In this document: positions 1 through 64,000 of the stretch, piece by piece
How the letters are laid out: each line of letters opens with the position of its first letter
Numbering within the stretch: position 1 is the first letter of the stretch
IMG/VR virus record: IMGVR_UViG_3300031992_000080
Span: 1-64,000 of that record
DNA from: a virus
Taxonomy: Duplodnaviria; Caudoviricetes
Reading direction: 5' to 3' (one strand)
DNA: 64,000 nucleotides
Made by a program: the position numbers and the translations under genes
Notes under the pieces: model-generated
What the model was told of the DNA's origin: nothing
What the model saw: the letters and a program-made list of their open reading frames with translations, nothing else
Database searches by the model: none

Positions 1-168
1 AGGCTCAGGCTCGTTGAGCTCGTGTGGGATGACCCAATCTTTTGCAAGAAGGTCTTCTTCCGACATGAAGATTCCGTCGGGCCATCCGCGACGAGCGACC
101 TTCATGCCGCTCTTGATCTGAACTAGCGCCTCGTTGAATGTCATGTTTTCTTTCGTGTCTTCTTCCAT
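1..168 (-). CDS. Short DUF2829/Tad2-like protein, runs off the left edge
   Basis: Manual translation MEEDTKENMTFNEALVQIKSGMKVARRGWPDGIFMSEEDLLAKDWVIPHELNEPEP; matches the MTF.EAL..K.G.KVAR.GW...D.LA.DW pattern; AAGGAAA RBS upstream. Confidence 0.55.
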   Translation of the reverse strand, partial: MEEDTKENMTFNEALVQIKSGMKVARRGWPDGIFMSEEDLLAKDWVIPHELNEPEP

Positions 169-263
169 GTGTTGTTTCCTTGTTTTGTGTTGTGCCGGAC
201 TACTGGCGGTTGAATCGGTTGACGGGCGTGTCTTTCATGGCTGCTTCGCGGCTTCGGTCGGGG

Positions 264-710
264 TCATTTCACCGCCTCCTTTCTTTTCCGCGTCACCGGC
301 TCCAGGTAGCTGTGCGACCACCATGCCTCGCGATCCTTGTCTTTGTCGAACAAAAGATCGTATTCGTAGAATTCTCTGATTGAATTGTTGTAGCCGTTCA
401 GAGCATCGCTTTCCGATCCGGTCAGAGACGCCCCGTGGCCTCCGTCTCCATGCGAATAATCCCAAGCGGAACGCAATACGCGGGCCGTCTGACCCTTGCG
501 ACGATTCTCGAAGAAACCACCTTCATTCGGCCCCCGGAAACCACAGATGCAACGAACCCTGCGCCCTGGCTTGAACGGAGGGTCGTCGCACATCATTCGA
601 TACCACCTTTCAATGTTCTCTTCATAAGCCTTGATTTTGGCAGCCGAAAAATGTTCTGGCGGCAGAGTCGGTCTTGCATTGAACATGAACAGGAATTTCT
701 TCTTCGTCAT
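264..710 (-). CDS. Hypothetical protein
   Basis: ORF in a coupled leftward operon, start MTKKKF after GGAGG. Confidence 0.7.
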   Translation of the reverse strand: MTKKKFLFMFNARPTLPPEHFSAAKIKAYEENIERWYRMMCDDPPFKPGRRVRCICGFRGPNEGGFFENRRKGQTARVLRSAWDYSHGDGGHGASLTGSESDALNGYNNSIREFYEYDLLFDKDKDREAWWSHSYLEPVTRKRKEAVK

Positions 711-865
711 TTCGCTTCCTCCTTCTCGATATCGACGCCGGCCTCCTTGAGCCGCTTGAGGAACGAGTCCCACAGTCCGCAGTAGACGAGGACGTCGCAG
801 TTCCAGATCGGAACGCTGATGACCCGCCAGGACTCGGAGATCTTCTTGGGTGGTTTCTTCTTCAT
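707..865 (-). CDS. Small hypothetical protein
   Basis: ATGA overlaps with both neighbours. Confidence 0.5.
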   Translation of the reverse strand: MKKKPPKKISESWRVISVPIWNCDVLVYCGLWDSFLKRLKEAGVDIEKEEAK

Positions 866-1242
866 TTGAGATCTGGCTTCATGACTGCTTTGTGTGCCGG
901 CAAAAAGCACGGCTCGTTGTTTTGCAGAGGATCGACCTCCGCGTTCTTAAGCAGGCAGCGAAAGCCGTATGGCTTCTCCGCCTGAAACCTTCCGTCTCCA
1001 AGCGGATTGACAGTTGTAGTTCCCATGATGATCGCGAACCTCTGGCAGGCCTGGCAGAGTTTTCGGTCTAGCGCGAGCGCGAAAGACGGGCAGAGGAACT
1101 GAAGAATCTGTGCGTTTAACTGCGACTCCGCTCGTTCTGACGCCATCTCGATTTCTCTTTCGAGCTTCCGTTCGCGGATATATTCCATTGTCGCTTCGCG
1201 CGCTGCATTGAATTCAGCACGCATTCTCTCAACTTCGTTCAT
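862..1242 (-). CDS. Hypothetical protein
   Basis: ATGA-coupled ORF. Confidence 0.7.
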   Translation of the reverse strand: MNEVERMRAEFNAAREATMEYIRERKLEREIEMASERAESQLNAQILQFLCPSFALALDRKLCQACQRFAIIMGTTTVNPLGDGRFQAEKPYGFRCLLKNAEVDPLQNNEPCFLPAHKAVMKPDLK

Positions 1243-1649
1243 TGCGCCGGTTCTCCGTTCAGTTCCTGTTCGATATTCTTGAGTAGACCATCGGTGTCTG
1301 CGAGGTCGAACCGCATGGTGTCCTCGTCATGCTCGCCGTTGTCGTTTAGGCGGGTGCGCGGATACATCTCCCAATACGGTGCCCCGTCATGGAAACCGAG
1401 GTTCTCGTAAAAGTCGCAGTAGACCGAAACGTATCGGCCGTTATGCCTCACGACGAAGCGCATCATAGCGCCGCCGAACGGCGGCGTGATTATCACCTCC
1501 CACTCAGGCTTGAAGTGGAGAGCGGGGATGTCGGATTCGTTGACAGCGCGAAAAACACGGTCTACGTCAAAGTGGTCCTCGACACAGAACTTGAGTTCGC
1601 GCCATGCGTTCTTGCGCTTGAGCGCTTCGTATTCCTTGCTTGTCATCAT
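1239..1649 (-). CDS. Phage hypothetical protein (IITPPFGGA...YWE.YP)
   Basis: ATGA-coupled ORF with globular composition. Confidence 0.75.
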   Translation of the reverse strand: MMTSKEYEALKRKNAWRELKFCVEDHFDVDRVFRAVNESDIPALHFKPEWEVIITPPFGGAMMRFVVRHNGRYVSVYCDFYENLGFHDGAPYWEMYPRTRLNDNGEHDEDTMRFDLADTDGLLKNIEQELNGEPAQ

Positions 1650-1858
1650 TTCTTCTTTCCTTCTTCGTAGACGAACTCGACGTCGCCGGATTCATCGTGG
1701 ATGATGGTTCTGTCCGGGTCGTTGAAGCCGTCGCGGACTGAGCGGAAGATCATGCTACCGGCCTCCGTTTCGACAACGGTGTCGCGCACGTTGCGCTGCC
1801 GGCGCAGACGGCAATGGAGCGCGTTATTGCGCTCCTTGATCTCGATGAGGACCTTCAT
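1646..1858 (-). CDS. Hypothetical protein
   Basis: ATGA-coupled ORF. Confidence 0.65.
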   Translation of the reverse strand: MKVLIEIKERNNALHCRLRRQRNVRDTVVETEAGSMIFRSVRDGFNDPDRTIIHDESGDVEFVYEEGKKK

Positions 1859-2058
1859 GTTTTGTCGCCGCCCTCCCTCTTGCTTCTCGCCTCTTCTGCG
1901 AGCTTGCTGATGTAGTCATCGGCGATGGGCCAGAGCAGGACGCAGCCCCATAGCTCCGCGTCCGACATCGGCTTGTCGGCGGACTCGACAAGTGCGACGA
2001 CGAGAAGGCCGACGAGGACGTAGGCCGGGACGGCGAGGCAGGCGATGAGGGTGTTCAT
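1855..2058 (-). CDS. Small membrane protein
   Basis: Hydrophobic N-terminal helix and a second hydrophobic segment; ATGA coupling. Confidence 0.65.
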   Translation of the reverse strand: MNTLIACLAVPAYVLVGLLVVALVESADKPMSDAELWGCVLLWPIADDYISKLAEEARSKREGGDKT

Positions 2059-2384
2059 TTATTTCCATCCATTTCCTTCTCGACGTGTTCCATCGCCCGG
2101 ATGCAGACTGCGGCGCATTGGGCGAGTTCTTGCCGGGCGTGGGCAAGGTCGCCGTTGGCGTAGGCGGCGATTGCCTCTGCCACCTCGCACGCGAGAACAC
2201 GGCGGAATGTGCTTCTGTTCTTGTTGACCGCAATTGCAAGACGTTCGCGTTCGGATTCCAAGTCTTCTTCGATGCTTTCTACGGACAGGGCGTATCCGCG
2301 ATAGCCAGTGAATCTGTCCACAAACTTCGGGTGCTTCTTCTTCGCCGCTTCGAGTTCGGCCGCGACGAGTTCAAGGTTAGTCAT
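2055..2384 (-). CDS. MazG-like nucleotide pyrophosphohydrolase
   Basis: All-alpha pattern EL..A.KKHP.F ... CEVAEAI ... ELAQCAAVCIRAME. Confidence 0.55.
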   Translation of the reverse strand: MTNLELVAAELEAAKKKHPKFVDRFTGYRGYALSVESIEEDLESERERLAIAVNKNRSTFRRVLACEVAEAIAAYANGDLAHARQELAQCAAVCIRAMEHVEKEMDGNK

Positions 2385-2746
2385 TTCAGTTTTTCTCCTG
2401 TGTTTACGTCAAAACCGCCCGCCTTCCTATTGCAGGCGACCGTAAAATATGGAACGTTATCGAAGAGCGCAAAAAGCTCGTTGCGGGAAAGCAGTCCATA
2501 ACGCGGACAGACACCAACCCACGTGCCAATGCGGACCCTGAATCTACGGGCCTCCATCTTTCCGTCTCTCCGCCTGACGTCCATTTCCTCGACTGTTATG
2601 TCATCGATGTTCGTCCTGACGGATAGCCGCGCAAGGCGTTCAAAGATCTCGTTATAGTCACGCGCCCATTCCGAGTCTGGCGTCCCGCGAACATAGCGGT
2701 AGGACTTGAAGACGGGAAGGTTCCCGGTGAAGACTAGCTTCCTCAT
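2381..2746 (-). CDS. Hypothetical protein
   Basis: Start MRKLVF coupled to the stop of the lysozyme gene. Confidence 0.65.
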   Translation of the reverse strand: MRKLVFTGNLPVFKSYRYVRGTPDSEWARDYNEIFERLARLSVRTNIDDITVEEMDVRRRDGKMEARRFRVRIGTWVGVCPRYGLLSRNELFALFDNVPYFTVACNRKAGGFDVNTGEKLK

Positions 2747-3162
2747 CGCAGCACCTCCTCCGCGACACCGATGAACTTTGCAAGATACGGGACGGTCGCG
2801 GCCTTCTCCGCTCCTTTCGGCCCTCCGTTGTGGATGCGCGCGAGGACGGCAGCTGTCGCACGATGCCCGGTGCGCCGCTCGTATGCCTGCCCGTAGCGCA
2901 GGAGGTAGGCGCGCACGACCTGCTCGGCCTTTTCCGGATCGTGCATGTCCTCTAGCGTGTAGCTCGTGCCGAGAACCTCGTTCGCGTCGGCCAGGTAGCC
3001 GGCGCGGATCTGGTAGCGCCCGTGGGCGTCCTCGGCTTCGTTTACGGCGGCATCGTTTTTGCCGCTTTCCACGGTGGCAAGCACGTCGAGGAATTCGGTT
3101 GAGACATTGGCTGCGATTGTGTAGATGCTCATGGTTAGCAGTAGGGTTGTCATGGTTTTCAT
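2743..3162 (-). CDS. Lysozyme-like muramidase/transglycosylase (SLT/destabilase-like) with N-terminal signal
   Basis: LATVESG (catalytic Glu), GRYQI, LARIHNGGPKG motifs; hydrophobic N-terminus. Confidence 0.85.
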   Translation of the reverse strand: MKTMTTLLLTMSIYTIAANVSTEFLDVLATVESGKNDAAVNEAEDAHGRYQIRAGYLADANEVLGTSYTLEDMHDPEKAEQVVRAYLLRYGQAYERRTGHRATAAVLARIHNGGPKGAEKAATVPYLAKFIGVAEEVLR

Positions 3163-3509
3163 TTCTTGGTGCGTTTCTTGAATTTCTCAAGCTCCTCGTC
3201 CGTTTGGAGGATGAAGTTGTCGTATCCGTCATCGCAGCTTGTGAGCCATTCGACGCGAATTGCGTAGATGGCTGCGATGCGCATCGCCTTCTCCGCCGCA
3301 CGGAGCCGCTTGAGTGTTTCCCTACGCAGGCCGGTGGGCGAAGCTAAGAATTTCTTGTCGGGATAGTTCTTGACGTAGTAGTTGCACGGATGGAACTCGT
3401 CTGCGATTTTCTTCGCGTCCATCTTCTCGATGCGCGCGATTTCTTGCGCGACGTATTCTGCGGCCTGCTCGATCTTGAAGCCGACGTAATCCATTGAGCC
3501 TCCGCTCAT
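3159..3509 (-). CDS. Phage hypothetical protein (MSGGSMDY type)
   Basis: Recognisable MSGGS.DY start; ATGA coupling. Confidence 0.7.
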   Translation of the reverse strand: MSGGSMDYVGFKIEQAAEYVAQEIARIEKMDAKKIADEFHPCNYYVKNYPDKKFLASPTGLRRETLKRLRAAEKAMRIAAIYAIRVEWLTSCDDGYDNFILQTDEELEKFKKRTKK

Positions 3510-3727
3510 TTCATGGCCTCCTTTGCCTTGTAGTATTCGGTCTGGATTTTTGCGACCGCATTGAGTGCGGACGCAATCGACTCGTCGCTCACGGGGCATC
3601 CATCACCGTCGCACACGCCATGCGACGATGATGTCATAAACGGGAGCGTGCATGGCGTCTGCATGTCGTCGCGTTCAAGCGGGACGTAAACGGCGTCCAT
3701 GATTGCGTCTTTCAGTTCCTGGTTCAT
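3506..3727 (-). CDS. Hypothetical protein (C..D.CP)
   Basis: ATGA-coupled ORF. Confidence 0.6.
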   Translation of the reverse strand: MNQELKDAIMDAVYVPLERDDMQTPCTLPFMTSSSHGVCDGDGCPVSDESIASALNAVAKIQTEYYKAKEAMK

Positions 3728-4050
3728 TTTCTGTCCTCCCCTAGCGCGGCGCTGGCCTCGCGTTGCATCCCTGCGACATCGGCGCGCAGATAGTCTGTCA
3801 TGTCGGCGTGCTTGTAGATTTGCTCTAGCGTCTCAACCGTTCGCCGTACGATGTCGCGGAGGCGGTCGCGCCCCTCCTGCGTGCGCTCGTTCACCGCATC
3901 CACGATCTCGCGCGCCGTCCGCTCGTCCAGCCCCTCCGCGACGAAGAAGCCGTTGCGGTCGAGGATGGACCAGAACTCGCGGCGCAGACGTCCGCGCTTG
4001 CCGTTGTCGCGCCCTTCGGCTCGCCACGGCGTCGGATGTTGCGCGCTCAT
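3724..4050 (-). CDS. Hypothetical protein, paralog-like to 4047-4499
   Basis: TPWR...IVDAVN...RDRLR motif shared with the neighbour. Confidence 0.65.
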   Translation of the reverse strand: MSAQHPTPWRAEGRDNGKRGRLRREFWSILDRNGFFVAEGLDERTAREIVDAVNERTQEGRDRLRDIVRRTVETLEQIYKHADMTDYLRADVAGMQREASAALGEDRK

Positions 4051-4499
4051 GCCCGGCCCCCTTCCCCTATTGCGGCGCGGGCGCATTCTTTGATTTTTAG
4101 CAGATCATGGACGAGTCCCTCGATCTCGACCCGAGTGCCGCGTTCCTGCCTCGGACAGTTCAGCGCAACAGAAACCCTATTGCAAATCTCCTCAAGGGCG
4201 GCGCGCAGCCGGTCGCGCTCGGCCTCTGCACGCCGGATCGGATCGTAGAGCTTGATCGACAGTCTCTTCGTCTCCTCGATTCCGTTCACGGCGTCTACGA
4301 TGAGCGCGGCGTTCGCCTCTACGATTGCGTCCCACGTCTCTCGATTTCTCTTCGACATTCTGGCTTTCGGGCATGACGGGAGATTTGCCACGACCCCCCA
4401 TCCCGTCTTTTCGTTTTGGAGCCAGAGACCGTCGGGGTCGTTGGCCTCGATGGAGTGTCCGTTCACGCGCCACGGGCGCGGGCTAGGTTCGGTGCTCAT
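4047..4499 (-). CDS. Hypothetical protein
   Basis: PRPWR...LIVDAVN...ERDRLRAAL. Confidence 0.65.
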   Translation of the reverse strand: MSTEPSPRPWRVNGHSIEANDPDGLWLQNEKTGWGVVANLPSCPKARMSKRNRETWDAIVEANAALIVDAVNGIEETKRLSIKLYDPIRRAEAERDRLRAALEEICNRVSVALNCPRQERGTRVEIEGLVHDLLKIKECARAAIGEGGRA

Positions 4500-4702
4500 G
4501 AGTATTCCCTTGCGATGTTTTGAATGTGCTCGATGCAATCGCGCCAGTTCTGTTCGTCAGCCCCATTGCAGATGTCGTAGATTTTTTCCATAGCCTCCTT
4601 GACTTCCTCAAGCTCGTCCTCTTTGTTTTCGAGCCGGTCCGTGATGAGGTCAATGTATGCGAGGATGGCATCCCGCGCTTTGTCGATGTCTTTGTCTAGC
4701 AT
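4496..4702 (-). CDS. Small coiled-coil hypothetical protein
   Basis: ATGA coupling, GGAGG RBS. Confidence 0.55.
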   Translation of the reverse strand: MLDKDIDKARDAILAYIDLITDRLENKEDELEEVKEAMEKIYDICNGADEQNWRDCIEHIQNIAREYS

Positions 4703-4899
4703 TTCGTTTCCTCCTTCTGTTCTTCGCCCGGATCGTCCCACGCGGGGGTCTGGGGCGTGATGGGCTGGTAGCCGCAGGAGCTGCATGGTTGGCACTTCGG
4801 CTCGAAGAACAACGGGCCGACTGGTTCTCCGGTCGGGTGTCTGCACACATCGCCGAAGTAGCGGTCGAGCCAGCGGCAGTCGGTCGGGTCTGGGTTCAT
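4696..4899 (-). CDS. Small Cys-rich hypothetical protein
   Basis: C..LD....C...C..C..C; coupled start. Confidence 0.5.
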   Translation of the reverse strand: MNPDPTDCRWLDRYFGDVCRHPTGEPVGPLFFEPKCQPCSSCGYQPITPQTPAWDDPGEEQKEETKC

Positions 4900-5096
4900 T
4901 TCACGCCCTCCTTGTCTCCCGCGCTGCGGTTCCGCGCGGTCCCGATGTAGTTCCTGATGTCGTCGAGGCACCTGGCGCAGACGTTCTTCACGGTCGTTGC
5001 TCCCCAATGGAACGGGTGAAGTTCAATGGGGCGCAGGGCGTTCTTGTTGCGGACCTCGATGCCGCAATGGTCGCAGTAGTGTTTCGTGACGGTCAT
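4896..5096 (-). CDS. Small Zn-ribbon protein
   Basis: CDHCG...CARC. Confidence 0.65.
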   Translation of the reverse strand: MTVTKHYCDHCGIEVRNKNALRPIELHPFHWGATTVKNVCARCLDDIRNYIGTARNRSAGDKEGVK

Positions 5097-5290
5097 TTCG
5101 TTTCTCCTTTCTCCGCGCGGCTGTTCCACGCGGCGATTGCCCTGCGAATCAGCCCACGGCGGTGCAGCTGTTTGCGCTCGGCGAGCAGAAGGTCGCGAAT
5201 CTGCTCAAGCAGTTCCTCGATGTTCGTGAGACGAAATACCGTGATGTCATCGTTCGAGTGCCATCGGCCGTCGTTGATGTATTTAGGCAT
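5093..5290 (-). CDS. Small hypothetical protein
   Basis: GGAGG RBS, ATGA coupling. Confidence 0.55.
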   Translation of the reverse strand: MPKYINDGRWHSNDDITVFRLTNIEELLEQIRDLLLAERKQLHRRGLIRRAIAAWNSRAEKGETK

Positions 5291-5507
5291 GGTCGCCTCC
5301 CTCCTTCGGGGGAAGAAGACCAATCGAACGGAAGAAATTCACCGCCGGACCTTCGTCGTAGTCATAGCACGGTTCGTCGTCGCGAAACCGGTAGAGAGCG
5401 GCACTGGCCACCTCGCAGATTTCGGAGTGTGATGCCCCCTCTCGGGCATACTCTAGGATTTCCTTTAGCGCCATACGCAAGCCTTCCTCGTTGGAAATTT
5501 CAGCCAT
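5283..5507 (-). CDS. Small hypothetical protein
   Basis: Start MAEISNEE overlapping the upstream stop. Confidence 0.55.
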   Translation of the reverse strand: MAEISNEEGLRMALKEILEYAREGASHSEICEVASAALYRFRDDEPCYDYDEGPAVNFFRSIGLLPPKEGGDHA

Positions 5508-6066
5508 TCTCGGCCCCCTTTCCTTCCGCCGGGGCGAGTAGCCACCGCGTAGCGCATTCGGCGCAGTCCAGTTGTTCCTTGCAGTAATCGTGGTCCGCGC
5601 ACGGGTTGGCGCGCAACGCGGCAATCGCACCTTCCGCCGTCGCGCATTCCGGGCGGTCGCAGTTCCTCGCGGGCGCGGCGAGGGCGGCGTCTGCGATCCT
5701 CGCCAGCTCGCGCTTCGGCGCGCAGCAATCGTCGTTGCACCCCGGATCGATCTCGCTCCAAAGAGCGAGACTGATCTGCCGAAGCGCCTCGCGCATCGCG
5801 GCGGCGGAGCCGGGGGCGGACTTGCACGCACGGCACTTCGCGGAGAATTCGTAGCGCATCTTGCACGCGATGCGGTTGCGGGCTTCTTTCGCGGCATTCG
5901 TCTCCGCGTGCCAATCCGCGTGTTCCCGCTTGTATGCCGCCTCGATGCGGTCGGCAAAGGCATCCAGTTCCTCGCCGATGCTTTCCCATCCGTCTTGTCG
6001 AAAGTTGTCGGCGACGTGGCGCATTTCACAGATGATCGCGTCGATGGTTTCGGGGGTGTCACTCAT
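5500..6066 (-). CDS. Mosaic Cys-containing hypothetical protein (paralog A)
   Basis: MSDTPET..AI..EMR start; AAMREAL...DAALAAPARNCDR...WLLAPAEG shared with the neighbour. Confidence 0.7.
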   Translation of the reverse strand: MSDTPETIDAIICEMRHVADNFRQDGWESIGEELDAFADRIEAAYKREHADWHAETNAAKEARNRIACKMRYEFSAKCRACKSAPGSAAAMREALRQISLALWSEIDPGCNDDCCAPKRELARIADAALAAPARNCDRPECATAEGAIAALRANPCADHDYCKEQLDCAECATRWLLAPAEGKGAENG

Positions 6067-6260
6067 TCCGCTCCTCCTTCCGCCGGGGCGAAGAGCCACT
6101 CGGCCAGAGTCAAGTGCGACGGCGAGACCATGCTAGCGTCTCCGTGCGGACACACCCGACAACCCTTGTATCGGCTTTGCGGATATTTACTCCATTCTTC
6201 CATCGCCCCCACCGCCGTCTTGAATCGGTCGCAATTCCGTGCGGGCGCGGCGAGGGCGGC
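5521..6260. repeat. Dispersed direct repeats between paralogs A and B
   Basis: tccttccgccggggcga at 5521 and 6075; gcgggcgcggcgagggcggc at 5669 and 6241. Confidence 0.85.
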
Positions 6261-6575
6261 ATCATTGTCGCGAATGTCCGCGTTGACGAACTTCTGCATT
6301 TCCAGCGGAAGCTCTCGCACGACACCATGCAAGCGACGAGTTGACCGCTCTAGTGCCTCGCGCATGGCGGCGGCGTTGCCGGTGGCGCGATCCAGTTCCG
6401 CGATTCGGCGCTCGGCCTTGTCCAGCGCTTCCTGCAACCGCTCTGCGACGTTTCCGTCGGGGTGTTGCCCGAGTTTTGGCGCGTTGCATCCGCCCGGCTC
6501 GCCGTAGTAGACGCACCGTTCCGGCGGCGTTCCTTCCGCGCACGCGGCGCAGATTTTCGTCCATTCGTTTGGCAT
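6063..6575 (-). CDS. Mosaic Cys-containing hypothetical protein (paralog B)
   Basis: AAMREAL...DAALAAPARNCDR...WLFAPAEG. Confidence 0.7.
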   Translation of the reverse strand: MPNEWTKICAACAEGTPPERCVYYGEPGGCNAPKLGQHPDGNVAERLQEALDKAERRIAELDRATGNAAAMREALERSTRRLHGVVRELPLEMQKFVNADIRDNDAALAAPARNCDRFKTAVGAMEEWSKYPQSRYKGCRVCPHGDASMVSPSHLTLAEWLFAPAEGGAE

Positions 6576-6577
6576 TG

Positions 6578-6946
6578 CTATTCTCCCTTGGTTTCGTGAA
6601 GGGCCGTGGCCGCGATGTCGTGAATTTCGAGGATTCCGCCGTCGAGCGCAGCCTTGTAGTTGCGCGCCTTCTCCTTGTTCGTCCAGTCGAGGATCTCGAC
6701 GAGCGCCGCACGAAACGTGCAGTCGTTGCAATGGATGTCGTGGATCTCCTCGGCGTTTCGCCAGATGCCGTCTTTCGCCTCTTTTACTCGCCGCTCCACG
6801 GCGGCCTCGATGCGGTCCGCCCAGTCGCGCGCGAGTCTGCGCGCTCCGATGATCCCGTCTGCATCGAGGTGCGGGTCATCGAATTCATTGCCGCGCATCT
6901 CCGCTAGGATCGCGGCGAGGGTTTCGGGGGGCGTGTTGCTGCTCAT
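6578..6946 (-). CDS. Hypothetical protein sharing its N-terminal module with 5500-6066
   Basis: TPPETLAAILAEMR...WADRIEAA versus TPETIDAIICEMR...FADRIEAA. Confidence 0.7.
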   Translation of the reverse strand: MSSNTPPETLAAILAEMRGNEFDDPHLDADGIIGARRLARDWADRIEAAVERRVKEAKDGIWRNAEEIHDIHCNDCTFRAALVEILDWTNKEKARNYKAALDGGILEIHDIAATALHETKGE

Positions 6947-7488
6947 GCCGCAGCCTCCTTGTGCTTCTTGGCGCGCGTGCGCTCGACGAGTTCGCGCAGG
7001 TCGTCCGACGGCTCGGTGAGGGTGTAGACGCCGCTCTTCTGCGCGGCGGCGCCGGATTTGACGAGGGCGGAGAGGACGCGCGGGTAGGTGGCGACGGAGA
7101 TCCGGCGGCCGTTGGTTTCGCGGGCGATCCGCTCCGGGCAGTCGCGGATCATGTCGGAGAGCGTGAATGGCTTGGTGCCGTAGGTCTCCCAGAGGATGTC
7201 GTAGACGCGAACGGTGTTGGACCAGACTCGCGGCGGGGGCGATGTGTCGGGGGCGGTCCAGTCGTCTGGCATGCCGGGGAGGGTCGGCTGCTTGTTCGGT
7301 TCTGTCGGAGCGTCGGCGCCCGGCAGGGCGACGTGCAGGGCGGCCGCGACGAGCTCGACGAAGCGGTCCATCTTGGCGTTGAGCTCGCCAAGCCGGCGGT
7401 AGGTCCCGCGGATGAAGTCGGAGTCCGATCCGGGCGGGTCGTCTGCGCGGCGCGTGGCCGCGTCTTTGGTTGGTGTTGTTTTAGTCAT
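6943..7488 (-). CDS. Hypothetical protein with possible C-terminal winged helix
   Basis: YGTKPFTLSDM...YPRVLSALVKSG...GVYTL. Confidence 0.6.
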   Translation of the reverse strand: MTKTTPTKDAATRRADDPPGSDSDFIRGTYRRLGELNAKMDRFVELVAAALHVALPGADAPTEPNKQPTLPGMPDDWTAPDTSPPPRVWSNTVRVYDILWETYGTKPFTLSDMIRDCPERIARETNGRRISVATYPRVLSALVKSGAAAQKSGVYTLTEPSDDLRELVERTRAKKHKEAAA

Positions 7489-7601
7489 GTGCGTGTGACT
7501 GCTTGGTTTGGTTTTCGGAAGAGGAACCGGGGGAAGAAAACAACATCAGCCATCGAGTGTCCTCGTCGGTTTGGTTGGCCCCCGGCTTGATGCACCGTGC
7601 G

Positions 7602-7859
7602 TCAAGGGGAAGGGGTGCGAAGGAAACGAGCAACTACATGGGGAGGGTATTCAACCTTGATCCGCTTGTCCGGTTTAATGATTTCGACCTTATTGCTTGC
7701 GAGGTAGAGGGCGTCTCGCAGGTCGCGGAAAAACGCGAGCGCGGCGTTGCGCTCAATGGTTGTGTCAATGGACAGCCCTTCGCTCTTGGCAACCATCGTC
7801 AGAGCAAGATTTCCTTTGTCGGACGTTTGGCGAAAATCGATGGTGATTCGGTGTGGCAT
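7602..7859 (-). CDS. Hypothetical protein
   Basis: 85-aa ORF in operon orientation. Confidence 0.55.
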   Translation of the reverse strand: MPHRITIDFRQTSDKGNLALTMVAKSEGLSIDTTIERNAALAFFRDLRDALYLASNKVEIIKPDKRIKVEYPPHVVARFLRTPSP

Positions 7860-7899
7860 GGCTAGTGTCTCCAGATGACGATGGATTCTGGCGTGTCCA

Positions 7900-8397
7900 T
7901 CAGTCGTGCTCCCGTTCGTAGACCTTGTGCTTGGGATTCCACTTCCACCACTCGAAGCGGATGTGGGGGTAGGCGGCGCGGCATTCGCGGAAGGCGGTGT
8001 AGGCGCGCCCTTCGCTTCCGAGCCGGTAGCCGCCCTTGACTTCGTAGCAGACGATGGCGAAGCCCTCCTCCGTGTCGAACACGGTGTAGTCGGGCGTGTA
8101 GCGCGAGCCGCCGGGGAGCTTGAAAGTCACCCCTTCGTAGACGATCTGCTGGCCGTGGCAGTAGAGCGGGAGGATGTGGGTGCGGAGGAAGCGCTGCTCG
8201 TTCTTGTTGGGGCCGCGCCTGCTGGGGAGCGGGATCGCTTTCTGTGGAACTGGGCCCCGCCGCCCCTCCATCCCGCTATCCGAGCTTCCCGGCACGGCGG
8301 GAGACGCCGCGTGTGGAACGGCGGTCGCGGCGAGCTTGCGCCGGATCTGCTCCTGGATCGCCGGGGGGAAGTCGGAGATGGAGGGGTGGCGGGACAT
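7900..8397 (-). CDS. PD-(D/E)xK endonuclease (DUF1064-like)
   Basis: YEGVTFKL...YTPDY...YEVKG...YP.IRF. Confidence 0.75.
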   Translation of the reverse strand: MSRHPSISDFPPAIQEQIRRKLAATAVPHAASPAVPGSSDSGMEGRRGPVPQKAIPLPSRRGPNKNEQRFLRTHILPLYCHGQQIVYEGVTFKLPGGSRYTPDYTVFDTEEGFAIVCYEVKGGYRLGSEGRAYTAFRECRAAYPHIRFEWWKWNPKHKVYEREHD

Positions 8398-8399
8398 GG

Positions 8400-9362
8400 T
8401 TAGAGAACCTCCTCGATGGACGCGGCCGGTGCGGCGGACTCCTCCTGCGCGGCCTTGCGCTTGCGCGCTGCGGCGGCGATGGAGGTGTCCTCGGGCTTCC
8501 CGCCCTGCTGCTTCTCTGGGGTGACGTTCTTCTCGGCCTTGGCCTCGACGATGTTGGCGTCGAACCAGTCCTCCGCCTTGCCCATTCCGTCGCGGATGGA
8601 GGCGAAGACCTTGCGCAGGAAGATGACCTGCGCGGGCTGGATGGAGTCGAGCCGGCGCTGGATACGCGCCTCGATCTGGCTCTTGGTGACGCCCAGCTCG
8701 GCGAAGGCGGTGACGAGCTTCTTGACGGTGGCTTCGGACACGTCGGCGGTGGCCTTGAGGGTGGCGTCGCACTGCTCGACGGCGCTCTCGATCACGTCGC
8801 CGGGGATGCACTCCAGGATGCACGCGCGGACGCGGCGCATGGCCTCGTTCGCAACCTTCTCGTAGATGTCGCGCGGGTCGGTGAGGAGCTTGTCGCCGTT
8901 CTTCGTGTGGCGGACGTGCGAGACCACGAACGAGCGCTCGACGGGGATGTTGCTCTCCATGTCGTAGGCGTAGCAGAGCACCTCGCTGTGCAGCTTGTCT
9001 GAGGCGGTGACCTTGAAGCCGTACTTGAGATTGCCCCACGCTCGGGCGGCGGCTTCGGCGAGGCGGATGGACGGGCCTTGGATGTCCTGCCCGCCGCGCG
9101 CGTAGACGTAGACGGCCTGCTCGGCGAGCTTGGGGCGCATGCAGGCGTTCAGAAGCTTGTCGGCGGCTTTCGCCTCGTTGCGCGGCCAGTTCTTGGCCGC
9201 CATGATGGAGGCGAAGGCTTCGGCCTGCGCCTTGGCTTGCGCGACCTGGACTTCGGACGAGGACGCGCCGGCTGCGATGACGGCGAGGGCGTCGGGCTGG
9301 GCGGTGTTGGCGGTTGCGACGGCCGCGAAGGGCGAGTCGACCTTTTGGATTTCGTTGCTCAT
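8400..9362 (-). CDS. Probable ssDNA-annealing recombinase, partner of YqaJ
   Basis: PR...Y.Y.RGG..I.GPSIRLAE..AR.WGN family motif; directly downstream of the YqaJ gene. Confidence 0.6.
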   Translation of the reverse strand: MSNEIQKVDSPFAAVATANTAQPDALAVIAAGASSSEVQVAQAKAQAEAFASIMAAKNWPRNEAKAADKLLNACMRPKLAEQAVYVYARGGQDIQGPSIRLAEAAARAWGNLKYGFKVTASDKLHSEVLCYAYDMESNIPVERSFVVSHVRHTKNGDKLLTDPRDIYEKVANEAMRRVRACILECIPGDVIESAVEQCDATLKATADVSEATVKKLVTAFAELGVTKSQIEARIQRRLDSIQPAQVIFLRKVFASIRDGMGKAEDWFDANIVEAKAEKNVTPEKQQGGKPEDTSIAAAARKRKAAQEESAAPAASIEEVL

Positions 9363-9431
9363 GGCTTGGTTGTTTGGGTTTGGGTTTGGTTGGTGGATGT
9401 TCCGTGCCGCAGGCGCGGCACGGTGCAAGAC

Positions 9432-10427
9432 CTAGGCGAGGCGGAAGACGCGGGCTCCGGGCTTGACGGCGGTGTGGGCGTCGAGGATCGCGCCGATCTT
9501 TTCGGCGGGCGGGTTGAGGTCGAGGACGAGGGCGTTGAACGCGGCCTCGTAGTCCGTCTTTTCGGAGTCCTTGTTGGACTTCCACGTGGCGAGCTTGCGC
9601 TTGTCGGGCGTCTCAAGGGTCTCGGCGTCGCCCATCGCGCCCTCGATCGCGGCCTTGATGGAGGATTCCTGCTCCTTGAGACGCTTGCTTTCCTCCAGGA
9701 CGGCGGCGAGCTTTTCGCAGGCTTCCTCGATCTCTTCGCTTGCGACGGCCTTCTTGCCTGGGTTGGAGCGCACCCAAAGGCGCTTGCAGTCGTTCTCGTC
9801 CACGGGCGGAGGCGGCTCGCGCGTGAGGACGTAGCGCTTCCAGAAGTCGTTGGCGAGTTCCTTGAGCGCCTGGATGTCGTCCTCGTTGCGCAGGACCTCG
9901 TAGACGCGGAACGATCCGCGCACGGTGAAGATCACCGGAACGTCGAACGCGACCACGGTCGGCATGAGGCCCATGTAATGCTGGCATTGGGCCTTGTAAT
10001 ACTTCGGGACCACCTCCCATTCCTGCATGTCGGAGGATGTCTTGCACTCAAGCGCCCGGTCGGTGCGGATCTGCGTGAGACCCTTGCCGGTGCGCGGGCG
10101 CGAGCCGTCGAGGCAGTAGCAGAGGCGGTCCACGGAGCCGATGCGGAAATCCTCCGGGTCGTCGGTGGCGAGCTGGAGGTTGCACACCTGGACCTTGCGG
10201 CCCGTGTCCTCGGTGTATTTACGCGCGGCTTCCGGTTCGAGCGCGTGGCCGATCATGGCGCGGATGGGGTTGATGGCGTCGCCCTGCGACTGGCCGGTCT
10301 TATCCAGCCAGACGGTGAGCGGAGTGCGCCAGGGCGAGAGGCCGGCGATTGCGGCGATGTCGGAACCGCCGATTCCGGAACGGCGGGCGGCAAGCCATTC
10401 TTGCGTGTTTTGTTTTACGGTTTTCAT
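9432..10427 (-). CDS. YqaJ-like viral recombinase exonuclease (lambda exo family)
   Basis: EWLAARRSGIGGSDIAAI.GLSPW.TP..VW..KTG; GSVDRL; LECKT; Y..QCQHYM. Confidence 0.92.
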   Translation of the reverse strand: MKTVKQNTQEWLAARRSGIGGSDIAAIAGLSPWRTPLTVWLDKTGQSQGDAINPIRAMIGHALEPEAARKYTEDTGRKVQVCNLQLATDDPEDFRIGSVDRLCYCLDGSRPRTGKGLTQIRTDRALECKTSSDMQEWEVVPKYYKAQCQHYMGLMPTVVAFDVPVIFTVRGSFRVYEVLRNEDDIQALKELANDFWKRYVLTREPPPPVDENDCKRLWVRSNPGKKAVASEEIEEACEKLAAVLEESKRLKEQESSIKAAIEGAMGDAETLETPDKRKLATWKSNKDSEKTDYEAAFNALVLDLNPPAEKIGAILDAHTAVKPGARVFRLA

Positions 10428-10897
10428 TTTTCGTGTCGTGTTGTCTGGAGTTGGTAGATGTAGCGGAATCCGGGAGCGCGCGAAATCTTCTGGCGCGAGC
10501 GGATGCAGTATCCGGCGGTGACGGCGTCGCGCAGGAAGCGCTTGAGGGATTTGTCGTTGTCGATTCCAGGGATTCGAATGCCGGATGCCGGGATCGGACG
10601 TCCGGCCGCGCGGAGGACGGCCACGAGGTAGAGGAAGCGCTGTGCGCGCGCGGCTTCCGGTTTCGGTTCTTCGGGCAGGAGCGAGCGAGTCGGGTCTTGG
10701 ACGAGCGCGCGGATCCGGTCGAGCTTGCGAAGGTAGAGCTTGGCCGTGAACGCCCAGCATTCCGGGCAGCGCGAGCGGGGGATATTGCAAGTCGGACACT
10801 CGGATGCCATCGACCGGAACAATCCTTCCGCGTCGCGGATGAACTCGTCGCGCAGGGCGTCGATCTCACTCTGACTCATGGCCGGCCCGTCGTTCAT
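10424..10897 (-). CDS. Hypothetical protein with CxxC/CxxC and possible winged helix
   Basis: CPTC...CPEC; C-terminal helix-turn-helix-like segment. Confidence 0.6.
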   Translation of the reverse strand: MNDGPAMSQSEIDALRDEFIRDAEGLFRSMASECPTCNIPRSRCPECWAFTAKLYLRKLDRIRALVQDPTRSLLPEEPKPEAARAQRFLYLVAVLRAAGRPIPASGIRIPGIDNDKSLKRFLRDAVTAGYCIRSRQKISRAPGFRYIYQLQTTRHEK

Positions 10898-11082
10898 GCG
10901 GGAAGGACTCCGAAAAGCCAGAGAACGCCGGAGACGACGCCGAGGAGGATGATGCCCCAGCAGAGTCCTTCTCCGATGTTGCGAAGGAAGAAGAGGATTC
11001 GGGCGCGGCGGGCGCACCGGACGGCGCGCTCCGGTTCGCTCTTCCACGGGTCGAACCCGATTACGGGGTATTGGGGCGGCAT
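10894..11082 (-). CDS. Small membrane protein
   Basis: C-terminal hydrophobic helix GLCWGIILLGVVSGVLWLFG. Confidence 0.55.
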   Translation of the reverse strand: MPPQYPVIGFDPWKSEPERAVRCARRARILFFLRNIGEGLCWGIILLGVVSGVLWLFGVLPA

Positions 11083-11084
11083 TG

Positions 11085-11507
11085 CTAGAACGGGAGGTCT
11101 GCGGCGAGGTCCGCGGCGGCGGCGGACGGGGCCAGGTGGTCGGGAGCGGGACGGGCGGCGGAGGAGGGCGCGGACGTGGACGATGGACGGGCGGCGGGAG
11201 CGGACGCTCCGGCGCCGTCGATCCGGTGGATTTCGTGGCCGATCACGTCGACGAAGTAGCGCCCGTTCCATTCGCGGCCGCGCAGCTCTCCGTGGACGTC
11301 CACGAGGTCGCCCTCGCGCACGAGGTCGCACTTGCCGGCTTCCTTGCGCTGGAACTGGACGGCGAGGTGCAGAGGGTATTTCTCGGCGCGGTCGGTGAGG
11401 ATCATTTCGCGCTTCTGGAACTTGTCGGAAATGACTTGCAGCTCTCCGATGCGTTCGACGTAGAGCGCTTCGGCCTTGAAGGTCGCGTGGGGTTGTTCGT
11501 ATGGCAT
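11085..11507 (-). CDS. ssb: Single-stranded DNA-binding protein (DUF3127-type OB fold)
   Basis: FQKREMIL...YP..LAVQF...GDLVDVHGELRGREWNGRYF; low-complexity tail ending DLPF. Confidence 0.85.
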   Translation of the reverse strand: MPYEQPHATFKAEALYVERIGELQVISDKFQKREMILTDRAEKYPLHLAVQFQRKEAGKCDLVREGDLVDVHGELRGREWNGRYFVDVIGHEIHRIDGAGASAPAARPSSTSAPSSAARPAPDHLAPSAAAADLAADLPF

Positions 11508-11627
11508 GGTGTTTGGTTGGTTGTCGTGGTTGGAAGAGGGACGGCGAGGGCGAAACAAAACAACAGACCTTTTTGGGGGTTTGTGTTTACCTCGCCGCTT
11601 CCGGCACCGCGCCGGAAGAGGAAGCGG

Positions 11628-12341
11628 TCAGAACTTGCGCAGCTTTGCGAGCCTGTGGTCGGGCGCTGTCATGGCGAGCCAGCCGCACCGCTCGACGAGG
11701 CGCGAGAGAATTCGGTCGTCGTAGCGGGACTTGATTCCGGCGGCATCGAGGTTGGTGGTGACGAGAATCTGCGCCCGCTTCTTGGCGGGGGCATCCGCCC
11801 ATTTGACGATGAAATCGCCAACGGGGTCGGTCTCGGTGCCGAAGTCCTTGCGCGGGCGGTCGGCGCCCATGTCGTCAAGAACGAACGGGACGAGGAGGTG
11901 GTGGGATTCGACGATTCCGAGGTTGCCGTGAGAACACGACACGGAGTCATATGTCTCGACGAGCGGCAGATCGTCCTCGATCCACGGATCGTCCGGACGA
12001 ACGATCTTTGTGAAGGCGAGCTTGGCAATCACGCTCGCCGCCGTTGTCTTTCCACACCCGGTCCTGCCGGTGAGGATGAGCCCTTCGATGTCGCCGGCTG
12101 CAAGGGCGAGCGCGGCGTGGCACACGCGGTCGAAGTCGGAGCCGGCCAGCTCGCGGGTGTAGCCGCCCGCGTCCAGGTCTTGGGCGATGAAGTCAAGGGG
12201 GGTCTCGGCGTCCCAGACGTGGTAGCCGTGCTCGGCCAGATACTGTCGGCGGGTCGTGCGCTCGACAGGGGCGGGAGCGGTCGCGACCTGCTTCTGCAGG
12301 CCGTCTGCGACGGCGGCGAGAGTTTCGGGAAACGTGTTCAT
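11628..12341 (-). CDS. DnaC/IstB-like helicase loader ATPase
   Basis: GRTGCGKTT Walker A; VLDDMG Walker B; VTTNL; RILSRL. Confidence 0.88.
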   Translation of the reverse strand: MNTFPETLAAVADGLQKQVATAPAPVERTTRRQYLAEHGYHVWDAETPLDFIAQDLDAGGYTRELAGSDFDRVCHAALALAAGDIEGLILTGRTGCGKTTAASVIAKLAFTKIVRPDDPWIEDDLPLVETYDSVSCSHGNLGIVESHHLLVPFVLDDMGADRPRKDFGTETDPVGDFIVKWADAPAKKRAQILVTTNLDAAGIKSRYDDRILSRLVERCGWLAMTAPDHRLAKLRKF

Positions 12342-12368
12342 GGATGCGTGTCGGTTGGGTGGTGGTGT

Positions 12369-13157
12369 CTAGATTCCGAGGGCGGCGGTGTCGATTCCGC
12401 CCTTCTCCGGCGGCGGTGCGAACTTGGATGGGTCGCGGCGCATGGCCCGGATCTCGAGCCGCTTCTCGGCGCGCGCCCAGTTGCGGATGGATGCGAGAGC
12501 GGCCGTCCGTGTCATGGGCGTCGTGTCTGCGGGCTTGAAGCGCCATCCTTGCGCGGCGTAGTAGTCGCGCCAAGCGGCGAGCTGGTCGTCGGTGAGGCCG
12601 ACGTTGTGGGCCTGCATCTTGAGCGCGGCCCAGTCCTCGACGATGTAGCTCGGCGTGAAGTCGGCGCCTGGGTCGGTGCGGGAGGAAGAGATTTCTTTCT
12701 CTCGCGCGCGCGTAGCGCCCTCGATAGAGGGCGCAATTTCTTTTAACTCTCCCTTTCTTTGGTTCTTTCTTTCCGTCTCTTTTTCTTGTTCCGTTGGGTT
12801 TCCCTTGGGTTCCGTTAGCTTGACGTTCGCTTCCCCTTCGCTTTCCTTTCGCTTTCCTTTTGCCGCACTTTGGGTTTCCGTTGGGTTCACTTTGGGTTCA
12901 CTTTGGGTTTTCGGGCGGCCACCGAGAGAACCGTTCTTCCGGTTGGCCTTGATCCGTGCGTGGATCATCTTCGACTCTTCGACCATTGCGATCCAAAGTC
13001 CTTCGCATTCACGCGGCACGAAGGTCGGCTCAATATCGTCCTCGATCCAGCTGCACAGCGCCTTGATGAGCCAGCCGGCGGTCTTCTGCGACGCATGGCA
13101 GAAGAGCTTGACTGTTGTCGGACCAAGGAAGGCCGTCTCAATGCGAACGCGCGGCAT
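12369..13157 (-). CDS. Phage replication initiator
   Basis: NRKNGSLGGRPK motif, repeat-encoded low-complexity middle, upstream of the loader gene. Confidence 0.75.
   Translation of the reverse strand: MPRVRIETAFLGPTTVKLFCHASQKTAGWLIKALCSWIEDDIEPTFVPRECEGLWIAMVEESKMIHARIKANRKNGSLGGRPKTQSEPKVNPTETQSAAKGKRKESEGEANVKLTEPKGNPTEQEKETERKNQRKGELKEIAPSIEGATRAREKEISSSRTDPGADFTPSYIVEDWAALKMQAHNVGLTDDQLAAWRDYYAAQGWRFKPADTTPMTRTAALASIRNWARAEKRLEIRAMRRDPSKFAPPPEKGGIDTAALGI
12740..12910. promoter_or_regulatory. Putative replication origin (iterons inside the initiator gene)
   Basis: Six TTGGGTT(T/C) copies between 12794 and 12910 next to a pyrimidine/AT-rich tract; lambdoid arrangement. Confidence 0.6.
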
Positions 13158-13159
13158 GG

Positions 13160-13660
13160 CTAGGCTCGCTTTCCTTTGGCCGGACGACGGGCCGGACGGA
13201 TCGACCCTGCGCGCGCGGCATGCGTGCGGCTCGTGGAAGAACGCGGCGCGATTCCGTAGGAGTAGGTCCGGAACCGGACCGCGACGGGGCTGTCCAGGTA
13301 GGAGAGCCACCACTCGACGGCGCCGTAGGGGAAGCGGACGACGGTCGGTGCGAGGTCGAACGCCGGGATCGGGAAGAGCTTCCGGCGTGCGAAGCGGCGC
13401 ACCTGCGCGACCGTGGCGGGCGAGCCGTCCACGGTCACGAGGTGGCGGACCTGCTCTTCGGTGAGCAGGGGGATCGGCTCGTCCAGCTCCGGCATCGTCG
13501 GGTTCGTCCGGGCGGCGTTCATGAGCCGCACGACCGCAGCCGCGGGAATGGCGAGAGCGCCATGCTCCGACACGGGCAGGTGCGTGTAGACCCAGGTGTG
13601 GCCGACTTGGAGGAGCCGGCCGATCCGCTCGGGCGAGAGAAGGAGAGAGGACGTGGGCAT
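13160..13660 (-). CDS. Tandem HTH (excisionase/HTH_17-like) DNA-binding protein
   Basis: LLSPERIGRLLQVGHTWVY and LLTEEQV...TVAQVRRFARRK...VVRF. Confidence 0.55.
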   Translation of the reverse strand: MPTSSLLLSPERIGRLLQVGHTWVYTHLPVSEHGALAIPAAAVVRLMNAARTNPTMPELDEPIPLLTEEQVRHLVTVDGSPATVAQVRRFARRKLFPIPAFDLAPTVVRFPYGAVEWWLSYLDSPVAVRFRTYSYGIAPRSSTSRTHAARAGSIRPARRPAKGKRA

Positions 13661-13670
13661 GGCCTGCAGC

Positions 13671-14129
13671 CTACTTGTTGTTCACGACGATCACGACGGG
13701 CTTGCCGTCCGCCTTGATCTCGCCGTCGGCGGCGGGCGCCTCCTCGGGCTCGTCATCCTCGGCGGGCGCTTTCGGGTCTTCCTTCGGCGCGGGCTGTTCG
13801 TCCTCGCCATTCTCGGCGTCCTTCGCCGCGTCCTTCGTCACGACATCCGCGAGATCGCCGATGATCTCCCGGAGAAGCTTCCTCATCAGGGAGAAGCGCA
13901 GCTTGTCTAGTGCATCCTTCCTGGCGGTCTTCCCCGTTTCGACAACCCTCTTGATGTTGTCCGTGTCGAGCAGATCGACGCTCTTGTCTCCGAGGTAGGC
14001 GAGGATTGCCGCCACCTCTTCTGCCGTGGCGTCATCGAAGTTGTCCGACTTTGCGGAGAATTCAAAGGCGATTCCCTCTTTGCCGTCCTTCTTGAGGGGC
14101 TTGGCGGTGGTTTCGATGATGAGTTTCAT
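13671..14129 (-). CDS. Hypothetical protein with acidic tail
   Basis: 152-aa ORF. Confidence 0.7.
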   Translation of the reverse strand: MKLIIETTAKPLKKDGKEGIAFEFSAKSDNFDDATAEEVAAILAYLGDKSVDLLDTDNIKRVVETGKTARKDALDKLRFSLMRKLLREIIGDLADVVTKDAAKDAENGEDEQPAPKEDPKAPAEDDEPEEAPAADGEIKADGKPVVIVVNNK

Positions 14130-14284
14130 GGTGTGATTGTGATTTGGTTTTGTGGTTTGTGTTTCCTGGTGGAAATGGTTGACTGGTTGTTCTCGCAGGT
14201 GGTAGGATGCGGCGGGTGTGTTCCACCTTGTTGGAACGATTAAGTGCGAGCCGACTCCCCTTCGGAGGTCGCTCGCGCTAGTGG

Positions 14285-14443
14285 TTATTCATCTGCTCCG
14301 CGTGTGGTGTTCTCGTGGGTGTGTTCCACCTTGTCTGCAAGAAAAAGGAGAGCAAGGTCCGACGCAGAAATCTCCGTGATGTCGGACTCTCTCGCAAGCG
14401 CATCAAGAGCCCATTCCGGCATGTCGATGACGAGGTCTTCCAT
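14285..14443 (-). CDS. Small hypothetical protein
   Basis: Start MEDLVIDM after GGAGG-like RBS. Confidence 0.55.
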   Translation of the reverse strand: MEDLVIDMPEWALDALARESDITEISASDLALLFLADKVEHTHENTTRGADE

Positions 14444-14444
14444 T

Positions 14445-14672
14445 TTACTTTCCTCCGCGAATCTTCGTCCAGTTCTCGGCAATCATTCGCTGAACATCTT
14501 TCTTGTCTTCTTCAGTCAGTTCGACGTGCATCAGCGCGTCAAGAAGAATGTGCCTTGCGTGAGCGGAAGGCGTCTCGTGGTGGAATTCGGCGTCCTTGAT
14601 GAGCTGTTTGTAAAGCTCCATCGGGACTCGCAGTTTCAACTGCTTGATTCGTCCTGATTCTTGGTTGCTCAT
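14445..14672 (-). CDS. Arc-like ribbon-helix-helix regulator
   Basis: QLKLRVPMELYKQL..DA......S...R.IL..AL. Confidence 0.75.
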   Translation of the reverse strand: MSNQESGRIKQLKLRVPMELYKQLIKDAEFHHETPSAHARHILLDALMHVELTEEDKKDVQRMIAENWTKIRGGK

Positions 14673-14704
14673 GGGTGGTTTCCTTTGGTGTCCTTGCGAG
14701 GTGA

Positions 14705-14734
14705 AATCTACCATAGGTGTGTTCCACCTGTCAA
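14705..14734 (-). promoter_or_regulatory. Sigma70-type leftward promoter
   Basis: TTGACA-18-TAGATT with TG extension; the operator lies in the spacer. Confidence 0.7.
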
Positions 14735-14810
14735 TAGCATTTTTCGCTTTCTGCGGAATCTTTTTCATTTCTTGCGGAATGCATCTCTACGAGGCGTGTT
14801 TCGCAAAACG

Positions 14811-15041
14811 ATGTTGTTCGGATGTTTGTTGTTCGCCGGATTGTTCCTCTCGCTGATCATCCATGAAATCAAGGCGAAGGTTTGGCAGGAGGGACGCGGA
14901 ACGAATCCGAATCCGGCTGACAAACGGAAGAATCCATACGCGAACGACGAAGCATTTAACTTCAAATTCGGGTTCTGGCTTTATTTCGGATTTCTGATCA
15001 TAATCCTGCTTGGTCTACTCGGCTTCGTTGAGGACGATTAG
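14811..15041 (+). CDS. Lone rightward small two-helix membrane protein
   Basis: Hydrophobic N- and C-terminal segments; AT-richer than neighbours. Confidence 0.55.
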   Translation: MLFGCLLFAGLFLSLIIHEIKAKVWQEGRGTNPNPADKRKNPYANDEAFNFKFGFWLYFGFLIIILLGLLGFVEDD

Positions 15042-16168
15042 TTCTCGTCCGGCAGGTCGTCGAGCTTGTCCGGAGGGACGAGGATTTCCGGCGGCATGAC
15101 GCGCGCGTCCTCGGCCTCTTGTTGCGCGGAGGCGCCTGCTTTCGGAGCGGCCAGTCCGCACGCTTCGTCGAACCAGCTTGGCATGCCCTGGATGTTGAAC
15201 ACGATCGCCGTGCCGATGTTCGCGCCCTTCGCCGCTTGCGTGGCGCTCGTCTCGGCCGCTTTCCTTGCCGCGCTCACGGCGGCCGCCCCCTCCGGGTCGG
15301 CGCGCTCCAGGGCGAGTTCCAGAAGTTTGCTCTCGCGCTTTACTTGCGTCCCGATCTGCCCGTCCTCGTCTTTCGCCACGCGGCCGAAGACCGGGATTTC
15401 CTCGCCCTCGAGGACGCGGCGGCGCAGTTCGTCCTCGTAGAGCTGCTTCTGGGCGATCTGCCTCTGTTCGAGCGCGAGGTCGTAGAGCTTCTGCAGGCCG
15501 TCCGGGTCGGACTTGGCGAGCAGCCGGAGGCGCAGCATGGTGAGCCCGGCATGGTGTTCGACCTCTTCCGTCGGAAGTCCGCGAGCGAGCGCGCCGATAC
15601 CCTGCAGGATCGCCTGCTGGAAGCGGGCCAGGTGAGGTGCAAGGCCGTAGTTGCGGCGGTCCTCCAGGTTGGGGCCCGACGGCTCCTTCTTGTTGCGAGA
15701 GCCTTTGCCGTCCGCGCCGGCGCCGTTTTCCCGGTCGAGGACGAGAGAGGCGATGAGGTCGGCGGCGGTGTCCACGTCTGCCTGCTCCCCCTGCGTGTTC
15801 GGCTGGGGCCACTTGTCGAGCCATTCCGCAAGGCGGGCCGGCAGGGCGAGCGCCGTCTGCGCCTCCTTTGCAAGCCCGGTGTCGTCGAGTTGTTTCACGG
15901 GGACTACCTTCTGTTTCATGTGGCCTAGCTTCCAACGTTGGTATTTGATCGCCTCGTCCGTGTCCGCGTGACCGGGCGGCGGGTGGTATTCGGGGTTCGT
16001 CCGGGGTTTGATCCCTTCGCTCTTGTTGCCGAACTTGCGCTCGGCTTCGCGCGCTTTGTCTTCCTTGCGCGATTTCTTCCATGCGCGCCGGCCGCGCTCC
16101 ATCGCGGCGGACTGGTGGCGGTCGATCTGGTTGGTTGTCTTCGGGCGGCGCCCTTCGTGCGTTCGCAT
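15038..16168 (-). CDS. terS: Terminase small subunit-like protein
   Basis: YEDELRRRVLEG...PVFG......IGT..KRESKLLELALERADP resembles the TerS signature LEDEA.RRA.EG...YSD.LL..LL. Confidence 0.65.
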   Translation of the reverse strand: MRTHEGRRPKTTNQIDRHQSAAMERGRRAWKKSRKEDKAREAERKFGNKSEGIKPRTNPEYHPPPGHADTDEAIKYQRWKLGHMKQKVVPVKQLDDTGLAKEAQTALALPARLAEWLDKWPQPNTQGEQADVDTAADLIASLVLDRENGAGADGKGSRNKKEPSGPNLEDRRNYGLAPHLARFQQAILQGIGALARGLPTEEVEHHAGLTMLRLRLLAKSDPDGLQKLYDLALEQRQIAQKQLYEDELRRRVLEGEEIPVFGRVAKDEDGQIGTQVKRESKLLELALERADPEGAAAVSAARKAAETSATQAAKGANIGTAIVFNIQGMPSWFDEACGLAAPKAGASAQQEAEDARVMPPEILVPPDKLDDLPDEN

Positions 16169-16206
16169 GGCGGGAGAGATTCTAGCGCAGGGCAACTATT
16201 CGCCAC

Positions 16207-16236
16207 TTGACTTCCGGCAGCCGCTGGTTGTAGTAT
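16207..16236 (+). promoter_or_regulatory. Sigma70-type rightward promoter
   Basis: TTGACT-18-TAGTAT with TG extension. Confidence 0.5.
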
Positions 16237-16303
16237 CCGCCCCGTCGCCGCAAAGCGGCGTGAATAGAAACATGTGTTGTTGCTAAAACGGCGCACAAAA
16301 GGC

Positions 16304-16339
16304 AAGCCGCCCCGGACGAGCGATCATCCGGGGCGGCTT
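16304..16339. terminator. Intrinsic terminator hairpin at the end of the early operon, possibly bidirectional
   Basis: AAGCCGCCCCGGA-10 nt-TCCGGGGCGGCTT; T-rich run on the minus side. Confidence 0.8.
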
Positions 16340-16362
16340 CCTTGTTGCGGGCTTTGTCTGGA

Positions 16363-16620
16363 TCAGCCGATGCCGTGGTAGCCCTCCCACTTTGCGGCCT
16401 CCTCCTCGGTGACCTCCTCGATCATGCGAACATGATACATGGGGTTGACGAGGTTGATCTGCCCGTATGGCGTGCCGTCCTCCCCGACCCAGACCTGGAG
16501 CCCGTAGTTCGAGGCGGGCGAGTTGCGGGTGGAGTAGACGCGGATATTCACGCCGTCGAACGTGGTGAGCACGGCTTTGTAGCGCTTGCCCATGTCAATG
16601 TCTGGAATGATCGGATTCAT
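16363..16620 (-). CDS. Hypothetical protein
   Basis: 85-aa ORF with AAGGAAG RBS. Confidence 0.7.
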   Translation of the reverse strand: MNPIIPDIDMGKRYKAVLTTFDGVNIRVYSTRNSPASNYGLQVWVGEDGTPYGQINLVNPMYHVRMIEEVTEEEAAKWEGYHGIG

Positions 16621-16662
16621 CTTGTTGCTTCCTTTGGTTTTGGTTGTTGTCGTTGCGTTCGT

Positions 16663-17004
16663 TCAGCCGAATTGCAGGCCGCGCGTGTGCAGGGCGTTGA
16701 TTGCGTAGCGGACAACATCTGCAATCCCGACCTTGTTGCGTCTGGCAATCCGTTCAATGATCTCTTTGTCTGCGTCGGACACGCAGATTGCCGTTAGTGT
16801 CCGGCGCGATTGTTGCACGGCAATCTTGCAGACCTTCTCGGATTTCTTGTCAATGATGTTGATCGCGACGCGAATGAGTCCGGCGGCGTCAGCTCCCATT
16901 TTCTGAAGTTCGTCAAAATTCGTCTTCTCGTCCGGCGAGAGGAGGAAGTTCACGTAGCGGGTCTTGGTTCGCGGTTTTGGCGTTGTTCTCATGGCGGTTT
17001 TCAT
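16663..17004 (-). CDS. Tandem RHH/CopG-like DNA-binding protein
   Basis: Two beta-helix-helix units (YVNFLLSPDEK...AGLIRVAI; AICVSDADKEIIERIA...IADVVRYAI). Confidence 0.65.
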   Translation of the reverse strand: MKTAMRTTPKPRTKTRYVNFLLSPDEKTNFDELQKMGADAAGLIRVAINIIDKKSEKVCKIAVQQSRRTLTAICVSDADKEIIERIARRNKVGIADVVRYAINALHTRGLQFG

Positions 17005-17031
17005 ATTATGTCTTTCCCCTTTCTATGTCAA
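17003..17031 (-). promoter_or_regulatory. Sigma70-type leftward promoter
   Basis: TTGACA-17-TAATAT (overlapping CATAAT). Confidence 0.6.
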
Positions 17032-17083
17032 GCGCGCCGGGGCGGCGGTTGCCCGCGCGCCCCTTGTTGCGTGCGCTTGTTGC

Positions 17084-17383
17084 TTATGACGGCGATCCGT
17101 GGAGCGGGTCTGGGCCGCTGATCTTCCGCTTGAATCCATCCCATGCTCTTTTGGCAAGCTCAGGCATGGCTTGTTGCAGGTCGGTGAAACGGACTGTGAT
17201 CGTCGGCCTACCTCCTTTGAAGTAGAGATAGACCGTCGCATCTTGCGGCCTCACCCAACAGCTCTCCGACACCTCCGGCCAACCAATCTCGTCCGGCTCT
17301 ATGTCAACTTCCGTCCCTGGTTCGTCATGCGAGAAAAGCCCAAGTTGCCCGTGCCATGTGCGGATGATTGATTTGATTTTCAT
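17084..17383 (-). CDS. Hypothetical protein
   Basis: Start MKIKSII after GGAGG. Confidence 0.65.
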   Translation of the reverse strand: MKIKSIIRTWHGQLGLFSHDEPGTEVDIEPDEIGWPEVSESCWVRPQDATVYLYFKGGRPTITVRFTDLQQAMPELAKRAWDGFKRKISGPDPLHGSPS

Positions 17384-17385
17384 GG

Positions 17386-17697
17386 TTAGTCCTCCTTGTT
17401 GTTGTTGTTGTTGTTCGTATTGAAGTTGTTGTTCGTCTGGAATTGGACATGACAATCGGCCAGTCTTTTCGTGAATAATCTCATTCGTTCTTCCGTTTCT
17501 CGTTCTCCGCACATGGAACGGACGATCATTCTGTTTCTCGGTTCTGCCGCATCCTCTCTCTGAATGGGAGCGAAATCCGCTTCCCATAGGTCTGCCGCAG
17601 AAGTCCCGACGAACATTTCGTCAAAGATTTCTCCGGCCTGTCTGAACGCAGGATCGTCACGGAAATCAAACGTCATTGTGGTTGTTGTCTTGCTCAT
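17386..17697 (-). CDS. Hypothetical protein with poly-Asn tail
   Basis: ORF; the AAC repeats also precede the next RBS. Confidence 0.6.
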   Translation of the reverse strand: MSKTTTTMTFDFRDDPAFRQAGEIFDEMFVGTSAADLWEADFAPIQREDAAEPRNRMIVRSMCGERETEERMRLFTKRLADCHVQFQTNNNFNTNNNNNNKED

Positions 17698-17954
17698 TTG
17701 CGAGTCTCCTTGTTGTGCTTCTTGTTCATGACGGCGTTCGTCTGGTCGGGCTGAAACTTGGCGAGGCAGATCGCGCGCGTCGGGATGCAGAACCGCGCGC
17801 AGTTTGAGTCCGTCCCGTGGATCATGTCGGGGCGGATTTCTGCGAGGTCTTCCGCCCGCCGCACGGCAACGGAAAATCCGTTCGCGAGGTAGATGGAGAG
17901 CTGATTTCCTTCGGGCCAGTTGGCGAGGAAGGTCTGGATGTGTTTCGGGTTCAT
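17694..17954 (-). CDS. Hypothetical protein
   Basis: AAGGAAA RBS; ATGA coupling. Confidence 0.65.
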   Translation of the reverse strand: MNPKHIQTFLANWPEGNQLSIYLANGFSVAVRRAEDLAEIRPDMIHGTDSNCARFCIPTRAICLAKFQPDQTNAVMNKKHNKETRK

Positions 17955-18022
17955 GGTTGTGGTTTCCTTTGTTGAGTGCGCCCCGCCGTCATGGCGGGGG
18001 CTTGCTTGTTGTCGGTTGCGGC

Positions 18023-18565
18023 CTAGCGGATCGGGCGTCCGTAGCAGTCCTTTCCGTCTTGCGCGGCATTCCGCGCCTTCTCAATGTCCGCGAGGTCGTC
18101 AAGCCCCCACGGGAAGGCTTCGTATGCGGCGCGCGAGACTGGGAAAAGCTCGCAGAGCTTATCTGCGGCGCAATGATAGAGGGTGCTCACGATCGCTTTC
18201 GCTTCCGTCTTTTCGTAATCGTCCGTCTCGCAAGACTGGTAGTTGTAGCATCCAAGAGCCTTGAGCAAGAAGCCGATGCCAGTAAGCCCGTTGAAGTCGG
18301 GCGCGCCATCGTTGACTTCCGCGAGGGAACCGGGCTTGATTCTGTCGCACCGGGTGTCATAGTGATACTCCGGCGCGGATTTGTTCTCGTTGTAGCGGAA
18401 ATTCACGGAGCGGTAGTTTTCGTTCCACAGAATCTGCCCGATCTGGTCTGGGTCTTCTTCGGCGCAGACGAGTTCGCCGTTGTTGTTGATTGCCCGGATT
18501 CCAAAGTGCTTCGCCGCAGAAACGAGGAAGTCAATGTGGGCTTTGCTTACGATCCATGCGCTCAT
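18023..18565 (-). CDS. Conserved mobile-element hypothetical protein
   Basis: MSAWIVS..HID.L...LW.EN..SVN.RY.E...L....Y.YQSCE pattern. Confidence 0.75.
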   Translation of the reverse strand: MSAWIVSKAHIDFLVSAAKHFGIRAINNNGELVCAEEDPDQIGQILWNENYRSVNFRYNENKSAPEYHYDTRCDRIKPGSLAEVNDGAPDFNGLTGIGFLLKALGCYNYQSCETDDYEKTEAKAIVSTLYHCAADKLCELFPVSRAAYEAFPWGLDDLADIEKARNAAQDGKDCYGRPIR

Positions 18566-18610
18566 GGTTTGTGTTCCTTTCTTTGTTGTTGGTTGTTGGT
18601 TGGGTGGTGG

Positions 18611-18853
18611 TTAGTGCTTCGGTGCGTAGAGCTTGCAGAGTTCGTTGAATTCCTCCGGCGTGAGCGGTTCGTCCGGCGCGTCCGTGTCGGTGTAGGTCAC
18701 GCCGCACTCAAGGTTCTTGAACGCGTCAACGGCGCGATCCCGCTCCTCTCCGTCCGTCCCAGCGATCCACTCCATGAGGAAAGCGCGGTATTCGCGCTTG
18801 GTCTTGAAGAGATGTTCTTGCCCGTGGGCTTTGATTCCTATTTTCTTTTTCAT
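18611..18853 (-). CDS. Hypothetical protein
   Basis: 80-aa ORF. Confidence 0.65.
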   Translation of the reverse strand: MKKKIGIKAHGQEHLFKTKREYRAFLMEWIAGTDGEERDRAVDAFKNLECGVTYTDTDAPDEPLTPEEFNELCKLYAPKH

Positions 18854-18859
18854 GTGTCC

Positions 18860-19072
18860 TTATGCGTGAAAGAGATCATCCATCGCTTCGCGGATCACCG
18901 CGTTCACCGCTTCAGAGATTGCGAGAGCGGCGCGAAATCCACCCTCGTTCATGCCGCTCAACTCGTCACCGATCATGTTGTTCATGGTTGTGATCGCACG
19001 ATCCAGTCCCTGCCAGTAGGCTTTTCTGGCGGTCTGGTCTTGTCTGATTTTTGCCTTCATTTCCGTTGTCAT
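18860..19072 (-). CDS. Hypothetical protein
   Basis: AAGGAG RBS. Confidence 0.65.
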   Translation of the reverse strand: MTTEMKAKIRQDQTARKAYWQGLDRAITTMNNMIGDELSGMNEGGFRAALAISEAVNAVIREAMDDLFHA

Positions 19073-19105
19073 GGTTTGTTCTCCTTGTTGTCTTTGTTGC
19101 GCGCC

Positions 19106-19525
19106 TTATTCGGCGGCTCGCTTGCCGAGTTCAAATCCGGCGGCTTCCCCGCGCGCGTCTTTCCACCGCCCGACAACCTCCGCGAGTTCGTCCTTGTTGG
19201 TGACGAGTTCGCCCCAGAAGTAGACGCGGCTTGCGCTTGCGTTCGCTTCAATGTTGAGCGCGTCAAAGTAGGCTACGCGGTCGGGACTGTCCAGATTGTA
19301 TGGGTCAAGCCCCGCTTCCTCTGCGACCTTGTAGGCGGCATTGAGCGCGAGATCGTTAAAGAGCGCGTTGCCGACGGCATCGTAAGGCGGCGGGAATTCC
19401 TCTAGTTTCTCCGCGACGAGATCGGGCGTAATGTCCCCGCCCCATGCGCGCGCCCATTCATCAAGCGCGGCGGTGTCCTCACGCCCCAAGCCGAGGGCGA
19501 GACTGATTGCGGTTTTCGTGTCCAT
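19106..19525 (-). CDS. Acidic hypothetical protein
   Basis: AAGGAG RBS; D/E-rich. Confidence 0.7.
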   Translation of the reverse strand: MDTKTAISLALGLGREDTAALDEWARAWGGDITPDLVAEKLEEFPPPYDAVGNALFNDLALNAAYKVAEEAGLDPYNLDSPDRVAYFDALNIEANASASRVYFWGELVTNKDELAEVVGRWKDARGEAAGFELGKRAAE

Positions 19526-19580
19526 TGTTCTTCTCCTTGTTGTTCTGCCGCGCGGGATGTTGGCGGCGTTTGTTGTTGTT

Positions 19581-19643
19581 GACTTCCCGCGACACGCCCC
19601 TGCGTGTTTCGGCGCGTAGTCGGCGCGCCATCATCGGGCGGGA
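19581..19643 (-). ncRNA. Hammerhead ribozyme, type I topology, variant core
   Basis: 5'-UCCCGC CCGAUGA U GGCGCG CCGACUA CGCGCC GAA ACACGC AGGG GCGUGU C GCGGGA AGUC; three 6-bp helices, GUC site at 19591/19590, loop II GACU complementary to 3' AGUC. Confidence 0.8.
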
Positions 19644-19658
19644 GGGGCGTATCGTGTG

Positions 19659-21176
19659 CTAGGCGGCAAGGCTCCTTTCCAGTTGCTTGCGGTGTTTGCG
19701 GAACAGTTCGGCAAGTCTCTGCGCAACTTCGCGCGCGTCTGCGGGCGGCGTTGTGTTCTTTCGGGCGTAGCATTGCTTCACCTTCCATCCGTCCCCGATC
19801 TCAATGTCCACTCGCCCTTCGTCCTTGCCAGCAAGGGCGAGACACACGCAGTTTTGCGCGGCCATGTTCGCGGAGTAGGATCCGCCGCCAATGCAGTTGC
19901 CCATGTTGTTTCCTTCGCGCAAGAATTCATCCTGCGAGGTGAGCCAGACGATCTGCCAGTCTCCGAGATTGAGCTTATTTTCGTTCTTCTGGACAAGCGC
20001 GCGAAGCTTCTCCACGAATTCCGCGATCAGCGCGTCCCGCTCCGCTTGCGTCCGCGCGTAGATTGCGCGTTGCTTTTCAAGCTCCTTCTCCCTGCGCGCG
20101 TTCGCACGCGCCCATTCGCGCTCCCGCCGCCGCATTTCGCGCATCTGCTTCTTGTGGCGAATGCGTTCCGCTTTCTTGCGCGCTTCGTAGAACGCGGCGA
20201 AGTCGGTCGGGTAGGCGGTGCAACGGGCGCGCAGGTCAAGCCCTTCAAGCTTCGCGTTCGTCATGGCTTCGCAATAGCGCCCCGCGTCAATGCCGTGCTT
20301 CACGCAGTAGGCGTAGGCGGCGCGGATCGGGATTTCGGTCGGGCGAGACTGCCGGACGGCGGAGAAGAACACGCGCGGCGCGTTCCTTGCGCGTTCGCGC
20401 TCCTCCACATCCGCAAGGGTGCGCTTCCCGCTCCGGCTCATCCACACTAGATCGTTCCAGTTGTAGCGCGTGGCGAGTCCGGGATTCTGGATCAGCAGTT
20501 TCATCAGCACCTTGTTGCGGGCGAGTTCCGCACATTTCTTCGGGTTGCGGACGGGAGAAAAGCGGTAGGCGTTGAAGAGTCCGGCCTTGACAAGAAGCTC
20601 GGTCTTCGGGTCTTTGGCGTAGGCGTAGAGGATTTCCGCCAGTTGCTTTGCGTAGTTCGGGCAGTAGTTAGGCCAATGCTCCGTTGCGAGGAGCGCGGGA
20701 TCATCTGCCGCAAGCGGCTTCCACCCGCAGTAGCGGTAGCGGGAGCGGGCGAGGAGGTCTGCGCGGGCGAGGCAGTCGGACGGCAAGGCCATCGTCACGC
20801 CGTTCCAATCAAACCAGTTGTCCTCATCATCTTCGCGCCACGCCTGGTGGCAATAGTAGCCGGAGCAAGTCTGGTAGATGTTGTGCTTCGTGTTGTAGGC
20901 AACATTCCAGTCCACACACCAACCCGCAATCCCCTTCCAGTTGAGATCGTGGATGTAGATTCTGCCCTTCGCCGGGTTGAATTCGGCAATGGGCTTGACC
21001 TCCTTCTCTCCCCTGCGGCTTGCGACCGTGACGAGTTCCAGTCCGTCACGCCCCACCTTGCGGAAAAGGGTTGTGAAGATCGTTGTCCTGCTTTTGTCGG
21101 GAATCTTGACTTTCTCCCGATATTCGCGCGCCGCTTTCGTGACGGCGCGCAGTTCGGTCTTGTTGAGTTTCTTCAT
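19659..21176 (-). CDS. pcfJ: PcfJ-like protein
   Basis: C-terminal WLTSQDEFLREGNNMGNCIGG.Y...IEI...W.V.Q...R.N; paired with PcfK. Confidence 0.85.
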   Translation of the reverse strand: MKKLNKTELRAVTKAAREYREKVKIPDKSRTTIFTTLFRKVGRDGLELVTVASRRGEKEVKPIAEFNPAKGRIYIHDLNWKGIAGWCVDWNVAYNTKHNIYQTCSGYYCHQAWREDDEDNWFDWNGVTMALPSDCLARADLLARSRYRYCGWKPLAADDPALLATEHWPNYCPNYAKQLAEILYAYAKDPKTELLVKAGLFNAYRFSPVRNPKKCAELARNKVLMKLLIQNPGLATRYNWNDLVWMSRSGKRTLADVEERERARNAPRVFFSAVRQSRPTEIPIRAAYAYCVKHGIDAGRYCEAMTNAKLEGLDLRARCTAYPTDFAAFYEARKKAERIRHKKQMREMRRREREWARANARREKELEKQRAIYARTQAERDALIAEFVEKLRALVQKNENKLNLGDWQIVWLTSQDEFLREGNNMGNCIGGGSYSANMAAQNCVCLALAGKDEGRVDIEIGDGWKVKQCYARKNTTPPADAREVAQRLAELFRKHRKQLERSLAA

Positions 21177-21186
21177 GTCGCACCTC

Positions 21187-22188
21187 CTAGAAATCAAAGA
21201 GGGTCATCTGCGGGTCGGGCTTCTTCGGCGCGGGCTTCGGGATCACGGGCGGTTTGTAGTTGCCGGACGGCGGTGTGTAGGGCTTGGGCTTCGGCGTCGG
21301 CTTCCACTCGCAGTTGAGAGAGTCCTCCTCAAAGTAGTGCATGAGTTCGCAGAAAACATCCTCGTCCTCCGCGAAGTATCCGCGCGCGCCCTTCTCGGCT
21401 TTTTTCTGCGCCCATTCGTAGAGGTGATTCGCCGCGCCTTGCAGTGTTTTCTTTCCCTCTATCTTCGCGCGGAGTTCTGGGCTTGCGTTCTTGTCAAAGT
21501 AGGCTTTCAGCCGCTCTTCCATGTGGTTCGTGGCTTTCCACTCCCACTTCGGCGGCTTCTCCTCCTCCGGCTTGTCGGCGGGCTTCTCGTCCGTCTTGTC
21601 CTCGCCGTCCTTGTTGTCCTCCGGCTCGGCGGGATCGGGCGGCGTGTTCTCGCCGTCCGGCTTCTCGGCGGTCTTCTCTTCGCCGCCGAAAACGGACGGG
21701 AGGTTTCTCTGCAACGCCGTGTCAAGAGAGATGTCTCCCCGCTCGTCATTGGTCAGCGGACGGATTGCGACTTCGCCGGAGTCAAGGATCGTCACTTTGT
21801 CCTCGCCGTCCGTGCAGTAGTCCCGCTCGTTCTCGTCATCGTAGACTCGCCATCCGTGCGACTCCGCGACCTCCATCCAGTTGCTCGGCGTGTCCCCGCT
21901 CTCGTTGAGCCAGTCCGCAAAATCCTGCAAGGTCTTGATCTCCGGCGCGGTCTTGTTGTCGGTCTGCGGCGCGTTCTGCGCTTCGGGCGCGGGCGCGGTA
22001 TGCTCCGGCTCGGCGGCGGGTTTGGCGGGCGCGGGTTCGTCCGGCTTCTCGTCCGGCTTCGGCGCGTCCGTGGTCTGCGGCGCGGGCTTCATCTGCGCCA
22101 TCATCTGCGAGACTGCGGCGAGTTTCGCCGCCATCTCTTGTTTCATGCGCTCAAGCTCCGCAAGCGCGTTCTGTGCTTCTTCGTTCAT
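21187..22188 (-). CDS. pcfK: PcfK-like (AcrIIA9 family) protein with long N-terminal extension
   Basis: KKTLQGA..HLYEWAQKKA.KG.....DEDVF..LMHYFEED...QMTLFDF. Confidence 0.8.
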   Translation of the reverse strand: MNEEAQNALAELERMKQEMAAKLAAVSQMMAQMKPAPQTTDAPKPDEKPDEPAPAKPAAEPEHTAPAPEAQNAPQTDNKTAPEIKTLQDFADWLNESGDTPSNWMEVAESHGWRVYDDENERDYCTDGEDKVTILDSGEVAIRPLTNDERGDISLDTALQRNLPSVFGGEEKTAEKPDGENTPPDPAEPEDNKDGEDKTDEKPADKPEEEKPPKWEWKATNHMEERLKAYFDKNASPELRAKIEGKKTLQGAANHLYEWAQKKAEKGARGYFAEDEDVFCELMHYFEEDSLNCEWKPTPKPKPYTPPSGNYKPPVIPKPAPKKPDPQMTLFDF

Positions 22189-22221
22189 GGGGTTTTGCCC
22201 TTGTTGTTGTTCTTGTTGTGT

Positions 22222-22307
22222 GGCTTGCCATCATCGGCGCGCGGGTTGCCGTCCCTGCGCGGACACGCGCCCCGCCGGAAAGGACGGCGGCGGGGGCGTG
22301 TTTCGGC
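22222..22307 (-). ncRNA. Hammerhead ribozyme, type II topology, same variant core
   Basis: 5'-GCC GAA ACACGC[CCCCGCCG..CGGCGGGG]C GCGUGU C CGCGC A GGG ACGGCAA CCC GCGCG CCGAUGA U GGC; GUC site at 22262/22261; helix II only 3 bp. Confidence 0.65.
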
Positions 22308-22311
22308 TTGT

Positions 22312-23148
22312 CTACTTCGCCGCCCCGCCCTCCTTCTTCTCGCCGTTGTTGCGGATCGCGTCTTGGATCGTCTGCGGCGCGCCCTTCGGCGTGTGCGCGC
22401 CGGAAATGATCTGGAAGATGCCGTCGCGCTCCTCGGTGCGCGTCTCCTCCATCTCCATCAACTCCCCGCCGTTGGCTGTGAGCTTCGCCGCGTCCTCGTC
22501 CCCCATCGTCATGCACTCAACGATGGCGGCGAGACTGGCGCGCGTCCATTGCTCTGCGATTACGCCGACGAGCGCAAGGTCGGGAATGCTCGTTGTCTCG
22601 CCATCCGCGTTGTGTCCGGCGAACACCGCCGCGCCCGCAATCAGCCGTTCGCGTCCGGCGTTGAGGAAAAGCGCAGTTCCGGCGGGGTTGACTCCAGAAA
22701 CATCCCAGAATGCGTCCGCAATCCACATATCGCAACCGCGCCCGATGTCAACGCGATCAATCATCGCGCCGATATGTCCGCGCAAGTGTTCGTAGGTCTG
22801 CCCGCGCGAGACTGCCCACAACTCCAAGCGCGTCTCCGCGTCTCCGTCCTTGTTCTCCGTGAACGGAAACGCGGTGAGGAGCAGGGCTTTCTCGTTGTCT
22901 TCCGTCCGCAGGGGATGCCCCTGCGCGAAAGTCCATGCGATTGCGGTCTTGAAAAAGTCCTTGCCGACAAGCCGCGCTTGGATTGCGCGGCAACGCGGAT
23001 CGTGCGCGTCCGGGTTTTGAAGAATTTCGGAGGTGTAGATTTCGCGCCGGAGCAAGCGCGGCGCGTTGTTGTTGTTGTTTTTCATGGCGTTTTGCCTTTC
23101 GGGGTTGGGGTTTCGTGAAAATGGTGGGATTGCGGTATTGCGGCACAT
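22312..23148 (-). CDS. DUF3846-like protein
   Basis: HLRGHIGAMIDRVDI....DMWI......VNPAGT.L......IAG.AVF.GHNADGETTSIPD. Confidence 0.6.
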   Translation of the reverse strand: MCRNTAIPPFSRNPNPERQNAMKNNNNNAPRLLRREIYTSEILQNPDAHDPRCRAIQARLVGKDFFKTAIAWTFAQGHPLRTEDNEKALLLTAFPFTENKDGDAETRLELWAVSRGQTYEHLRGHIGAMIDRVDIGRGCDMWIADAFWDVSGVNPAGTALFLNAGRERLIAGAAVFAGHNADGETTSIPDLALVGVIAEQWTRASLAAIVECMTMGDEDAAKLTANGGELMEMEETRTEERDGIFQIISGAHTPKGAPQTIQDAIRNNGEKKEGGAAK

Positions 23149-23168
23149 GGCTTGCAGGCTCCTTGTTG

Positions 23169-23249
23169 CTAGTTGTTGATCCCTGCGGCGGCGGCGTGTA
23201 GAATCACGGCGGCGGCGGTGTAGATTGCGGCGAGAATCGCGGCTTTCAT
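23169..23249 (-). CDS. 26-aa hydrophobic peptide
   Basis: Manual translation MKAAILAAIYTAAAVILHAAAAGINN; fills an intergenic gap; A/C-rich leader. Confidence 0.4.
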   Translation of the reverse strand: MKAAILAAIYTAAAVILHAAAAGINN

Positions 23250-23273
23250 TGTGTTGTTCGTGTTGGTTTCCGG

Positions 23274-24053
23274 TTAGTCCGCATAGTCCTCTGTGTAGGT
23301 CTGCGCGGGGTTGTAGATGTTCGTGCGGTCGGCGTAGTGGCTCGGCTTGGTGCGGAAATATCCGCTTTCGTCCGGGCGGCGCGTGATCGGCTTCGCGCCC
23401 GCTTTGATTCGGTATCCGAACGGGCTAGACGGATCGGGAATCGGGCGGACGCGCGCTTGCATGAATCCGCATTCTTCGCCCGTCTTTTCTAGCTCAATCA
23501 GAGAAAGGCTCTTGCCCGTATCCTTCAAAACGCCGTAGAAGTCATAAAAAGTCATGGAATAATGGAAGTGCGAAACAATCACTTTGCCCGCAAGGCTCTT
23601 CGCCTTGTTGCCGTCCGTCTCCGGCGGCTCTGGCGGCGTGTTCTTCGGCTCGGTGGCGCGCTCGTCCTTGTTGCGTTCTGGCGCGGGATCGTGCGGCGGC
23701 GTGTTCTCCGGCTTCCCTTCGCGTGCGTCCGGCGTGTCTGTAAATAAGTCCATTTGCCCGGCGCGCGGAAAAATCTCGGTCTGCCAAGTGCAAGGCGCGA
23801 ATCCCGCGCGCGTCTGGCGCGCGAGACTGCCGCTTGCGATTGCGGCGCGCAAGTAGTCAGCTTGTGCGTCCGTGAATTCCGGCGCGCGGTGCGTCTGCGC
23901 GTGCTTATCTGGCATGGGGTTGCCGAAAAGATCAACGGCGGCGGCGGGCGTGGTGTGCGCGCTCGTCGGCGTTGTCGCAATGGCGGCTTGGATTGCGGCG
24001 GGGTTCAAGGCGGCGGCTATTGCGGCGGCAATGGCGGCTTGCGTGGTCTGCAT
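23274..24053 (-). CDS. Hypothetical protein (Ala-rich N-terminus, SH3-like-looking C-terminal domain)
   Basis: GKVIVSHFHYSMTFYDFYGVLKDTGKSL.L.EL. Confidence 0.7.
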   Translation of the reverse strand: MQTTQAAIAAAIAAALNPAAIQAAIATTPTSAHTTPAAAVDLFGNPMPDKHAQTHRAPEFTDAQADYLRAAIASGSLARQTRAGFAPCTWQTEIFPRAGQMDLFTDTPDAREGKPENTPPHDPAPERNKDERATEPKNTPPEPPETDGNKAKSLAGKVIVSHFHYSMTFYDFYGVLKDTGKSLSLIELEKTGEECGFMQARVRPIPDPSSPFGYRIKAGAKPITRRPDESGYFRTKPSHYADRTNIYNPAQTYTEDYAD

Positions 24054-24073
24054 GGCGGGCGTTCCTTTCCGGG

Positions 24074-24496
24074 CTAGGCGGTGGCTCCGTCCGTGAAGCG
24101 GAGAATGTCGGCGGCGCGCTCGTCAAGTCTCGCGGCGCGGTTCACTTTGTCTGCGGCGTTCTGCGCGTCTGTGCATTCCGCCAAAACGAAAGCACCGGGC
24201 GCGGGGGCGGTGTTGTATCCCGTCCGGTCGCGGTCAATGATGAGATACACGGCGAAACGCGCGCCGGAATCGGGCGCGGTGTGCTCTGGCTCAATGGTGG
24301 CGGTTGTCCGCGTGCCGTCCGTGTGGTAGTCCCGGAATCCGGCAAGGTCGGCGGCGAGTTCGTCCGGCGTGGCGGCGGCGAGTTCGCGCGCGTATTGCGT
24401 GGCAATCTCCTCGCAAAACTGCGCGCGGGCGGCGCGGCGTTTCGTCTCCGGCGAGACTGCGGCGGGCGTGGGCGTGGGCGTGGCGGTGGTGTTCAT
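24074..24496 (-). CDS. Hypothetical protein
   Basis: GAAAGG RBS. Confidence 0.65.
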   Translation of the reverse strand: MNTTATPTPTPAAVSPETKRRAARAQFCEEIATQYARELAAATPDELAADLAGFRDYHTDGTRTTATIEPEHTAPDSGARFAVYLIIDRDRTGYNTAPAPGAFVLAECTDAQNAADKVNRAARLDERAADILRFTDGATA

Positions 24497-24527
24497 GGTT
24501 TTTTGCCTTTCGTGTTGTTCTGGTGGA

Positions 24528-25385
24528 TCAAGCGGCGGTTGCGTGGCGGATGATTCTGGAAATTCCGGATATGATTTCCGCTTGCATTTCGCGCGGGCTT
24601 GCGGTAAATGGAATGTAGATCGTTTGTGCGGGGTCTAGTCCAAGTGCCGCGCAAGCGGCGGTTGCCCCGATTGCATGGCAACGCCCGCTTGCGCTGTCAA
24701 AGTCCGAACCAGTCACGGCGTGAAGGTCTTGCAAGTCCATGTGTCCAATCCTGCGGGTCACTTCGGGGCGGGTTGCATACCATACGGCGGAGAGGTCTAG
24801 CGGTTCGCCGTGGCGTTTGGCGGGATAGTAGCTTGCAACTTCGCGGCAAGGGCGGCGGGTTTCAACGGCGTTCTCAATCCATAGGGCGGTAGAATATCCT
24901 CGGCGCTCAAGCGCCGAAACGGCGGCGGCGGCTGTCGCGCCCCGCTTCTCAAAATCAGTTAGCGGGGCGGTGCATGGGAGACAAGCGGCGAAGATGATAG
25001 TTGCAAGTTTCGCGGGGCGTGGTTGGCGGCGGCGACGCGTAAAAAAGCGCGCGTCTCCGTTTCCCGTCATAAAGTCCAGTAGGCGGGCGGGGTCTAGTGT
25101 CTCTCCGTCCTCGGCGTGTTGCCACTTCGCGCGCGTGTCCGTTCCGGTGATACCGTCTTCAATCTGGGCGGCAATCGTTTCGGCAAGGCGCGGGATTTTC
25201 GCGCTTGGCTCGTCCGTGGCGAGTGCGGGCACGGCGGCGGCAAGGGTATTTCCGTAGAAATTGCCCCTGCGGTTGCCTAGCTCGGCGGCATAGCGGGAAA
25301 TTTGGCTTGTTCCGCGCGCCTTGTCAAGCGCGTTTTGGACGAAATCGGCGGTTGCCGGGAAAATCCGTGTGAATGGTTCGGGCAT
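24528..25385 (-). CDS. vWA-like partner of the AAA+ ATPase
   Basis: G..LD..R.L......FF......TII.AAC......F...G.TA.A.V..LE..GY...LW; directly downstream of the AAA+ gene. Confidence 0.55.
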   Translation of the reverse strand: MPEPFTRIFPATADFVQNALDKARGTSQISRYAAELGNRRGNFYGNTLAAAVPALATDEPSAKIPRLAETIAAQIEDGITGTDTRAKWQHAEDGETLDPARLLDFMTGNGDARFFTRRRRQPRPAKLATIIFAACLPCTAPLTDFEKRGATAAAAVSALERRGYSTALWIENAVETRRPCREVASYYPAKRHGEPLDLSAVWYATRPEVTRRIGHMDLQDLHAVTGSDFDSASGRCHAIGATAACAALGLDPAQTIYIPFTASPREMQAEIISGISRIIRHATAA

Positions 25386-25401
25386 GGCGTTTTCTCCTAT
25401 C

Positions 25402-26535
25402 CTAGCGGGTCGCGGCGATAAATTCCTTGCGCTTCTGTTCTGGCATTCCTTCGGAAAAATCGTCCAGAATTGCGCGCGCGGTCTTGAAAAGTCCGGCGGC
25501 GGCAAGCTTTGAATAGTCAATAACCGTCCGGGTTGAAAAGAAAGTGCGGGTTATGTGGCGCGTTTCAACGGCGCGGCGCGCGGTGTCTCGCGCGTCAATA
25601 ACGGCGGCGGCTTTCGCTTCGTCTGCCGTGATGGCGAGCGCAAGGCGCTTTTCAAGTTCGGTATCGTAGTTGACTGGAAGATAGCGGAAGCGGTTTAAAC
25701 TGGCGGAGTCAAGGGCCGTCCTGCCTGTGTAGTCCTGTGTGGCTCCGTGCCCGGTGGTGTTTCCTGCGGCGAGAATGTAGGCCTGCGGATTCTTCTTGAT
25801 CCTGCCTAGGATCGGAAAGGAAAGCTCGCCGTTGGCAATTGCCGAATTGACGACAATTGCCGTTTGCGGATCGGCGGCGTCCAGTTCGTCAAATAGGAAA
25901 ACTCCGCCATTGCGATAAATGCGCGTGAATTCGCTTTCGTGGAACGAAAACGCAAGTTGCCCGTTCTCGGCGGGCTCTGGAATGAGTTTCCCGAAAATGT
26001 CGCTTGCGGAAACTTCGCCGGAAACGGAGAGACTTCCAAAACGCGCGCTTTCGTCCATGTCCGGGAAAAGGACGGCGGCGGCTTGGCGCGCAAGGTAGGT
26101 TTTTCCGCTCCCTGTCGGGCCGTAAAGGTAGCAGTTGACTCCGCAACGGATCCGCGCCAAAAGCTCGTTCAATGCGGGGTGCGCGGCTTCCCCTTCGGGA
26201 AGGGTGATTTCCTTCGGGATTTCGGGAAGGTGGAAATGCGTGATGTTCGGCGCGTGGGCGTTGGCGGCGGCTTCGGCGGCGGCGCGCGCGGCCTCGGCGG
26301 CTTCGTCCTTCGCCGTCTGGATTTCGGCGCGCAATGCGTCAATTTGCGGCGCAAGGGCGGCGGCGGCGCCGTTGGCAATGGCGGCAACGGCTCCGGCGGC
26401 GGCGGCAAGGGTCGCGGCGGGATCGGCGGGCGGGGTCTGCATGGTCTGCGGCGGGGTCTGCTTCGGGGCGGTGTCTCCGCCGAAAAGATTGCCCTGGCGC
26501 GCGGCTTCGGTAAGTTCTGCAATGGTGGTGTTCAT
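25402..26535 (-). CDS. MoxR/CbbQ/CobS-like AAA+ ATPase
   Basis: GPTGSGKT, LFDELDAAD, AAGNT.G.GA..DY.GR..LD.ASL.RF. Confidence 0.9.
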   Translation of the reverse strand: MNTTIAELTEAARQGNLFGGDTAPKQTPPQTMQTPPADPAATLAAAAGAVAAIANGAAAALAPQIDALRAEIQTAKDEAAEAARAAAEAAANAHAPNITHFHLPEIPKEITLPEGEAAHPALNELLARIRCGVNCYLYGPTGSGKTYLARQAAAVLFPDMDESARFGSLSVSGEVSASDIFGKLIPEPAENGQLAFSFHESEFTRIYRNGGVFLFDELDAADPQTAIVVNSAIANGELSFPILGRIKKNPQAYILAAGNTTGHGATQDYTGRTALDSASLNRFRYLPVNYDTELEKRLALAITADEAKAAAVIDARDTARRAVETRHITRTFFSTRTVIDYSKLAAAGLFKTARAILDDFSEGMPEQKRKEFIAATR

Positions 26536-26561
26536 GGTGTCGGGGGTGGTTGGTTGGGTGG

Positions 26562-26924
26562 TTAGGCAATCTCCATTTGTTCGGGAGCGATCCTTGCTAG
26601 AAAGCGCGTCCACGCGCAAGCGGCCGGGAATCGTCCGGCGGCGTGGGCAAGGGGGTTTGATTCGGCACGCGCGCAAGCCGCGCGCAATGCGTCAAGCCGT
26701 CCCCTTTGCATTGCGTCTTTAATTTCGTCAACTTCGCGGACAAGGGCGGCGCGCGCGGCGTTCGGGCGCGGCACGGAAAAAGCGGCGTTCTCGCAAGCGC
26801 GCGCCGCTTCCCGGTAGATCGCAAAAACATAGTAGGCGCGAGAGATTCGCGCGGGGGTGGCTGTCTGCACAAGCCGCTTTTTATGTTCGCGGCGCGCGGC
26901 GTTCGGGCGGGGGGTGGCGTTCAT
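26562..26924 (-). CDS. Hypothetical protein, first gene of the leftward early operon
   Basis: GAAAGG RBS just downstream of the promoter. Confidence 0.6.
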   Translation of the reverse strand: MNATPRPNAARREHKKRLVQTATPARISRAYYVFAIYREAARACENAAFSVPRPNAARAALVREVDEIKDAMQRGRLDALRAACARAESNPLAHAAGRFPAACAWTRFLARIAPEQMEIA

Positions 26925-26956
26925 GGTTGGTGCCTTTCGTGGTCTTGCGGGGCGGT

Positions 26957-26985
26957 AGTCTAGCATAGTCCGCTTTTTATGTCAA
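26957..26985 (-). promoter_or_regulatory. Strong sigma70-type leftward (early) promoter
   Basis: TTGACA-17-TAGACT with TG extension. Confidence 0.75.
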
Positions 26986-26999
26986 GCGTTTTTTTATGT

Positions 27000-28250
27000 C
27001 TTTTTTTCTGCGTTGTTCTTTCTTGCGAAACGCCCCTTGTAGAGACTCTTTTCGTAAAATGCCGTTTTCCATTTTAGCCTTTATTCATGGGCTTTTCATG
27101 CGTTCTCGCCTTGCGTTTTCGCGCGTCTCAATCATGCGCGTTTTTCGTAGTTCTAGGCGTGTCTAACAATCGGCTTTTTAGCTTCGTCTAACATAGCTAA
27201 ATCCCGCTAAATAGTAAATCTGTCTTTACAATTGTTTGGCGCGTCTAAAGCATGGTCTGGCGGGGTTCGTCCGGCGGGGTCTGCTGGCGTTCCGGCGGGG
27301 CGGTTCTCTCGCTCGTTCGTCCAGCGTTCTCCCCTCCCCTCGCGCCGGGGAAGGTGGGAGCGGGGAAGGGGGTAGGGGGTAGGGGCGGGGGGTGGATGGG
27401 GGTAGGTAGCAGGGCAACGGCAACGGATCGGAGTAGGCGTGTAGGTAGGTAGGTAGGTAGGGCGGTAGCAGGGTAGCAGGTGGCGCGCGCGGGGACGGCA
27501 ACGGCTGGATCGGGGCGGGGAGATGGGGCAAGGCTCGTCAAGGCGCGGCAAGGCTCGTCCGGGCTTCATGCGGGTTTCTGTCTAGCGGTCTGGAAGGGCG
27601 GCGGGTAGTCTGGCGGGATTGGGGGGAGGGCCGCGCGCGGTGCGGTGTGTTGGCGTTTTTCGGGGCGCGGGTCTATGTCGCATAATCCCGCATTCCGGCG
27701 CTTATAAACTCGCCATGCGTGCGGCGGATTGCGGGCGGGCGGGCGTCCGGTGGGACTGTTGCGGGCCGTCTGGGTATCCGTCCGGCCTGCCCCGTCGGGC
27801 CGTCGGGGCCGTCCGGCGGGGGTTGTTGCGGCGTTTTTAAGCCGTTTTTCGGCAAAAAACACGCCCCGCAAAATTATAAGTATTGATTTTTCAATATGTT
27901 ATGCGGATAATGGGGAGGGTTGAAAGCCTTTCTGGAAGGATCAAAGGAAGGCGCGCGGGCGGGAATGAGAAGGGAGGGGAGGACGGGCAAGGCGGGCGGC
28001 ATGGGGGAGCGGGAAGGGAGGGAGGAAGGGAGGCACGGCTACCCCGTCCCCCTCCCCGACCACACCGCCGACCGCCGCCCCGCGCGGGTCCTGCGGGGGA
28101 CTTTCTCGCACACTGAGGTCGAAGTTTGAAAAGGAGCTACTGCTTGGGACGGGTGGGTCGTGTGGGCGCACCTGCGAGGGCGCGCGCGTGCGGGTGCGAG
28201 GTTGGTGTCCGGATTTTTTTCGGGAATGGTTGCCGTGGTGGATACTGTTT
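27000..28250. other. Non-coding inter-arm region, candidate genome terminus or packaging region
   Basis: No credible ORF; AT-rich patches, G-runs at 27347-27402, (GTAG)5 at 27441-27460, palindrome TATTGA-TTTT-TCAATA at 27881-27896, purine-to-C-rich switch near 28035. Confidence 0.5.
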
Positions 28251-28254
28251 TGGC

Positions 28255-29952
28255 ATGGGGAACCAAGCGAACAGAGGGCTGCGGCGAACGGCTGCGGGGA
28301 CGCGGAAGGATCGCGTGGAGCGGTCGACGCGCGTGATTGGATACGTGCCGACGCCGACGGGGCTGCGGTTCCACAACAGCCGTGCGCTCGTGAAGGGTGC
28401 GATGGGGCCTGTTGGGAGCGGCAAGTCGGTATTCTGCTGCGAGGACATCTGGATAAAGAGCTGCACGCAGGTGCCGATGGCGCAGATCGACCCGGCGTGG
28501 GGGATGCGGGTGCGATACAGCAAGTGGCTTGTGATCCGGAACACGTATTGGGACTTGCAGCAGACGACGATCAAGACGTGGCTGGACTGGTTTCCGCAGA
28601 CGAAGATGCGGGAAAGCCAGCCGTTGGGCGGTGTTCTGGAGTTCGAGCATCCGAGCAACGAGCGGCTTCGCGCGGAGGGGCGGGAAGACGAATGCACGGC
28701 GGTGCGGATCGAGCTGGTGTTTCTGGCGCTGAACAAGGAAGAGCAGGTGCGGCACCTCAAGTCGCTGGAGGTGTCCGGGGTGTGGATCAACGAGGCGAGC
28801 GAAGTGCCGCTCAAATACGTGAGCCGTGCGTTCGAGCGAACGGGGCGTTTTCCGAGCAAGAAGGCGGGCGGGCCGTTCAAGAACCTGGGGATGATCATGG
28901 ACACGAACCCGCCGAGCGACACGGGGTGGTGGTACCAGCTTGCGGAGGTGCGGCGGCCGCAGGGCTACGAGTTCTTCCGGCAGCCGCCGGCGGTGCTGCG
29001 GCGCGAGAAGGGTGGCCGGATCTGGTACGAGCCGAACAAGGGGCAGGATCCCGGGATTCCCGCGGCGGAGAACGTGGAGAACCACAACGAGGGGTGGGAA
29101 TACTACATGCGGCAGACCCGTGACGGGGACCATGCGCGGATCAAGGTGTTCCTGATGGGGGAATACGGGACGACGGTGAGCGGAAAGGCGGTGTATCCGC
29201 AGTATTCGGACGAGGCGAACTACCTCGACGAGACGCCGGAGCCGTGGTGGGGGCTTCCGCTGTTCATGGGGACGGACTTCGGGAGGACGCCGGCGACGGT
29301 GCTTTTGCAAGTGCTTCCGTCCGGGAAGATCGTGGTTCTGGACGAGATATGCGGGGAGGACATGACGATCGGGGAGTTCTGCGAGCAGCTTCTCCTTCCG
29401 CGTCTCATCACGAAATACCGGTTTGCGGAGGGGATGCGGGTGATGAACTTCGCGGACCCGGCTGGGGCGAAGCCGAACGAGACGGACGCGCAGGGCGCGA
29501 TCTACCGGATGAACGAGCTGGGGATTCCGACGGTGCCGTGTCCGGTGACGGGCAACAGCCCGCTGCTGCGGATCGAGGCGGTCGCGAGCGCGCTTCGGCG
29601 GCGGATGGACGACGGGAGCGCGGGCCTGGTGCTTTCGCGCAACTGCCGGCGGCTGCGGGAGGGTTTTCTGGGGCGGTATTACTACAAGACGGCGGCGAAT
29701 TCGGACGCGGCGGACGAGCGCGTGGCGGCGAAGCCGGACAAGAACATGTTTTCGCACCCGCACGACGCGCTGCAATACGGGGTTTTCGGGGCGACGCACC
29801 AGAGCGGGGAATCGATGTTCGACGTGAGCGGGCGAAGCAACCGGCTGTGGGTGCCGGACGGATTCGGAGGCTACCGGCTCTCGGGCCCGGTGCCGACGGC
29901 GGGCGGCGCGTGCGGGACGGAAGCCCGCATTTCCATGGCGGGCTTCTGCTGA
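28255..29952 (+). CDS. terL: Terminase large subunit
   Basis: GPVGSGKS Walker A; GVWINEASE Walker B; DTNPP; GTDFG RNase-H motif; HPHDALQY. Confidence 0.97.
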   Translation: MGNQANRGLRRTAAGTRKDRVERSTRVIGYVPTPTGLRFHNSRALVKGAMGPVGSGKSVFCCEDIWIKSCTQVPMAQIDPAWGMRVRYSKWLVIRNTYWDLQQTTIKTWLDWFPQTKMRESQPLGGVLEFEHPSNERLRAEGREDECTAVRIELVFLALNKEEQVRHLKSLEVSGVWINEASEVPLKYVSRAFERTGRFPSKKAGGPFKNLGMIMDTNPPSDTGWWYQLAEVRRPQGYEFFRQPPAVLRREKGGRIWYEPNKGQDPGIPAAENVENHNEGWEYYMRQTRDGDHARIKVFLMGEYGTTVSGKAVYPQYSDEANYLDETPEPWWGLPLFMGTDFGRTPATVLLQVLPSGKIVVLDEICGEDMTIGEFCEQLLLPRLITKYRFAEGMRVMNFADPAGAKPNETDAQGAIYRMNELGIPTVPCPVTGNSPLLRIEAVASALRRRMDDGSAGLVLSRNCRRLREGFLGRYYYKTAANSDAADERVAAKPDKNMFSHPHDALQYGVFGATHQSGESMFDVSGRSNRLWVPDGFGGYRLSGPVPTAGGACGTEARISMAGFC

Positions 29953-30020
29953 CGGCCGACTGCGACAGATAGTTGCAGGCCTTGCGCGCGGATGGTTGCC
30001 GTGGGTCAGGATACGGAGCC

Positions 30021-32486
30021 GTGAGCACGACCGCGCCCGGCATCCCCTACCCCGCCCCGTCCGCCAGCGAGATGGCGGCGGCGGCGTCCGCGTTCAACGC
30101 GAGGCTCGGCGTCGCCAAGTCCGAGGAAACGGTCGCGACGGGACACATTCCCGTGTCGGCGTCGACGGGAAGGCCGCCGGCGCTGACTGACGGCGATCCC
30201 GGCGCCCGCGCGGACGTGGAGCCGGTGAAGCAGGCAAGGCCCGTCGAGCGAGTCGGGGATTACGTCCGTGCGACGTTCCGGCGGAACGCGGCCCACCGGC
30301 GGCAGTCCGGGACGGACGCGCGGCTTCTGGCGAACAAGCTGGATGCGGCGCACGAATACAGCCAAGACGACAAGGACCTGATCCATGCGACGGGCGCGCC
30401 GGACGTGTATCTTGCCTACAACGCGTCGACGCGAGGCGCGGCGGTTGCGGCGATCTCGGAGATCGAGACGGCGGGGCAGAGCAAGTGCTGGACGCTGGCG
30501 CCGACGCCGTGGCCGGAGCTTTCGAAGGCCGCCCGGGAGGAGATCCTGAACGGCGCGATGCTGGACTACCAGCAGCTTCTTTCGCTCGTGGCGGCGCTTG
30601 CGCAGGCGCGCTCGCTCACGCCGGAGCAGGTGCAGGAGCTTCTTCCGCCCCGGGAACACATGTCGCAGCGCGTCTTCGAGTGGACGGAAGAGGCCCGGCG
30701 CGAGGAGAAGGAGCGTGCCGACCTCGCCTGCGAGCGCATGGAGGCGAAGATCGACGACCAGCTCACGGAGGCGAACTTCGAGAGCGTGTTCGCGGACTGC
30801 ATCGAATATCTCGGGACCTACGGCGTGTGCGTGGTCTACGGGCCTGCGGTGCGCCGGCGGCGGGCCGTTTCCGGCGTGGACCGCGCGGACGGTTCGCGCA
30901 CCCTCAAGGCGGAGTGGAAGCAGACGCTCGAGTTCGAGGCCGTCAATCCGATGGACTGCTACCCGGCGCCGGGCGCGAAGAAGATCACGGACGGGCCGTT
31001 CGTGCGCGTGGTCCGGTTCGATCCGTCGGAGCTTGCGGCGTTCGCGAAGATTTCCGAAAAGGACGCGCCGGCGTGGCGGCGGGACGCGATCGAGAAGATC
31101 CTGCGGGCCTTCCCGAACGGCGGCGTTGTGGAAAACGAGGCGGCGGACTGGTCCTCGCTGGAGCTGGACGGCGAAAGCGGGCAGACGGCCACGTCCTCCT
31201 CGCAGATCGAGGGGCTTCAGTTCTTCGGCGAAATCCGCGGCGCGGAGCTTCTTGCGACGGGGATCTCGAAGAACGGTTCCGGCGGGAAGATCGACCCCGA
31301 GGAATACTACGAGGTCGAGGCGCTGACGATCCTGGACATCGTCGTTTCGTGCAGGGTCGTGGAGCCGGAAATCGGGCGTCCGCTGGCGAAGGCGGAGTTC
31401 TACCGGTCGCCGGAATCGTGGTGGGCGGAGAGCGTCCTGGAGCGCGTGCGGACGCCGCAGCGCGTCGTGAACGCGGCCGAGCGCAACATCATGGTGAACA
31501 TGGCGCAGGCGTCCGGCCCGCAGGTCTGCGTGGACACGACGCGCTTCGACGGCGACCTGACGGTCCGCCCGTGGAAGCGGTGGGACATGAAGCCCCCGAA
31601 AATGGGGCAGCCCCTGCCTTCGCAGGAGCCGCTGCGGTTCTATTCGGTTCCGAGCGTCCTGCCCGATCTGATGCAGGTCAAGGCGCAGGCCAAGACGGAC
31701 CGCGACGAGCTGTCCGGGATTCCGGCGTTTTCCTACGGGCAGACCTCCGGCGTGGCGCCGGGCGTGACGCGCACCGCGTCCGTCATGTCGATGCTGACGG
31801 AGGGCGCGACGCGCGGGCTCAAGCACGTCGTGCGTCAGATCGACCGGATGGTGCGCGACATCGTGATGCGGCTCTACGCCCGAAACCTGCTCTACGAGAA
31901 GGACGAGTCGCTCAAGGTCGGCGACGTGCAATGCAACCCGTCCGGCGTTCTCGGCTTCGCGCTCCTGGAGCAGAACTACAACCGGCTTTTGCAGTTCCTG
32001 CAGCTCACGGGCAACCCGACGGACGCGCAGATCATCGGGACGAAGGGCCGCGCGATCATCCTGCGGGAGATCGCCAAGCAGCTCGGGCTCAACCCGGACA
32101 AGATCATCCCCGGCGCGGAAAAGCTGGAAGAGCTCCAGAAGCTCAACGAGGCCAAGGAGCTCTACGCGGCCGAGCAGCAGCGCGCCAACGTGGAGGCCAC
32201 GGACGCGGCGAACGCGCGCGCGGACGCCGGCGGCGAAAACGGCGGCGGCGAGCCGTCCGCCCCCGTGGCGCAGGCGCCGGAGGAAGAGACGGCGCAGACG
32301 CCCGGCGTGGGCGCTGGCGTGAACAACCAGCGGGCGCGGCAGGCCGCTGCCCGGCGCGCCGTGCAGGGCGGAAGCGGCCCGGGCGTGTCGCCGGCCGCCA
32401 ACGGGACGATCCGACAGACGATTTCGGAGCCGCGGCAGCGCGCGGCCCAAGGCGCGGCAAGCGCCGAAACGCGGGGAGGGGGCTAG
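30021..32486 (+). CDS. Portal protein
   Basis: ~820-aa ORF after TerL; YG.AV, DELSGIP, QFLQ...P motifs and a disordered Q/A-rich tail typical of podovirus portals. Confidence 0.88.
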   Translation: MSTTAPGIPYPAPSASEMAAAASAFNARLGVAKSEETVATGHIPVSASTGRPPALTDGDPGARADVEPVKQARPVERVGDYVRATFRRNAAHRRQSGTDARLLANKLDAAHEYSQDDKDLIHATGAPDVYLAYNASTRGAAVAAISEIETAGQSKCWTLAPTPWPELSKAAREEILNGAMLDYQQLLSLVAALAQARSLTPEQVQELLPPREHMSQRVFEWTEEARREEKERADLACERMEAKIDDQLTEANFESVFADCIEYLGTYGVCVVYGPAVRRRRAVSGVDRADGSRTLKAEWKQTLEFEAVNPMDCYPAPGAKKITDGPFVRVVRFDPSELAAFAKISEKDAPAWRRDAIEKILRAFPNGGVVENEAADWSSLELDGESGQTATSSSQIEGLQFFGEIRGAELLATGISKNGSGGKIDPEEYYEVEALTILDIVVSCRVVEPEIGRPLAKAEFYRSPESWWAESVLERVRTPQRVVNAAERNIMVNMAQASGPQVCVDTTRFDGDLTVRPWKRWDMKPPKMGQPLPSQEPLRFYSVPSVLPDLMQVKAQAKTDRDELSGIPAFSYGQTSGVAPGVTRTASVMSMLTEGATRGLKHVVRQIDRMVRDIVMRLYARNLLYEKDESLKVGDVQCNPSGVLGFALLEQNYNRLLQFLQLTGNPTDAQIIGTKGRAIILREIAKQLGLNPDKIIPGAEKLEELQKLNEAKELYAAEQQRANVEATDAANARADAGGENGGGEPSAPVAQAPEEETAQTPGVGAGVNNQRARQAAARRAVQGGSGPGVSPAANGTIRQTISEPRQRAAQGAASAETRGGG

Positions 32487-32489
32487 GAC

Positions 32490-32789
32490 ATGGCCGACAC
32501 GACGCCGCGGGACTACCAGTTTTCCGAGCAGGAGCTGAACGACTTCATGCTCGCGCCCGAATCGGCGCGGCTTGCGGTGGTCCGTCTGCTCGACCGGGCC
32601 GTGAAAACGGCCGACCAATTTGTCGATTCGGCGCAGACCGACCGCGAAAGCGCGGTGTCGCAGGGAATGCACCGGGTCGCCATTGCACTGCAGGAAACCG
32701 TCCGCGGCGCTCCCGCGCGACTTGCCGCCCTAGCCCGGCAGGACAAGCCGCAACCAGGGAACTCGCTCGGAGCGGCCGGATTCGTGTAG
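32490..32789 (+). CDS. Small head-associated protein
   Basis: Position between portal and scaffold. Confidence 0.65.
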   Translation: MADTTPRDYQFSEQELNDFMLAPESARLAVVRLLDRAVKTADQFVDSAQTDRESAVSQGMHRVAIALQETVRGAPARLAALARQDKPQPGNSLGAAGFV

Positions 32790-32895
32790 CGCGCAAGTCT
32801 GGACGGGCAAATCGGTCATCTCCGCTGCCCGCCAGGACGGAACTCGAAGGATCAGGCCCCTTCGCTCCGGCAAGCCCGAAAGGACACCCCAAACC

Positions 32896-33813
32896 ATGAA
32901 CACCCGAACCAACGACAAGCACGACACCCCCGACACGGACGGACGCACCGACGCGCCCGCCGCCACCCCGTCCAATCCGGCTCTCGCGGCCGCGGTCTTC
33001 TCCGCATCCGCCGACGCGCCGGACGCATCCGCTCCTCCCGCGGCCGAAACCGAGGAAGACCACCGCAAGGCGGTCAACGACGGCCGGCTCCGCAAGATGA
33101 GCGAAGACCTCAAGGCCGAACGAGAGAAAAACGCCGAGCTGCAACGCCAGCTCGAAGAGCTCTCGAAGAAGCGCTCGCAGGCCGCCTACGGCGATCTGCC
33201 AGAGGTCCAGAAGCTGGACGACGTGGGCCAGGCGGCCGTCATCGGAGCCGCCGCACGGGTCGAGGAGCGCGTCACGCAGAGGTTCCAGGCGCAGATGGAC
33301 GAGCTCGCCCGCTCGCGGGCCGCGGAAGCGGCCGCGATGCAGCGCAACGCCGCCGTCAAGGCCCAGAACGAAGCGTATGCCGAGCTGGAGAGGAAGTATC
33401 CGGGAATCGTCGGCCGGCTTGCCGCCGGCGGCGACCTCGCCGGAACGTGGGAGGCGTTCCGCCGGGAAGTCGACGACTTCTACGGCGTTTCGCGCAACCA
33501 GATTCTCCAGCGCGCCAACGAGCGCGGCCACGGCGCGGCGATCGTGCGGCTCGTGGAGGAGTTCATGCAGCGCGGGAACTTCTCGCGGCAATACGACCAA
33601 CCCGGCGGGACGCCGCGCACCGCGGCCGCGCCCGCCAACCCCGCCGGCGCAGGTGCCGGAGGGAAGAAGACCTATCCGTCTCGGGAGGCGGTCGAGAAGG
33701 CACTCGAAACGATCGCCCAGCAGTATCGGAAGGGTCTCATCGACCGCAAGTCCTACGACGCGCGGTCGGAAGAACTCGAGGACGCCCTCCGCTCCGGGCG
33801 CTACCTGAAGTAG
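32896..33813 (+). CDS. Capsid scaffolding protein
   Basis: Coiled-coil with disordered N-terminus, immediately before the capsid gene. Confidence 0.8.
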   Translation: MNTRTNDKHDTPDTDGRTDAPAATPSNPALAAAVFSASADAPDASAPPAAETEEDHRKAVNDGRLRKMSEDLKAEREKNAELQRQLEELSKKRSQAAYGDLPEVQKLDDVGQAAVIGAAARVEERVTQRFQAQMDELARSRAAEAAAMQRNAAVKAQNEAYAELERKYPGIVGRLAAGGDLAGTWEAFRREVDDFYGVSRNQILQRANERGHGAAIVRLVEEFMQRGNFSRQYDQPGGTPRTAAAPANPAGAGAGGKKTYPSREAVEKALETIAQQYRKGLIDRKSYDARSEELEDALRSGRYLK

Positions 33814-33859
33814 CGAACGGAAGGGGACGCGTCCTCAGAACCCCGAAAGGAAAGCGAAG

Positions 33860-34864
33860 ATGTTCGCTCCCGAATACAAACTCAACCACAAGCTCCCCGA
33901 CGCGTGGGAGCCCGTGATCTACTCGAAGAAGATCGACGACAAGGTCCACGACAACGTGATCTTCAACTCGGTTTTCAACCGCGACTACGAAGGCGAGCTC
34001 AAGGGCATCGGCTCGAAGCTCGTCATCCGTTCGTGGCCCGACGACCTCAAGCCCCGCGACTACATCCTGGGCACCCCCATCACCCCGCAGCGCCACGACG
34101 CGCGCGCGAAGGAGGTGACGGTCGGGCGCGCCTGGGAGCTCTCGCTCGTCATGGACCAGTGGGACCTGATGAACTCCGACATGAAGCAGTGGGAGTCCAT
34201 CCGTTCCAAGAAGATCGCCGTGGCGTGCGCGGAGTTCCTCGAGGACAAGTGGTTCGCCGAGGCGCAGGGCGCCGCGGTCGGCAATCCCTACGCGAACTGG
34301 AACTTCGGCAACGCGGCGGGCATCAACGGAGACATCCAGCTCGGCACCGCGCAGGCGGCCGTCGAGCTCGTCGCCGACAAGTCCCCGACCTCGCCGGGCG
34401 CCGGCCGCATCGCCAAGAACGTGCTCCAGCACTTCTACGACATCGACATGGTGCACACCCGCCACCAGGGCGCCTCGTCCGCGACGGGCAAGTTCATCAT
34501 CACGGTGCCGGAAGTCCTGAAGGTCCTCCGCGAGTTCGACGCGTTCGAGCGCACGTCCTGCAACGATTCGGTGCAGGATCTGCTCCGGCGCGACGTGATG
34601 TCCTACGGCCGCCTCGGCGCGACCGGCTTCGACATCTACGTCACGAACCGCCTCCGCGGCACGAAGAACGCGACGACGGGCAAGACCGTCTACCCGCTCT
34701 TCTTCGGCGACACCCGCGCGTGGACGTATGCCGACCTGTTCTCGGAGACCGGCGTCAAGCCCGATCCGAAGATCCCCGGCATCGACTACGAATACCACAT
34801 CGGCGGCTACGACTGGTTCCTGGCGCAGCCGGAGTACTTCGGCGTGTCCTACGTCGCGGTCTAA
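33860..34864 (+). CDS. Major capsid protein (P22-coat-like)
   Basis: 334 aa; WEP.IYSKK...NRDYEGE.K..G..L.I; strongly biased codons. Confidence 0.88.
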   Translation: MFAPEYKLNHKLPDAWEPVIYSKKIDDKVHDNVIFNSVFNRDYEGELKGIGSKLVIRSWPDDLKPRDYILGTPITPQRHDARAKEVTVGRAWELSLVMDQWDLMNSDMKQWESIRSKKIAVACAEFLEDKWFAEAQGAAVGNPYANWNFGNAAGINGDIQLGTAQAAVELVADKSPTSPGAGRIAKNVLQHFYDIDMVHTRHQGASSATGKFIITVPEVLKVLREFDAFERTSCNDSVQDLLRRDVMSYGRLGATGFDIYVTNRLRGTKNATTGKTVYPLFFGDTRAWTYADLFSETGVKPDPKIPGIDYEYHIGGYDWFLAQPEYFGVSYVAV

Positions 34865-34891
34865 CCACCACAGCAAGAAGGAGAAATCGAC

Positions 34892-35449
34892 ATGGCCAAC
34901 ACCATTCGTTTCACGAACTACGACGGCGACGTGACTCCCGTCGAACAGCGCGGCGTCCGCGCCCAGTACCCGCAGGGCTACAACGGCCCGGCGTTCGGCT
35001 GGGTCGGCCGCCTCTCGGACCTGGTCGCCAACGGCGGCAAGATCAAGCTGGCCGAAGGCTTCGTGCCGCGTCGCTACGCGGTGCGCGCGGAGCCCATGCC
35101 CGGCCACTGGACCACGGACTACGATCTGGTCGGAGGCGACGTCTTCCTCAAGGACGAAGCCTCCGTGACGATCGCCTCGTCCGGCACCGCCGCCGGTGTG
35201 TCGCTCTCGGGCATCACCATCGCCGGCGCCAAGGCCGCCTCCGGCTCGACGCCCGCCGCCGACGCCACGACCGGCCTGGTCGCGCAGGGCGCCGTTTCCG
35301 GCACGCTCGTCGGCAACGACGACACCTGGCTGACGGTCACGGCGACGCCCGCCTCGTCCGGCGACGTCGAGAAGGGCGTCTCCGACGCCTACGTCGAGGT
35401 GCTCGTCTACGCCGAGCAGGTCGATCCGATGCCTCCCAAGCAGTTCTAG
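34892..35449 (+). CDS. Capsid decoration/minor capsid protein
   Basis: G/A/T/S-rich protein after the capsid gene, before a terminator. Confidence 0.55.
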   Translation: MANTIRFTNYDGDVTPVEQRGVRAQYPQGYNGPAFGWVGRLSDLVANGGKIKLAEGFVPRRYAVRAEPMPGHWTTDYDLVGGDVFLKDEASVTIASSGTAAGVSLSGITIAGAKAASGSTPAADATTGLVAQGAVSGTLVGNDDTWLTVTATPASSGDVEKGVSDAYVEVLVYAEQVDPMPPKQF

Positions 35450-35458
35450 GCTGCACCC

Positions 35459-35496
35459 CCCCGTGGCGGGGTCCATCCCCCGCCACGGGGTTCTTC
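35459..35496 (+). terminator. Intrinsic terminator
   Basis: CCCCGTGGCGGGG / CCCCGCCACGGGG stem followed by TTCTTC. Confidence 0.75.
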
Positions 35497-35523
35497 AGAA
35501 CCAGACAAAACAAGGAAACCGAC

Positions 35524-35901
35524 ATGGACACTCCCTACCTCATGGACAAACGGAACTTCCACTACGTTCCGAACAATCCCGAGATTTTCAAGCAGCACGA
35601 GAACGACGTGATCCCGATCACGGTCGAGCAGGCGCAGGCGCTCGACCGCGAGGGCCGGGCCGCCGGGCTGAAGATTCTCCGCGCGGTCGTCGCGGCGGAC
35701 AACGCCGCCGCCCTCGCGGAGGCCGAGGCGACCGCCGAGCCCGTGCCCGCGCAGGCCGAGGCGCCGGCGGCGCCGGTCGATCTCAAGGACCTGCCGCTCG
35801 CGGAGCTTCGCGAGATGGCGAAGAAGGCCGGCGGGTTCCCCGACGGCAAGGACGTGGACAAGGCGAGCCGCCGCGAGCTGCTCGCGATTCTCCAGGACTA
35901 G
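35524..35901 (+). CDS. Hypothetical protein with C-terminal Rho-N/HeH-like motif
   Basis: LKDLPLAELREMAKK.......KASRRELLAIL. Confidence 0.6.
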   Translation: MDTPYLMDKRNFHYVPNNPEIFKQHENDVIPITVEQAQALDREGRAAGLKILRAVVAADNAAALAEAEATAEPVPAQAEAPAAPVDLKDLPLAELREMAKKAGGFPDGKDVDKASRRELLAILQD

Positions 35902-35905
35902 AGAC

Positions 35906-36373
35906 ATGGCTGGCGAGGCGGTCGTTTGGGGCGAGCTTCTCGCGCGCACGCGCGAGATGATCATGGACGAGGCGGGGTACCACCCAGGAGGAGCCGTCCG
36001 CTGGAAGGACGAGGAGCTCCTGCGCTTCCTCTTCTTCGGCGTCACGGCGCTGGAGAAGATCCGCCCGTCCGTCCGCTACCAGGGGATGCGTCTCGTCGAG
36101 CGCGAGTTTCCCGCCGTCGAGCCGACCGCCGCCCAGGTCGAGGAGGCGAGGGCCGGCAAGTCCGGCGAAGCGGCGGACGAGGCCGAGGCCGAGCTCCGGG
36201 ATTCCGTCGTGGCATCCGCGTCTTCCGCGCCCGTTCGCGTCGACCGGCACTACCACGAGGCCCTCGTCCACTACGCCGTCTACCTGGCGTTCCAGATGGA
36301 CGAGAACGACGCCACGCCGTCTTATCGCGCAAACATGCACAAGAAGCGGTTCGAGGAGGCCGCGCAGACATGA
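35906..36373 (+). CDS. Head-tail adaptor (DUF6682-like)
   Basis: RWKDEELLRFL..G...L...RP...YHEALVHY..Y.AF..D. Confidence 0.7.
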   Translation: MAGEAVVWGELLARTREMIMDEAGYHPGGAVRWKDEELLRFLFFGVTALEKIRPSVRYQGMRLVEREFPAVEPTAAQVEEARAGKSGEAADEAEAELRDSVVASASSAPVRVDRHYHEALVHYAVYLAFQMDENDATPSYRANMHKKRFEEAAQT

Positions 36374-37056
36374 CGCCTCTTGCCGGAACGATCGACGCGG
36401 TCCGCATCGCGGACATCCTGTCGCGCGCCGTCATGGACTACATCCGGGACGACCAGCGCGCGAGCTATCCGCTCACGGGCGACGTCTGGATGGTCGCGCG
36501 CAGCAAGCGCGCGTGGAAGAAAATCAAGGACGGTTTCGAGCGCTACACGACCGCGGACGGCGCGATCTCCCTCTACAAGCTGCCGGACGGCGTCATCAAG
36601 GCCGTCGCGCACCAGTTCCCCCGTTCCAAGAATCTCTGGAACGGGCCTGACCTTCTCCGGAACAACAAGCTCGCGAGCATGTTCGCGAGCCTTTTCCACG
36701 ATTTGATTTGGGGGCATCGCCGCGAGCTGGCGGAGGCGCTGGGCATCTCCGTGCCGGACGTGCTTCGCATCGGCAACGACCTGTTCATCCAGGCGTGGCG
36801 GGCAATCGACGGAAGTTTCAAGGGCAAGGTCGAGAGCTGGATCGCGTTCCAAGCCGTCTCCGCCGCGACTCCGTGGTATCACAAGCTCAAGGGGTCCGCG
36901 CTCGCGCTTGTCGCGCTTGGTCTCATCTCCGGGTGCTACTCGGTGCCGGAAGGGGAAGTGCTGGAAGTCGGCGGCGTCGAGGTCGTCGAGCAGATCATGA
37001 AGGAATACGGCGACGGTTTGAAGCCCGTCGCGCAGGACGAGGACGATTCGAAATGA
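36370..37056 (+). CDS. DUF1353-like protein with late hydrophobic segment and lipobox-like motif
   Basis: WNGPD......ASLFHDLIW; ALALVALGLISGC near the C-terminus. Confidence 0.55.
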   Translation: MTPLAGTIDAVRIADILSRAVMDYIRDDQRASYPLTGDVWMVARSKRAWKKIKDGFERYTTADGAISLYKLPDGVIKAVAHQFPRSKNLWNGPDLLRNNKLASMFASLFHDLIWGHRRELAEALGISVPDVLRIGNDLFIQAWRAIDGSFKGKVESWIAFQAVSAATPWYHKLKGSALALVALGLISGCYSVPEGEVLEVGGVEVVEQIMKEYGDGLKPVAQDEDDSK

Positions 37057-37451
37057 GCGAACGCAAGGCCACGGACAAGCAGCGCTCGTGGTGCGGGGAC
37101 CACGTCCCCAATCCGGCGCAATACCGCTACGGGATGATTCCCGGAACCGAACGGCCGGAGATCGAAAGCACGGTCGAGCTGTCGGAGAAGGAGGTCGAGA
37201 CGATCAGGACGCGCATCCGGGATCTCGGCGCTCGGTTCGCGATCGTGCGTCCGACACCGCGCGACCCGGGACACCTCGACGTGGAGTTCCGTTCGGCGCG
37301 CCCGTTCGAGCGCATCCGCCGCATCACCGGCTATCTCGTGGGCACGTTGGACCGCTGGAATTCGGCCAAGCAAGCCGAGGAGCGCGACCGCGTGAAGCAC
37401 GGGATTCCGAATCCGGAAGAGGAAGTCAACCTGCATATCAAGGAGGACTAG
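37053..37451 (+). CDS. Stand-alone NrdD C-terminal (glycyl-radical) domain protein
   Basis: FERIRRITGYLVGTLDRWNSAKQAEERDRVKH matches the class III RNR C-terminus; intact start, stop and coupling. Confidence 0.85.
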   Translation: MSERKATDKQRSWCGDHVPNPAQYRYGMIPGTERPEIESTVELSEKEVETIRTRIRDLGARFAIVRPTPRDPGHLDVEFRSARPFERIRRITGYLVGTLDRWNSAKQAEERDRVKHGIPNPEEEVNLHIKED

Positions 37452-37454
37452 GGA

Positions 37455-38123
37455 ATGGACATCGACTGTCACGAAGAAGGTTCGCCCGTGAAGGGCATTC
37501 TCGTCGGCGTCCTCGCCTCGCTTGCGTTCGTCGCGTGCTGGATCCTCGTCGCAACGCAAGCCGGTTGCACGACGGACGGCAAGTTCCCGCCCGGCGCCAT
37601 CGAGTTCGTGACGAACGTCGCGCAGCGCATCGAGGCGACGATCGAAGAGCGCAAGAACGAATCTCCGGACAAGGGAGCGGATGAGGCGGCGGCCCCGCAA
37701 ACAACGAAGCCGTCCGTCTCGACCGCTAGTTCCGCTCCCGAATCCGGCTCTCTTGTTTTCCGCTACGGCGGCTTCGACGGAAGCCGTGCCGTCGAGGATC
37801 CGAACACGCAGATCGCGGATCTGCACATGACGCGATCAAAGCTCACTTACAAATGGGCGAAGGGCTCGCTCAAGAATTGGGGGCTCGCCGACACGGATGC
37901 CGGCGCTATCGCGTGCTGCTTCTTCTGGGATGGAAAGCAGTGGATCGGGGCCAAGACGGATTGGATTTCGACCTCTCGCACTTCGCGCGATTTCAACAAT
38001 CTGAATGGTGGCTACAATGGATGGAAGCCGGAGTTGTATTGGGCGGCCCCGAAGCGTGCGTTCTGCATCGTGTCGCGTGATGGCAAGAAGCGCACCAATC
38101 TTCTGGAAACGACGGAGCCGTAG
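37455..38123 (+). CDS. Putative lipoprotein
   Basis: Hydrophobic helix then QAGC lipobox-like motif; Trp/Gly-rich C-terminal domain. Confidence 0.65.
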   Translation: MDIDCHEEGSPVKGILVGVLASLAFVACWILVATQAGCTTDGKFPPGAIEFVTNVAQRIEATIEERKNESPDKGADEAAAPQTTKPSVSTASSAPESGSLVFRYGGFDGSRAVEDPNTQIADLHMTRSKLTYKWAKGSLKNWGLADTDAGAIACCFFWDGKQWIGAKTDWISTSRTSRDFNNLNGGYNGWKPELYWAAPKRAFCIVSRDGKKRTNLLETTEP

Positions 38124-38127
38124 GGTC

Positions 38128-38550
38128 ATGGGCACGAGCGAGAACCAGAGCCACGCCAAGCAGAAGGAGTTCGACAGCTACGTCGAACTCGTGGACGGCT
38201 CGAAGATGCTGATGAGCGAGAAAGAGTCGTGCCGGCGACTTTTGGCGACGAGCTACGGCAACACCAACGGGGATCCGCCGGAAGTGAAGCAGAAGAAGAT
38301 GTGCGAGTTCGACTGGGAGCTTTCCAAGCACATCGTCCACATGCGGGTGCTTCTCTCGGAGCTGATCCGCACGGTGGGAGACAAGGGCGCAACGGCGCCG
38401 GCCAAGCCCGCCGCGCCCGCGTCCAAGTGGGACCGGATTCTCGACCGGCTCACGCTGTGGCGCAACCAGATCGCCGCCGTCGCCATCGCGGCGTTCTTCG
38501 CTCCGCATTCGGTGGACGTAATCAACGCGCTCAAGGGGTTCACGAAATGA
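38128..38550 (+). CDS. Hypothetical protein with C-terminal membrane helix (possible lysis role)
   Basis: QIAAVAIAAFFAP segment; coupling. Confidence 0.6.
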   Translation: MGTSENQSHAKQKEFDSYVELVDGSKMLMSEKESCRRLLATSYGNTNGDPPEVKQKKMCEFDWELSKHIVHMRVLLSELIRTVGDKGATAPAKPAAPASKWDRILDRLTLWRNQIAAVAIAAFFAPHSVDVINALKGFTK

Positions 38551-39263
38551 GCGAGCAGCCGGTTCAGACGTGGGACGGCGCCGCCGCCCGCGAATACGCG
38601 AAGGGCAAGCTCTCGGAGCTGCTTGGCGAGATCGTCTGGCGGACGCCGGGTGCGAACGACCTGGAACGCCGCAAGGCGCTGGAAATGTCCGCCGACCAGT
38701 TCCTGCGCCAGACCAAAGCCTGGCGAGAACACGTCTTGCTGCCTCCGCCGGAGCCGGCGTGGGGACCCCATCCCTGTTTCTTCTTCGGCCCGCACCCGGG
38801 TTTTTTGCCCTCGGGCGTCCTTGCGTGTAGCGCCCAGACCGGTTCAGGAGTCCCGGTGGGGGTGGTTTCCCCGGGCGCGGGCCTTTTCTTCCGTGCGTGG
38901 CCGCGGTGGCACGGCCCGTTCTGGACGTTCCATCCGGGTCCCGCGCGGATCATGTGGGATGCGCCGTTCGCCCCGTGGGCGCTTCCGTGGGGCGGGCCGC
39001 CGCCGGAGCCGGAGATCTATCTCTCGATCGCGCCGGGCGGCGACGAGCTTCCCGAGGAAGTCCTGCGCCGTTGGGGCGCCGCGATTGCGGACGGGGCCTA
39101 CAACATCCTGGCGATGCAGCCGAACAAGCCGTGGAGCGACCCGCACGGGGCGCAGCTCGCGGCAAACCGGTTCAACGCCGCCGCCGTGACCGCCCGCGCG
39201 GAAGCGGAGCCAAAAGACCTGCAAGGGCAGCCGACCGCCCGCAACCCAATCCCATTCGTGTAA
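38547..39263 (+). CDS. Tail adaptor-like protein with Pro/Trp/Phe-rich insertion
   Basis: L....PG......AL...A..F...T.AW ... AIADGA...L..QPNKPWSDP..A. Confidence 0.6.
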   Translation: MSEQPVQTWDGAAAREYAKGKLSELLGEIVWRTPGANDLERRKALEMSADQFLRQTKAWREHVLLPPPEPAWGPHPCFFFGPHPGFLPSGVLACSAQTGSGVPVGVVSPGAGLFFRAWPRWHGPFWTFHPGPARIMWDAPFAPWALPWGGPPPEPEIYLSIAPGGDELPEEVLRRWGAAIADGAYNILAMQPNKPWSDPHGAQLAANRFNAAAVTARAEAEPKDLQGQPTARNPIPFV

Positions 39264-39266
39264 GAC

Positions 39267-40796
39267 ATGACAACGCTCACTCTCCGCTGCAACCTCTACG
39301 ACAAAACCCTGGAGCCGGCCCTGCGCGCGGAGCCGGAATCGATTGCCGTCGGCGAGACGGTGAAACTGCGGCTGCTGGGTCTTGGATTCGGCGCAGACGA
39401 CATGCCGGCGCTCAATGCCGTGCTTGCGTCGGATGCCGTGACGCCGCCGCTTCGTGCGCGCATGCGGAACGATTCGATCGGCGACATTGCAATCTTTCCG
39501 TTCCCCGGCGACGATCCATCCGAAGGAAACGGTTGGTATGCGGAGACGGTGGATGGCGAGACGGCGACGTGTTGCAATCTCGATCTCGGGACGGCGCAGG
39601 CATACGGACTGTTCGGCGGGGCGCCGCAACCAGATGGCGTTCGCAGAAAGGTCCGGCTTATCATCGAGCGGAGCTTCCCGAACGATAGTCCGACGCTCTA
39701 CGCGAGCGACATGTTGACATTGGGGTCGTGGAGCTTCCCCGGCCATGAGTTGCGGTTTCTTGGGCAGCCGAAGGGAACTGACATCACGCAGGATGACTTG
39801 CAAGCGGCGTTGGACAATGCGGCTTCTGGGTTCAAGGCGGAACTTTTGACTCGCGCGGAGCAAATCGCCGCGGCGATGAGCGGCGTCACTGAGGAAACGA
39901 TTTCGGGATTGCGCGACGCTCTTCAGTCCGTGACGGCTGAGGATGTGTCCGGTATTGTCGCCTCCGGGCTTTCCGGGTATGCCAAAAGAGAATATCCGAC
40001 GATTGAAGGATCAATCCGCTTTGAGAACAACGATAATGTCAATGGTTTTTCAGGCGGTTGTTACATTGGCGCCGAGCAAACTCAAGATGAAGATGGGAGT
40101 CGTGGCGTTATTGTTCTTGGTGGCGAAAAAGATCCCGAACACGCAGAAGCATACATTGGTTCTCCGGTTGTTGACGAAGGGCGAATCGTTACTGTCGGCA
40201 TGTTGTCCGGCGAAGTCGCAAGCGGGATCATCGGCCGCAGCTTCGCAGACCTCAAGTCGGGCCTTGAAAACTTTTTTGGCGTCAACATAAACAGCAGCGG
40301 GGATTTTGATTGGCGCAATGGCAACCCGGTCGCTTCTCCATTGTCCGGCGCGCTTTCCACGCTTGGCATCGGCTCCATCTCCAACGAATCCGATTTCGCC
40401 GCAATCCTTGAGGCAATGGGCCGCGTCGCAAGCGAGTTGTCCGATCGCATCGACAGTCTGAATCCTGGCGGAGCGTCTTCGTTCTGCGAACTGGTCGAAA
40501 ATTGCATTGGCAATCGGCTCTCCGGCATCGAAGACCAGATTTCGGGTCTTGCGAGCGCTTCAAATTCTGTCACGAATTACATGTCGAGTATCACGAGTCT
40601 TCTTGGTTCCAATGGCGGTGGAACGGATGCCGCCATTCTCACACGCTTGAGAACGCTGGAATCGGCTGTCGCGGCTTTGCAATCCGGTTCCGGGACGCCT
40701 TCCGGTTCCGGCGAGCACTCCGGCTCCGGGACGCCCGATGACTCCGGCACTGCCGATCCGCCGTTCGCTCCTCCGTTGACTCCGCCAATTGCCTGA
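39267..40796 (+). CDS. Virion/tail-associated protein
   Basis: 509-aa ORF in the tail module; coiled segments and a GS-rich tail. Confidence 0.6.
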   Translation: MTTLTLRCNLYDKTLEPALRAEPESIAVGETVKLRLLGLGFGADDMPALNAVLASDAVTPPLRARMRNDSIGDIAIFPFPGDDPSEGNGWYAETVDGETATCCNLDLGTAQAYGLFGGAPQPDGVRRKVRLIIERSFPNDSPTLYASDMLTLGSWSFPGHELRFLGQPKGTDITQDDLQAALDNAASGFKAELLTRAEQIAAAMSGVTEETISGLRDALQSVTAEDVSGIVASGLSGYAKREYPTIEGSIRFENNDNVNGFSGGCYIGAEQTQDEDGSRGVIVLGGEKDPEHAEAYIGSPVVDEGRIVTVGMLSGEVASGIIGRSFADLKSGLENFFGVNINSSGDFDWRNGNPVASPLSGALSTLGIGSISNESDFAAILEAMGRVASELSDRIDSLNPGGASSFCELVENCIGNRLSGIEDQISGLASASNSVTNYMSSITSLLGSNGGGTDAAILTRLRTLESAVAALQSGSGTPSGSGEHSGSGTPDDSGTADPPFAPPLTPPIA

Positions 40797-40801
40797 CATC
40801 C

Positions 40802-41917
40802 ATGACACCCATGTTCAATCAATTTCCTCCTTGCCCGCCGCAGTTCCCGCCGCGCGTTCGACCGTTTCCTCCCCCGCCCCCGCCAATGGCGGCTCCGTTT
40901 CCGTCGATCGACACCGTTCCGATGGCGACGCGGGAGGAACTTGAAGCGGAAATCGCACGTGCGACGGAAGCGGAGTCCGGGCTTGTCGACAGGGCCGTGG
41001 AAGCTGCGACCGATGCGGCGGCGCGCGATCTTGCCGCCATGCATGCTTCGGTGACAAGCGGCTTGGAGGAGATGCGCGAATACACGCAGCAGGCCGTCGA
41101 AAACATGCAGACGGATGCGGCGCAACGCATGGCATCCATGCAAGCGTCAGTTACCGCGGCGATCTCCAATGCGAATCAAGCGGCGGGATCCGCGGCCGCG
41201 ATTACTACCGGGTTTGCACAAGAGGCTGCCGATGCCGCCGCCCGCGATGCCGTCCGCGATTTGTTCTCCTGCGGAGGGCTTGCAACACAAGTCGCCGATG
41301 CCGCGGCCGTGCGAGTTTTGAACACGGTCGAGCCTGCGCTTGCCGTGGTGAACGACATTGAAGTCGGCCTTTCCGGCAAGGCCGACAAAAGCTATGTCGA
41401 TGCCTGTCTCAAGCAAGCCGTCGTGATGGTTCAAAGTCCGAACGGTTATTCCCAGATTCAGGTCACCGACGACGGCGATCCGATGTTGCTGCTCTCTCGT
41501 CCGTGGCAGGTCGTTTACCGGGATTCAAATGATACCGTTCGGCCTCTCCGACGCTACGGATGGACGCCGTCTGATGAAATCGAGAACTACTTGGACGGCT
41601 CTACGCGGCATGGGATCCTTTCTGAAGACGACGACGGCGACGAAGACAGGCGTGTCGTGTTCTTGTATACTTACAACAGTGCGTTAAAATGTGTTATCAA
41701 GTCCGCTCGATTCAGTAATGGACGCCTTTCGTATTGGGAAGACAGGCAGCCGAGTTCTTTTACCGTTCGGTTTTCAAATGGAATCTATTCCACAACGGAT
41801 GCGGGAGAACAGATCACCATTTATGAATCTGCGTTTCAGCTCTACTACCTTGTGAAGGAATCCGCCATCGGGGCTCTCGAAGCGCGTGTCGCGGCATTGG
41901 AGGCGGCGCAGACATGA
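40802..41917 (+). CDS. Tail fibre-like protein with polyproline N-terminus
   Basis: Coiled coil, LSGKADKSYVD, C-terminal LEARVAALE. Confidence 0.6.
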   Translation: MTPMFNQFPPCPPQFPPRVRPFPPPPPPMAAPFPSIDTVPMATREELEAEIARATEAESGLVDRAVEAATDAAARDLAAMHASVTSGLEEMREYTQQAVENMQTDAAQRMASMQASVTAAISNANQAAGSAAAITTGFAQEAADAAARDAVRDLFSCGGLATQVADAAAVRVLNTVEPALAVVNDIEVGLSGKADKSYVDACLKQAVVMVQSPNGYSQIQVTDDGDPMLLLSRPWQVVYRDSNDTVRPLRRYGWTPSDEIENYLDGSTRHGILSEDDDGDEDRRVVFLYTYNSALKCVIKSARFSNGRLSYWEDRQPSSFTVRFSNGIYSTTDAGEQITIYESAFQLYYLVKESAIGALEARVAALEAAQT

Positions 41918-42255
41918 ACCGAACGAGCGGAACCATAACGCGACTCCGCGACAAGGTGACGGCGCAGGCGATTCCCGGCGTTTGTCAAATGCCGCCTCCG
42001 CCTGTTGTGAGAACGTTCGTTCCTCCGCCTCCGCCGGCGCCTTTGCCGCTCATGCGGTATCCGCGCATGGACAATCCTTACGCGACGAAGCGAGAGGTCG
42101 CGGCGGGATTGGACGCCGTGCGCACGGCTCTCAAGGCACGGCTCGATTCGCTCAAGCCCGTCTCGACCAACGAACCGGACACTTGCTACCAGATGAGGGA
42201 CAGGCAGAACGCGCTCGTGGAAAACATGAATGCGCTTGCCGCGAAGAACAACTGA
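41914..42255 (+). CDS. Small polyproline protein
   Basis: PPPP...PPPPP...YATKREV resembles the N-terminus of the upstream gene. Confidence 0.6.
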   Translation: MNRTSGTITRLRDKVTAQAIPGVCQMPPPPVVRTFVPPPPPAPLPLMRYPRMDNPYATKREVAAGLDAVRTALKARLDSLKPVSTNEPDTCYQMRDRQNALVENMNALAAKNN

Positions 42256-42273
42256 CACAAGGAGACGACAATC

Positions 42274-43533
42274 ATGGCTCAAAATATCACATCTCTCACC
42301 GGACAGGGCGCGATTCGCGTGCTTGGCAACATCCCGTTTTCGGAGGATGTCTACACCGCCGGGCAGGTCGAGACGCGCATCGGCCAGATCGAAGAAGTCG
42401 TTTCGGACGCCATCGCCGAAGCCGTCTCGACCGTCTGGAAGGCGGGCGAGAGCAAGACCGCCGCGCAGCTTACCACGGCACTGCTCGTCGCGGCGAACGA
42501 GGGCTACGTCTACAACCTCACGACGGACGCGACCACCGACTCGAACTGGGCGGAGGGCGCGGGCAAGACGATTCTCGCCGGGACGGACGTGGCGGTCATC
42601 AACGTCGGCACGGAAAGCGAACCGGTCTACAAGTTCAACGCGCAAGCGGTGCGTGACGCTTCGGCGGTGCGCTCGATCTCCGTGAACGGCGGCGCGGCCG
42701 GGACGCCGGACGCGAACGGCAACGTGAACCTCACGGTCTCGATCGAGAACACGACCTACACGATCGGCGGGCCGGCGTTCAGCGCGACGAGTGGCACGAT
42801 CACCCTCACGCCCTCGACCGGCACGGCGCAGTCCGTGACGCTCGGAGCCGCGACCTCGACCACCGCGGGCCTCATGTCGGCGGAGGACAAGGAGAATGTC
42901 TCCGGGCTCATCGTCGCGATGCGCGAAACGGGCGGCGACGTGGCTCGTCTGGAAGGCACGATGAGTGAAATCTCCGGCATCGTTTCCGGTATCGACAGCA
43001 CCGTCTCCGGCCTCAAGAACTTTTCGCAAATCACGGTCACCGATTCCCAGGGCGTTACTGTCACGTGTGGCACGATCACGCCAAAATCCAACTCGGACAG
43101 CTCTCTCCGCTTCATGCCGGCGGATGATCATGTGCGGCTCATTGTGGATCAGCCGCATTCCGTCGGCGATTTCACGACGATCGTGATCGGCACGAGCGGT
43201 TTTGTATCCGACGTCAAGATCAACAGCGGCATCAGTATCGTCGATTCCTGCGGTGTCGCGAAAATCCCGCTTGCGGGAAGCGGCAGTGACACTTACGGCG
43301 TCGTGAAGTTGGACCCCGTCGCGTATGGCATGGCCGGCGTCCCGACCGGCGGAGCCGTCTACAACGCGATTTCTGGCGTGAACGAGTCGCTTTCCACGAA
43401 GGTTTCCGGCGGGACCCTGCACACGAATCTCGTGAACCGCTCGCTCGCAAATCCGGCCGGGACTGTGAGCGGCAACACGATTTACGCGCTGCTTGCCGCT
43501 CTCCATGCGTCCGACGGCCAGACAGAATCCTAG
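42274..43533 (+). CDS. Tail fibre/appendage-like protein
   Basis: VRSISVNG...PDANGNVNL and ATSTTAGLMSAEDK fibre-shaft motifs. Confidence 0.65.
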   Translation: MAQNITSLTGQGAIRVLGNIPFSEDVYTAGQVETRIGQIEEVVSDAIAEAVSTVWKAGESKTAAQLTTALLVAANEGYVYNLTTDATTDSNWAEGAGKTILAGTDVAVINVGTESEPVYKFNAQAVRDASAVRSISVNGGAAGTPDANGNVNLTVSIENTTYTIGGPAFSATSGTITLTPSTGTAQSVTLGAATSTTAGLMSAEDKENVSGLIVAMRETGGDVARLEGTMSEISGIVSGIDSTVSGLKNFSQITVTDSQGVTVTCGTITPKSNSDSSLRFMPADDHVRLIVDQPHSVGDFTTIVIGTSGFVSDVKINSGISIVDSCGVAKIPLAGSGSDTYGVVKLDPVAYGMAGVPTGGAVYNAISGVNESLSTKVSGGTLHTNLVNRSLANPAGTVSGNTIYALLAALHASDGQTES

Positions 43534-43568
43534 CCACTTCCAAAACAAACCCAACACGCAAAACAACC

Positions 43569-45056
43569 ATGCCAACCAAAAAGGAACAAGCGAACAAGCA
43601 GATCGCGGCGAAGGCGACGGAGCCTTCGTCCGTCTCCGACCTTCTCCGCCACGCCTACGTCATCACCGACGGCTGCGTCCGCTTCGAGCAGTTCAAGCGG
43701 CTCTTCGCCGCGGCCGGACTCGACCCGCTCCCCAAAGTCTGGAACGCCTGCACGCTTCCCGGCCACGGGGCTCTCGGATGCAGTATCTCGCACTACTCGC
43801 TCGTGCGCCACGCGCTCGAAGAGGACCTGCCGATGCTCGTCGTGTTCGAGGACGACGCGGTTCCCGTGGACGGCGCGGCGGAGAAGCTCGCGGAGGCGAT
43901 CCGCGCGCGCCAGCCGGACGCGCTCTGCCTCTCGCTGGGCTGGAACTACGACTCCGACCCGGACAAGGGCGCCGACCGCGGGGCCAAGCGCAAGGTCTAT
44001 GGCTCGCAAGCTTACGCGCTCTTCGGGCGGAAGGCTTACGAAGCATACATCGAGACCTACGAGAAGCACGGCTGCGAGGCGGACGCGGTGCTGGGCCTCA
44101 TGTCCGGCTCCGCGATGGCGCCGGAAAATCTCTTTGCGCAGTATTCGCCAGTGAAGAGCATCCACTCTCCCGGAGGCTGGACGGCCGAGGCGGAAATCGA
44201 GAAGGCGGTAAACGCCGAGGCGGGTAGCAGACTCTCCAAGGCGCGCGCCGAACTGGCGAAGATGCAGGCCGAGAAGGCCGTCCACGTCGCGTGGTGCATC
44301 GACGTGCAGGGGCAGGGAGCGGCGCAGTTCGCCGACCAGCTCTATGTCTCCGTCAAGTCCGTCCGGGACACGCGCGCGCCGGGCGACTCCGTGATCGCGC
44401 ACGTCTGCTATGCGAACGTCTCCGTTGAACTCATGGAGCGCCTCCATGCGCTTGAGCGCGACGGCTTCAAGGTCGCCACGCGGCACATCACGGACCGGGA
44501 CCTCGCCTACTGGCAGCAGTTCACGAAGCACGACCCGCGCAGCGCGGCCCGACCGTGGGGCGGCATCGTGTTCGCGCGCCTCTGGCTCCCGCTGCTATTG
44601 CCGAACGTGGAAAAATGCGTCTACCTCGACGCAGACACGATGTGCCGCGCGCCGATCTCGGAGCTTTTCTCAAAGCCGCTCCCGGAAGGCAAGTGGCTCG
44701 GGATGGACATGGGGTCGGTTCCCGAATACGGCTACAACTCCGGCGTGATGCTGATGGACTTCGCCGCCATGCGCGCGGACAAGACGCTCTACCAGCGGCT
44801 CGGCGAGTTCATGCAGAAGAACACGCGTTCTTTCTATTGCCCGGACCAGACCACGATCAACCGCTTCTTCGCGGACAGGATCGCGGAGATCGGGCGCGAG
44901 TGGAACTACCCGCCCACGCCGGGCGTCGCCGACCCCGCGATGGCGGCGGCGAAGCTCTGGCACTTCTACAACGGGACGCAAAAACCATACCGAATCGCGG
45001 GGGACGACTTCGGGCGCGCGCTCGTCGCGTGGAACAACCAACTTCAAGGAGACTAG
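43569..45056 (+). CDS. Two-domain glycosyltransferase (GT25-like + GT8)
   Basis: GCSISH...L......VFEDDA (GT25); FARL.LP.LLP...K.VYLDAD, NSGVMLMD, DQ..IN, WNY, HF (GT8). Confidence 0.88.
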   Translation: MPTKKEQANKQIAAKATEPSSVSDLLRHAYVITDGCVRFEQFKRLFAAAGLDPLPKVWNACTLPGHGALGCSISHYSLVRHALEEDLPMLVVFEDDAVPVDGAAEKLAEAIRARQPDALCLSLGWNYDSDPDKGADRGAKRKVYGSQAYALFGRKAYEAYIETYEKHGCEADAVLGLMSGSAMAPENLFAQYSPVKSIHSPGGWTAEAEIEKAVNAEAGSRLSKARAELAKMQAEKAVHVAWCIDVQGQGAAQFADQLYVSVKSVRDTRAPGDSVIAHVCYANVSVELMERLHALERDGFKVATRHITDRDLAYWQQFTKHDPRSAARPWGGIVFARLWLPLLLPNVEKCVYLDADTMCRAPISELFSKPLPEGKWLGMDMGSVPEYGYNSGVMLMDFAAMRADKTLYQRLGEFMQKNTRSFYCPDQTTINRFFADRIAEIGREWNYPPTPGVADPAMAAAKLWHFYNGTQKPYRIAGDDFGRALVAWNNQLQGD

Positions 45057-45058
45057 GA

Positions 45059-45514
45059 ATGCCGACCGAACTTGGGAACACTCCGCTGAACACGAACATC
45101 GTCAACACTGGCGACCTTGCAAACCTCGCGCTCGACTCGACCTTGCAGCGCGTTGCGGCGGCGCTTGAAACGGACTCGCGCTACATCGTCCTTCCTTATG
45201 TCACGGCGTCGAGCGGAATCACACTTGCGCTCAACACGGCGGTCTACCGCTCTGCCCTGAACGCGGACGGCACGTTCCCGACGATCACGGCGACGGGCAT
45301 TCCGACGGCGGCGGCATACTACCAGTTCGAGCTTGAGCTGGCCGTTCCAAGCACCGTGCCTTCGACCATCACGGGGCCGAGCGGCTGGACGTGGCTCGAC
45401 GGCCACGGTCTGCCCGACCCGGCTGACTTGAGCGGCGGCGAGACGATCTGCATCTCGGTGCGGCTGGACTGCACGGCGCGCACGTTCCTCGCGTCGGTTT
45501 GGAGGGTGGCGTAA
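45059..45514 (+). CDS. Tail-associated protein
   Basis: Beta-rich small domain; TAATG coupling to the next gene. Confidence 0.6.
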   Translation: MPTELGNTPLNTNIVNTGDLANLALDSTLQRVAAALETDSRYIVLPYVTASSGITLALNTAVYRSALNADGTFPTITATGIPTAAAYYQFELELAVPSTVPSTITGPSGWTWLDGHGLPDPADLSGGETICISVRLDCTARTFLASVWRVA

Positions 45515-46767
45515 TGTATCCCATTCCGGCCAACGCGACGCGCATCCGGTACTTGGAAAGTACCGGGACGCAGTACATCGATACAGGGGTATTGTGCGAC
45601 AACAATACCAATGTAGAAATTGGAGCGCTCTGGAATACCACATCATACAACATGATTATGTTTGGAGTGCTTGACAATTCGTCTGGCACGACATATCGGT
45701 TTATGACCCAAATTTATAACCAAAACAATCCACAGTCGTATTGGGGGGCGTCGACATCTAGCACGAGAAGCGGCGCGGCGAGAAACGAGTGGCATGATTA
45801 CGCTCTTGGGAGCGGAGTTTTCAAGGTGGACGGATCGACGGTGCAGACATGGGCGGACGTGTCGTTCACCACGACGGCAAACCTTTTCGTGCTCGCAAGA
45901 AGCCTCAAGAACGTCAATGACCCGGCGACAATTGCTGATTCGTTTTTTCGTGGGCGTGTCCGGTATGTGCGAATTACGAAATCCGGCGTCCTCGTCCGCG
46001 ACTTCGTCCCCGTCCGCGTCGGCACGGTCGGCTACCTCTTCGACCGGGTGAGCGGGCAGCTCTTCGGCAACGCGGGGACGGGCGACTTCGTCCTCGGCCC
46101 GGACACGTTCTCGCAGGGCGTGCTGCCGACGAGGATGTGCGTGATGGGGGTGAGGAAGAAGTTGCCTTACGACGCCGAGGTGGAATACATCGAGATCGGC
46201 GGCGACGGCGCGTTCATCGACACGGGCGTGACGCCGCAGAACAGTCCGTCCGCCACGATTCGCGCACAGTATCTAGGCACATCGCAGTCGAGCGCACAGA
46301 CGACGCCGCTCTTCGGGCGAAGAGTTTTCGGCGGAGCAAGCAAATATTTCGCGTTCTGGGTTCGTTCCGACACGCTCAAGATGGCGGTCAACTGGGGTAC
46401 ATACGATACGGGCTGGCAGAGCCAAACGACGGACAAGACCGCATTCCACGACTACGCCCTCAACTCGTCCGGCGGCTACTTCGACGGGACAAACTTCGTT
46501 TCCGTCGCGTCAGGCGGGAGCATCGGCGATTGGACTGGCGTTCCGTTGGGCGTCGGCGGTGTTGTGCAGTCTGGCGGCGCGTCGGCATTAGAGACTCGCG
46601 GCGTGAAACTCCGTATCGCATCGTTTGCGCTCTACAACGGTGGCGTTCTCGCGTTCGATGGAATCGCGGTCCGCAAAGGCCAGGTCGGCTACCTCTACGA
46701 CAAGGTTTCCAAGCAGCTCTTCGGCAACGCCGGAACCGGCGCGTTCACAATCGGCCCCGACAAATAG
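45514..46767 (+). CDS. Receptor-binding/tail protein with two tandem LamG-like domains
   Basis: Twice Y.E..G...IDTGV ... VGYL.D.VS.QLFGNAGTG.F..GPD. Confidence 0.7.
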   Translation: MYPIPANATRIRYLESTGTQYIDTGVLCDNNTNVEIGALWNTTSYNMIMFGVLDNSSGTTYRFMTQIYNQNNPQSYWGASTSSTRSGAARNEWHDYALGSGVFKVDGSTVQTWADVSFTTTANLFVLARSLKNVNDPATIADSFFRGRVRYVRITKSGVLVRDFVPVRVGTVGYLFDRVSGQLFGNAGTGDFVLGPDTFSQGVLPTRMCVMGVRKKLPYDAEVEYIEIGGDGAFIDTGVTPQNSPSATIRAQYLGTSQSSAQTTPLFGRRVFGGASKYFAFWVRSDTLKMAVNWGTYDTGWQSQTTDKTAFHDYALNSSGGYFDGTNFVSVASGGSIGDWTGVPLGVGGVVQSGGASALETRGVKLRIASFALYNGGVLAFDGIAVRKGQVGYLYDKVSKQLFGNAGTGAFTIGPDK

Positions 46768-46776
46768 GAGACACCC

Positions 46777-47280
46777 ATGTTCGCGAAACTCATCGACCAG
46801 ACAACGATCTCGACGACCCCTCCGCGCTCCGCCGTGATCGACGGCGCGTTCGTGTGCGGCACGCTCCCGGAGCCGTATCTCAACTCGCAGGGCTGGTATC
46901 GGCTCGAGACCACGCCCGCGCCGGAAACGCAGGACGGATACCACGCCGAACCGCGCTACGCCTACGACAACGACGAGGCACCGACGCGCATCGTCCAGTC
47001 ATGGGAGGTCGTGCAAGACGCGCCCCCGCCGCCGCGCTCGATCAGCAAGTTCAAGCTCAAGCTCGAGATCGCCAAGCGCGGTCTGCTTCCCGCTTTCGAG
47101 CAGCTTCTTGCCGGCTTCGAAGTCGCGCCCGGCTATCCTGCGACGGACGCATTCCGCGATGCTGTGACGCTCGACGAGAACAACGCGGACTTCAAGCAGG
47201 CGGTCGAAGCCGTGAAGAAGACTCTCGGCATCACGGCCGAACAAGTGGAGGAGATTTTGTCCGCGAGCGTCGCGGACTGA
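46777..47280 (+). CDS. Tail fibre-associated/assembly protein
   Basis: GWYRLETTPAP...GYH....Y...I.Q.WEVV; ISKFKL motif. Confidence 0.55.
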   Translation: MFAKLIDQTTISTTPPRSAVIDGAFVCGTLPEPYLNSQGWYRLETTPAPETQDGYHAEPRYAYDNDEAPTRIVQSWEVVQDAPPPPRSISKFKLKLEIAKRGLLPAFEQLLAGFEVAPGYPATDAFRDAVTLDENNADFKQAVEAVKKTLGITAEQVEEILSASVAD

Positions 47281-47345
47281 ACATCGTCCGCGGTCCGGGT
47301 GGGCCGCGGCATTCCAAACAACAACAACAACAAAAGGAACGAACC

Positions 47346-47657
47346 ATGACACACGAAACGAAGAAGCGGGTCAAGGCGGATGCGTTTGCCGAAATGCGGC
47401 GCACGGCGCTTGCCTGCATGATGGCGGTCGTCGGGACCGACATCGAAGACACCTGGGACGGCGTGATGAACGCCAAGGCCAAGGTCGGGAAATACGGCGA
47501 CGAGTCCGAACGCGCGGCGTTCGACATGGCGCAGGACAAGTGGATGCACGCCTATCTCGAGGAGTGGACCTGCGAAAAGGTCCGCGCCGCGGAAGCGCTG
47601 CTCGAACACGAAAAAGACGCCGAACACGAGGAAGCGCTTGCCGCCAAGCGCGCCTAG
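47346..47657 (+). CDS. Hypothetical protein
   Basis: (AAC)n leader plus AAGGA RBS. Confidence 0.65.
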   Translation: MTHETKKRVKADAFAEMRRTALACMMAVVGTDIEDTWDGVMNAKAKVGKYGDESERAAFDMAQDKWMHAYLEEWTCEKVRAAEALLEHEKDAEHEEALAAKRA

Positions 47658-47731
47658 GAAAAAGCTTCCCCCGCCGGGTGGCGGGACGAAGACCAAAGAA
47701 CAACAACAACAACAAGAAAGGAAGTCACAAC

Positions 47732-48253
47732 ATGACTGACGAAACGAACAACAAGCCCGACTATCTCGGTCAGGGTCTCCGCGGTCCGGTGTGGACGGCA
47801 GCCTCCGTCGGCATCGGCGGTCTCGCGCTCTACGCGCTCAACACGCTCGCCCGTGGCGGGTTCGGCTTCGGCGGCGGCATGCCGCCCGCCGGCGATCCGC
47901 CCTGGGCCCGCGACATGACCTACGAGCGTGAGCTCACCAAGGCCAACGCCGAGACCGCCGCGCTCCAGGCGAAGCTGGACTGCCAGAACGCGATCATCGC
48001 GTCCGAGCGCCGCTACGAGGACAAGTTCGACGCCATCGAGCGCGAGATCTGCGCGCAGAAGGTCCACAACGCCGTCAACGACGGCGCGGTGGCCGGCATC
48101 GCCGCCCAGACGGCGCAGCTTCAGAAGCTGACCGCTCCCTACATTGTGCAGCCCGTGATGGCCGCTTCGGAGGGTGCGCTCAACTACGTCCCGCCCGCCT
48201 TCGCGGCGGCGAAGGCGACGGGCGCGTCCACCACGACCGCCGCGGCCGCCTAA
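47732..48253 (+). CDS. Conserved phage protein (hydrophobic Gly-rich N-terminus plus coiled coil)
   Basis: GIGGLAL..LN...GGFG...C.Q.V.NA...A.I..Q...L..LT. Confidence 0.7.
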   Translation: MTDETNNKPDYLGQGLRGPVWTAASVGIGGLALYALNTLARGGFGFGGGMPPAGDPPWARDMTYERELTKANAETAALQAKLDCQNAIIASERRYEDKFDAIEREICAQKVHNAVNDGAVAGIAAQTAQLQKLTAPYIVQPVMAASEGALNYVPPAFAAAKATGASTTTAAAA

Positions 48254-48317
48254 TAAAACCCCTCCTCCCCGTCCGCGAGGGCGGGGAGGAGGACTTCGGA
48301 CGAAAGGATTCGAAAAC

Positions 48318-48656
48318 ATGAAATTCGCAGACTTCAACGAAATCGTCAACCGCTTCGCCAAGACGAACGTCATGCCCTCCCTGAAGACGGCGCAGTCGCG
48401 CTTCCTCATGGGGATGGCGCTCGGGGCCGGCGTGCTCAAGGCCGAGACGATGATCCCGCAGCTCGACGCGCTCCACGTCGTGACCTACGACGAGGACGGC
48501 AAGCCCGACGGCATCGACACCCGGCGCCTCGGTGACGCGCTCATGGGCGGCTTCGACGCCTCCCCGGAGTTCGTCTTCGACAAGTTCGGACTCAAGCTCA
48601 ACTTCACGAAGGACGACGCCAAGGCGTTCCTCAAGGAGCTTGGGGTCGCAGCCTAG
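48318..48656 (+). CDS. Hypothetical protein, partner of the preceding gene
   Basis: GAAAGG RBS; DG.PDGID...L. Confidence 0.7.
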   Translation: MKFADFNEIVNRFAKTNVMPSLKTAQSRFLMGMALGAGVLKAETMIPQLDALHVVTYDEDGKPDGIDTRRLGDALMGGFDASPEFVFDKFGLKLNFTKDDAKAFLKELGVAA

Positions 48657-48682
48657 ACCAATCACCAGCCCAGCCGCAAGCC

Positions 48683-51600
48683 ATGCCCACGTATCCCGCA
48701 AACTCTCTCGGCCAACCGATGTTCACCCGGCATCCCTTCGGGGAGCCGAAGTGGCAGCTCGCCTCGCAAAGCGAGTTCGACGGCCTCGCGCCGTCGCAGA
48801 TCGTCCGCTATCTCAACGCGGGCGACCGTGGTTTCGAGGACGCGGAGAGCCAGAGCAGGCTTGCGGCGCGGCTGGACGCGACGCCCGACGCGGACAACCT
48901 CGTGACGAATCCAGCGCCGGCGGGCGAGGCGAAGGGCGTGACGGTCGACGCGCACCGTTACGTCGTCGATCCGATCGTGGACGACCGCCACCAGTTCACC
49001 GGGCTCTACACGGGCGGCCCGATCCGCGTGACGGACGAACCGACGCGCGATGGCGGCGCGCACAAGCGCTGCACCCAAGTCCTCACGCGGACGTTCTGCG
49101 CGGGGCACGGATACTGGAAAGACGAGGCTGGGCGCTACCACGCCGCATGGCCGACGGCGTTCGACGAGGACGGCAAGCCGACGGCGTGGACGGCGCGCAA
49201 CCCGGAAGCGGACGAGCAGGTCCACTACGAGGCAGGCGATCCGACGTGGCTTCCCGTGCCGGAGGACGCGGACATCCGCGAATACATGAGCGCGGACGAC
49301 GCGCTCAAGTTCCACCGCCCCGCGCTCGACTCGCGGCTCACGCCGTATCTCGTGCTCCAGGACAAATTCCCCGGCTCCTTCACGCGGGAGGTCTACTGGC
49401 GCGAGTTCACGCATGAGTCGATCGCGCAGCTGGAAGAACTCGGCAAGGACCGCGCACGGCTGGAAGCCGTCGTGAAGTGGCACTTCACGGGCAAGGTCGC
49501 GCCGCAGGTGCTGGACGCGCACGTCCGGCTCGACCCGCAGACCAACACGGTCGTGTTCGTCTGTTCGCTGCTCTACGTGCAGCTCGGCGAGCCGAAGACG
49601 CCGGAAGAGCTGCTCGACCTGCCGTTCGTGGCCGGCCCCTGCACACGCGAGACGCTGCGGATGTTCGGGTGGAACCAGTTGCGGGACGGCGAGGGCTACA
49701 AATACACGCACGTCTTCACTTGGCCACGCCTCAAGGACACGCCGGAGGTTCGCGCGGCGCTTGAGTTCGTCAAGGACAACAAGCCGGTCGCGGCGCAGAC
49801 GGACGAGTCCGGCGCCGAGATCCGTCCTGCCTACGACTCGTGGATCGTCGCGCTTCTCTCAAGGCACGGCGAGACGAATCCCGGCTATGCAGGTTACGAG
49901 ACGAGCAAGCCGGAACCGGTTCTCGACAACAGCCAGGCGGACAACACGGGGCGGCTTACGGCGCCGCTCACGACGCCGAAAGGTTCGGCGCCCGATTCGG
50001 ACAATCAAGGAATGACGCTCGCGACGGCTCCGGCGCAGTTCTACCGGATTGCGAAGCAGGGCATCTCTGTCGACCAAGACGGTTCGCTTTCGTTCTCGAT
50101 CGTCCTTGCCCGCTCAGAATGGCACGGTGCGGACGACGGCAAGGATTGGGAAAGCAACGGGCAGCGACAGCTTTCGTCCGTTTCGTCGCCGGATGGCTGG
50201 GGAATCGCCGAAACGCGGACGATTCCGTCCGTCCCTCGCGAGAACGCGATCCCGACCATGATCGGAATCAAGGCCGCGACATTGGAGATCATCACGGCCA
50301 AGCACCAGACGGAGGGCGCAGAAGGGCATTCGGACGTATCGTTCACGCGGGCCCAACTCTACGACTACGAGACCAAGATTCCTGCGAACACGCAGAATCC
50401 GTTCGGCATCGACTTCGATGCGACCAGCCAGGGTTACAACCCTTACCCACGCCCGACCTACAATCTGACTTACGAGCGGGTTTCGCCGGGAGCGGTTTCC
50501 AACCTGATTTCGAAAATCAAGAGCAAGCTCGGCGGCGACCCGGCGATTTCGCTTACGTATCACCCGGAAGGCTACTACACGGTTTGGGCTCGCGGAACCG
50601 GCAAGGTGCCGCGTCATATCGAGGAATGGTTGACTTCTGTCGATTGGTTCAAGCACGAGACGGTCGAGCAATGGCTCGGCGTAACGCTCGGGACGAAGGG
50701 CGGCACAGGGCCGGACGCGAGCGAGCGCGGGTTCTACGATACAATCACGGTCAATTCGAACACCGGCGCGGAGACGAAATCCGGCTGGCATTCGCTCGCG
50801 TCAATCCGCGGCGACCTGGACGCGAACTGGATGGGCTCGGAGACGAGTTCGGAAAACAAATTGTTCGTCACGCTTGCGAACAACACGAAAAGCGAAGTGT
50901 CTTTCTCGCACGGGCACAATCACGGACATTGGGCGTCAATGTCGGTTTCCGACGACCCGGATTCGCTTGGAGGACACGGAGACGGGACTCGGACGGACAA
51001 CGCCGGAAACACGGACGACAAAAAACGCTCCCACGCGATTACGAGCGTCCGCGTCTCGACGAACGAGGACGGGACGTTCAATCTCACGATCAACAGGACG
51101 TATCCGCACCAACGCGTCTGGGTCTGGCGCGAGAAGCAGGCGACGCGCAAGGGCAAGTGGCGCTTCGTCTACCGGGCGTCATACCGGAACTGGCCGAGCC
51201 GGCACGCGATCTACAACGATCTCGTGACGAACTTCGTTGCCTACGTATATACAGCTTACGGAGTGACCGTCAATCTAAACGGCGACGACTGGACATGGCA
51301 TTATTCGCCGTCCGTGAATGTTTTCGGTCTTGTCGATGATGGCGGCGTGTCGCTTACGCCGGTCGAATGGAACCAACCCAACGCAAAGAATCACAATGCC
51401 GGGGATGAAGGAATCGACAATCTGTCAAATTACAAAATCCACGCTATTCCATGGTCGGCTTCCGGGAAATACAAGACGAGCCCGGACGCGGCTCTTGCCG
51501 TAGGACCGGCGTTTCACCCGTTGCTCGGATACGTGTTCAACATCGAGAAACAACCGATTTACTTCGGGCACTACGACGATTACGATTCCGCAAAACGTGT

Positions 51601-51925
51601 TTTCGATGCACTCGGAGAAGTTTACGGAGACGACGGAAGCTCCAAAGAGCCGTCGTGGAACAACCGACAATGGACATTCAAGCTCGTCGGGAACAAATGC
51701 TATGGGCCGACGGCGTTTGCCTACAATGGAGAACATCCGGGGCCGACGGATTTGTCCATCGACCCGAAGGACCCAGACCCCGCCGGCGAACAACTCGACG
51801 CGCGAACGTCGCTCCTGAACAAACATCTCAAAGATGCTGGCGGCGACAAAGCCGTCAAGCGAGCTGAATGGGAGCGCTGGTTCAAAGGCGGAGCCGGGGA
51901 GAATGGGATCCAGCAAGACGAGTAG
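48683..51925 (+). CDS. Large virion/tail protein (1080 aa)
   Basis: Long ORF with coding-type bias in the late module. Confidence 0.7.
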   Translation: MPTYPANSLGQPMFTRHPFGEPKWQLASQSEFDGLAPSQIVRYLNAGDRGFEDAESQSRLAARLDATPDADNLVTNPAPAGEAKGVTVDAHRYVVDPIVDDRHQFTGLYTGGPIRVTDEPTRDGGAHKRCTQVLTRTFCAGHGYWKDEAGRYHAAWPTAFDEDGKPTAWTARNPEADEQVHYEAGDPTWLPVPEDADIREYMSADDALKFHRPALDSRLTPYLVLQDKFPGSFTREVYWREFTHESIAQLEELGKDRARLEAVVKWHFTGKVAPQVLDAHVRLDPQTNTVVFVCSLLYVQLGEPKTPEELLDLPFVAGPCTRETLRMFGWNQLRDGEGYKYTHVFTWPRLKDTPEVRAALEFVKDNKPVAAQTDESGAEIRPAYDSWIVALLSRHGETNPGYAGYETSKPEPVLDNSQADNTGRLTAPLTTPKGSAPDSDNQGMTLATAPAQFYRIAKQGISVDQDGSLSFSIVLARSEWHGADDGKDWESNGQRQLSSVSSPDGWGIAETRTIPSVPRENAIPTMIGIKAATLEIITAKHQTEGAEGHSDVSFTRAQLYDYETKIPANTQNPFGIDFDATSQGYNPYPRPTYNLTYERVSPGAVSNLISKIKSKLGGDPAISLTYHPEGYYTVWARGTGKVPRHIEEWLTSVDWFKHETVEQWLGVTLGTKGGTGPDASERGFYDTITVNSNTGAETKSGWHSLASIRGDLDANWMGSETSSENKLFVTLANNTKSEVSFSHGHNHGHWASMSVSDDPDSLGGHGDGTRTDNAGNTDDKKRSHAITSVRVSTNEDGTFNLTINRTYPHQRVWVWREKQATRKGKWRFVYRASYRNWPSRHAIYNDLVTNFVAYVYTAYGVTVNLNGDDWTWHYSPSVNVFGLVDDGGVSLTPVEWNQPNAKNHNAGDEGIDNLSNYKIHAIPWSASGKYKTSPDAALAVGPAFHPLLGYVFNIEKQPIYFGHYDDYDSAKRVFDALGEVYGDDGSSKEPSWNNRQWTFKLVGNKCYGPTAFAYNGEHPGPTDLSIDPKDPDPAGEQLDARTSLLNKHLKDAGGDKAVKRAEWERWFKGGAGENGIQQDE

Positions 51926-51943
51926 CGGTGGAGGCCGTACGCC

Positions 51944-53512
51944 ATGAACGAAGCGGAACGCTCGGTGGAAGAATCGAACAAAATCGCGCAGGAACTCAAG
52001 GTCGAAGAACTTGAAAGGCAGGTCGCTCGGCTGGCAAGTCTTTGTGAAAGATTGTCCGCGCAACTGGCTGAAACGCAACGTCAAGTCGAACAGGCGCAGC
52101 TTACGGCCGACGAGGCGCTTGGCGACGCGGAAGAATCGGAGTCCGGCTCAACCACATCCTCGTCCGACGCCGCCGGGTCCTCGACAGAAGAGTTGCCGAC
52201 GCCGGCCGTCCCGCCGCATGCCTTTCAGGTGACGACAACGCCGGAAGGGAAAGTATACTGTCTGCTCCCCAAGGGCGAGGACGGGACGTATTTCCCCGGC
52301 GCATTGGGAGGAAAGCACCTCGGAAACGACGCCGGGGAGACCGCGGAGGACAATGCTGGCCCGTATCCGGCCGGCGGGCAAGGGAGCGGGTCGGATGAGC
52401 CTTCCACATGGGCTCACTACGGCTGGTATGAAGTCGGCGAGATGGACGCGGGATCCGAGGAAGTGAACGACAAAATGGTTGTCGCGACCTTTACGGTTCC
52501 CGTCGATCCGCCGGAGGACGAACGCGGGAGCGGGACGGCAACGGCGGAGACGAAGGGACCCCAGCTCGACAGCGTGAGTCTGGAGGATGCAAGCGACTGG
52601 AAGGGAACGTGCGAGCGGAGCTGGAAGGAATACGACGATCCGGAGTCCGGGTCCGTGACGCGCAAGGTCCCGATTGCGATGGTCGCCAACGGGCTTGTCA
52701 CACAGCTCACGATGACGCCATTTCTTTCGCTTGGCAGCAATGGCAGTGGCGATGACTGGCATCCGGACAGCGAGTGTGGCGTATACCTGTCCCTCGATCC
52801 GGAGAACGAGCACGCCTGCCCCAAGTATGTCGAGGAGTCATACACGGAGACCGAAACGCACGTTGTCGGAAAGGACCTCAACGGCAATCCGATCACGAGA
52901 GAAGTCGAGGTCACGAAGACGCGGCCGAAGCAGGCCGAGGACGCGCTGGGCAACAAGCTGACCAATCCGGACGGAAGCCCGATCTACGAGCAGGCGAAGG
53001 ACGAAGGCGGCTATCCGCTCTACAACAGGCCAAAACATCAGGTTCACAATTTCGAAACCGGGGACGATGGCGGGGACACGACGATCGACGCCGAATACAA
53101 CCGGACGAACGAGCTCGTCGCCGTCCGCGTTCCGAAGAACGGCGGCGCCGAGCTGATGTGGCGGCACGTCAAGTTTTCGCAGGAGGCACCATGCCCGCCT
53201 GTGATCGAAGTCTCGGAGCCGGTGCGATACGGGAACGTAATCAAATTCACGATTTCCATTTACGAGGGGGCGAAGGGGAATGGGAATGGTTCTTCGAGCG
53301 GGTCTTGCGGAAAAGGAGCGCTGATCAGCGCGACGGATGTGGAGATCCCGATCATCGATCCGAACCTGGCTCTTCAGGAGAAGTGCGTCATAACGGACGT
53401 GATCGTTTCGTCGACCGGCATTACGTTCACGAGGGAGAAGGTTCTTTGCTCGGTCGGCGCCGGAGCTTGCGCCCCGATCACGCTTGAAGGGGAGGCGTGT
53501 GAGGAGACATGA
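51944..53512 (+). CDS. Acidic virion-associated protein
   Basis: 522-aa ORF; N-terminal coiled coil. Confidence 0.65.
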   Translation: MNEAERSVEESNKIAQELKVEELERQVARLASLCERLSAQLAETQRQVEQAQLTADEALGDAEESESGSTTSSSDAAGSSTEELPTPAVPPHAFQVTTTPEGKVYCLLPKGEDGTYFPGALGGKHLGNDAGETAEDNAGPYPAGGQGSGSDEPSTWAHYGWYEVGEMDAGSEEVNDKMVVATFTVPVDPPEDERGSGTATAETKGPQLDSVSLEDASDWKGTCERSWKEYDDPESGSVTRKVPIAMVANGLVTQLTMTPFLSLGSNGSGDDWHPDSECGVYLSLDPENEHACPKYVEESYTETETHVVGKDLNGNPITREVEVTKTRPKQAEDALGNKLTNPDGSPIYEQAKDEGGYPLYNRPKHQVHNFETGDDGGDTTIDAEYNRTNELVAVRVPKNGGAELMWRHVKFSQEAPCPPVIEVSEPVRYGNVIKFTISIYEGAKGNGNGSSSGSCGKGALISATDVEIPIIDPNLALQEKCVITDVIVSSTGITFTREKVLCSVGAGACAPITLEGEACEET

Positions 53513-54114
53513 AAATCTTCATGCGGAACGGGAAGCCGATCCTTCGCAACGGAAAGTTCGTGACGGGGGATTGCTGCTGCGGGTGCGAGAGCGACGTCCG
53601 GTGCGGGTTGCCGCATACGGCAATCGACTTGAGCGATCCGTCTGTGGTATCCGGAACCGGGCAGGGGTTGACCGCTTCCGACCGACCAACTCTTACTTTG
53701 TCATTCATGCCAAATGGCGGAGGGGAAGCCGGGACAAAAAGCACGGTGCAAATAGCAAGGTTTAGCACGGCTTGGAGGTGGACGATCGAAACGAACCCGG
53801 AGCCGACGTGGGGGCATAATTGCTATGACAAATGTTCCTCCAGAGTCCGAACAAGTTATCTGAAGTGGGCGGGAGACCCGAACGTCGAACTGTTTGAATA
53901 TGGCACCCTGACTTTGAGACTGGAAACCGCAGCCGATGCAAGATTCGTGATGAATGTCACGGTGTTGCGTTCTTATCTTTCCGAAGTGACAAATAAAGCC
54001 GATGGGTTGTCGTACCGGGCCGCGCGATACAATCCTCCCAATGGCGACAGCTTTACCATGTCCGTCGAAAATTCTAATTATGCCCAGATCGGCATAGGCC
54101 AACGGTTCAACTGA
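53509..54114 (+). CDS. Hypothetical protein with DCCCGC motif
   Basis: ATGA coupling; AT-richer C-terminal part. Confidence 0.6.
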   Translation: MKIFMRNGKPILRNGKFVTGDCCCGCESDVRCGLPHTAIDLSDPSVVSGTGQGLTASDRPTLTLSFMPNGGGEAGTKSTVQIARFSTAWRWTIETNPEPTWGHNCYDKCSSRVRTSYLKWAGDPNVELFEYGTLTLRLETAADARFVMNVTVLRSYLSEVTNKADGLSYRAARYNPPNGDSFTMSVENSNYAQIGIGQRFN

Positions 54115-54118
54115 AGAC

Positions 54119-54568
54119 ATGTGCAACTGCAAGAAAGACAAGACGATGAACGCACTCTTACTCCCGCCGCCGATTGTCGGAGGGCAGAAAACAAAACCCG
54201 ATTCTGTCGCAATCCGGTCCGGCGCGTGCCCGTTTTGCCTGCGCAAGCACCTGCTCAAGGCAGACGGATACGCGGAAGAGGTTGACGAGGATCCCACGCG
54301 GGACTGGGAACGCGAGCAGCTTCTCAAGAACCTGCTGCTGGCGGAGGATCACGCGGCCGCGCTCGGCGACGCGGGCTTCAAGGCGGCGATCCGCGATGAG
54401 CGCCTGAAGGCGGAGCGGGGCGAAATGCCGACCCTCGCGCCGCTCCTCGCGCGGGCGCGGGAGATGGTTGCGAAAGCGGGCGGACATGGTAGCCCTGTGA
54501 TAGAGAACAAGGCGGAGGGCGCACGCGCCGGCGCGCAGCCCGTCCCCGCCGCCCGGACGGGAGAATGA
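54119..54568 (+). CDS. Small Cys/His protein
   Basis: MCNCK...CPFCLRKH...LAEDHA. Confidence 0.65.
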   Translation: MCNCKKDKTMNALLLPPPIVGGQKTKPDSVAIRSGACPFCLRKHLLKADGYAEEVDEDPTRDWEREQLLKNLLLAEDHAAALGDAGFKAAIRDERLKAERGEMPTLAPLLARAREMVAKAGGHGSPVIENKAEGARAGAQPVPAARTGE

Positions 54569-55329
54569 ACGACATGGACGAAGAGCTACGGAGACAACAG
54601 CAGGCCCAGGCGGCGTTCGGAACGGCGCCTGCGCAGGACCCGCAGCAGGCGGTGGCCGACATCAAGGCCCGTGGGGCGGCGAACGCGCCGGTCCCGGGAG
54701 ATGGGGCGCATGCCGGAGAAAACATGGCCCGCATCCAGGACGAGACGGCGCGAAGCGCGAACCTTCTCGGCACCGGAATGCCGGAGGCGCAATCGTGGGG
54801 CGTCCCGGGCGCCGACGCGTCGCTGCGGCAGCAGTTCGGCGCGCAGGTCGAGTCCGCGTTCGGACCGGCGGCGCCGGCCCCGCAGGACCCGACGCGGCTC
54901 GACCCGGCGCTCGGCGAGGGGCTCGACGCCGGAACGCGCGACGCGATCCAGACCAACTTCGACGAGAACCTCAAGGCCGCCCGCGACGCGGTGGCCCGCC
55001 AGTCCTGGCGCGGCGGCCGGTTCGCCGGCGCGTCCCGCCGCGACGGATCCGGCGACGAGATTTCCGCCTACCGAGACCGCCTGCTCAAGCTGGCCGACGA
55101 AACCATGCAGCGCCAGGCCGTCGACAAGACACGGGAGCGACCAGCCGATCCGTATGCTCCTCAGCGCGAGCGCGAAGCGCTCGTCGCACGGCGTCTCGGC
55201 ACATTCGACCTGTTTTCCGACGCAAAGGCGACGAGAACGCCAATCTCGGCGCAGACCGTCCAGACCCAGGCCTACGACAAGGTGCTCATGGGCAATGACA
55301 ACCGCGATCTGTTCGATTCGTTCCTGTAA
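54565..55329 (+). CDS. Putative internal virion/ejection protein
   Basis: Q/A-rich helical protein preceding the large internal proteins. Confidence 0.5.
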   Translation: MNDMDEELRRQQQAQAAFGTAPAQDPQQAVADIKARGAANAPVPGDGAHAGENMARIQDETARSANLLGTGMPEAQSWGVPGADASLRQQFGAQVESAFGPAAPAPQDPTRLDPALGEGLDAGTRDAIQTNFDENLKAARDAVARQSWRGGRFAGASRRDGSGDEISAYRDRLLKLADETMQRQAVDKTRERPADPYAPQREREALVARRLGTFDLFSDAKATRTPISAQTVQTQAYDKVLMGNDNRDLFDSFL

Positions 55330-55335
55330 GGAGTA

Positions 55336-57549
55336 TTGATGATGACTGAAGAAGAGCGCAAAAGGAACATGGACGAAGCGCGAGCGCAGCTCGCGCAAAC
55401 AGATCAGCTCCTGAAAAACCGCGCCGAGGAACGTGCTCGCCGCGAGAAGGCCGATGCAGACAGAAAGCGCGGCATTATCGGGAACGTTCAACGAGACGCG
55501 GCAGACGATCTTGTCGAGGCTGGCGCAAAACGTCAGCCTATGGCGCTCACCGGACAGGATGCGGAAGAGTATTTCAAAGAACGGGACAATCTAAAGAGTG
55601 CTTCCGCAGCGGCCGGAAAGACTGCGCTCGGAGCCGGTGAAGACAGGCTTGGCAGACTTGAGACGAGAGGACGCCAGAATGTTATCGACCTGAAGAACCG
55701 GCAGGCGCACGACGCGATCAACGCCTACTACGGGCCTCTCATCCGGCAGGGCAAGGCGTCCCCGTTCCATGCGCTCGCGGCACACGAGGAGCAGCGGCGG
55801 CGCTACGAGGAGAAGACGCGCCTGCAGGGCGACTACGACAAGCTCAAGCAGGAGCAGGACGAGAAGCAGAAGGCCGCGCAGGCGGCCGCGGAGGACCTGC
55901 ACAAGCGCATGGGGTCGAGCACGTTCGCCGTCTTCACGGCGCTTGACCGCCTCAACGATCCGGATCTCTCCGACAGCGAGCGCGCTTCGACCCTTTCCGT
56001 CGCGGCGGCCGCCGCGCAGAAGCTCGGAGACCAGTTCGTGGAGAACAAGTTCGGCGCGGATTCCGGCTACCGATCGGAGGTCGTGAAGGTTGAGGGGGAG
56101 AACCCCGCCACGGGGCGCACGGCCGTCGGATACGAGATCATGGTGAAAGACAGGAACGGAAACCCCGTCATGGACTACCGGACCGGGCGTCCACTCGTGA
56201 TGAAGCTCGACGCGGACCGTGCCCGCAAGGCGATGGAGCAGCACTTCGGCTACGAGTTCCAGACGGACGAGGACGGAAAGCGGTCTTTTTCCGTGAACAA
56301 GGGTGGTGGCGAGCTCCGGGACGGCCGCTTCTCGTTCGGACGCCAGGACTTCGGCTCCATGCAGGTCGGCGACCGCCTCTTCGGCGGGCAGTATTCGGCC
56401 AAGACGCGCGACGAGATGGACAAGCAGGCGCGCGAGAGGCAGCAGGCCGAGGACGCGCACGCACTCGCCGAAGAGAGGATCGAGTCCTCGAAGAGCGCTC
56501 GCAGGCTTGCCGGCAACGCGGACGCGCGCGCCGCCGCCGCCGCCGATCGGGATGAGCGCATGGCAACGCTCAAGGAAGAAGCGCAGCGGTTGCAAAACCA
56601 GTATGAGCAAGAGACGATGCCGGACCGCAAGAGGGCGGTCCAGAAGCAAATCGAGCAAATCGAAGCGCAGATCGATCATCTGACAAAGAGCGACGAGCTT
56701 GCCGGCAACGCGGACGCGCGCGCCGCCGCGGAAAGCGCTGCGCGAGTCAAACAAATCCAGGCCGAGACGCGGCTGACGGAAGAGAAGGTCGCCCAGCTTC
56801 AAGCGGCGGCGCAAGCCGCAAAGGAATCTGGGAAGAAGTCCGACGTGGACGAGTTCGTCCTCAAGACGGCGTCCGATCTCGTGAAAGACCAGCAGTTCCG
56901 TGCGAACTACGACACGACGCAGCAGGCCGCGGATGCGGCGCGGGAAATCGCGCGGCGGCTCGTGGAAGCGTCCGGCCCGGCGCAGTCCGGAGAGCAAGGG
57001 AAACCCGCGTCGTCAAGCAAACTCGATGCATACGCAACGGGAAGAAGAGAAGGCGAACGCGGCGCGTCCGCCGGAGCGGGGACGAGAACGACGGGTGGAG
57101 GCGACGATCTGGGCATTGTCAAGCCGAATCCTCTCAAACAAACCGGAGGCGTCATCAAGACAGACGACGGCGCTTTCTACTATGACAAGGAGGACATCGA
57201 GGACCGCTTTAACGAGGAGACGGGACAAAACGACGCCGTGCCACGAGAAGGCGCCAAGCCGTTCTTCGTTTCAAAGACCGAGCTTCCGAAGGTTCTACAA
57301 GACGTTCACTACGTAAACAGAACCGGCATCCGAGAAATCGCATTCCGAGTTCCCGGCGCGGACAGTCCAGCCGATGGCAGCGCACAAGAGACGGTCATTG
57401 AAATCCTGGACCGCATGGGCTACCAGCCGCCGGAGGACGGCGAGTATTTTCTGACTGAAGCCGAAAAGCGAAAACTCGACAAGTGGATTCGCGACGAGAA
57501 GCTTCCGCCAAGGCCGCGCGACAGCAAGCACAACAAGAATCGCCGATAA
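55336..57549 (+). CDS. Putative internal virion/ejection protein (coiled coil)
   Basis: 737 aa, highly charged; 33-bp internal repeat (LAGNADARAAA) at 56505 and 56697. Confidence 0.6.
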   Translation: MMMTEEERKRNMDEARAQLAQTDQLLKNRAEERARREKADADRKRGIIGNVQRDAADDLVEAGAKRQPMALTGQDAEEYFKERDNLKSASAAAGKTALGAGEDRLGRLETRGRQNVIDLKNRQAHDAINAYYGPLIRQGKASPFHALAAHEEQRRRYEEKTRLQGDYDKLKQEQDEKQKAAQAAAEDLHKRMGSSTFAVFTALDRLNDPDLSDSERASTLSVAAAAAQKLGDQFVENKFGADSGYRSEVVKVEGENPATGRTAVGYEIMVKDRNGNPVMDYRTGRPLVMKLDADRARKAMEQHFGYEFQTDEDGKRSFSVNKGGGELRDGRFSFGRQDFGSMQVGDRLFGGQYSAKTRDEMDKQARERQQAEDAHALAEERIESSKSARRLAGNADARAAAAADRDERMATLKEEAQRLQNQYEQETMPDRKRAVQKQIEQIEAQIDHLTKSDELAGNADARAAAESAARVKQIQAETRLTEEKVAQLQAAAQAAKESGKKSDVDEFVLKTASDLVKDQQFRANYDTTQQAADAAREIARRLVEASGPAQSGEQGKPASSSKLDAYATGRREGERGASAGAGTRTTGGGDDLGIVKPNPLKQTGGVIKTDDGAFYYDKEDIEDRFNEETGQNDAVPREGAKPFFVSKTELPKVLQDVHYVNRTGIREIAFRVPGADSPADGSAQETVIEILDRMGYQPPEDGEYFLTEAEKRKLDKWIRDEKLPPRPRDSKHNKNRR

Positions 57550-57558
57550 TCGAACGAC

Positions 57559-60500
57559 ATGTCAACCGACAATCTTGGCCTACCGACCTCCCTCGACGAA
57601 GAAGAGAAGAACCGGTCCGCGCTCGAGGAGGCCGAGCGGGCCGCATCGGCCGCGCGGGCGCCGCTGCCGAGCGCGGACGAGCCGGAGTCGGATTTGTCCG
57701 CACAGGTCGATCCGGTTGCGGACGCGAGCGACGTGCCACGGGACGAACCCGTCCCAGCTCCGGAGCCGAGCCCCGCTTTCGCGGACGAGCAACCGGTCCC
57801 GCCGCCGGACGAAAGGCCGGAGGAATCCGCCGATTCTTCTCCAGCCACGTCCGAGCCGGAGAAAATCCAGCCGGAATGGGATTCCGAAAACGGTTGGGAG
57901 GAAGGGTGGGAGGACCGCGAAGACCGGCGTCCGGGAGAGGACGACTGGACCACGCTTCGCCGCCACAACCTGGCCGACATCGGCAACGAGCTGGCCGTCA
58001 TTGCAAACGCGGCGCGCTCGAACGAGACCGTAGACCGGACTTTTCGTTCCATTGACGGCTTCGGCGGCGCCGGCGCGGACGAGATGCTGGACATTCTCGC
58101 GAACGGAACGGATCGCTTCCTCGACCGGGACGATACGGTTGCACAAGACCTCTACAAGACGCTGGAACGCGCAACGGACGGCATCTACTCGCAGCTCGGC
58201 GGCAAGATCGAGGATTTCTGGATCGGAAACCGGCGCGTCGTCCATGACGATTACGCCTTTGGCGTCGTCCGCGACCAGCAGGACGTCGACGACCGCCGCC
58301 GGTTCATGGACGAACAGGACGCCCGCGCACGGCAAATGGCGAAGGAGGTCGCGTTTCTCAAGCAGAACCACGACCGTTCGCTTTTCGGGCGCATGCTTTG
58401 GCATGTCCGAAATGACGAGGACTGGAACGATGAAAGATTCGGCGTGTTCGACGGAACGAACAAGCTCACGCTGAACGAAATCGAAGAAGTCGCCGGCATG
58501 AGCGGCTTCAAAGAAGCGAAGAATCACGTGGCGCAGGAGCGCTTCGACGCCCTTGCCAAAGCCGTCCACGAGCGCTACCTCAAGGAACGCGGGGAGCGGT
58601 CGGTCTTGGAGGCGGCGTCGGACAATTTCCGCGGCGGCCTCGTCGAGCTCGGCACGATGGAGGAAAGCCTGCGGAACCTTCTCGTCAACGGCGGAAGCGG
58701 CGAGGCTTTCATGCGCCGCGCCCGCGAGCTCAAGGACGTGGAAGAGCTCAATGCCGCCGAGACGCCGACGGGCCGCGATTTCACGGAGATCGGCGGGCCG
58801 CTCGAAGCGCTCGGGTGGATGTTCCAGCAGTTTTCGCGCCTCGCCCCGCAGATGATCGCCCAGTTCGGCATCGCGCTCGGGACGGGCGGCGCGGGCAATC
58901 TCGCGGCCGGAGCGGCAGGGCGCATGGGCGCCTCCGCCGCGACGAAGGCGGCGATCCGCTCGGGCTTTTCGCGTGTCGGCGGCTACGCGACGACGGTCGC
59001 GCTCGACGTGGCCGACGTGACCGGACAACTCGCGGGAGAAGCCGCCGAGCGCGGGCAGGAAGGAATCGACCTGGGGGAGCTGGCGCTCGTTTCCGTGCCG
59101 TTCGTCGGCGCGGACCTCTACGGCTCGATCGGGCGCGGCGTCCGGCGCGCGGCCGGGAAGGCGGCCGGCGACATCGCGCGCGACATGGCGAAGAGCGCGC
59201 AGGTCTACACGGCGCGCGGGTTCTGGCACGACGTCCTGCGCGGCTCCACGAGGGTTCTCAAGGACGCGGGGCTCGAAGGCGCGACGGAGGCGGCGCAGGA
59301 CTGGTTCGTCCGCCTCGGCAACCTCGGCAAGAACGGGACGCTGGCGCTGGCGGGGCAGGGCGAAGAGAGCTTCGACGTGTTCGACGCCATGCTCGGGAGC
59401 GCGGAGACGTTTTTTGCGGCGGCCGCAAGCGGCGGCGCCGGCGCAATCGGGAGCTATGCGAATTTCGGGAAGAACTCTTCGTTCACGGGCGAGTATTGGC
59501 AGCAGAAGCGCCAGTTCGAGCGAAGCGCCCCGCGCGTGGACCGCTACATGGGCTGGGAGGCCGGTACGACGGCCCGGATCGTCCGCGCCGGAAAGGCGGG
59601 GTCGGACGTGGAGTCCGCTCGCAACGGCTACGGCTCCGTCCTCGCGGAAATCCTGCGCGACCAGGCGGCGGGCAACGCAACGCGGCTCGACGCGCTGGAT
59701 GCGACCCTGCTCGGGCAGGCGATCGTGGCCGGGCAGGCGATCAAAGACCTTGAGTCCGTGTCCCGCAACGCCGAGAGGAGCCTTGCCGCGGTCCGCGCCG
59801 GCGCGCGAATCGAAAAAAAGGACAAGGACGGAAATCCGACGGGCGAGTTCTACACGGCCGAGGAGCTTCTCCGCTTCAAGGAGCGGACGGACCACGCGCT
59901 GGAGAACGCGCGTGGCGTCAAGTCGCAGAAGCGCGACAACATGGGCGACAACGCGAAGGGCATCCTCGACGCGCTGGACGCGACGATCGGCGGTCCGACC
60001 CTTGCGGAAGGCGTCCGCATGCAGCGCGAGCGCGTGGCCGCCGGCGCGCAAGCCGACCCGATCCGCACGGAAGGGTTCGACGTGCCGGTCGTGCCGCCGT
60101 CGGTGGACGAGCGCACGGGCGTCGTGACGACCGTCTACATGGAGCGCGAGCAGGAGGGGTCGAGCCACCGGATGCAGATCGTGGAGACGCTCGACCCGGA
60201 TTCCGGCGACATCGTCTACCGCGTGAAGAACCTTCGCTCGGACGCACGGCCCGCCGACGCGGCGAGCGAGTTCCTGGCGCGCGACTTCGGCGGCGACGAC
60301 AAGGCCGCTCTCGCTGCGGCCCTCGACTTCGCGCGCGACTACGCGGACTGGTCGGCCGTCGGCGCGGCCGCCAACGAGGCGTTCGACCGCGCGGCCGCTT
60401 CCTACGTGGAGGCGAACTATCCCGGGCGCCTGGCGATCTGCGCGGACAACGAGACGGAGCTTTTCGCGAAGCTCGCGGACGCCGGGATCGACCTCGCGAG

Positions 60501-63500
60501 CGGCGACTACAGGACCGACACGGACGAACGGCTGCGCTCCCTGTTCCACGGGAGCCAGGAGAGCGCACTCACCGTCCCGCCGCTCGCCGACCGCGACGGC
60601 CCGGTCTTTTCCGTGATCGTGCGAGCCCGCAACGCGACGCCCGCTACCCTCGCGGCGACCCTCGACCACGAGACGATGCACGTGGATTTCGCGCGCCGGA
60701 TCCAAGAGGCGGTCTCCCGGCGAGAAAACCCGAAGACGGGCCGCATGGAGCTTGCGAACAAGCCGCTTCTGGACGAGCTGTTCGCCGGCTGGAAGAAGCC
60801 GGACGGCACGCCGATCGACCCGGCGGAGCTTTCCCCGGCCTTCCTGCAGCGCCGCGTCCGCGTGGCCCTTCTCGGACTGGACCGCGACGGGAGGGGCAAC
60901 CCGCTCTCGCAGGAAGCCGTCCTTGAGGCCATGGCGGACGACGAGGCGCAGGAGCGCGAGGAGGAACTCTACGCCTACGCGACGGAGAGCGTGAACGCGG
61001 GCGCTTCGGAGGGCACCGGCCTCGTGGCGGGGCTCGTCCATCCGTTCCGCGCGCGCAAGATGCGAATCCTGCGGCAGACGCACCCGGAGCTCGTGAAGTT
61101 CGCCGGCGCCTACGTGGCCGGGCGTCTCGGTGCCTTTACCGGCGGAATGGGCGGAGGGGTCGTGACCGACATGTGGGAGGACACGGCCGCGACGGACGAC
61201 GAGATCGCGGACTATCTCTTCCGGCTTCGCCAGCCACCGGCGAGCGACTACGCGCCCAATCCGCACGCGGACGATCCGGAAGGGGCCCGCCGCGCGCTCG
61301 GCGTGGAACCCTCCGCGCCGGAGGAAGGCAGGACGAGCGGGGCCGGCGAAAGCGGCTCTCCCGGCGCTCCCGCGCCCGCGGAGCGCAACTACGCCTCGCG
61401 CGAAGAAATCGTGGCGGACCTCGCGGCTGCGAGGGAGAACATGGCCGGTCTCCGCAGGGCCAACGCGGAGTCCTCGCAGATCGACGAGGCGGCGAGCCGC
61501 GTCCGGCGCTTGCAGGGCATCCTGCGCGAGTGGGACGAATCGCACCGCGAGGCGCCGCGAGACGCGCGCCCCGCGCCCCGCGGGGCGCCGGCGGAGGCGC
61601 CGCAACCGCAACGACCCGCGCCCGCGGAAACGAGCCCGCAGGAAAACCGGACGGGTTCGAAAGCCCCGGAGGAGCCTGCGCCAAGCGCGACGCCGGAGCC
61701 CGCTCCCGCGGAGCCGCGGCCGATCCCGAAGGGGGACGGGCGGGCGCGCGTCCCGGCCGCCGGCAAGGGCAAGGTGTCGATGAAGTCGCCTGACCGCTCG
61801 GAGAGCTTCGACGGGACGGTCGCCTACATGGATCTCGGGGACATCGTGAACGACCAGGTTCCCGGGTTCGACATGGCGTTCCAGAACCGCGGGCAGAACG
61901 ACGCGGCTCGCGAGGTGAAGGCGAAGCAGATCGGGATGAACCCCGACGCCGACACGCTCACGGACGCCGGGACGATGATCGACGAAGGGACGATCGTCGT
62001 TGCGAAGGTCGACGGCAAATTCATGGTGATCGCCGGAAACACGCGCGCGTGGGGCCTGCAGCTCGCCGCGCAGCTCGGAAAGCTCGGACCCGTGACGGAG
62101 CGCGTCCGGGCGGACGCCGCCATGGATGGCGTGGATCTTTCCGGAATGGCGAACCCCGTGAAGGTGCGCGTTCTCTCGGCCTCCTACACGCACGAACAGC
62201 TCGAACACATCGCGGAGGTGTCCAACCGCCAGAGCAAGAACCGCGTGGCGGACGAGAACCTCGCGCTCGACGATGCGAAGAAGATTCTCTCCGGCAAGAA
62301 GATCAAGGGCGCGTCCGGCTCGCTTCTGGACATGTTCGCTCCGGGGCCGGACGGCCAGCTCGACAACGCGAGCAACCGCGACTTCATGATGGCGTTCATC
62401 GCGGAGACTGGAGACAACGCCCTGCTCGGCAAGGACAAGGACGGGCGTCCGATCCCGAACGCGCAGGCATACGCGCGGGCGCAACGCGCGCTCGTGGCGG
62501 CGGTCCTCTTCGGCGAGAACGCCGACCGCGCGGAGACGGCGCGGATGCTCGGCGCGCTCATGGGCGAAGGCGCGGGCATGAAGAAGCTCGCCGCCGGCAT
62601 TGCGGCTGCGGCCCCTTCGCTCGTCGCGGCCTTCCGCGGAAACAAGGCGTTCGACCTTTCGCCGGAACTCCGCGCCGCGTTGAACGAAATCGCGCAGGCG
62701 CGCGCGGACGGCGTGACCGTGGACGATCGCTTCGCGCAAGCCACGATGGACCTCGGTGACGAGTCCGCCGCGAAGACCGGACCGAACGCGCCCGCGCTCG
62801 TCAAAGACATCGCCCGCGCCCTCTGGAGCCGTGGCGTCGGAACCGGCAGGGGCGTTTCCGGGAAGGCCGTGCGGGAGCTGTTGCTCGACTACGCCGAGCG
62901 CGTCTACCGCCCCGCCAAAGGAACGCAGCCCGCATGGAAGCTCCCTGCGGAAGATGGCGAAGGCCTTTTTGGAGACGCGCTCCGCAACACGAAGCAGTCC
63001 GTGTGGAACGCGGCGCTCGCGGCAGCCATGAGGGACGATCAGGGCCTCGGCCTGCGCTCACGCAACGGCGAAGCAGGCATCCGCGCCCGGAACGACGACG
63101 GGAGCCTCAAGATCGCGTCGCACGAGCGCAAGCAGGTGCTAGCGGACGCGGAGCGCAAATTCGGGAAGAAGCCACTCGTGCAGGTGCCGCCGCGCGATCG
63201 CATCCAGACCGTGTTCGTGCAGAGTCGCAAGGCGCTCGGCGCGGCCGGCGTCCAGCCGTCCGCCGCCATGTCGGACGCGACGGCCGAGATCGTCTACCGC
63301 TACGACGGCGACGGCAAGGCGTTCGTCCTTGCGCGTCTCCCTGCGGAATATCCGGGTCTGGACCGCCAGCGCTACATGTTCGGCAGCAAAGAAGCAGACG
63401 AGGCGGCGAAGCGGCGCGAGCGCCGGGAGCTGGGGCGCATTGCGCGCCGGAACAACGGCAACGGCCGCTTCGACGGGATCTTCCAGCCGCTGCTCCTCGG

Positions 63501-64000
63501 GCCGGGCCCGCGCGCGCGGAACGGGGAGTTCTCGCCGCAGACGCCGGCGTTCAAGGCGCAGCTGGACGATGTGATCGCCCGCTACAAGGGGACGCCGCAG
63601 TGGCTCAAGGCCCCGAACGGGAAGGACTCCATCCTCGCGGCGACGCCGGACTACGGCCCGCTGCTCTGGGCGACCGTCCGCACGCAGAGCTTCAAGGACT
63701 GGTTCGGGGATTGGGAGAACGATCCAGCGAACGCGAGCAAGGTCGTGGACGCGAACGGCGAGCCGCGCGTGGTGTACCACGGGACGGGAAGCGAGGAGGA
63801 GTTCGAGTCCTTCGACCGCAACCGCGTCGGTTCGCGGTTCGAGAACGTGGACGTCGACTACAACTTCTTCTTCACGGCGTCCGAACTTGCGGCCGAAGGT
63901 TATGGGGAAGTGTATCCATTCTTCCTCAACATCCGCAACCCGGAGATTCGCAACGTCAGGTTCGAGGAAGGCGAAGAAGAGGTTGGCGACCTCGACCTCC
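57559..64000 (+). CDS. Giant polyvalent internal virion protein (>2100 aa, partial) with DdrB-like ParB and ART-PolyVal-like domains
   Basis: ATG at 57559, same frame open at every point spot-checked up to the edge; FQNRG...IAGNTR...SN...E.LA.DDA at ~61.8-62.3 kb; FKDWFGDW...VVDANGEP.VVYHGT...F..FD...FFF...Y.EVYP.FLNIRNP at ~63.7-64.0 kb. Confidence 0.85.
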   Translation, partial: MSTDNLGLPTSLDEEEKNRSALEEAERAASAARAPLPSADEPESDLSAQVDPVADASDVPRDEPVPAPEPSPAFADEQPVPPPDERPEESADSSPATSEPEKIQPEWDSENGWEEGWEDREDRRPGEDDWTTLRRHNLADIGNELAVIANAARSNETVDRTFRSIDGFGGAGADEMLDILANGTDRFLDRDDTVAQDLYKTLERATDGIYSQLGGKIEDFWIGNRRVVHDDYAFGVVRDQQDVDDRRRFMDEQDARARQMAKEVAFLKQNHDRSLFGRMLWHVRNDEDWNDERFGVFDGTNKLTLNEIEEVAGMSGFKEAKNHVAQERFDALAKAVHERYLKERGERSVLEAASDNFRGGLVELGTMEESLRNLLVNGGSGEAFMRRARELKDVEELNAAETPTGRDFTEIGGPLEALGWMFQQFSRLAPQMIAQFGIALGTGGAGNLAAGAAGRMGASAATKAAIRSGFSRVGGYATTVALDVADVTGQLAGEAAERGQEGIDLGELALVSVPFVGADLYGSIGRGVRRAAGKAAGDIARDMAKSAQVYTARGFWHDVLRGSTRVLKDAGLEGATEAAQDWFVRLGNLGKNGTLALAGQGEESFDVFDAMLGSAETFFAAAASGGAGAIGSYANFGKNSSFTGEYWQQKRQFERSAPRVDRYMGWEAGTTARIVRAGKAGSDVESARNGYGSVLAEILRDQAAGNATRLDALDATLLGQAIVAGQAIKDLESVSRNAERSLAAVRAGARIEKKDKDGNPTGEFYTAEELLRFKERTDHALENARGVKSQKRDNMGDNAKGILDALDATIGGPTLAEGVRMQRERVAAGAQADPIRTEGFDVPVVPPSVDERTGVVTTVYMEREQEGSSHRMQIVETLDPDSGDIVYRVKNLRSDARPADAASEFLARDFGGDDKAALAAALDFARDYADWSAVGAAANEAFDRAAASYVEANYPGRLAICADNETELFAKLADAGIDLASGDYRTDTDERLRSLFHGSQESALTVPPLADRDGPVFSVIVRARNATPATLAATLDHETMHVDFARRIQEAVSRRENPKTGRMELANKPLLDELFAGWKKPDGTPIDPAELSPAFLQRRVRVALLGLDRDGRGNPLSQEAVLEAMADDEAQEREEELYAYATESVNAGASEGTGLVAGLVHPFRARKMRILRQTHPELVKFAGAYVAGRLGAFTGGMGGGVVTDMWEDTAATDDEIADYLFRLRQPPASDYAPNPHADDPEGARRALGVEPSAPEEGRTSGAGESGSPGAPAPAERNYASREEIVADLAAARENMAGLRRANAESSQIDEAASRVRRLQGILREWDESHREAPRDARPAPRGAPAEAPQPQRPAPAETSPQENRTGSKAPEEPAPSATPEPAPAEPRPIPKGDGRARVPAAGKGKVSMKSPDRSESFDGTVAYMDLGDIVNDQVPGFDMAFQNRGQNDAAREVKAKQIGMNPDADTLTDAGTMIDEGTIVVAKVDGKFMVIAGNTRAWGLQLAAQLGKLGPVTERVRADAAMDGVDLSGMANPVKVRVLSASYTHEQLEHIAEVSNRQSKNRVADENLALDDAKKILSGKKIKGASGSLLDMFAPGPDGQLDNASNRDFMMAFIAETGDNALLGKDKDGRPIPNAQAYARAQRALVAAVLFGENADRAETARMLGALMGEGAGMKKLAAGIAAAAPSLVAAFRGNKAFDLSPELRAALNEIAQARADGVTVDDRFAQATMDLGDESAAKTGPNAPALVKDIARALWSRGVGTGRGVSGKAVRELLLDYAERVYRPAKGTQPAWKLPAEDGEGLFGDALRNTKQSVWNAALAAAMRDDQGLGLRSRNGEAGIRARNDDGSLKIASHERKQVLADAERKFGKKPLVQVPPRDRIQTVFVQSRKALGAAGVQPSAAMSDATAEIVYRYDGDGKAFVLARLPAEYPGLDRQRYMFGSKEADEAAKRRERRELGRIARRNNGNGRFDGIFQPLLLGPGPRARNGEFSPQTPAFKAQLDDVIARYKGTPQWLKAPNGKDSILAATPDYGPLLWATVRTQSFKDWFGDWENDPANASKVVDANGEPRVVYHGTGSEEEFESFDRNRVGSRFENVDVDYNFFFTASELAAEGYGEVYPFFLNIRNPEIRNVRFEEGEEEVGDLDL

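Follow-up and report, generated by a model that had tools for sequence, protein, structure and literature searches.

A Predicted Type II Hammerhead Ribozyme with a Variant Core Upstream of a PcfK-like Gene in a Phage Operon

Introduction

Between two leftward genes of a gut phage lies a short spacer in which the parts of a hammerhead ribozyme can be read in circularly permuted order, with two departures from the textbook catalytic core. The questions raised by this locus are whether the spacer encodes a self-cleaving RNA, what the departures in its core mean, and what a cut at this position would do to the messages on either side. The element belongs to a 76-kb phage genome, rated complete by IMG/VR and recovered from sheep-gut metagenomes; the term window denotes here the whole 64,000-nucleotide stretch of this genome that was analysed. 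The reading that is most probably correct, to judge from sequence, fold and comparison with related phages, is that of a type II hammerhead, predicted to be self-cleaving and stabilised by a pseudoknot, located in a 123-nt spacer of a leftward early operon.

Genomic Context and Architecture of the Element

The best sigma-70-like site on the minus strand is found at 26985-26957 and the strongest terminator-like hairpin at 16339-16304, and the long open reading frames (ORFs) taken as genes run leftward between 26985 and 16304. A single early transcript across this region is plausible from these sequence signals. The genes of the operon include those for AAA_5, DUF7192, and PcfJ-like proteins. 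On mobile elements, genes such as these PcfK/PcfJ-like and DUF3846-like ones are found next to anti-restriction genes. The features that concern the spacer and its neighbors are the following, listed in the direction of transcription.

22312-23148, minus strand: upstream gene of 278 aa, weakly DUF3846-like (ORF; Pfam DUF3846 E = 0.0015, below the cut-off)
22305-22307, minus strand: helix II 5' strand GCC, pairing with GGC at 22229-22227 (MFE fold; pair probability 0.69)
22302-22304, minus strand: core G12-A13-A14 (GAA), invariant in the 103 aligned family members and in three orthologues
22263-22301, minus strand: helix III hairpin of 39 nt (sequence, MFE fold, family covariation at pairs 3-6)
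22262, minus strand: C17 (from its position in the motif), with the predicted scissile bond at 22262/22261
22238-22261, minus strand: helix I hairpin of 24 nt (fold and family pair counts)
22248-22250, minus strand: GGC of loop I, pseudoknot partner of the 3' tail (loop/tail covariation across the family)
22231-22237, minus strand: core CCGAUGA, C3-C4-G5-A6-U7-G8-A9 (sequence)
22230, minus strand: extra U after A9 (sequence)
22227-22229, minus strand: helix II 3' strand GGC (sequence, MFE fold)
22222-22226, minus strand: 3' tail AAGCC, of which GCC at 22224-22222 pairs with loop I
22186-22221, minus strand: CA-rich leader, Shine-Dalgarno-like AAGGG and start codon ATG at 22188-22186 (sequence)
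21187-22188, minus strand: downstream gene of 333 aa, PcfK-like in its C-terminal part (Pfam PcfK E = 0.0027, below the cut-off)
19659-21197, minus strand: PcfJ-like gene with uncertain start codon (Pfam PF14284, 47.3 bits), syntenic in the related contigs L416 and L417
19585-19643, minus strand: type I hammerhead with a C4 and extra-U core (descriptor scan; loop II/3'-tail pseudoknot)

The upstream gene ends with a TAG at 22314-22312 and has a syntenic counterpart in L416 and L417, and distant homologues of the PcfK-like protein carry PF14058. Read through on the minus strand from 22307 to 22222, the sequence contains all parts of a type II hammerhead, beginning 4 nt past the upstream TAG and ending 33 nt ahead of the next ATG. 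Helices I and III are capped and helix II is open, so that the type II call made in the preliminary description agrees with both the fold and the descriptor scan, and each of the elements it had listed was found in place on checking the sequence. Helix III consists of 6 bp closed by the A15.1-U16.1 pair, a bulged C on its 3' arm, 8 bp more (the extension already described), and a 10-nt loop. Helix II has 3 bp, GCC with GGC, as had been reported. Helix I comprises 5 bp, a bulged A, 3 bp, and a 7-nt loop, and the GGC in this loop forms with the GCC of the tail a 3-bp pseudoknot. This is the typical tertiary contact of type II hammerheads, by which helices I and II are aligned, and the preliminary description overlooked it in this copy.

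The unconstrained minimum free energy (MFE) and centroid folds of a 101-nt stretch reproduce exactly the three-way junction of the hammerhead, with pair probabilities of 0.6-1.0 in all three helices. The core bases C3, G5, A6, G8, A9, G12, A13, and A14, the A15.1-U16.1 pair, and H17 are all present, and the predicted cleavage triplet is GUC. Two positions deviate from the textbook core: C occupies position 4 (22236), where the consensus CUGANGA has U, and the extra U at 22230 stands between A9 and helix II, which A9 normally abuts.

CA-rich AACAACAA leaders recur before start codons of the operon (17356-17411, 22189-22221, and 19526-19584, all on the minus strand), one of them with a weak CrcZ-like Rfam match of 15.3 bits; such leaders may enhance translation as unstructured RNA or contain Hfq/Crc-type binding motifs.

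Detection by Covariance Models and Descriptors

At gathering thresholds, a search of the window with the Rfam models gave no match. With relaxed thresholds, Hammerhead_II (RF02276) was the top family and was matched over the full length of the model, with 23.4 bits against a cut-off of 37; the Infernal search that had been suggested thus names the expected family and leaves the site below its gathering threshold. The low score is ascribed to C4, the extra U, the long helix III, and the bulged A. A dedicated covariance model (R1), built from 15 copies of other phages with the window sequence excluded, scored 53.2 bits on the site with filters off (E about 1e-10) and 65.1 bits with default filters, the runner-up in the 64-kb window reaching 14.6 bits.

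A loose hammerhead descriptor applied to the 76-kb genome yielded two matches, namely the type II element and the type I copy at 19585-19643. Shuffled genomes give about 0.5 such matches each, and the bare motif is therefore weak evidence. The fold z-score of the type II element is -1.5. No terminator-like site was found at the element on either strand, and the reading as a terminator was dropped. A search for Twister ribozymes gave none in the window.

A Family of Related Hammerheads in Other Phages

IMG/VR was scanned for an exact pattern made up of the 5' core strand, the GUC triplet, and the C4/extra-U strand, with the helices left free. The type II order was encountered at 114 loci (87 unique sequences), the type I permutation of the same strings at 70 loci. 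Helix III and helix I can each be formed with 4 bp or more in 77 of the 87 unique type II matches, and the remaining ones look like chance hits within coding sequence. Conservation of the core in these 77 matches is partly built in, since the pattern fixed those bases, and the helices were left free to vary. When pairs were counted outward from the junction, a procedure that needs no alignment, positions 3-6 of helix III and 1-4 of helix I were paired in 96-100% of cases, each of them with four to six pair types. The loop of helix I and the 3' tail change together as well, GACC occurring with GGUC and GCCC with GGGC.

In an alignment of 103 copies fitted to R1, 96.5% of the cells are paired versus 68% after shuffling and about 35% after sliding, the covariation score amounts to 0.629 versus 0.154 for shuffled data, and both sides change in 18 of 21 pairs, including all four pairs of the pseudoknot. 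An alignment fitted to R1 leans toward the R1 structure; the junction-anchored count, which lacks this bias, agrees with it. In a MAFFT alignment, the 3' strand of helix I fell into two registers, and this alignment was left unused for pair counts. The covariation in related phages that had been named as a check on the element is thus strong for helices I and III and for the pseudoknot. Position 17 is C in 99 and A in 4 of the 103 aligned members.

The placement of the family is also regular. In 40 of 56 scorable cases, a stop codon either lies 0-4 nt before the ribozyme or overlaps it by 1 nt, and the next start codon typically follows 21-43 nt past the ribozyme (here 38 nt past helix II). 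Among 20 sampled loci with the same core, 7 hold a C4 and extra-U copy at or above the Rfam cut-off, with scores of 37.0-47.2 bits (e.g. L051 with 47.2, L027 with 41.5, and L015 with 41.0), which places the subfamily inside RF02276. When seven proteins of the operon were compared by tblastn with all ribozyme-bearing loci, just two matches, both to AAA_5, were obtained; the ribozyme family is hence not tied to these operon genes.

Several loci carry more than one copy. Six type II hammerheads are packed into about 4 kb of L055 (5279-9407), four occur in L079 and three in L092, and some single loci, such as L007 and L051, contain both C4 and U4 cores. In L029, a Twister-P5 ribozyme (14229-14294, minus strand; 53.5 bits, above the cut-off) lies in the same operon as a C4 and extra-U hammerhead (13900-13968), about 260 nt from it. 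Bovine-gut contigs (runs X3 and X5) match solely the 43 nt of 22207-22249, with 7 differences and unrelated flanks. These 43 nt encompass the 3' half of helix I, the core strand, the tail, and the leader, and the bovine contigs probably carry here the 3' half of a hammerhead related to this one, in another phage.

Orthologues at the Same Gene Junction

Close relatives of the PcfK-like protein are 54-85% identical to it. Three of the contigs that encode them (L416, L417, and L418, with 72%, 73%, and 54% identity, respectively) were compared, and they had been picked by this protein, not by the RNA. Gene order is kept where the contigs are long enough, and a hammerhead is present upstream of the PcfK-like gene in all three, with R1 scores of 74.1, 40.4, and 32.8 bits. 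The copy in L416 is nearly identical to that of the window and has the C4 and extra-U core, with a perfect 8-bp helix I that lacks the bulged A. In L417, helix III is shortened and rearranged, helix I is different, and the core has C4 without the extra U. The helices of L418 are different again, and its core is the canonical U4 form without the extra U. All other core bases are retained in the three contigs. Because the orthologues were found via the protein, this retention speaks without bias for selection acting on the catalytic core, and the compensatory changes at the same junction support the helices.

A search of viral contigs with both flanking proteins gave no related loci. DNA contigs from one run contain a strain that is about 7% diverged in the upstream gene; over the ribozyme it has no difference among those listed, at a depth of about 3.

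Natural Variation of the Core

The two deviations from the textbook core are not peculiar to this genome. The identical C4 and extra-U core string is shared by the 77 unique well-formed type II copies of IMG/VR, and U4 with the extra U and the same helix II occurs in at least 99 unique copies. Without the extra U, 17 C4 and 107 U4 copies are found among the matches listed. The extra U is present in 100 of the 103 aligned family members. C4 and the extra U thus occur apart, each in many copies, and represent separable and common polymorphisms. De la Pena and Flores reportedly described in 2001 viroid hammerheads in which an additional nucleotide follows A9. Control scans of IMG/VR gave a different picture for other substitutions: A or G at position 4 was met at 12 loci and a mutated G5 at 6 loci, none of which had at least 4 bp in both helices. 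These clean controls indicate that C4 is a specifically tolerated and selected alternative, in line with a motif CYGANGA, and not a sign of decay. This is also the spelling used in a 2026 survey (PMC13481778). A text search of the literature for the exact variant core string gave no relevant paper.

The preliminary description had seen in this locus two permutations of one unusual core and had argued from them for selection rather than chance. The C4 and extra-U core is indeed common to both copies, it is not rare, and the argument for selection holds, both copies belonging to covarying families found in many phages. The odd-looking core is a frequent natural spelling of phage hammerheads: position 4 tolerates C and not a purine, and the additional U behind A9 can be present or absent. 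Orthologues at a single gene junction differ in both features, with C4 and U4 interchanged at this very site between L417 and L418. In another pair of loci, L082 and L262, position 4 (C in one, U in the other) is the sole difference over the whole motif and tail.

The Type I Partner

The second hammerhead of the genome sits just past the stop codon of pcfJ, so that the two ribozymes, one of each permutation, bracket the PcfK-like/PcfJ-like gene pair. It is conserved in both L416 and L417. In the three phages the entire spacer that follows pcfJ, with the type I motif and the leader of the next gene (window 19518-19668, minus strand; L416:6256-6406; L417:6187-6338), is 98% identical, compared with only 72-73% for the PcfK-like proteins. 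Its few changes include a C-G pair gained by helix III through compensatory insertion and a U to C exchange at N7, and in the orthologues the extra U is placed one position deeper in helix II. A search of the whole genome with Rfam Hammerhead_1 leaves the type I partner undetected. The unconstrained MFE fold of the region 19575-19660 (minus strand) is not a hammerhead (-36.2 kcal/mol, z = -2.55); the competing fold is a long hairpin in which upstream sequence pairs with the helix III loop region.

Proposed Mechanism and Alternative Explanations

In the proposed mechanism, the polycistronic RNA would be transcribed, the three helices would fold round the core, and the RNA would cut itself 3' of C22262. 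The upstream DUF3846-like message would then have the long hairpin of helix III at its 3' end, terminated by a 2',3'-cyclic phosphate. The downstream message would begin with a 5'-OH, followed by the helix I hairpin, the unstructured CA-rich leader, and the start codon of the PcfK-like gene. With a second cut, made by the type I hammerhead that follows pcfJ, a discrete PcfK-PcfJ transcript would be set free, its stability and translation no longer coupled to those of its neighbors. A role of this kind, the production of separate messages, has been proposed for phage hammerheads and never proven (PMC3088659; PMC6765202). The type II copy may cut slowly, a prediction based on its 3-bp pseudoknot, the bulged A in helix I, and the 3-bp helix II.

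Three other readings of the type II element have to be weighed against self-cleavage. That it resembles a hammerhead by chance, or is a GC-rich intergenic hairpin or terminator, is extremely improbable. The frequency of descriptor matches in shuffled genomes and the modest fold z-score are what such a reading can draw upon; it is effectively refuted by the score of the family model, the covariation of the family, and the orthologous hammerheads with their compensatory changes, and the element is devoid of a terminator-like site. A more serious candidate, still unlikely, is an RNA of hammerhead shape whose C4 and extra U leave it with negligible cleavage and which serves as a structural spacer, whose hairpins would protect the RNA, give a nuclease its entry site, or insulate translation between the cistrons. 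The tertiary contact is weak here with its 3 bp, the Rfam score is below the threshold, and the U4C exchange is reported to lower considerably the activity of a viroid hammerhead in vitro, although, in the passage of PMC3088659 that cites Ambros and Flores (1998), the much less active variant is described as sufficient in vivo. Against a non-catalytic spacer stands the fact that the orthologues found by protein keep G5, A6, G8, A9, G12-A14, and C17, which a structural RNA need not do. The same holds for the ratio of 77 well-formed copies with C4 to none with a purine at position 4 or a mutated G5, and for the C4/U4 swaps in the otherwise identical ribozymes of L082 and L262 and between L417 and L418 at this junction.

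The remaining reading concerns regulation. The preliminary description had pointed out that CCGUCC in loop III is complementary to GGACGG in helix I and might provide an alternative fold, and a conditional ribozyme can be imagined in which the apex of helix III, in contact with loop I, keeps the RNA from being cut until the contact is resolved. The complement is real and even longer than described, spanning 7 nt of Watson-Crick pairs between loop III and helix I/loop I instead of 6; it is the longest among the 77 family members, the others having at most 5 nt, and it is kept in the nearly identical L416. It is lost in L417 and L418, however, and 7% of shuffled loops reach a complement of at least 6 nt. 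The nested alternative, when forced, has -32.8 kcal/mol versus -43.3 kcal/mol for the hammerhead fold, a cost of about 10 kcal/mol, so that the alternative fold is energetically disfavored; it is also specific to this copy and its near-identical counterpart in L416. In addition, the bases of loop I are already explained as the conserved pseudoknot module of the family. The complement is treated as fortuitous, though it might serve as a kissing contact, and a conditional ribozyme of this type is very improbable, if less so than a chance resemblance.

Self-cleavage by a type II hammerhead is thus retained as the preferred reading. A more speculative extension of it, unlikely at present, would regard C4, with or without the extra U, as the mark of a phage hammerhead subclass that is kinetically tuned or conditional on ions or pH and that times the release of the PcfK-PcfJ message. 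The analogy here is with the A6C hammerhead variant, which prefers Mn2+ (PMC7151607). If this were true, cutting would be slow or conditional, possibly reinforced in this copy by the loop III/loop I complement, and simple constitutive processing would be the wrong picture.

Comparison with Known Systems

The practical consequence of the detection scores is that phage hammerheads are under-counted, since the Rfam threshold misses this ribozyme and about half of the copies sampled that share its core. Moreover, the PcfK/PcfJ-like gene pair between two hammerheads offers a tractable case for studying the purpose of hammerheads in bacteria and phages.

The closest known relatives are the type II hammerheads of RF02276 (Perreault et al., 2011, PMC3088659). 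With these the present element shares the topology, the short and open helix II, the core bases, the GUC triplet, the position of the pseudoknot, and the phage intergenic setting. It differs in having C4 for U4, the extra U between A9 and helix II, a helix III of 39 nt, and a bulged A in helix I. For type II hammerheads with a loop I/3'-tail pseudoknot, and for prophage hammerheads that flank single genes, cleavage has been demonstrated in vitro and in vivo (PMC3088659). The triple array round ardA in Agrobacterium tumefaciens (PMC3088659) resembles the locus in that mixed permutations bracket a short block of genes and each ribozyme starts right past a stop codon; other genes are flanked there, and activity is experimental in that case and predicted in the present one.

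Both deviations from the textbook core have their counterparts in viroids, as U4C and as an extra nucleotide after A9. The viroid variants are rare single cases in plant RNA replicons, whereas the versions in DNA phages are frequent and separable. Twister ribozymes of similar phage operons have another fold and another catalytic core. Small self-cleaving ribozymes are known to occur together in phage intergenic spacers, and the Twister-P5 close to a C4 hammerhead of L029 agrees with this. Perreault et al. (2011) had already described the class, its pseudoknot, its occurrence in phages, and the arrangement around genes, and the known picture of phage hammerheads is unchanged by the present locus.
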